Origin: Candidatus Hermodarchaeota archaeon
GTDB lineage: Archaea; Asgardarchaeota; Lokiarchaeia; Sigyniarchaeales; SOKP01
Length of the DNA stretch: 26,506 nt
Assembly (NCBI GenBank): GCA_048885525.1
Contig: JBHLLP010000049.1
Span: 1-26,506 of the forward strand
Direction of reading: 5' to 3'
The position numbers and the translations under genes were made by a program. The first letter of the stretch is position 1. Each line of letters starts with the position of its first letter. Positions 1 through 26,506 of the stretch are shown here, one piece after another. The notes beneath the pieces were generated by a model. The model ran no database searches. It had not been told where the DNA came from and was given only the letters and a program-made list of their open reading frames with translations.

Positions 1-2
1 TT

Positions 3-2096
3 TATTCTCTCTTTTTCAAATTTTTCTCTTGATTTCTGATGGGATTTTATTAATGTTCCAATTGCTTTTTCAAAGATTTTTCCTGTCTTTTTAAAGCTTT
101 CTATAGCTTTTTCGTGCTCTTCTTGTTTACTTAATTGTTCTGCTTCTTCCAATGATATCCATCCAGAATAATAGGCTGCTTCATAAACGTAACTTGGTAA
201 TTCTATTAATATATCATAAGCTTTCTTATAAAATTCCTTAGCTTTTATATGATTTTCTCGAACATGAAACGATTTAGCTTCTTCAATTAAATTCCAAGCT
301 CTTACATAATTAAATTTCTCATTGATCCTATTTTTTAGAAGTTTATATTTTATCATTTTCAGCGACTTATCATATGCTTCCTTAGCTTTCTTATAATTTT
401 CTGCAGAAATCATATAATTACCCAATCGATCTTCTATACGAGCGATGTACTGATAACTTGCTGCTTCATAAGAAACATATCTTCTATCGATACTTTCTTT
501 TATTGTGAGGAGAAAAATTCCCCGTGCCTGATTTAAAATGGTTTCCTCTCCCGTTATAATCCCTAATTCCTCATATAATAATCCTAACCTCATTTGCTCA
601 GTAATCGCACCAGAACGAGATAATATGGAATAATCGATTGTTTTCTTTTGGGCTTTTATTGCCTTTTGAAGGTGTGTGATCCTGTCTTCCTTCTTTTTAG
701 CGATATCTGCAAGAGTTTTATAAGCCCTATAAAGACAAAAATAACCACCAGCCTGAGGAAATCCTCCTTCATATTTTGAACCAAATTGTTCTGCCTGTTT
801 TGCTTTTTGAAGCATAATTTGAGCATATTCTCCTTGTTTTGTTTTCGATTCTTCGAGAATAGTAAGTTGAGAGTAAGCTAATATCAAACCTTGGTATAAA
901 AATGCAATCACACCAGGGGCATTAGGTCCATTCATAGCCTCTTTTGCGTATTGGATTCCTTTTTCAGCGTAAATTTTACGTTGAGCAGTAGTGAAAAAAC
1001 TCCTTTGAGAGGAATTAGTATAATAAAGCGCAGGAATTAAATGTGTCATAGATCGATATAGATTATAGGGACATACGTAGATCTTCCCTAATTTTAAACT
1101 CTCATTGAGGTCGTTAAGAATTCTTTTCTGTAGATAATTAACTCTACCACTATAAAGTGCAAAATAATCTATGAAAAAGAGGCACTGAACTAGAGTTGAT
1201 TTACTCTTTGTTTTTATAGCAAAATGCAAAGCTTTCTCAAGTAAACTTATTCCCTTATCAAGGTATTCATCTTGTTCTTTCTCATCTTCAACGTACTGAT
1301 ATCCAAAAGAACAATACAAACACCCTGTTACAACATAAACTAGACTGAAAGCCAAGGGATCATTTAGGTTATCGATAATTGCATTAGTTTTAACACACTT
1401 TAATAGAGATTTTTTTTTATATTCCTTATAATGCTCGTTTTTCTTAAAATCTGTTATTGTTTCTAATGCATTGAAAATAATCATCATTTCCATATTCAAT
1501 GATTCGGACAAAATTTGAATATTTCCTGTTTTTTTTGAAATCTCCCAAGCCTTTTTAGCAGATTCTATCCCTTGTTGACCAATCTGTTTAATCTCTTCCC
1601 TATCGATATTATAGAATGTGAGTAAAAATATTGCATTCGCTGTCCTACACAATGTTCTCGCTAAACTCTCTTGATTACCCTCATTTGAATAAATTTTACT
1701 TGATTCACTGAAAAGTTTATATGCTTGACGGTAAGCCTCCTTACCTTCAATATCAGAGGTTGCAAGAAACCCATTTATAAAATATATTTCTGCCTGGCAT
1801 TCTAATTCTTCAGATCTATTTTCAAGTTTCTTAAAGAGATTCACTGCTTCCTCATATGCTTTAACAGCACATTTCATTTGTTTCAGATATTCTTCAGATG
1901 TTTCTACAGTATCAGCAGCTTTAGCATAAGAATATCCAAGATTTTTATAACAATCAGCAGCTTTTTCAACTAGATTTTTATCTAAATAAAAGTGGATAGC
2001 TTTTTCATATAACGCTGCCACTTCAATCCATTTATAGTTTCTTTCTTCCTCTCGTGCCTTGGTTAATAGTGACTCGTTACTTTTCTCTAAAGTCAT
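3..2096 (-). CDS. Third TPR-solenoid paralogue of the TPR-nitrilase array (5' part, ~698 codons; continues beyond the window start)
   Basis: Not in the ORF track because its stop lies outside the window. Manual translation from ATG 2096 gives MTLEKSNESLLTKAREEERNYKWIEVAALYEKAIHFYLDKNLVEKAADCY..., and the same frame reads ...KSREKFEKERI at the window edge. These match the N-terminus (KAREKRKAYNWLE) and the QPERERIDKL region of the two paralogues. It has the same upstream module. The nitrilase domain is inferred, not visible. Confidence 0.9.
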   Translation of the reverse strand, partial: MTLEKSNESLLTKAREEERNYKWIEVAALYEKAIHFYLDKNLVEKAADCYKNLGYSYAKAADTVETSEEYLKQMKCAVKAYEEAVNLFKKLENRSEELECQAEIYFINGFLATSDIEGKEAYRQAYKLFSESSKIYSNEGNQESLARTLCRTANAIFLLTFYNIDREEIKQIGQQGIESAKKAWEISKKTGNIQILSESLNMEMMIIFNALETITDFKKNEHYKEYKKKSLLKCVKTNAIIDNLNDPLAFSLVYVVTGCLYCSFGYQYVEDEKEQDEYLDKGISLLEKALHFAIKTKSKSTLVQCLFFIDYFALYSGRVNYLQKRILNDLNESLKLGKIYVCPYNLYRSMTHLIPALYYTNSSQRSFFTTAQRKIYAEKGIQYAKEAMNGPNAPGVIAFLYQGLILAYSQLTILEESKTKQGEYAQIMLQKAKQAEQFGSKYEGGFPQAGGYFCLYRAYKTLADIAKKKEDRITHLQKAIKAQKKTIDYSILSRSGAITEQMRLGLLYEELGIITGEETILNQARGIFLLTIKESIDRRYVSYEAASYQYIARIEDRLGNYMISAENYKKAKEAYDKSLKMIKYKLLKNRINEKFNYVRAWNLIEEAKSFHVRENHIKAKEFYKKAYDILIELPSYVYEAAYYSGWISLEEAEQLSKQEEHEKAIESFKKTGKIFEKAIGTLIKSHQKSREKFEKERI

Positions 2097-2128
2097 TTAG
2101 GATCAATTTTAAAATAGCTTATGCTCTA

Positions 2129-2200
2129 TTTCGACCTTAAGTGTCTAATATTAATTACTTTGAATGATTAATAAACATTCTGTTCAATTTATAATGTTTT
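2129..2200 (-). promoter_or_regulatory. Conserved promoter/operator module, copy 1 (dyad 2160-2182 over a TATA-like TTTATTAA; GGTCGAAA at 2129-2136)
   Basis: 39/42 nt identical to copies 2 and 3 over 2159-2200. Dyad lies 64-86 nt upstream of ATG 2096. Confidence 0.75.
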
Positions 2201-2233
2201 ACTTTTTTTAGAAAAATAGTTAGAGCACTAGTC

Positions 2234-5200
2234 TTATCTTGTGCTTTGAATAAATAATCGTTCTTCGCCCTTTTCTTTTTCCCATTTTTTACGTTCAGAA
2301 CGCAGCTTGAATAGATCTATATCTTTGAAAATCAATCCTTCTTCTTTTGCTGGGATAATTCGCTCAGTCCGGTCTTTTTCTGGAGTATATATGAGGGATT
2401 CTCCAAATTCTCCAATGTTAGCGAAAAATGAATAGGCATAAATGGATCTCCGGGCATCAAAATGTGCTGCTTTAAAATCGGCAGTTACTGGTGTAAATGC
2501 GGGATTAAGAATTATATCTATAGGAGGCTCGGAATTTTTTAACTCTACTCTTAAGTCCATGTCAAGAAAATCTCGACAAATCGCAATGGCTATTCTCCCA
2601 TATTCTGTATTGCAGATAATTGTTCTTCGAGGTAAACTGCTAACTTCTATTCCCTCTTTGAATTTTTTTCCCGCCTCGAAGCTTATAGTTGCGGGAATAT
2701 GTTTCTCTTGTTCCCAAAGAATACCCTCTGGTCCAAAAACCATACTAATATTTCGTTTCGTTTCCGCTTCATGAAAAGAGCCTGGAACAATATACATCTC
2801 ATTAAATTTAGCCTGATCTGCAATCTCTTCCAAAACTTCCCCGTAGTTCAGATCAATAGTCATTTCTGGGAAGAGTAGGATATTGACTCCCTCGTTATGT
2901 GCTTTTTCAATCACAACTTTAACTTGAGATCTTACTTTTTCAATCTTATTTTCTCTTATTTTTAATAGACCTGAAGAACTCATCTCATAAAGTTCATCCA
3001 TTATATTCCCAGTCTCGGATACACCTATTTGGGCAATACCAACCCTGCATTCTCTTCTTTGAACTTTAGAATATTCTTTAACCAAATCTTTATAGATAAG
3101 TTCATACTTTTTTCGTTCCATTCTCTCCATGGTAACTCGAAGTTCCTCTTCAGTAAACTGACGAGCTTCCCCTAATCTAGGAGATTGGCTGCTTTCAATA
3201 GGACATGAAGGAGCAACAATACCTATAGTACTTCGAGAGATTGATGGTTCTTTTATAGTATTTAAAGCAGAAATAAGAATGGATTCTTCTTTCTCTACTC
3301 TGTTTAATCTGTCTTGAACTTCAATAACTTTATTCTTATAGCCCGCTTTGTTAAATAATTCTAAAGAGGATTTTAAATAATTTGACCCAATACCCAATAA
3401 CCTTCCTTTTTCATTGATATCCAGTTCTTTGTCAGCTTGGATTAAGTGCCAAGCGGCATCAAAATAAATTGAAGTAGCTAGAGCCCAATTTGCTACATTC
3501 TCATAACCACTTTTACCATAAGAGGAAGCTGCGTTACCTAGCATCAACTTCACTTTAGGATATAAATCTGTCTTTATATTAATATTAACTGCTTCATCAA
3601 ACTTACAACTCAGCCCAAGAGCCTGGCAAAATGCTGAATTACCTGAAGCTAATAACTTTAGTTTTGTATCAACAAAGAGGTTACTAGCTTTTGTGAATAG
3701 ATTTGCAGCATAATCAAACCTTTCTGGTTCTTCAAATTTTTCTGCAAGTTCCATACTTTCCCAAGCTCGACAAAGATAATATATTGCTTCGAGTTCCTTT
3801 CTTTCTCTTTCTAACTTATATCGTGTACAAACACCTCTAAATACTGATGCAGCAATAGCGAATTTTTCCGCAGCTGTTGAGTGATCCCCCGTTTTCCCCA
3901 AGATTCTAGCCTCCTCTAGATTAATTCTAGCATTACAATAACTTATTCTTACTTTTGCAACCTTCTGAAGTTTATCTATTCGTTCCCTTTCGGGTTGTCC
4001 TTCAGCTTTTTCTAATGCATTTTCAAGTATTTTTATAGCTTCTTCGAAAGCTTGTATTGTTAATTTATACTGATTTATAGCTTCTTCTTGTCTTTCCTGT
4101 TTACTTAATAGCTCTGCCTCTTCTAACAATGCCCAAGCCGCATTATAAGATCCTTCAAAAGAATACCTACGGATTTTTTGTAAAATTTCACTAGATTTTT
4201 CATAACTTTCCTTCGCCTTTAAATGACTTTCATTTCTATGATGTGCTTTTGCTATCTCGATCAGATTCCAGGCATGTGCATAATCTATCTTTTCTTTAGT
4301 TCTTTTTTTAAGTAACCTATATTCAATGCTTTCCAATGACTTCTTGTGATTTTCTTGAGCATTTAGGTAACATTCTGCTGAAGCTGTGTGATTTCCTAAT
4401 CGATCCTCTATACGAGCAACATATTCATAGCTAGTACCTGCGTAAGAATAATATCCTCTTTCCAAACTACCTCTAACTGCTTCAAGGAATTTTTCTTTTG
4501 AATTCAATAATTTATGATTATCTTTAGTTAAAATACCGAGTTCTTCATAAAGAAGCCCTAACCTCATTTGAGCCACTATAATACCTGTTCGAGATTCTGT
4601 TCCATAATTCATATACTTCTCTGCTGAATCTATTGCAGATGTCAGCATTTGAATTTTCTTTTCTTCAATTTCAGCGATGTCTGCTAGAGTTTTATATGCT
4701 CTATATAAAGAAGCATATCCAAATGTCCGAATTTGTCCTCCTCCATACTTTTCTCCTAATTTATTTGCTAATTTTGCATAATTAAGCATTTTTTCGATAT
4801 ACTGATTCTGTTCCTCCTTAGATGAACTTAATTTTGCTAAGACTGCATAAGAAACAGTAAGTGCTAAATATGAATAATTATCCATTAGAGGAAGTATTTT
4901 TAAATTTTTTGAACTATAATCAATCGCTTTCGTAGCATACGATCTTCTTTGGAATGGTGTAAAAAAGCTCCACTGGGCAGTATTAGAATAATATAAACTT
5001 GGTAACCAATATAGCTGAAAAAGAATCGTAGCTAACGCTAAAGAACCTCTTTGTTCAAAGCATTCCACAAAAATCTTTCCCACTCTTTCAATCTCTTGAA
5101 GGTCTTTAGTAATTCTATTTTGGAGATACATTATCTTGCCGCTAAGCAAGGCATACCTGCTCAAGCTACCAATTGTAAAAATTAAAATAGCCTTGTCTTT

Positions 5201-6094
5201 TGTTTCTCTTGTATTTTCTAAGCTAATCTCTAAAGAGTTCATTCCTTTATCAAAATATTTTCTTTGCTCTATTTCATTCTCACAAATTTTGAGAGCATAT
5301 TCACAGTATACCATACCAATTATACCATGTAAAATTCCAAGGAATAAATTATCCTCATAATTTATGTCATTAATGATCATTAAAGCTTCTTCACATTTTA
5401 CCATTAAGTCTCTATGTCGCCTTGCTTGAATACGCTTGTCATAAGAAAAAAATCCATATTGGTTGTTGAGAAACCAATACGACATCATATATAAGAGATA
5501 AATTAAATAATTCACATTTCTAATGTCCCTTGAGATTTCCCATCCTTTTTCAAAAAGTTCAATATATTTTTGAGAGAAATTTTTAATTTCTTGAGGATTA
5601 GGGTTAAATATTGTTTTCAATTCCAGCGCCGAAATTGACTCTACTGCAATCCTAGCAATAACTTCTCCTTTTTTTTCTTCTTTATAAATCTCATTTAGTT
5701 TATTATAGATCTCAATTGATCTATCAATCACTTTCTCCGCTTCAACTATAGGAATTTGGCTGTACGCATTATGTAGGAGTTTAATTGCCGTACATTCCAG
5801 TTCTTCAGCTTTTTTCCCTAACTGTTTATAGAAAGATTCGCATTTTTCAAAAATTTTAAGTTCTAAATTTAAAACTTCTATAAGTTGTTCAGTTGTTGAA
5901 ACAGTAGGGAAGTAAAAAGTACCATATTCGAAAAGTTCTATACAAATCTCCAATACTTTTTCTTGATCTTTTTTGTCAATATAATTATCCACAGCCAGAT
6001 CAAAAAGCCTCACTGCTTCCAACCAGTTATATGCTTTTCTTTTTTCTCGAGCTTTTTCTAATAGACTAAGTCTACCTTCATCCAATAAAGACAT
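2234..6094 (-). CDS. TPR-like solenoid protein with C-terminal carbon-nitrogen hydrolase (nitrilase) domain, 1286 aa
   Basis: A/E/K/Y-rich helical repeats (e.g. ASAECYLNAQE, AAEKFAIAAS). The C-terminal ~270 aa carry nitrilase-superfamily motifs RVGIAQI, LLFPEM (Glu), IVPGS, QEKHIP (Lys) and YGRIAIAICRDF (Cys). Confidence 0.85.
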   Translation of the reverse strand: MSLLDEGRLSLLEKAREKRKAYNWLEAVRLFDLAVDNYIDKKDQEKVLEICIELFEYGTFYFPTVSTTEQLIEVLNLELKIFEKCESFYKQLGKKAEELECTAIKLLHNAYSQIPIVEAEKVIDRSIEIYNKLNEIYKEEKKGEVIARIAVESISALELKTIFNPNPQEIKNFSQKYIELFEKGWEISRDIRNVNYLIYLLYMMSYWFLNNQYGFFSYDKRIQARRHRDLMVKCEEALMIINDINYEDNLFLGILHGIIGMVYCEYALKICENEIEQRKYFDKGMNSLEISLENTRETKDKAILIFTIGSLSRYALLSGKIMYLQNRITKDLQEIERVGKIFVECFEQRGSLALATILFQLYWLPSLYYSNTAQWSFFTPFQRRSYATKAIDYSSKNLKILPLMDNYSYLALTVSYAVLAKLSSSKEEQNQYIEKMLNYAKLANKLGEKYGGGQIRTFGYASLYRAYKTLADIAEIEEKKIQMLTSAIDSAEKYMNYGTESRTGIIVAQMRLGLLYEELGILTKDNHKLLNSKEKFLEAVRGSLERGYYSYAGTSYEYVARIEDRLGNHTASAECYLNAQENHKKSLESIEYRLLKKRTKEKIDYAHAWNLIEIAKAHHRNESHLKAKESYEKSSEILQKIRRYSFEGSYNAAWALLEEAELLSKQERQEEAINQYKLTIQAFEEAIKILENALEKAEGQPERERIDKLQKVAKVRISYCNARINLEEARILGKTGDHSTAAEKFAIAASVFRGVCTRYKLERERKELEAIYYLCRAWESMELAEKFEEPERFDYAANLFTKASNLFVDTKLKLLASGNSAFCQALGLSCKFDEAVNINIKTDLYPKVKLMLGNAASSYGKSGYENVANWALATSIYFDAAWHLIQADKELDINEKGRLLGIGSNYLKSSLELFNKAGYKNKVIEVQDRLNRVEKEESILISALNTIKEPSISRSTIGIVAPSCPIESSQSPRLGEARQFTEEELRVTMERMERKKYELIYKDLVKEYSKVQRRECRVGIAQIGVSETGNIMDELYEMSSSGLLKIRENKIEKVRSQVKVVIEKAHNEGVNILLFPEMTIDLNYGEVLEEIADQAKFNEMYIVPGSFHEAETKRNISMVFGPEGILWEQEKHIPATISFEAGKKFKEGIEVSSLPRRTIICNTEYGRIAIAICRDFLDMDLRVELKNSEPPIDIILNPAFTPVTADFKAAHFDARRSIYAYSFFANIGEFGESLIYTPEKDRTERIIPAKEEGLIFKDIDLFKLRSERKKWEKEKGEERLFIQSTR

Positions 6095-6126
6095 TTATTA
6101 TCAAATATGGGTTTATATTTACTAAA

Positions 6127-6198
6127 TTTCGACCTAATTGTTTAATCATTAATTACTCTGAATGATTAATAAACATTCAGTTCAATTTAAAATGTTTT
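6127..6198 (-). promoter_or_regulatory. Conserved promoter/operator module, copy 2 (dyad CTGAATG-N9-CATTCAG 6158-6180; GGTCGAAA 6127-6134)
   Basis: 6157-6198 is identical to 10135-10176. Dyad lies 64-86 nt upstream of ATG 6094. Confidence 0.78.
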
Positions 6199-6230
6199 AC
6201 TTTTTTAGTCAAGCAATTGAGAAATAAGAT

Positions 6231-9200
6231 TTATCGTGTACTTTGTATGAATAATTGTTCTTTATTATTCTCTTTTTCCCATTTTTTACGTTCAGAACGT
6301 AGTTTAAATATATTTATATCTTTAAAAATTAAACCTTCTTCTTTTGGAGGTATTATTTGCTCAGTTCGATCTTTTTCTGGAGTATAGATGAGAGATTCAC
6401 CATATTCACCAATATTAGCAAAAAATGAATATGCATAAATGGATCTACGGGCATCAAAATGGGCAGCTTTAAAATCAGCTGTTACTGGCGTAAATGCGGG
6501 ATTTAGGATTATATCTATAGGTGATTCAAAATTTTTCAGTTCTACTCTGAGATCCATATCAAGGAAGTCTCGACAAATCGCGATTACGATTCTCCCATAT
6601 TCTGTATTACAAATAATTGTTTTCCGTGGTACCTTGTCAACTTTTATTCCCTCTTTGAAGGGTTTTCCAGCCTCGAAGCTAATGGTAGCGGGAATGTGCT
6701 TCTCTTGTTCCCAAAGAATACCCTCCGGTCCAAAAACCTTACAAATATTTCTTTTTGTTTCTAATTCATGAAAAGAACCTGGAACAATATACATCTCATA
6801 TAATTTAGCTTGATCTGCAATATCTTCCAGAAATTCCCCATAGTTTAGATCAACAGTCATTTCCGGAAAGAGTAGAATATTAATTCCCTCATTATACGCT
6901 TTTTCAATCATAAATTTAACTTGCGACCTTATTTTTTCAATCTTATCTTCTCTAATTTTTAGCAAACCTGAAGGACTACTTTCAAAAAGTTCATCTATTA
7001 TATTCCCTGTCTCTGATACACCAATTTGGGCAACACCAATCCTACATTCTCTTCTTTGAACTCTAGAGTAATCTTTAATCAAATCTTTATAGATAAGTTC
7101 GTACTTTTTTCGTTTCATTCTCTCCATAGTAACTCGAAGTTCTTCTTCAGTGAACTGACGAGCTTCCCCTAGTCTAGGAGAATAGCTGCTTTCAATAGGG
7201 CAAGAAGGAGCAACTATCCCCATTGTACTTCGAGAGATTGAAGGTTCATTTATAGTACTTAAAGCGGAAAATAGGATCGATTCTTCCTTCTCTACTCTGT
7301 TTAATCTATCTTGAACCTCATTAACTTTATTCTTATAACCCGCCTTTTCAAATAATTCTACAGAGGACTTTAGATAATTCGAGCCAATACCCAATAACCT
7401 TCCTTTTTCATTGATATCCATTTCTTTATCGGCTTGAATTAAATGCCAAGCAGCATCAAAATAAATGGAAGTAGCTAAAGCCCAATTCGCCACATTTTCA
7501 AAACCACTCTTACCATAATAGGAAGCTGCTTTACTTAACATCAATTTCACTCTAGGATATAAATTTGTTTTTATATCGATATCCACTGACTCATCAAATT
7601 TACAACCTAACTCAAGAGCCTGGCAAAATGCTGAATTGCCTGAAGCTAATAACTTTAATTTAATGTCAACAAAGAGGTCACTAGCTTTTGTAAATAAATC
7701 TGCTGCATAATCAAACCTTTCAGGCTCTTCGTATTTTTCTCCAAGTTCCATACTTTCCCAAGCTCGACACAGATAATAAATAGCTTCAAGTTCCTTTCTC
7801 TCTCTTTCCAATTTATATCTTGTACAAACACCTCTAAAAATTGAGGCAGCAATAGCGAATTTTTCTGCAGCTGTGGAATGATTTCCCTTCCTTCCTAATA
7901 TTAATGCTTCTTCTAGATTGATTCGAGCAGAACAATAATTAATTCTTACTTCTGCTACCTTCTCAAGCTTTTGTATTCGTTCTTTTTCTGGTTGATCTTT
8001 AGATTTTGCCAAAGCCTCCTTTAGGATGCTAATGGTTTCTTCGAAAGCTTGTATTGTATTTTTATATTGATTTATAGCTTCTTCTTGTTTTTCTTGTTTA
8101 CTTAGAAATTCTGCTTCTTCTAACATTGCCCAAGCAGCATTATAAAAACCCTCATAATAATACTTAGATATTTTTTTTAAAATCTCACTTGAATTTTCGA
8201 AGTTTTCCTTTGCTTTTATGTGGTTTTCATTTTTATGATACGCCTTAGCTTTTTCGATTAAGATCCAGGCATGAGCATATTGTATCTTCTCGTTAACTCT
8301 TGCTTTAAGGGCTCTATATTTAATACTTTCCAGTGATTTCTTATGATATTCTTGAGCTTTCATATAATTCTCAGCCGAAGCAGTATGGTTACCAAGCCGA
8401 TCCTCTATCCGTGCAATGTATTCATATGTTGTACCTGCATAAGAATAATAACCTTTCTCAAGACTACTTTTAAGAGCCTCATATAGTAGTTCTTCTGCCT
8501 TAGTTAGTATTTCTTCATCTTTTTCAAAAATCCCGATTTCTTCATAGAGAAAAGCTAATCTCATTTGTGCGGCAATAATACCTGTACGAGACTCCTTAGC
8601 ATATTTTAGATAATTTTTTGATGCATCAGCGGCAAGTGACAACATTTTAATTCTTTCTTGTTTATTCTTAGTAATATCAGCTAAAGTCTTATAAGCTCTA
8701 TTAAGGGAATTGTATACAAAGGCTTGCATTAGCCCCTCTCCATATTTTTCACCAAGTTTTTTACCTTTATTTGCATAATCGAACATAGATTTAACATATA
8801 TCTCCATCTCTTCTTTTGATTTGGAAAAACGAGCTAGAACAGCATAGCTCAAAGTAAGGGACATATATGAGAATGATTTTATCTCTTCATATGTGTTCCA
8901 ACCTAAAGTTTTCAATCCAAATTCAATCCCTTTTTTCGCATAAGACTTTCGCTGATTTGGTGTGAAAAAGCTTAATTGGGATATATTTGAATAATAAAAT
9001 GTTGGTAAATAATTTACATAAAAGTATGCTACATCAAATAAACCTACGACTAAACCTGCAAATATTTTTCCTGCTTCACTAATCTCCTTAATGTCGTTCA
9101 TAATTCTTTTTTGTAGATACATATAATTACCGCTAAGAATTGCGTATTGATTTATATAATAAAGTGTCATAACATTGAGATACTTATTTTTAACTTTTCT

Positions 9201-10073
9201 TGCTAATTCTAAGCCCATTTCAAGAAACTTAAATCCTTTATCAAAATAATTTCTCTGTTCGATCTCATCGTCAGTATGTTTATGTCCATATTCACAGTTC
9301 ACACAACCATATGTATAGTACAAATAAGGAAGGAGGAAGGGATTATTATATGTTTTAAAGAACTTTATGCTTTCATCACACTTATAAATAATATTTTTAT
9401 AGGCGTCTTTGGATTCTTCAAGCCATTTGGAATCAATATGTGTTAACAACATTATATGAAAACACTCAGAAAACAAGGAGAAAACGATATAAATCATTTT
9501 TCTTTTCTCTATTGAAAGTTTCCAAGCCTTTCTACTTAGTTCAATTATTCTCTCTGCTACCTTCTTAATTTCTTCTGGCTCCTCGCATAAACTTAGATAA
9601 AAAGTTAAAGTTAAGGATAATTTATACATAATTCTTAAAGGAATTTGCTTATCGTCTTTTTTTGAATATGCCTCATATAAAATATAACTTAACTCCAGTG
9701 CTTTATTCGCCATTTTCTTCCCTTCTTCAATAGAATTTGCTAGAGTAAGGCTAGAATAGAAATGACCTATTTCTAATTCTAGACTTTCAAGTTCATTTCC
9801 TTTCTGTCTAAAGAGACCTGCTGCTTCTTTAAATAATTTGGACCTTGTCTTGAGTATTTCTAAATATTCTTCTGCTGTTTTGACACTGAATCCATAAAGA
9901 TAATATTTTATGGTCAAATCATTAAAAATTTCTATTGCTTTTATATTATCTTTTTTATTAATGTAAGATTTCGCAGCCTGATCATACAGTTTTAAAGAAT
10001 TTAACCAGTTATAAGCATTCTCTTCTTCCCAAGCCCTTTTTAATAAATCTTCTTCACTTTCCTTTAGTTGCAT
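6231..10073 (-). CDS. TPR-like solenoid protein with C-terminal carbon-nitrogen hydrolase (nitrilase) domain, 1280 aa
   Basis: Colinear paralogue of 2234..6094 with the same FPEM / EKHIP / ICRDF triad and the same FIQSTR C-terminus. Confidence 0.85.
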   Translation of the reverse strand: MQLKESEEDLLKRAWEEENAYNWLNSLKLYDQAAKSYINKKDNIKAIEIFNDLTIKYYLYGFSVKTAEEYLEILKTRSKLFKEAAGLFRQKGNELESLELEIGHFYSSLTLANSIEEGKKMANKALELSYILYEAYSKKDDKQIPLRIMYKLSLTLTFYLSLCEEPEEIKKVAERIIELSRKAWKLSIEKRKMIYIVFSLFSECFHIMLLTHIDSKWLEESKDAYKNIIYKCDESIKFFKTYNNPFLLPYLYYTYGCVNCEYGHKHTDDEIEQRNYFDKGFKFLEMGLELARKVKNKYLNVMTLYYINQYAILSGNYMYLQKRIMNDIKEISEAGKIFAGLVVGLFDVAYFYVNYLPTFYYSNISQLSFFTPNQRKSYAKKGIEFGLKTLGWNTYEEIKSFSYMSLTLSYAVLARFSKSKEEMEIYVKSMFDYANKGKKLGEKYGEGLMQAFVYNSLNRAYKTLADITKNKQERIKMLSLAADASKNYLKYAKESRTGIIAAQMRLAFLYEEIGIFEKDEEILTKAEELLYEALKSSLEKGYYSYAGTTYEYIARIEDRLGNHTASAENYMKAQEYHKKSLESIKYRALKARVNEKIQYAHAWILIEKAKAYHKNENHIKAKENFENSSEILKKISKYYYEGFYNAAWAMLEEAEFLSKQEKQEEAINQYKNTIQAFEETISILKEALAKSKDQPEKERIQKLEKVAEVRINYCSARINLEEALILGRKGNHSTAAEKFAIAASIFRGVCTRYKLERERKELEAIYYLCRAWESMELGEKYEEPERFDYAADLFTKASDLFVDIKLKLLASGNSAFCQALELGCKFDESVDIDIKTNLYPRVKLMLSKAASYYGKSGFENVANWALATSIYFDAAWHLIQADKEMDINEKGRLLGIGSNYLKSSVELFEKAGYKNKVNEVQDRLNRVEKEESILFSALSTINEPSISRSTMGIVAPSCPIESSYSPRLGEARQFTEEELRVTMERMKRKKYELIYKDLIKDYSRVQRRECRIGVAQIGVSETGNIIDELFESSPSGLLKIREDKIEKIRSQVKFMIEKAYNEGINILLFPEMTVDLNYGEFLEDIADQAKLYEMYIVPGSFHELETKRNICKVFGPEGILWEQEKHIPATISFEAGKPFKEGIKVDKVPRKTIICNTEYGRIVIAICRDFLDMDLRVELKNFESPIDIILNPAFTPVTADFKAAHFDARRSIYAYSFFANIGEYGESLIYTPEKDRTEQIIPPKEEGLIFKDINIFKLRSERKKWEKENNKEQLFIQSTR

Positions 10074-10105
10074 TGAAACTCAATTATAAGATAATTTTAT
10101 TTATT

Positions 10106-10176
10106 TTTCGACCCTACTGTCTAATGTTAATTAATCTGAATGATTAATAAACATTCAGTTCAATTTAAAATGTTTT
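10106..10176 (-). promoter_or_regulatory. Conserved promoter/operator module, copy 3 (dyad 10136-10158; GGTCGAAA 10106-10113)
   Basis: Dyad lies 63-85 nt upstream of ATG 10073, in the divergent gap before hppA. It is therefore a 5' element and not a terminator. Confidence 0.78.
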
Positions 10177-10305
10177 TCTTTTTCTAAGAAATTTGATTTC
10201 TCTTAAATTCAAAAAATTTTAATGATTTAGGAAATTTTGAGTGTTATTATTGTATATTTGATTTATAAAAAATTTAACAAAAAAATCGAAATTAAGTGAA
10301 AAATT

Positions 10306-12432
10306 ATGGGTGTACCACTAATTTTAATTGTAGCTTTAATAGCTGGGATAATCTCAATTGCAATGGCTTTATACTTTAGATATTTAGTCTTGAAAGAGGA
10401 CCCTGGAAACGAAAGAATGCAGGAGGTTGCTGGATATATATCAAAGGGTGCAACAACTTATCTTAAAGTCCAATATAAGATATTAGGAATCTTTGTAGTA
10501 GTCCTTGCGGTTGCTATGTTGTTTTTACCATCCCCTTTTGAAGATAGTGATACGTATACAAGGTTGTTCTCTGGAGCTATAAATTGGGAACAAATGATTG
10601 CGTATATTATCGGTGCTGTTGGCTCAATGTTTGCAGGATGGCTAGGAATGTATGTTGGAGTTAAAGCAAATACTAGAGCAGCCCAAGGATGCACTATTAG
10701 TACGAAAAAAGGTTTTGATGTAGCCTTCTTTGGAGGAGCTGTTATGGGGCTAGCTGTAGTTGGAGTTGCTCTCATTGGAGTCTCCATATTATATTGGATT
10801 GTTCCAGATCCTATGATAGTGCTAGGGTTTAGCTTTGGAGCGAGTAGTGTAGCTCTTTTTATGAAATGTGGTGGAGGAATCTATACAAAGACAGCTGATG
10901 TTGGAGCAGATTTAGTAGGTAAAGCAGAATATGATCTTCCCGAAGATGATCCACGAAATCCTGCGACAATAGCTGACAACGTTGGTGACAACGTTGGTGA
11001 TATTGCCGGTATGGGAAGTGATCTATTCGACTCCTATGTTGCATCCATCATAGCTGCTATGATTTTAGCTGCAACTTTACCTATGATAGTAGATTTAACT
11101 TTAACAGAAGCAGGAAGATTCGTATATACAGTTTTTCCTGTTGTTTTATGTGGTGTTGGTTTATTAGCATCTCTTCTTGGAATTTGGATAATAAAGTGGA
11201 GAGGATCTGAAGAACCTGGTAAGGCTTTAAATACTGGAACTTATCTCTCGACTATAATTTTTGCTGGGCTAGCTGCTTTATTTACATTATTAATGGTTTT
11301 TGGATTAACTGTAGAAGAGGCAACAATGCTTTGGAAACTATGTGGATGTGCTATTATTGGACTTTTTGCTGGTATCATACTGGGTTTTACAAGTGATTAC
11401 TTTACTCGAGATGATAGAAAACCAACAAGAAAAATGGCAGAAGCAGCCCAAGAGGGACATGCAGTTGTCATACTCAGCGGTTTTTCTTATGGATTGCTAA
11501 GTGTGGTTCCTCCCGCTCTTGGAATTGTAGTTGCGATGGTATTTGCATATCTATTAGGTGGTGTTTTTGGAGTAGCAATGGCTGCTGTCGGAATGTTAGC
11601 TATTGTTGGAACTATAGTTTCCAATGATGCTTATGGTCCTATTGTAGACAATGCAAGAGCTATTGCTGAGCAAGGAGATCTTGGAGATGATATAATACGA
11701 ACAGCTGATCGATTAGATTCCGCTGGAAATACAGCTAAAGCGATTACAAAAGGATTTGCAATCGGAGCTGCTAATTTAACCGTACTTGCTTTATTGTTCT
11801 CATTTGCAACAGAAGCAAATGATATTAATCCTGGGACTATTGATGTAGTGAACCTACTTTCATTAAATGTATTAATTGGAGCCTTTATAGGAGTGGTTGT
11901 ACCTGCATTATTCTCAGCATTATTGATCCTCGCAGTACAGAGAAATGCAGCAAAAATGGTTGATGAAATTAGGAGACAATTCGAATCCAATCCTAAAATT
12001 TTAAAAGGAGAAGAAGCTGCAGACTTTAGTAAGACTATTGATATTGCTACTAAAGGGTCTCTAAGAGAGTTAATCATACCAAGTGTAATTTCGATACTCA
12101 TTCCTATATGTGTTGGAATACTATTTGGAGTTGCAGCTTTAGGTGCATTCTTAGCTGGTGCTATTCTCTCGGGTTTTGTTTTTGCAATAATGATGTCTAA
12201 CGCTGGAGGTGCATGGGATAATGCTAAAAAGTGGATTGAAGACGGAAATCTTGGAGGTAAAGGTACTGAAGTGCATAAAGCTTCCATTACAGGCGATACA
12301 GTTGGGGATCCTTTTAAAGATACTGCTGGACCAAGTATTAACACATTATTAGTCGTAATGTCCTTGACAGCATCGATCTTTCTTGGATTTTTAATGCTTT
12401 TTGGCGGTGGAGCAGGGCTTCTTTTACTTTAA
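10306..12432 (+). CDS. hppA: Membrane-bound cation-translocating pyrophosphatase, K+-independent H+-PPase type
   Basis: Signature motifs GGGIYTKTADVGADLVGK, EDDPRNPATIADNVGDNVGD, DAYGPIVDNA, NAGGAWDNAKK and GDTVGDPFKD, with many TM helices. GNTAKA has Lys at the K+-dependence determinant position. Confidence 0.97.
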   Translation: MGVPLILIVALIAGIISIAMALYFRYLVLKEDPGNERMQEVAGYISKGATTYLKVQYKILGIFVVVLAVAMLFLPSPFEDSDTYTRLFSGAINWEQMIAYIIGAVGSMFAGWLGMYVGVKANTRAAQGCTISTKKGFDVAFFGGAVMGLAVVGVALIGVSILYWIVPDPMIVLGFSFGASSVALFMKCGGGIYTKTADVGADLVGKAEYDLPEDDPRNPATIADNVGDNVGDIAGMGSDLFDSYVASIIAAMILAATLPMIVDLTLTEAGRFVYTVFPVVLCGVGLLASLLGIWIIKWRGSEEPGKALNTGTYLSTIIFAGLAALFTLLMVFGLTVEEATMLWKLCGCAIIGLFAGIILGFTSDYFTRDDRKPTRKMAEAAQEGHAVVILSGFSYGLLSVVPPALGIVVAMVFAYLLGGVFGVAMAAVGMLAIVGTIVSNDAYGPIVDNARAIAEQGDLGDDIIRTADRLDSAGNTAKAITKGFAIGAANLTVLALLFSFATEANDINPGTIDVVNLLSLNVLIGAFIGVVVPALFSALLILAVQRNAAKMVDEIRRQFESNPKILKGEEAADFSKTIDIATKGSLRELIIPSVISILIPICVGILFGVAALGAFLAGAILSGFVFAIMMSNAGGAWDNAKKWIEDGNLGGKGTEVHKASITGDTVGDPFKDTAGPSINTLLVVMSLTASIFLGFLMLFGGGAGLLLL

Positions 12433-12454
12433 TCTAACAGCTAAAATAAAAAAC

Positions 12455-12467
12455 TTTTCTTTTTTTT
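12455..12467 (+). terminator. Putative oligo-T archaeal terminator after hppA
   Basis: T-rich run (ttttctttttttt) ~22 nt after the stop. T runs are common in this AT-rich DNA. Confidence 0.35.
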
Positions 12468-12597
12468 AATATTTTCTTTAAATTTTGATTTGGAAATCTT
12501 TTAGAATTTCATAAAACTAACTTGATTTTTAAAATTCTTCAACAATAAGAAATTTATTAATAAATAATAAATCTAAAACCTTTAAATTGAAATCATT

Positions 12598-12874
12598 ATG
12601 TTTGATAAATCTCATTGTTCTGAATGTGAAGATATTGATTGTTTAACGCGATGTCAATGGATGGATATTGATAAGGAAACTGCAAGGATTGAAATGTAAA
12701 AAATGATTAATGGAAAGGAGTCATTCGTTCTAAAAGAATGTGTTACATGTTATGCTTGTGATGAATATTGCCCATATAATTCACATCCATTCGATATGTT
12801 TACAGAATTACAAGAAAAATATAAGAGTCTTGATATTGCTCCTACTACACTAGAAACTACAATCAATCGATTTA
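12598..12874 (+). pseudogene. Disrupted, 3'-truncated (Fe-S)-binding oxidoreductase (ferredoxin-like N-terminus of a HdrD/GlpC-type protein)
   Basis: ATG 12598 gives MFDKSHCSECEDIDCLTRCQWMDIDKETARIEM*KMINGKESFVLKECVTCYACDEYCPY... An in-frame TAA at 12697-12699 separates two Fe-S cysteine motifs. After ~12874 the frame only reads the antisense of the next fragment. Confidence 0.75.
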
Positions 12875-13054
12875 AGCTAATTCTACAATTTTCTGAACTT
12901 CTTCGACATTCTCTGGCATTACCACAAAATTAACGGGTCTAGGTTCAGAAGCACCGGGATCTTGAGAATAAATGTAAAGATCTTCGTCCTTATTCGAAGT
13001 AAAATCTTTATCAACAATTTCTTCCAGTTTTGTTATAATCTTATCTACATTCAT
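12872..13054 (-). pseudogene. 5' fragment of an FAD-binding oxidoreductase (GlcD/D-lactate dehydrogenase-like)
   Basis: KLEEIVDKDFTSNKDEDLYIYSQD...PVNFVVMPENVEEVQKIVELA is the typical start of the FAD_binding_4 domain, but the frame stops after 60 aa. A GGGAGA RBS-like site is still present upstream (~13062-13067). Confidence 0.8.
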
Positions 13055-13207
13055 CTAAAAATCTCCCAAATTTAGTTCGTAATAATAAAAGAATTCATCT
13101 TTTGATTTTTTTATATATTTAATTATTAAATGGTTTTCAATTCATAGTTTATTAATTAAAGGAGATTAACTTAACTAATAAAATCAATTAATTAAAGTAA
13201 ATTAAAA

Positions 13208-14209
13208 ATGAACATTGGAAGTATGGAAAGTGGAAATATACTAATAAAAGTAATAACCTCTAATAGGACGAGTATGACTTTACCAAATGACGAGAAATTC
13301 CAAGGAAAAGTTATCCAACCAAGGCATGATTCTTTTGCTACAATTAGCGAACATGGTATCGCAATGATTATTAAAATACTGGAACGAAATTCAACCCGTT
13401 TCATTTTATTTGACACAGCAGGGTATATGCAAACGGTAATTAATAATCTTTTACAATTTAAGATAAAATTAAATGAAATTGAAAAAATAATAATAAGTCA
13501 TGGTCATCTAGATCACTATGGAGCACTAATTCCAATAGTTGGTAAATTAAAAGAAGGAAGTGAGATATACTTAAGCCCCATATGCCTTAGAAAAGGTTAT
13601 TATGCTAGATCTGAATCTGGAAATGAATTATCTTCCCAGGATTTTAGCAGATCTTTAAAAATCTTAAAAAAAGAGGGGAAAATAACATATAATAGGAGAA
13701 CACCTCTTAATAGAAATATATTGTACAATCGAGCAATTGAAAATGATGTAAAAATTATTGAAACTACTAAACCTGAAAAATTACATGATGGAATAATCAC
13801 AAGTGGAGAAATTGAGATTTTTGATGAAACTGAGCTTCCAAAAGGTCTTTATTTAGGAACGAGTAAAACTGAATATGATAAACATACATTTAGAGAAGAA
13901 ATCGCATTATATATCAATATTGAAGATAAGGGTTTGGTCATTATCACTGGTTGTAGTCATACTGGCATCATAAATATAATTAAACACGGTCAAAAATTAA
14001 CTGGAATTAACAAAATCTACGCATTAATTGGTGGATTTCATAAAGAACGGGAAAGTACTGAAAATATTGAAAAGGTTGTTTCTTTTATAGAGGATTTAAA
14101 TCCAGAAATAACATGTGGTATGCACTGTACAGGTTTTGAGTTTAATAGAATCATGCATCGCCACCATTCACATGTTATGGGAGTAATTGGAACAGAATTT
14201 CATTTATAA
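13208..14209 (+). CDS. MBL-fold metallo-hydrolase (COG1237 / MJ0301-like)
   Basis: Motifs SEHG, ILFDT, SHGHLDHYG (HxHxDH), ITGCSHTG, IGGFH and MHCTG. Confidence 0.88.
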   Translation: MNIGSMESGNILIKVITSNRTSMTLPNDEKFQGKVIQPRHDSFATISEHGIAMIIKILERNSTRFILFDTAGYMQTVINNLLQFKIKLNEIEKIIISHGHLDHYGALIPIVGKLKEGSEIYLSPICLRKGYYARSESGNELSSQDFSRSLKILKKEGKITYNRRTPLNRNILYNRAIENDVKIIETTKPEKLHDGIITSGEIEIFDETELPKGLYLGTSKTEYDKHTFREEIALYINIEDKGLVIITGCSHTGIINIIKHGQKLTGINKIYALIGGFHKERESTENIEKVVSFIEDLNPEITCGMHCTGFEFNRIMHRHHSHVMGVIGTEFHL

Positions 14210-14241
14210 AAAGAATAATTTATCAAATTGGACATAAAATA

Positions 14242-15033
14242 ATGAATGCATTTTTGGATGGAATAAACGTAGAAACAATTAACTCGCATATTGAAAAAAA
14301 TTTAGATGATTTCTATATAAAAGCTTCTGAACATCCTAATTTCATTTCTCGAATTGAAGATAAAATAAGTTGGGTTTTAGCTAGGACTGCAGATTGGCCA
14401 GACTGTATATTTAGAGCAGATTTTGAAAATTTAAATATTAAGAAAGAAATAAAAAATATTAAAAAGTTAATTCAAAAAGGGAAAGCACCAAATGGTTGGA
14501 CAATAGGACCTTTAACAAAACCTAAAAATATTGGTAAATTTCTAGAAAAATTTGGGTTTTCAAATGTTTATCAGCAAGCAGGGATGGCGGTTAAGTTAAA
14601 AAACATAAAAAATAAGGAAATAAAAAAGAATGAATTAATCATTGAAAAAGTAGAGAATGAGGAATCTCTAGTCCAATGGTCCAAAACTGTTTCCCAAGTT
14701 TTTGGTTTAAAAATAGATTTTGAATTTCTTAAATTCTTGCTCTTACAAGAAGAAGTTCACTTTTATTTGGGTAAATTCGAAGGAAATCCAACTTCAACAT
14801 TAATGTTATATATTTCTTCCGGAGTGGCAGGACTTCATGCTGTATCAACATTACCTGAGTATAGAAATAAGGGATTCGGTCTTACTATCAGTCGAACTGC
14901 ATTAATAGATGCTTTTAATATAGGATATAGAGTGGGAGTGCTTCAAGCATCATCATTAGGCGAAAGTGTTTATAGAAAACTAGGATTTCAAAAATATTGC
15001 GATATAATATCATATGCTTTAGAAAAGGAATAA
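14242..15033 (+). CDS. GNAT family N-acetyltransferase
   Basis: Acetyl-CoA binding motif VSTLPEYRNKGFG and C-terminal LQASSLGESVYRKLGF. Confidence 0.88.
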   Translation: MNAFLDGINVETINSHIEKNLDDFYIKASEHPNFISRIEDKISWVLARTADWPDCIFRADFENLNIKKEIKNIKKLIQKGKAPNGWTIGPLTKPKNIGKFLEKFGFSNVYQQAGMAVKLKNIKNKEIKKNELIIEKVENEESLVQWSKTVSQVFGLKIDFEFLKFLLLQEEVHFYLGKFEGNPTSTLMLYISSGVAGLHAVSTLPEYRNKGFGLTISRTALIDAFNIGYRVGVLQASSLGESVYRKLGFQKYCDIISYALEKE

Positions 15034-15054
15034 CAATGTCTTTAGAGACAAATA

Positions 15055-15062
15055 TTTATATA
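15055..15062 (+). promoter_or_regulatory. TATA box of the RNase P RNA gene
   Basis: TTTATATA 20-27 nt upstream of the predicted 5' end of P1. Confidence 0.55.
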
Positions 15063-15081
15063 TTACTGTTCCCTTTTTAAA

Positions 15082-15419
15082 AAAGAGACGAGTGAGATAT
15101 GGAGCTGACGGTGGGTTTAACCCGCTGAGGAACCTCACGCCACTCTCCAAGCAAGGTGTAGATAACTACTACGGTGAGAACCGTAATTTAGCAACTGAAA
15201 CGACACTGCCTTTTTACGCATATTAATGACTTGGATATAAGCCAGAGAAATTGTAGGAAGGAATGGTTGGAACGAGCTAAAACCTTGGTGCAAGGCCAAA
15301 TGAAAGCGATAATGTACTTGGAGCTAGCTTTAGGTAGGCCGCTTAGTTTGATGCTCCACAGAGGTTTGGGTAACTAAACCACTGACAGAAGCGTGGGTAT
15401 ATATCTCAAGCGTCTCTTT
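15082..15419 (+). ncRNA. rnpB: RNase P RNA, archaeal (type A-like)
   Basis: GC-rich island between CDSs. P1 is aaagagacg..tgagatat / atatctca..cgtctcttt. P2 is ggagc/gctcc. P3 is the hairpin cggtggg..cccgctg. CR-I GAGGAACCUCACGC pairs with CR-V ACAGAAGCGUGGGUAUA to give P4 with a bulged U. P8 is gtag-ataa-ctac. P9 is tacggt-GAGA-accgta. A P19-like hairpin ggtttgg..ctaaacc is present. Confidence 0.95.
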
Positions 15420-15455
15420 AATTATTCTTTTTAACATTGCTTAATTTATTTTGTT

Positions 15456-16286
15456 ATGACACAAGATGATATTCCATTTGAGGGGACAGTACAAGAGACA
15501 ATGCTAGGTCCTCTATGGGCAAGAGCACAATATAGCCAATTATATCCTGATATACTAGATGAAAAAAAATCCTCTGAGATAATTAAAAAGATTGATTATG
15601 ACTTTACAAAAATACAAGAATATCTCGGTGAATGGAGGGGTATCGGACTTTTAGTCAGAGCGAGAAATTTTGATAACGCTCTTAAAAAATATATAGAAAA
15701 ATTTCCAGAGGCTACTATTGTTAATGTTGGAGCAGGACTAGATACAACATATTATCGTGTAGATAATGGAAGTATTAAATGGTATGATTTAGATTTACCT
15801 GATGCTATTGAATTTCGTAGGAAATATATACCAGAATCAAATAGATGTATTTATATTTCGAAATCTACTTTTGATTATTCTTGGTTTGATGACATAGAAT
15901 ATACTCCAGATAAGGGGATATTTATCATTGTTGGAGGCTTTATTTATTATTTTCAAGAATCGGAAATTTCGGCACTGTTTGATGCTTTAGCTAAAAAATT
16001 TCCAGGTGGTGAATTAATCTTTGACTGTATCTCTAATTTAGCTATTAAAGTAGCTCACAAAAGGGCAAAAAAGGCTGGAACAAAAACTCCATTTTGGCAT
16101 ATAGGAATTGGTGATCCAATAAAAGCAATCTCTAAGTGGTCTGATAAACTTAGAGTAATTGATTGGTATACCATGTATGCACGAATAGAACTAAATCCAA
16201 AATTAGCTAAAAAAACGGTTAAAATGATAAAAATGGCTGAGCGATTTAAAACTGCAAAAATTGTCCAAGTAAAATTTATAAGTTAA
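15456..16286 (+). CDS. Class I SAM-dependent methyltransferase (LCM / TcmP-like family)
   Basis: Motifs QETMLGPLWARA, IVNVGAGLDT, WYDLDLPDAIEFRR and ELIFD. Confidence 0.88.
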   Translation: MTQDDIPFEGTVQETMLGPLWARAQYSQLYPDILDEKKSSEIIKKIDYDFTKIQEYLGEWRGIGLLVRARNFDNALKKYIEKFPEATIVNVGAGLDTTYYRVDNGSIKWYDLDLPDAIEFRRKYIPESNRCIYISKSTFDYSWFDDIEYTPDKGIFIIVGGFIYYFQESEISALFDALAKKFPGGELIFDCISNLAIKVAHKRAKKAGTKTPFWHIGIGDPIKAISKWSDKLRVIDWYTMYARIELNPKLAKKTVKMIKMAERFKTAKIVQVKFIS

Positions 16287-16304
16287 TTACTTAGATTAAA
16301 ATAA

Positions 16305-17171
16305 TTATTCTTTTGGAAAACCACATTTGGGACATTTCCATCCAGACGGCATTTCTATTTCTTCTTCATTACCACATTCTAAACAAATCCAATGAGCTTT
16401 TTCCGTTTCTGAAGACTTAATTACGTAATCTTTTGGTTTAAATGTCTTTCTTTTAAAATAAGCTTTGGAACGACCGCAAGACACACATTTCCAATCATCT
16501 GGTAATTCTTCCAAAGCTACTTCATATCCACATTCCATACAAATCCAACCAGATAGTTCTCTTTTTTGATCTGATAATTCATCGTATACTAACTGTAGAA
16601 TCTTTTTTTGGAAATAAGATTTATTATGTCCACATGTAGGGCAATTAAAATTATTTGGTATCTCATCTATAGCAACTTCAAATCCACAGGACAGACACTT
16701 CCAAAAAGTAATCTTTCTTCTTTCTGAAAATTCCTTTTCCCTAATTAAATTTAATAACATTTTTAATCTCTGGGATTGATTCTTCTTAATCTGAGAAAAT
16801 TGTTTTAGTTTCTTCGCAATCTCTTTATAACCTTCTGTTTCAGCTACATTTACGTAAGAAGGGCATAATTCTTGCCATTCTTCATCTTCTTCTTTTATTG
16901 ATGATTCTATATTTTCATCGGTTTTTCCATAGATCGTTGGAATTTTAATTTCAATTGTCAAATTTTCAAAGATTTCCTCTTTTTTCAACGTCTGTAACAT
17001 TTGATACAGTAAATTTGCATTTTCCTTTCTTTGATTAGCAAATTCTTTAAATGTTTTGGAAATAAACAAAAATTTCTCTTGTTTTGCAATTTCTGAATAA
17101 ATTTCGTACCGAGTTCTTGTTTGAGAATCTCTTAAAAAGCTTTTCATTAGGTTATAAGCAGTCCTTCTCAT
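16305..17171 (-). CDS. Rubrerythrin-like protein: degenerate ferritin-like domain plus three rubredoxin-like CxxC...CxxC domains
   Basis: The N-terminus follows the rubrerythrin pattern (T..NLMKSF..DSQTRTRY...IAKQE; G.T.EN; AETEGYKEIA). The three knuckles are WKCLSCG..CPTCG, WICMECG..CVSCG and WICLECG..CPKCG. Confidence 0.8.
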   Translation of the reverse strand: MRRTAYNLMKSFLRDSQTRTRYEIYSEIAKQEKFLFISKTFKEFANQRKENANLLYQMLQTLKKEEIFENLTIEIKIPTIYGKTDENIESSIKEEDEEWQELCPSYVNVAETEGYKEIAKKLKQFSQIKKNQSQRLKMLLNLIREKEFSERRKITFWKCLSCGFEVAIDEIPNNFNCPTCGHNKSYFQKKILQLVYDELSDQKRELSGWICMECGYEVALEELPDDWKCVSCGRSKAYFKRKTFKPKDYVIKSSETEKAHWICLECGNEEEIEMPSGWKCPKCGFPKE

Positions 17172-17273
17172 TTTATAAACCTTAAATTATACTTTTCTAA
17201 GAATAGTATGAAAAATAAAAAAAATTACATAATTATATTTTCCTTTTATTTTCTTGATAATTCTTTCCTTGCC

Positions 17274-18020
17274 TTATAATTTTTTAAGTATATTACCAAT
17301 ATCAGATGGCATGAATATTACGATTTTTTGAGATGGTTCATGAGATATATCTTGAATTGTTTGTAAAGATCTTAACTGAATTGCTGCAGGAGTTTGAGAT
17401 AATAATTCTGCAGCTTTCGCAATATTTTTAGCTGCCTCTAATTCTCCTTCTGACGCTATTATTGTAGCTCGTTTTTCACGTTCTTTTTCAGCTTGTACAG
17501 CCATTGCACGTTTCATGTTCTCTGGTAATTCAATGGACTGAATCTTAATTTGGGTAATCTCAATCCCCCAATCTCTTGTTTCTTCATCGACAACATTACG
17601 TATTTCTTGTGAAATTCTTTCTCTCTGAGTTAATACTTCATCTAATTCCATTCCTCCAATAACATCTCTTAAAGCACCTTGAGTATAATTGAAAACAGCT
17701 CTCACATGGTTCTCAATTTTAGTTACAGCATATTCTGGATTAATAACTCTATAAAATACACTTGTATCAGCAGTTACTGGAATATTATCTTTAGTTATTA
17801 TATCTTGTTTAGCAATATCTAAGGTTTTAATCCTTATATCAACCTCTATCGATTTCTCAATTAGTGGTAATACATAGATTATCCCAGGACCAATCGTTCT
17901 TTTGTATTTTCCGAATCGGAAAATTATCAAACGTTTATATTCAGTTGCGGTTTTAAAACCTGTTAAAAGCCAGATGCAAAAAAAGAATAGCCCTACACCA
18001 ATAATTATACCTAAAATCAT
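17274..18020 (-). CDS. SPFH / stomatin (slipin) family membrane protein
   Basis: N-terminal TM helix; motifs IFRFGK, QDIITKDN, WGIEI, LPENMKRAMAVQAEKERE and AIQLRSLQT. Confidence 0.93.
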   Translation of the reverse strand: MILGIIIGVGLFFFCIWLLTGFKTATEYKRLIIFRFGKYKRTIGPGIIYVLPLIEKSIEVDIRIKTLDIAKQDIITKDNIPVTADTSVFYRVINPEYAVTKIENHVRAVFNYTQGALRDVIGGMELDEVLTQRERISQEIRNVVDEETRDWGIEITQIKIQSIELPENMKRAMAVQAEKEREKRATIIASEGELEAAKNIAKAAELLSQTPAAIQLRSLQTIQDISHEPSQKIVIFMPSDIGNILKKL

Positions 18021-18192
18021 TGCTATTTCTGAAATTTGAATCCCTCTATTAAATTTTTATTTTTTATAATAAATGTTAATGGTTTTTTGATTAATAGGAT
18101 AATTATGACTTTATAGAAAATTAGGGTATAAAAAAATTCTGTTATAAAAGAGAATTCATGTTTGATTAATCAACTAATACTAATTTCAATTT

Positions 18193-19479
18193 TTACCAAT
18201 AAAGATATTTATTAAACTCCCATTCCTTTTCTTTTCCATTAGATTTGGCAATTTCATATTCTTGAAGTTCAGCATATTTTAAATTTATAAAAATCTTCAT
18301 TAGTTCTTTTCCTAAAGTTTTTTTAATAAAAGCACTTTTTTCAAAAGCTTGTAAAGAATCTTCTAGACTGCCAGGAAGTTTTTCAATGTTTAGTTCTCTA
18401 CGTTCTTCAGTAGTCAAAAGATCAACATTTTTAGATGTAGGTTTATTTGGCTCTATTTTATTTTTAATTCCGTCTAATCCAGCAGCTAGTAATAAAGCAT
18501 TACCTAGATAAATATTCATCATAGCATCACCCGCTCTGTATTCAACGCGAACAGAATTTTCATATCCTGGTACACGTATTAATGCTGTTCTATTTCCAAT
18601 ACCCCATGAAATATATACAGGTGCTTCATGATGAGGTGTTAAGCGCTTGTAAGAATTAGTTGTAGGATTTAAAATAGCAGAGATTGCCCTAATATGATGT
18701 TGAATCCCTCCAATATAATATCTGAGAGTATCACTCAATCCCTTATCACCATCACTAAAGGCATTATTGCCATTTTTATTTAGATACTGATGAATATGCA
18801 AACCACTTCCAGCCATATCTTTAAAAGGTTTTGGCATAAAAGTACAAATTAAATCATTATAAAAAGCTCTAGTCTTAGTAATCCATTTCGCTGTTTGTAC
18901 ATTGTCCGCTTGCAATAATGCATCATTTGCGATAAATTCAACTTCGTGTTGCCCCAAACCGACCTCATGATGTATTGTTTTTACTCCAATATTCATTTTC
19001 ATCATATCATCTGTAATTTGGCGCCGAAGATCTTGAAATTTGTCCATAGGTAACATATCCATATATGTTCCTTTATCACCTGGTTTTAATTCATTCGTAA
19101 TAAAATACCATTCAATTTCCGGTCTTACTTTAAATTCAAATTGCTTAGAATGAGCTTTCTCAATTATTTTTTTTAGTGTTGCTCGAGGACATGTAAGATA
19201 GGGTTTTCCATTATTATCTGTTATATCACATATAAAACGTCCCACTCTTGGATTCCAAGGAAGGATACTAAAGGTATTAAAATCTGGTCTAATTCTCATA
19301 TCGCTTTGTTCTGTTGATAAGAAGCCTAAACTTGATCCATCAATACCAGTTCCATCTTTTAACTCTTCCCAAATTTTCGCGGGAAACTCAACTGCTTTAA
19401 ATTCACCCAAAATCGTTGTAAATTGAAATTGGATATAATCAATTGAGTTCTCTTTAAAAATATGATTAAATTCAGTCAT
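18193..19479 (-). CDS. glnA: Glutamine synthetase, type I
   Basis: Motifs DGSS, EQSDM, HHEVGLGQHEV, FMPKP...GSGLHIH, NSYKRL, EAP (flap Glu retained), GNRTALIRVP and RVEYR. Confidence 0.9.
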   Translation of the reverse strand: MTEFNHIFKENSIDYIQFQFTTILGEFKAVEFPAKIWEELKDGTGIDGSSLGFLSTEQSDMRIRPDFNTFSILPWNPRVGRFICDITDNNGKPYLTCPRATLKKIIEKAHSKQFEFKVRPEIEWYFITNELKPGDKGTYMDMLPMDKFQDLRRQITDDMMKMNIGVKTIHHEVGLGQHEVEFIANDALLQADNVQTAKWITKTRAFYNDLICTFMPKPFKDMAGSGLHIHQYLNKNGNNAFSDGDKGLSDTLRYYIGGIQHHIRAISAILNPTTNSYKRLTPHHEAPVYISWGIGNRTALIRVPGYENSVRVEYRAGDAMMNIYLGNALLLAAGLDGIKNKIEPNKPTSKNVDLLTTEERRELNIEKLPGSLEDSLQAFEKSAFIKKTLGKELMKIFINLKYAELQEYEIAKSNGKEKEWEFNKYLYW

Positions 19480-19510
19480 TTCTTTAAATTTCTATTTAAT
19501 TTTTGAAACA

Positions 19511-19717
19511 CTATTTATTCAATACTAATTTAGCAAAATATTCAAAATCTCGATTATAAGATTTCTCAGCATCCTTGGAAATCTTTGCAAATGCACATCC
19601 AGGTAGTTGTTTCATAGAAAGATGGTATTCCAAGCATTCACAACATTTACCTCTTCTATGACAATCGTAGGTGCATGTACAATTATTTTTTCTTTCTTGT
19701 TGATTACATTCAGTCAT
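19511..19717 (-). CDS. Small Cys-rich protein (DUF6485-like, putative metal-binding)
   Basis: MTECNQQERKNNCTCTYDCHRRGKCCECLEYH...QLPGCAF. ATG 19717 is preferred over the TTG at 19774 given in the track. The gene ends 31 nt upstream of glnA. Confidence 0.7.
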   Translation of the reverse strand: MTECNQQERKNNCTCTYDCHRRGKCCECLEYHLSMKQLPGCAFAKISKDAEKSYNRDFEYFAKLVLNK

Positions 19718-19882
19718 GATTCCATCGAAATTACTTATTTCTCTTTTTATCTCTAAATATTCAAAATAAACCAAAGCTTTTAAAACTGAAATAAATAAGA
19801 AACAATCTCAATGACTAAAAATAATTTATATGTCCTAAGTTTAATTTAAAGAGAATGAAAATAAATTAAGAAAAAAATATTA

Positions 19883-21940
19883 TTAAAAAAACTCTTTTCG
19901 ATGCTTTTTACTTCTTTTCAACTGCAATATAATGATTGTAGTGACCCCAAAAATTACACTAAATAGAATAAATGCATCATACCCGGGTATCAATTCCGGT
20001 GTTTCCGGCGCCCTAGTAGTCCACTTTAAAGTATAAACATTTCCAGAATTATCTCCAAAGATCCTTATAAAGTAGGTTCCATTAGAGGGAACAACATAGT
20101 CTATAAACTCATTATCGCTCTCCGTGAAGTTACTAGTTTTTTTATATATACCCGAATCATAAATTTCAATTCCAATCGCACCTTCTTGATAATCAAAGGT
20201 TACTTTTACAAACAGATGTTCATATCCTGAATAGACTAATATTCGATACCAATCATTATCATACTGTAGAGCATATCCTTGAAGATCCTTTAGTTCAGTA
20301 TCTGGATAAAATGATATATCAAATGCGGCCGATGCAGCATCATTTTCCTCATAATTATCATCAGGTCTAAAATCAGTTCGAATATCGTCCCACCAGAGAT
20401 CATATTCCTGTCTTATATAATCTCCACCTATTTGAATAAAATAAGCTCCATATGGAAGTAAAATATCAATGTCGATATTATCATCACCCGACATTGAATA
20501 ATTACTAGTTATCCAATTCGTTGAATGCCACTGTACTTGGAACTCATAAATATCAACATATATATTTCCAAGCGAAAGGTTAAATTTAACATTAACAATT
20601 AGATGCTCAAAACCAGGTGTAACCTCAATATAATACCAATCTTCACTTTCTTGAAGTGCTAATCCACCAATATCGCTTAACCACGTATACTCATCATCTT
20701 TTAAATTGTATGCTTGATCGTACCAATCGTTAGATTCATACCAATCATCCAATTTGTTTACTTCTAAGTCATACTGAACATCAGAATCACTAGTAGCATG
20801 ATACACCCGAATTCTCCAGTCTCCAGATATTTTCGCTCTATATTTAATATGCTCTTTTGACCAACCATCATTTTCGGTACTCGAATAAGATCCAGCTCGC
20901 TGGTTATTAGATGGATCATATAGTTCTAACTGTAAATTACCCCTTTTATGTTCGAAGAAAATAACAACATCAATTACTTCTCCTGTATTTAAATATATTT
21001 GAAACCAATCTTCATCTGTGCCAATAATGCTTAGACCACCCCAACCACCTGGAGTAATTGGCGCAGCTCTCCAAAACCCATCGTTGGGTTCAAAAGGATC
21101 CATCGTAGATCCTCCTGTATATACCAATATATCTAAATCATAATATTCATCAATACTTCCAGTAAGACGATATATTCGAATCGCCCAATCCCCTGACATA
21201 TCTGCTGTAAATGAGATATATTCATAATCGTAACTCGAATAAGAGCCTGTTCGTGGGTTATTAGAAGGATCATATAGTTCTAAATCTAGATCACCATCTG
21301 AATGAATGAAGTAGATATAAATTTCGATAGTTTCACCTGGATTTAAATATGTTCGAAACCAATCCTCATCATAGCCTACAATCTTCAAAGGACTGTAATA
21401 TCCCGGACTAACAGAATAAGCACTCCCATAATCATCGTTTTCCTCCATCCAATCATCTCCTGTATATACCAATATATCTAAATCATAATATTCATCAATA
21501 CTTCCAGTAAGACGATATATTCGAATCGCCCAATCCCCTGACATATCTGCTGTAAATGAGATATATTCATAATCGTAACTCGAATAAGAGCCTGTTCGTG
21601 GGTTATTAGAAGGATCATATAGTTCTAAATCTAGATCACCATCTGAATGAATGAAGTAGATATAAATTTCGATAGTTTCACCTGGATTTAAATATGTTCG
21701 AAACCAATCCTCCTCATAACCTTCAATAATCAAACTAGAGTAATAACTCGGACTAAGATACCAAGCACCCCAAAAATCATTGTTTGGTTCATAACCGTCA
21801 TTTACTGCGCTAATTGGTGGAGCAATTCCATCAGTTAGATTATTGTTAGAAATATTTCTAACAATTTTAATACCAGAGACGACTATAAGAAGTAAAAAGA
21901 TTAAAGATAAGCCCCGTTTATAATTTTTATTAAATTTCAT
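19883..21940 (-). CDS. Cell-surface protein with five pre-peptidase C-terminal (PPC)-like repeats and a Loki-CTERM-type anchor
   Basis: N-terminal signal/TM segment. Repeats of D..E.ND...A ... DWF/DWY ... DLELYD. The C-terminus has IPGYD, a hydrophobic helix and a basic tail. Confidence 0.82.
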   Translation of the reverse strand: MKFNKNYKRGLSLIFLLLIVVSGIKIVRNISNNNLTDGIAPPISAVNDGYEPNNDFWGAWYLSPSYYSSLIIEGYEEDWFRTYLNPGETIEIYIYFIHSDGDLDLELYDPSNNPRTGSYSSYDYEYISFTADMSGDWAIRIYRLTGSIDEYYDLDILVYTGDDWMEENDDYGSAYSVSPGYYSPLKIVGYDEDWFRTYLNPGETIEIYIYFIHSDGDLDLELYDPSNNPRTGSYSSYDYEYISFTADMSGDWAIRIYRLTGSIDEYYDLDILVYTGGSTMDPFEPNDGFWRAAPITPGGWGGLSIIGTDEDWFQIYLNTGEVIDVVIFFEHKRGNLQLELYDPSNNQRAGSYSSTENDGWSKEHIKYRAKISGDWRIRVYHATSDSDVQYDLEVNKLDDWYESNDWYDQAYNLKDDEYTWLSDIGGLALQESEDWYYIEVTPGFEHLIVNVKFNLSLGNIYVDIYEFQVQWHSTNWITSNYSMSGDDNIDIDILLPYGAYFIQIGGDYIRQEYDLWWDDIRTDFRPDDNYEENDAASAAFDISFYPDTELKDLQGYALQYDNDWYRILVYSGYEHLFVKVTFDYQEGAIGIEIYDSGIYKKTSNFTESDNEFIDYVVPSNGTYFIRIFGDNSGNVYTLKWTTRAPETPELIPGYDAFILFSVIFGVTTIIILQLKRSKKHRKEFF
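21112..21712. repeat. Perfect 256-bp direct repeat inside the surface-protein gene (21112-21367 = 21457-21712, period 345 bp)
   Basis: Base-by-base comparison shows no mismatch over 256 nt. The intervening 89 nt differ from the corresponding segment of the other repeat. Confidence 0.92.
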
Positions 21941-22135
21941 ACAATATTAACAAAGACTCAAACTTATAAACTTTCACATATCAGTAAAACGGACGGTATA
22001 AGGCGATGAATATTAAATTCAATTATTTACAAATGGATATAACTTATTTTGGCTTTCAATACTATTCAATTCGATAATAAGAGCAATTAATTGAGGAATT
22101 CCTAATAAATAGTGAATTATAACTAAAAAGTTTGA

Positions 22136-22252
22136 TTAATTTACTAAAGCAAAATTACAATCAGCATCTCCACATCCAGGGCATTTGAATCCCTCTTCAG
22201 GAAAATCTTCAAGTTCGAATTCATGTCCACATTTGTCACATTTCCATTTCAG
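22136..22252 (-). CDS. 38-aa rubredoxin-like / zinc-ribbon protein with an apparent CTG start
   Basis: (M)KWKCDKCGHEFELEDFPEEGFKCPGCGDADCNFALVN*. SD GGTGA lies 6 nt before the CTG, and TTTATAAA sits at 22289-22296. An in-frame TGA three codons upstream excludes an earlier start. Confidence 0.75.
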   Translation of the reverse strand: MKWKCDKCGHEFELEDFPEEGFKCPGCGDADCNFALVN

Positions 22253-22335
22253 TTTTAATCACCAAAATCTCAGAAGTGCTTCTATTCCTTTATAAATCAA
22301 TGTATTTATGCTATTTATTAATATAAAAAGAGTCG

Positions 22336-22399
22336 GGTATCGTAAATATAGACACGGTCAAAAATTAACTGGAATTGATAATATTAAGCATTAATTGGT
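22336..22399 (+). pseudogene. Short degraded remnant of an MBL-fold hydrolase gene paralogous to 13208..14209
   Basis: 22352-22376 is identical to 13984-14008 (25 nt). Flanking similarity with indels corresponds to GI.NI..HGQKLTGI..I.ALIG. Confidence 0.65.
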
Positions 22400-22739
22400 A
22401 AAATAAATTTGCAGAGTTAAATTAAACCGACAAAAAAGTTTGAGTTAGCCTTATATGGATGATAAATACTAATGCTTGAAACTGGTATCGCGAATAAAAA
22501 CTCTGATAGAAAGTTTTGTATATACTTCAAGTGATTATTTTTATTTTTTTTTCTCTAATTTTGATAGAATTTAGATATTCCTCTTAATATTTTCCAATTT
22601 TAAGTATGAAAGACTAAAAAAAAATGTGCATTTTTTTTTATAAATATAAAATTTTAGCATAGAATTTTAAGTTAGTATTTTTATGGAAATATGGGATAAG
22701 AATATTTTTTTTAAAAAATAATTAAAATGGTTTTTTACC

Positions 22740-23015
22740 ATGGAAAAATTGATAAAGTTACTGAATAAGAGAGGATTATATAATACATTTAAAGTATTTT
22801 CTATATTTGATCAATATAGAGCAGATAAACATTCATTTTATCAAAAACTCACTGAATTTAGTCATTATAACTCTTTTCTTCGAATAAAAGATAAGTTATT
22901 AGAAAAAAATATTCTTGTTATTCACAACAATAATAGAACAACTTATTTTGAACTTACACCTAAAGGTAAACATATATTTTCTCTATTAAAAGAATTAGAA
23001 GAATTATTAGAATAA
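22740..23015 (+). CDS. Small winged-helix DNA-binding protein (putative regulator)
   Basis: 91 aa. The C-terminal L.EKNIL....RTTYFELTPKGKHIFSLLKEL is a wing-helix pattern typical of archaeal wHTH proteins. Confidence 0.6.
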   Translation: MEKLIKLLNKRGLYNTFKVFSIFDQYRADKHSFYQKLTEFSHYNSFLRIKDKLLEKNILVIHNNNRTTYFELTPKGKHIFSLLKELEELLE

Positions 23016-23298
23016 ATATTAATTTTATTAACTTTTTTATGTATTTAGATAAAAATCTAATAATTATGTATTATTGCTAAAAAATTTTAATATTTTTTTT
23101 AAACGACTAATTAAAAAGATTAATAATATTTTAAACCAAAAATTAACGTGGAAAAAAATTTTTCCATTTTTGAAAAAAAAAAATAAAAATTTTTATACTT
23201 TGCTATAATTTAGAAATCTTGATTCCAAGAATTCTTGAATCCAATAGGGTAATTCAAGATTATTTAGACTTGGATTAAAAAAATATATAATTATTTCG

Positions 23299-26200
23299 AT
23301 GATTGTTGCTTTTGAATCTTTAATAATATTTTTTGGATTTTTTAGTTTATTTTTTTTTAAGAATAGAAAATGTAGGAAATTCATTTATTATTCACTTTTA
23401 ATTTTATTTAGTTTTAGTCTATGTATTAGTTCCCCTATCTCCATAGAGACAGAACAGAATAATAATATTGAAACTCCAAATGAAGATATTTTTATCTATC
23501 TCAAAGAATCAGGATCTTGGCAAATAGATCATATAGAAATTAATCAAGATGATTCTTTAAAAACTTGGGAAGTAATTAACCAAACATACCCATGGTGCAG
23601 TGGGAATGGGACTATTGATGATCCATATATAATTGAAAATGTCTCTATTAATGCTTTTAACTATGATATAGGAATTTCTATAAGCAACTCTAAAGGAATA
23701 TATTTCGTTATTAAAAATTGTCAGATATATAATTCAAGTATTGGGATTCAATTATATACTACTGATGATGGCGTTATTGTTAATAATAGCATTTCAAATA
23801 ATAATAACACAGGAATATTAATTCATAATTCCAAAAGAAATAAGATAATAGGAAATATTATTCATAACAATTCTCAATATGGGGTATTTTTAAATGGTCC
23901 TAATAGTAAAAACAATCAAATTTATAAGAATTGGTTTTATGAAAATGGAAAACATGCTATAGATGAAAGCAAAGTTAATTTTAATTCATGGTATAATTCA
24001 TCGACAGGGAACTATTGGGATAATTATACAGGTAAAGATATTAATGATGATTATATTGGAGATACCCCTTATACTTATATTTTTGGTTCAGTAGGAGCCA
24101 AAGATCTTTATCCCATTTGGTGGGACGCTCCATGTATCTCTATAATTTATCCTTTAAATTATTCAATTTATACTAAATTCGCTCCCAACTTTAAAATAAT
24201 TATAGATGAGGGAAAAGGTGATACATTTTGGTATGAATTAGCAGGTAAAAATTCCTCATTTTTATTGTTATCAGGAATATTAGGAGAAGAAATTATCGAT
24301 CTTTTTGAACAAGATTTATGGGATAATTTGTATAATGGGACACATAAAATTAGGTTTTATGTAAATGATTCAAGAGGATATGTTGGCATTAAGGAAATAA
24401 TTGTTAAGGTAATTAAACCTTTACTTAACAATTGGTGGAATTCATCATATACATATCGAGTACCATTAAAATTAGTCAATAAACATGCAAATGACCTACC
24501 CAAAGGTTATTCTGTAAATGTTTCAATAAATACCGTTAATCTAATTTCAGCAGGAAAACTCAGAAATGATGGGAAGGATCTTCGGATAGTATGGTATAAC
24601 GCTACTAGTGATGTATGGGTCGAACTCGATCGTGTGAATGAAACATATTTTAATACAATTGACACTCGATTATGGTTTAAAACTCAATCTCCAGTAAGTC
24701 CCAATAGTTATGATGGGTGTTACTACCTTTATTATGGGTGTAATGATTGTAACGATCCTCCAACAAATAAAAGTAAGATTTATGATTACTTTGATGATTT
24801 CACCCAAACTAATGGACCTGCAAATGGTTGGACGGTCATTAATGGTTCTTGGTCAGTAATTAATAACGTATATGTCGAAAACTCACACAATGTAGATGGC
24901 AGAAGTTTAATAAATTCATACACAGTAGAAAACGCCTCAATCGAAATAAAGGTAAATAGTACTGCGGGAAATTTTGGAGCAGGAGTAATGTTCCGCCATC
25001 TTAATAACCAAAATTTCTATACAGCAGGTATAGGTTTTTGGGAATATGAAGTTGCTATTGGAAAATGGACTGATGATGTCCCAGGTCCACTTGATAATAC
25101 TTCAACTTATGAAAATGTCTTGATTGCAGGTCAATGGTATGATTTGAAAATAGAGGTTCTGGGCTCCAATTATTTAGTTTTTTTAAATGGAATCTTGAAG
25201 AATAATTTATCAGATACTGACCACTTAAATGCGGGGCAGATTGGTTTGATGACTTGGACCAATAAATCAACATCATATTTTGATGATTTGAAAATTAGAT
25301 TATTAGTGCCTAATGAACCATTAATATTTCTTGGCAATGAAGAAACTTTTATTCCTCAAATTAATTACATTGAAGAAAGTATGGATCCTTTAGAATTGGG
25401 CAATAAGGTGACCATTACTGTTAACGTAACAGATCTTTTTGGGATTAAACGAGTACTTATAGAATTTGATGGAGATAATCACACAATGTTTCATATAGGA
25501 GGAGATTTGTGGCAAAATGATTCTTGGATTCCTGCTTCCACGGGAAACTACACATATACAATTTCCTGTCAAAATAATAACCTTAAGTGGAATTATATTA
25601 ATGGTTCTATTCAAGTAATAGATACAACGCCCCCTACTTTTTCAGACTTGACTGAAAGTGAAGATCCATTAGAATTAGGTCATATTGAAACAATTTCCAT
25701 TAGAATAACCGATCTTTCTGGCATAAACCAAGTTTTAATTAATATTGGGGGACACAACTATTCAATGACTTCTATTGGAGGAGATGTGTGGCAGAATGCT
25801 TCATGGATTCCCAATAGCATAGGTATTAAAAGCTACACAATATATATGGAAGATAATAATAATAATTGGAATTCTACAAGTGGTTTTATTACTGTTGAAG
25901 ACACAACATACCCTAACATTATAATTAATACACCATATCCTAACCAAATTTTCGGAGTTAATAGTCCAATTTTTAATGTAGAAATCTTAGATCTTAGTTT
26001 AGATAAAATGTGGTATACATTAAATATTGAGCCTACTAAATATTTTTTTGAAACTAATACTTCAATTGACCAAACAGTTTGGAATAGTTTGTCCGACGGG
26101 TTTAATATTATTTATTTCTATGCTAATGATACCGCTGGCAATGAAGATTCCAATAGTGTAACTGTGATTAAAGACACTGTAGACCCTATCATAATAATTA

Positions 26201-26505
26201 CTACTCCCGTAGTAGGTATATACAATGGAGCACCTTCTTATGATATCACCATAACCGAAGATAATTTAGACCAGTACTGGTACACGCTAAATGGAGGTTC
26301 TCCTATTTATATCACCTCAACGACCGGACCCATAGATTCAACCGAATGGAGCAACCTTCCAGATGGTTCCGTAGAAATTATGTTCTATGCTAATGATATC
26401 GCTGGCAATGAAGGCTTTAGCAGTGTAACTGTCACGAAGGATGCTACCGACCCTATCATAATAATTACCGCTCCACTCGCGGGAGTATATAGTGATGCTC
26501 CTGCG
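23299..26505 (+). CDS. Large surface glycoprotein (partial, >1069 aa): NosD/beta-helix, Ig-like, DUF2341-like, concanavalin/DUF1080-like and further Ig-like repeats
   Basis: Missing from the ORF track because it has no stop in the window. I read frame +1 from ATG 23299 to the end without finding a stop. It has a hydrophobic N-terminus and the motifs WCSGNGTIDDPYIIEN, GNYWDNYTGKDINDDYIGDTPY, WWNSSYTYRVPL, GKDLRIVW, YYLYYG, 2x ES.DPLELG and repeated FYAND.AGNE, plus many N-x-S/T sequons. The exact start is uncertain. Confidence 0.85.
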   Translation, partial: MIVAFESLIIFFGFFSLFFFKNRKCRKFIYYSLLILFSFSLCISSPISIETEQNNNIETPNEDIFIYLKESGSWQIDHIEINQDDSLKTWEVINQTYPWCSGNGTIDDPYIIENVSINAFNYDIGISISNSKGIYFVIKNCQIYNSSIGIQLYTTDDGVIVNNSISNNNNTGILIHNSKRNKIIGNIIHNNSQYGVFLNGPNSKNNQIYKNWFYENGKHAIDESKVNFNSWYNSSTGNYWDNYTGKDINDDYIGDTPYTYIFGSVGAKDLYPIWWDAPCISIIYPLNYSIYTKFAPNFKIIIDEGKGDTFWYELAGKNSSFLLLSGILGEEIIDLFEQDLWDNLYNGTHKIRFYVNDSRGYVGIKEIIVKVIKPLLNNWWNSSYTYRVPLKLVNKHANDLPKGYSVNVSINTVNLISAGKLRNDGKDLRIVWYNATSDVWVELDRVNETYFNTIDTRLWFKTQSPVSPNSYDGCYYLYYGCNDCNDPPTNKSKIYDYFDDFTQTNGPANGWTVINGSWSVINNVYVENSHNVDGRSLINSYTVENASIEIKVNSTAGNFGAGVMFRHLNNQNFYTAGIGFWEYEVAIGKWTDDVPGPLDNTSTYENVLIAGQWYDLKIEVLGSNYLVFLNGILKNNLSDTDHLNAGQIGLMTWTNKSTSYFDDLKIRLLVPNEPLIFLGNEETFIPQINYIEESMDPLELGNKVTITVNVTDLFGIKRVLIEFDGDNHTMFHIGGDLWQNDSWIPASTGNYTYTISCQNNNLKWNYINGSIQVIDTTPPTFSDLTESEDPLELGHIETISIRITDLSGINQVLINIGGHNYSMTSIGGDVWQNASWIPNSIGIKSYTIYMEDNNNNWNSTSGFITVEDTTYPNIIINTPYPNQIFGVNSPIFNVEILDLSLDKMWYTLNIEPTKYFFETNTSIDQTVWNSLSDGFNIIYFYANDTAGNEDSNSVTVIKDTVDPIIIITTPVVGIYNGAPSYDITITEDNLDQYWYTLNGGSPIYITSTTGPIDSTEWSNLPDGSVEIMFYANDIAGNEGFSSVTVTKDATDPIIIITAPLAGVYSDAPA

Positions 26506-26506
26506 T

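Follow-up and report, generated by a model that had tools for sequence, protein, structure and literature searches.

What is the function of three giant, consecutive genes which, in an archaeon, join a long helical solenoid to an enzyme of the nitrilase superfamily? The question is raised by the window analysed here, a stretch of 26,506 nucleotides corresponding to an entire contig (C49), whose Asgard origin, proposed from the letters alone, is borne out. The first-pass annotation took the array for a candidate undescribed, recognition-gated sensor-effector system; the literature searches run here indeed found no description of the architecture, and the words nitrilase, TPR and DRT do not occur in two Asgard defensome surveys. 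The reading favoured in the following, in which we place about even confidence, is that the array encodes single-chain, ligand-gated sensor-effector proteins of an Asgard multigene family, probably defensive.

Organisation and Divergence of the Array

The ORF calls place three paralogues in the same orientation, all on the minus strand, separated by gaps of 136 nt (6095-6230) and 137 nt (2097-2233), confirming the spacing first reported. Copy 1 (P0002, 1280 aa; 6231..10073) and copy 2 (P0001, 1286 aa; 2234..6094) are complete and consist of solenoid, linker and nitrilase; the window holds the first 698 codons of copy 3 (3..2096), which runs off the end of the contig. Copy 3 resumes on another contig of the same assembly (C54), the two parts overlapping by 25 identical residues, and the intact protein (P0031, 1278 aa) carries the same nitrilase domain. 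Since TauE follows copy 3 on C54, the array at this locus comprises exactly three genes; the leftward extension suggested at first thus completed the third copy and yielded no further ones.

Copies 1 and 2 share 64% identity overall, which amounts to ~22-48% within the first 490 aa and to 82-91% from residue 700 onwards; copy 3, over the 698 aa that lie in the window, shows 38% identity with copy 2. In comparisons with orthologues, dN/dS amounts to 0.25-0.68 over residues 1-480 (0.40-0.68 in the windows of copy 2 there), to 0.04-0.15 over residues 640-960 and to 0.05-0.12 in the catalytic core (~residues 1115-1280). The N-terminal 480 residues of copy 2 (4655..6094, minus strand), fast-evolving by dN/dS, are the candidate recognition part, and their equivalent in copy 1 lies at 8634-10073 (minus strand). 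The mosaic of dS values points to recombination between paralogues. The paralogues are old subfamilies having orthologues in other genomes; in particular, the orthologue of P0002 is P0012, the lone member at the equivalent locus in a relative. The family is therefore expanded, as had been claimed, in the sense of being multi-copy, but given the old subfamilies and the orthologues elsewhere not in that of a recent local burst.

The Upstream Element

Each gene is preceded by a 50-nt element showing 0-3 differences from that of copy 2, so that the conserved sequence noticed at first in front of each gene is confirmed. In copy 1 the element (10127..10176, minus strand) contains an A-rich, BRE-like stretch, the TATA-like TTTTAAAT, the dyad AAACATT-N13-AATGTTT at 10149-10175 and a second dyad, CTGAATG-N9-CATTCAG; its counterparts, also on the minus strand, lie at 6149..6198 in copy 2 (dyad 6171-6197) and at 2151..2200 in copy 3 (dyad 2173-2199; 3 of 50 positions differ from the copy-2 element). 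Over 36-50 nt these sequences are 94-100% identical, against a synonymous divergence of the same genes of dS 0.5 to >2; on account of that divergence, the element is under constraint and does not simply persist from a recent duplication. A search for its 36-nt core that tolerated 3 mismatches gave five occurrences in 41 family-level genomes (control matches: 0), each ~70-100 nt upstream of a solenoid-nitrilase family gene. A second conserved block, GGTCGAAA, is found at 10106..10113 in the presumed 5' leader of copy 1, at 6127-6134 in copy 2 and at 2129-2136 in copy 3 (all minus strand), as well as upstream of an orthologue and of a TIR variant in other genomes; this TIR variant (P0017) has the same promoter element. 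The element likely contains a TATA/BRE promoter, and its dyads may constitute a putative operator for a regulator common to the genes.

Structure of the Proteins

In each protein a TPR-like alpha-solenoid of ~950 aa is followed by a conserved disordered linker and by a nitrilase-fold domain. The AlphaFold2 model of residues 287-1286 of copy 2 (pLDDT 85) displays 26 helices in hairpins, the disordered linker and an alpha-beta-beta-alpha domain; when the scaffold is submitted to Foldseek, the matches are the TPR proteins Ctr9 and Ski3 and an IFT-A subunit, with a low TM of 0.18-0.26. Pfam TPR_12 reaches 18.6-23.4 bits on the window proteins (cut-off 30.1), and since every Pfam TPR match is below threshold, the solenoid is termed TPR-like only; what survives of the original TPR label is the superhelix of helical hairpins, not Pfam significance. 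The domain scans revealed no P-loop NTPase in P0001-P0003, and no signal peptide or secretion-type domain. The linker, conserved and predicted to be disordered, covers ~residues 936-976 of copy 2 (3167..3289, minus strand), where it carries the motifs EPSISRST and APSCPIESS, and 7164-7286 (minus strand) in copy 1.

The nitrilase-superfamily domain extends over ~residues 1009-1286 of copy 2 (2237..3070) and over 6234..7067 in copy 1, both on the minus strand. Both complete copies contain FPEM, EKHIP and ICRDF, and the Glu, Lys, Cys triad is invariant in sets of 30 and 106 homologues; the catalytic codons, on the minus strand, are those of Glu1077 (2864-2866), Lys1131 (2702-2704) and Cys1173 (2576-2578) in copy 2, residues which align with the triad motifs of Nit2, and of Glu1071 (6861-6863), Lys1125 (6699-6701) and Cys1167 (6573-6575) in copy 1. 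Both proteins end in the invariant tail FIQSTR (2237-2254 in copy 2, 6234-6251 in copy 1, minus strand). AlphaFold2 models and Foldseek recover the alpha-beta-beta-alpha sandwich of the superfamily, with Nit2 (2w1v; E 3e-9, target TM 0.70) and PH0642 (1j31; TM 0.69) among the matches and Nit2, formamidase, beta-ureidopropionase and carbamoylases as the top structural ones; the first-pass description of a giant solenoid fused to a catalytically intact nitrilase is thereby upheld.

As to sequence profiles, Pfam PF00795 (CN_hydrolase) scores 22.3 bits on P0001 (gathering threshold 23.2, E ~1e-4) and gives no match on P0002, while the close relatives P0018 (26.9 bits), P0010 (24.9 bits) and P0168 (35.4 bits) pass; an NCBIfam search with P0001 matched no family, metabolic ones included. 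In PADLOC, all 30 members examined match CARF_nitrilase (best E 9e-19), RTasNitrilase (2e-16) and RT_UG5-nitrilase (2e-14), 10 of the 30 match the Drt1a model, and the DRT1 structure 9yfd is matched by profile at E 0.005. Set against generic or metabolic models, the fit of the domain to defence models is thus better by at least 10 orders of magnitude, a comparison to be read bearing in mind that PADLOC contains defence models only. By its sequence profile, then, the domain resembles the nitrilase effectors of the CARF (type III CRISPR) and RT (DRT1/UG5) defence systems; neither an RT nor a CARF domain is found in the proteins or their neighbours at the loci examined.

Exchange of Modules

Scaffold and nitrilase are distinct modules, either of which also combines with other partners. 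In the closest scaffold variant, P0017, residues 1-1004 of copy 2 are matched at 74% identity, and TIR_2 then stands in place of the nitrilase. Other tails of the scaffold are Metallophos, a KaiC-like ATPase, AAA/NACHT ATPases, a BatD-like beta-sandwich, a Cys-rich, zinc-finger-like module (read by eye) and possibly a Roadblock/longin-like domain (a lead only, score 0.88-0.89); the linker is retained ahead of TIR, zinc-finger-like and other end modules. The nitrilase, in turn, is found at >70% identity fused to MalT-type canonical TPRs, to Pkinase or to an alpha/beta-hydrolase with AAA_16; NTPases occur only where one of the two modules is built into an architecture other than that of the window proteins. 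A repeat sensor combined with interchangeable effectors, here nitrilase, TIR or Metallophos, is the arrangement of STAND/NLR-like receptors. The KaiC-like, BatD-like, possible Roadblock/longin-like and Cys-rich tails are atypical as immune effectors and count against the favoured reading.

Distribution and Gene Neighbourhoods

Of the 201 Asgard genomes sampled, 55 contain the nitrilase, copy numbers ranging over 0-8, and the family is present in 28 of the 86 of high quality; one genome holds 6-7 copies, and several contain tandem arrays of 2-5. Between H+-PPase and TauE, close relatives have one, two or three different members. A single-copy, uniformly conserved family in a fixed operon, which would have spoken against gating, is thus not what the genomes display. 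No conserved operon partner, pathway neighbour or cognate immunity gene recurs across the loci examined. Housekeeping genes flank the family in the window and at most loci examined, those near the window array being metabolic; the defence genes looked for beside it are absent. At the loci examined, the sole defence-like neighbours are a HEPN/MNT pair beside one member and a weak HEPN match, one array adjoins a JAB-E1-E2 cluster, and no cas genes adjoin any locus; no relatives were found on the viral contigs searched.

A Proposed Ligand-Gated Sensor-Effector

The sensor-effector design is favoured because of the swap with TIR, the other partners of the modules, the defence-type nitrilase matches and the fast-evolving N-terminus; the first-pass interpretation is to this extent, and in part, supported, with gating and immunity as its putative elements. 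In the mechanism envisaged, the variable N-terminal solenoid would bind a trigger, most probably a viral protein or one encoded by a mobile element, and binding would make the scaffold change its conformation or its state of assembly, bringing nitrilase domains together; indeed, enzymes of the nitrilase superfamily generally require oligomers for activity. Once active, the domain might hydrolyse a conserved molecule of the cell that bears an amide or nitrile group, or else a protein side chain, with arrest of the cell, the invariant C-terminal tail possibly closing over the active site like the lid of DRT1. Differences between the N-termini would direct the paralogues to different triggers, and each gene would be transcribed from its own promoter, possibly under a common regulator bound to the dyad-bearing element.

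A more specific form of this proposal, tentative and held with somewhat less than even confidence, would see in these proteins NTPase-independent innate-immune receptors of Asgard archaea, built on a 950-aa chassis with a hypervariable N-terminus for recognition, a conserved linker and, behind it, plug-in nitrilase, TIR or phosphoesterase, and organised in polymorphic tandem arrays akin to plant NLR clusters; after assembly of the scaffold, destruction of a conserved metabolite by the nitrilase would lead to death or arrest of the cell. The missing P-loop NTPase, the housekeeping neighbours and the viral contigs searched, on which no member occurs, count against the favoured reading. If the proteins are sensor-effectors of defence, a widespread and hitherto unlisted family, mentioned in neither of the two surveys, would be added to the Asgard "defensome" and the defence-type nitrilase effector would have a third, independent sensor context, after RT and CARF.

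Relation to Known Systems

The closest parallel is offered by DRT1 and the other class 3 UG/Abi and UG5 RT-nitrilases, where chains of ~1200-1300 aa likewise place a C-terminal nitrilase behind helical repeats (in DRT1: RT, alpha-helical repeats, nitrilase; 9yfd). The effector of DRT1 is the nitrilase, for which a conserved C-terminal tail provides the active-site lid (PMC13275509), and the extreme C-terminus is conserved in the window family too; the nitrilases of class 3 UG/Abi RTs make up a clade of their own, alternating with phosphohydrolases (PMC9226505), an alternation of effectors (nitrilase versus phosphohydrolase or phosphoesterase) seen in both lineages. The window proteins, however, lack both a reverse-transcriptase domain and protein-primed DNA synthesis, their sensing or regulating part being the 950-aa solenoid; moreover, the family, putatively defensive, is Asgard-archaeal and arranged in tandem paralogue arrays. 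CARF-nitrilase of type III CRISPR-Cas (CARF_m7--CARF_nitrilase), the best-scoring model, similarly has a nitrilase under a ligand-sensing domain, but in the window family no CARF is detected and the helical solenoid would be the sensor.

With STAND/NLR-like proteins (Avs, TPR- or WD-bearing NACHT/NB-ARC) and TPR-CHAT, the family shares a repeat-solenoid sensor with a swappable effector (TIR, hydrolases), a fast-diversifying putative recognition part and a copy number variable between genomes, and some relatives of the nitrilase module carry AAA_16; unlike STAND and Avs proteins, those of the window lack a P-loop NTPase switch, have the effector at the C-terminus and use a distinct scaffold family, also occurring in Bathyarchaeia. 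Nit2/omega-amidase and PH0642-type amidases share the alpha-beta-beta-alpha fold and the Glu-Lys-Cys triad (target TM ~0.7), but these are stand-alone enzymes of ~270 aa, with only 13-19% sequence identity.

Alternative Functions

The extreme conservation of the catalytic domain, 59-87% identical across Asgard families, together with the old paralogue subfamilies, also fits a conserved cellular role. The solenoid could recruit client proteins which the nitrilase deamidates or acyl-modifies, as an Nta1-like N-terminal amidase or a side-chain deamidase, paralogues serving different clients, possibly tied to the ubiquitin-like or trafficking machinery of Asgard archaea. The TPR solenoid is a classic adaptor for peptide binding, and the nitrilase superfamily includes Nta1; the housekeeping neighbours, the array beside JAB-E1-E2 and the zinc-finger-like and possible Roadblock/longin-like tails of sister proteins point the same way. 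Such a non-immune, protein-modifying family is nevertheless rather unlikely in view of its patchy occurrence, of copy numbers and same-locus contents varying between genomes as described, of the TIR on the closest scaffold variant, of the much better fit to defence models, and of an adjacency to ubiquitin genes limited to a single locus; if it were correct, a new client-specific protein-modifying system, likewise uncharacterised, would be at hand.

The modularity and polymorphism which support the favoured sensor-effector reading would serve equally for a conflict system not directed against viruses, that is, an addiction, kin-discrimination or stress-suicide module whose nitrilase toxin is restrained by its own scaffold, and the HEPN/MNT toxin-antitoxin pair beside one member agrees with it; this is improbable, considering that domain scans gave no signal peptide or secretion-type domain, that no cognate immunity gene recurs at the loci examined and that the family is absent from the viral contigs searched. 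An ordinary metabolic amidase or omega-amidase carrying a large structural or assembly domain, suggested by the best structural matches and by the metabolic genes near the array, is very improbable for a family lacking constant operon or pathway neighbours, without a match in about two thirds of the genomes covered and reaching 6-7 copies in one, whose enzyme is replaced by TIR on the same scaffold and whose member P0001 matches no metabolic NCBIfam family. The family comprises >600 clusters at 90% identity, which makes comparative and structural work possible at once.

The array and its boundaries

The window carries on its minus strand, within positions 3-10176, three open reading frames of the same direction: copy 1 (P0002; 6231-10073, minus strand, 1280 residues), copy 2 (P0001; 2234-6094, minus strand, 1286 residues) and copy 3 (P0003; 3-2096, minus strand, 698 residues in the window and open at its end). 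The intergenic gaps are 136 and 137 nt, in agreement with the first-pass annotation, which had described head-to-tail paralogues separated by short spacers. The window spans the complete contig C49. In the assembly to which it belongs (3.58 Mb in 87 contigs, estimated to be 99% complete), the end of another contig, C54 (20397-22211), joins window positions 1-3 and encodes 605 residues, 25 of which overlap P0003 identically; this overlap and the correspondence of the 605 residues to residues 674-1278 of the full-length protein P0031 establish that copy 3 is an intact gene of 1278 residues. Downstream of copy 3, C54 encodes TauE, a methyltransferase, two pyridine-nucleotide-disulphide oxidoreductases (Pyr_redox), a Xer-type integrase and Cdc6/Orc1; there are therefore no further copies to the left of the window, and the array has exactly three members. 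The opposite boundary is a divergently transcribed H+-pyrophosphatase gene.

The Xer-type tyrosine recombinase and Cdc6/Orc1 genes lie at L018 3287-5943 (a locus on C54), about 4-7 kb downstream of the array, which may be located near a replication origin or an integrated element. The assembly break falls inside copy 3, and the paralogues on three other contigs of the same genome (C44, C25 and C3) are likewise cut at contig ends; since the repeats of the family fragment the assembly, copy numbers from metagenome-assembled genomes (MAGs) are lower bounds. Two antisense ORFs of 110 residues, at window 2442-2774 (+) and 6439-6771 (+), sit at matching positions within the nitrilase-coding stretches of copy 2 and copy 1, and most likely reflect nothing more than sequence conservation there. 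The public sequencing runs containing the stretch are exclusively of metagenome DNA, from sediment, soil and mangrove, with no RNA run among them.

The upstream element

A block of 50 nt, previously called an operator, precedes all three genes with 47-50 identical positions, and is found upstream of the copy-1 orthologue of another genome with 48 of 50 positions identical; a TIR-bearing relative on the same scaffold (P0017) retains, upstream of its gene, the first 38 nt of the block together with a second one (GGTCGAAA). A search of 41 family-level genomes located the 36-nt core at five sites, against 0 control matches; all five belong to one genus, and each precedes the start codon of a scaffold-family gene by about 70-100 nt. 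The element comprises an A-rich stretch, a TATA-like box with the dyad AAACATT-N13-AATGTTT on either side of it, and a second dyad, CTGAATG-N9-CATTCAG, which is absent from the TIR variant; judged by the usual features of archaeal promoters, it is a putative BRE/TATA promoter that may include a site for a regulator. For the conserved upstream region the consensus RNA folding energy is -2.4 kcal/mol with no covariation, so that a leader RNA element is unsupported and the element is treated as acting at the DNA level. A single operator common to all paralogues of the genome is ruled out by the C44 copy (locus L019), whose upstream region is different: its roughly 75 nt are very similar to those of the orthologue, 81% identical, that a MAG labelled Hermodarchaeota carries (L010 17750-17909). 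Judging from these sequences, promoters or leaders seem to be maintained separately in each subfamily.

Domain architecture and the type of nitrilase

Pfam returns matches below threshold only (CN_hydrolase, 22.3 bits with a cut-off of 23.2; TPR_12, 18-23 bits with a cut-off of 30.1). With 106 homologues aligned, AlphaFold2 modelled residues 287-1286 (pLDDT 85) as 26 helices paired in hairpins and ending at about residue 935, some 40 disordered residues, one helix and an alpha-beta-beta-alpha domain; an earlier model of the nitrilase domain by itself was mediocre (pLDDT 63), and the larger alignment yielded the good one. Foldseek relates the C-terminal domain to Nit2 (2w1v, target TM 0.70), the PH0642 amidase, formamidase and beta-ureidopropionase, and the helical part, with low TM, to long TPR superhelices such as those of Ctr9 and Ski3. 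The catalytic residues proposed from the sequence at first reading are borne out: Glu1077, Lys1131 and Cys1173 (copy 2 numbering) align with the catalytic motifs of Nit2, and neither the Glu-Lys-Cys triad nor the tail FIQSTR at the extreme C-terminus varies among the 106 sequences. The disordered linker is nearly invariant and is kept in relatives carrying other C-terminal modules. Prediction of a nitrilase homodimer gave a median score of 0.37 against a mark of 0.42, which counts neither way.

All of the 30 members compared match the PADLOC models of CARF-nitrilase, RT-associated nitrilase and UG5 RT-nitrilase (E 1e-14 to 1e-19) and 10 of the 30 match the Drt1a model, the generic Pfam nitrilase model giving E ~1e-4 and the NCBIfam families no match to P0001; the DRT1 structure 9yfd is matched by profile from the catalytic Cys to the tail (E 0.005). 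In DRT1 the nitrilase serves as the effector and depends on oligomers, a conserved C-terminal tail keeping it shut, and its substrate is unknown (PMC13275509); in class 3 UG/Abi reverse transcriptases the accompanying enzyme is either a nitrilase or a phosphohydrolase, the nitrilases forming a separate clade (PMC9226505), and nitrilases are also among the type III CRISPR effectors activated by cyclic oligonucleotides (PMC8157118). The profile matches provisionally place the present nitrilase in the defence clade, provisionally because PADLOC contains defence models only.

Exchange of modules

An exhaustive search with the scaffold only (residues 1-1000) yielded 467 representatives at 50% identity, whose C-terminal tails include CN_hydrolase, TIR_2 or ThsB-type TIR, calcineurin-like phosphoesterase, KaiC-like, AAA and NACHT ATPases, DUF835 and, most commonly, a BatD/DUF11-like beta-sandwich. 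Nearest among these variants is P0017, which shares 74% identity with copy 2 through residue 1004 and then continues as TIR; the C-terminus of other near relatives is a Cys-rich tail, or a domain tied to Roadblock/longin proteins by language-model search, which is a lead only. The beta-sandwich type was also found in a Bathyarchaeota MAG, at one locus in a scan with a single scaffold-superfamily protein, P0173; this locus (L016 5983-12597) contains two large tandem ORFs, of 1182 and at least 931 residues, the first of which is the match. Reciprocally, there are proteins in which the nitrilase module (>70% identity) follows canonical TPR_12/MalT TPRs, a protein kinase domain, or an alpha/beta-hydrolase with AAA_16.

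Distribution and genomic context

The family comprises more than 640 clusters at 90% identity, nearly all of 1260-1295 residues, from MAGs labelled Promethearchaeota/Loki-, Thor-, Hod-, Hermod- and Odinarchaeota; some members are named "nitrilase-related carbon-nitrogen hydrolase" by NCBI. The nitrilase module is present in 55 of 201 sampled genomes of the phylum (28 of 86 of high quality); among the 201 it is restricted to a few families, with 0-8 matches per genome, frequently in tandem. The genome of the window has seven nitrilase domains: three in the array, at least two in tandem on C44, one on C25 and one on C3, the last behind canonical MalT-type TPRs. In a tree of 115 full-length members the paralogues fall into old subfamilies, each of which has orthologous members elsewhere, in other genomes, and the members of a five-gene array of another MAG (four of them placed) are scattered over the tree. 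At the locus of the window, one relative has H+-PPase, a copy-1 orthologue and TauE, a second H+-PPase followed by copy-2 and copy-3 orthologues, and a third copy-2 and copy-3 orthologues followed by the methyltransferase; the content of the array at one fixed locus thus varies among close relatives.

Neighbours are mostly housekeeping genes, none recurring across lineages in the loci examined, and a search of viral contigs with residues 700-1286 found no relative. At one locus only, in another Asgard MAG, a three-gene array of the family adjoins a ubiquitin-like cluster of JAB, ThiF (E1) and UQ_con (E2) genes (L021 5384-7394). Another family member is followed directly, at L022 12285-13113, by a toxin-antitoxin pair of Polbeta nucleotidyltransferase and HepT (HEPN-MNT).

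Rates of evolution

Between the three array paralogues dS ranges from 0.5 to >2; their C-terminal halves, with dS 0.5-0.9 and dN only 0.05-0.09, owe their likeness to purifying selection, these values ruling out recent tandem duplication or gene conversion as its sole cause. Across orthologue pairs with unsaturated dS (0.2-0.35), windowed dN/dS is 0.25-0.68 over residues 1-480, 0.04-0.15 over residues 640-960 and 0.05-0.12 in the nitrilase catalytic core (about 1115-1280). Such a gradient fits the expectation for a recognition end joined to a constrained output end, the averages, below 1, being no proof of positive selection. One orthologue pair has a local dS peak of 1.5 near the linker and the beginning of the nitrilase domain, which points to segment exchange by recombination between paralogues.

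Functional interpretation

Taken together, these features give about an even chance that the family is a single-chain sensor-effector of the biological-conflict type, most likely antiviral: the genes stand alone, their occurrence is patchy and polymorphic, one end evolves fast, the constrained catalytic end provisionally belongs to a defence-type clade, and modules, TIR included, are swapped in both directions. The main rival, that the protein is a client-specific protein-modifying or regulatory scaffold, appears less likely by comparison; it draws support from the extreme conservation of the enzyme, the age of the paralogue subfamilies, the housekeeping neighbours and the end modules unlike effectors. 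Under the sensor-effector reading, activation might proceed by induced assembly, a proposal that fits the dependence of nitrilases, TIR domains and RecA/AAA ATPases on oligomer interfaces.

The first-pass annotation had also regarded the architecture as undescribed, and no description turned up in the library literature searched on Asgard nitrilase/TPR proteins, "carbon-nitrogen hydrolase", or defence systems and TIR; the words nitrilase, TPR and DRT are absent from two Asgard defence surveys. What is new would be the placing of a regulated nitrilase effector, of a known kind, under a new kind of sensor scaffold.

Other features of the window

A full-length archaeal RNase P RNA gene (Rfam RF00373, 123 bits) lies at window 15089-15412 (+), between a GNAT gene and an LCM-type methyltransferase gene. 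A stretch of 1.36 kb at window 21941-23298, of 22-24% G+C and with no ORF of at least 100 residues, contains low-complexity A/T repeats only, and lies between two divergently oriented genes whose products are large proteins of secreted type (PPC/GOLD-like and NosD/beta-helix). One of the proteins of the region, of 685 residues (window 19883-21940, minus strand), has three PPC domains and a weak match to the emp24/GOLD family (E 6e-6, barely above the Pfam cut-off), and could be an Asgard surface protein bearing a GOLD domain like that of eukaryotes.
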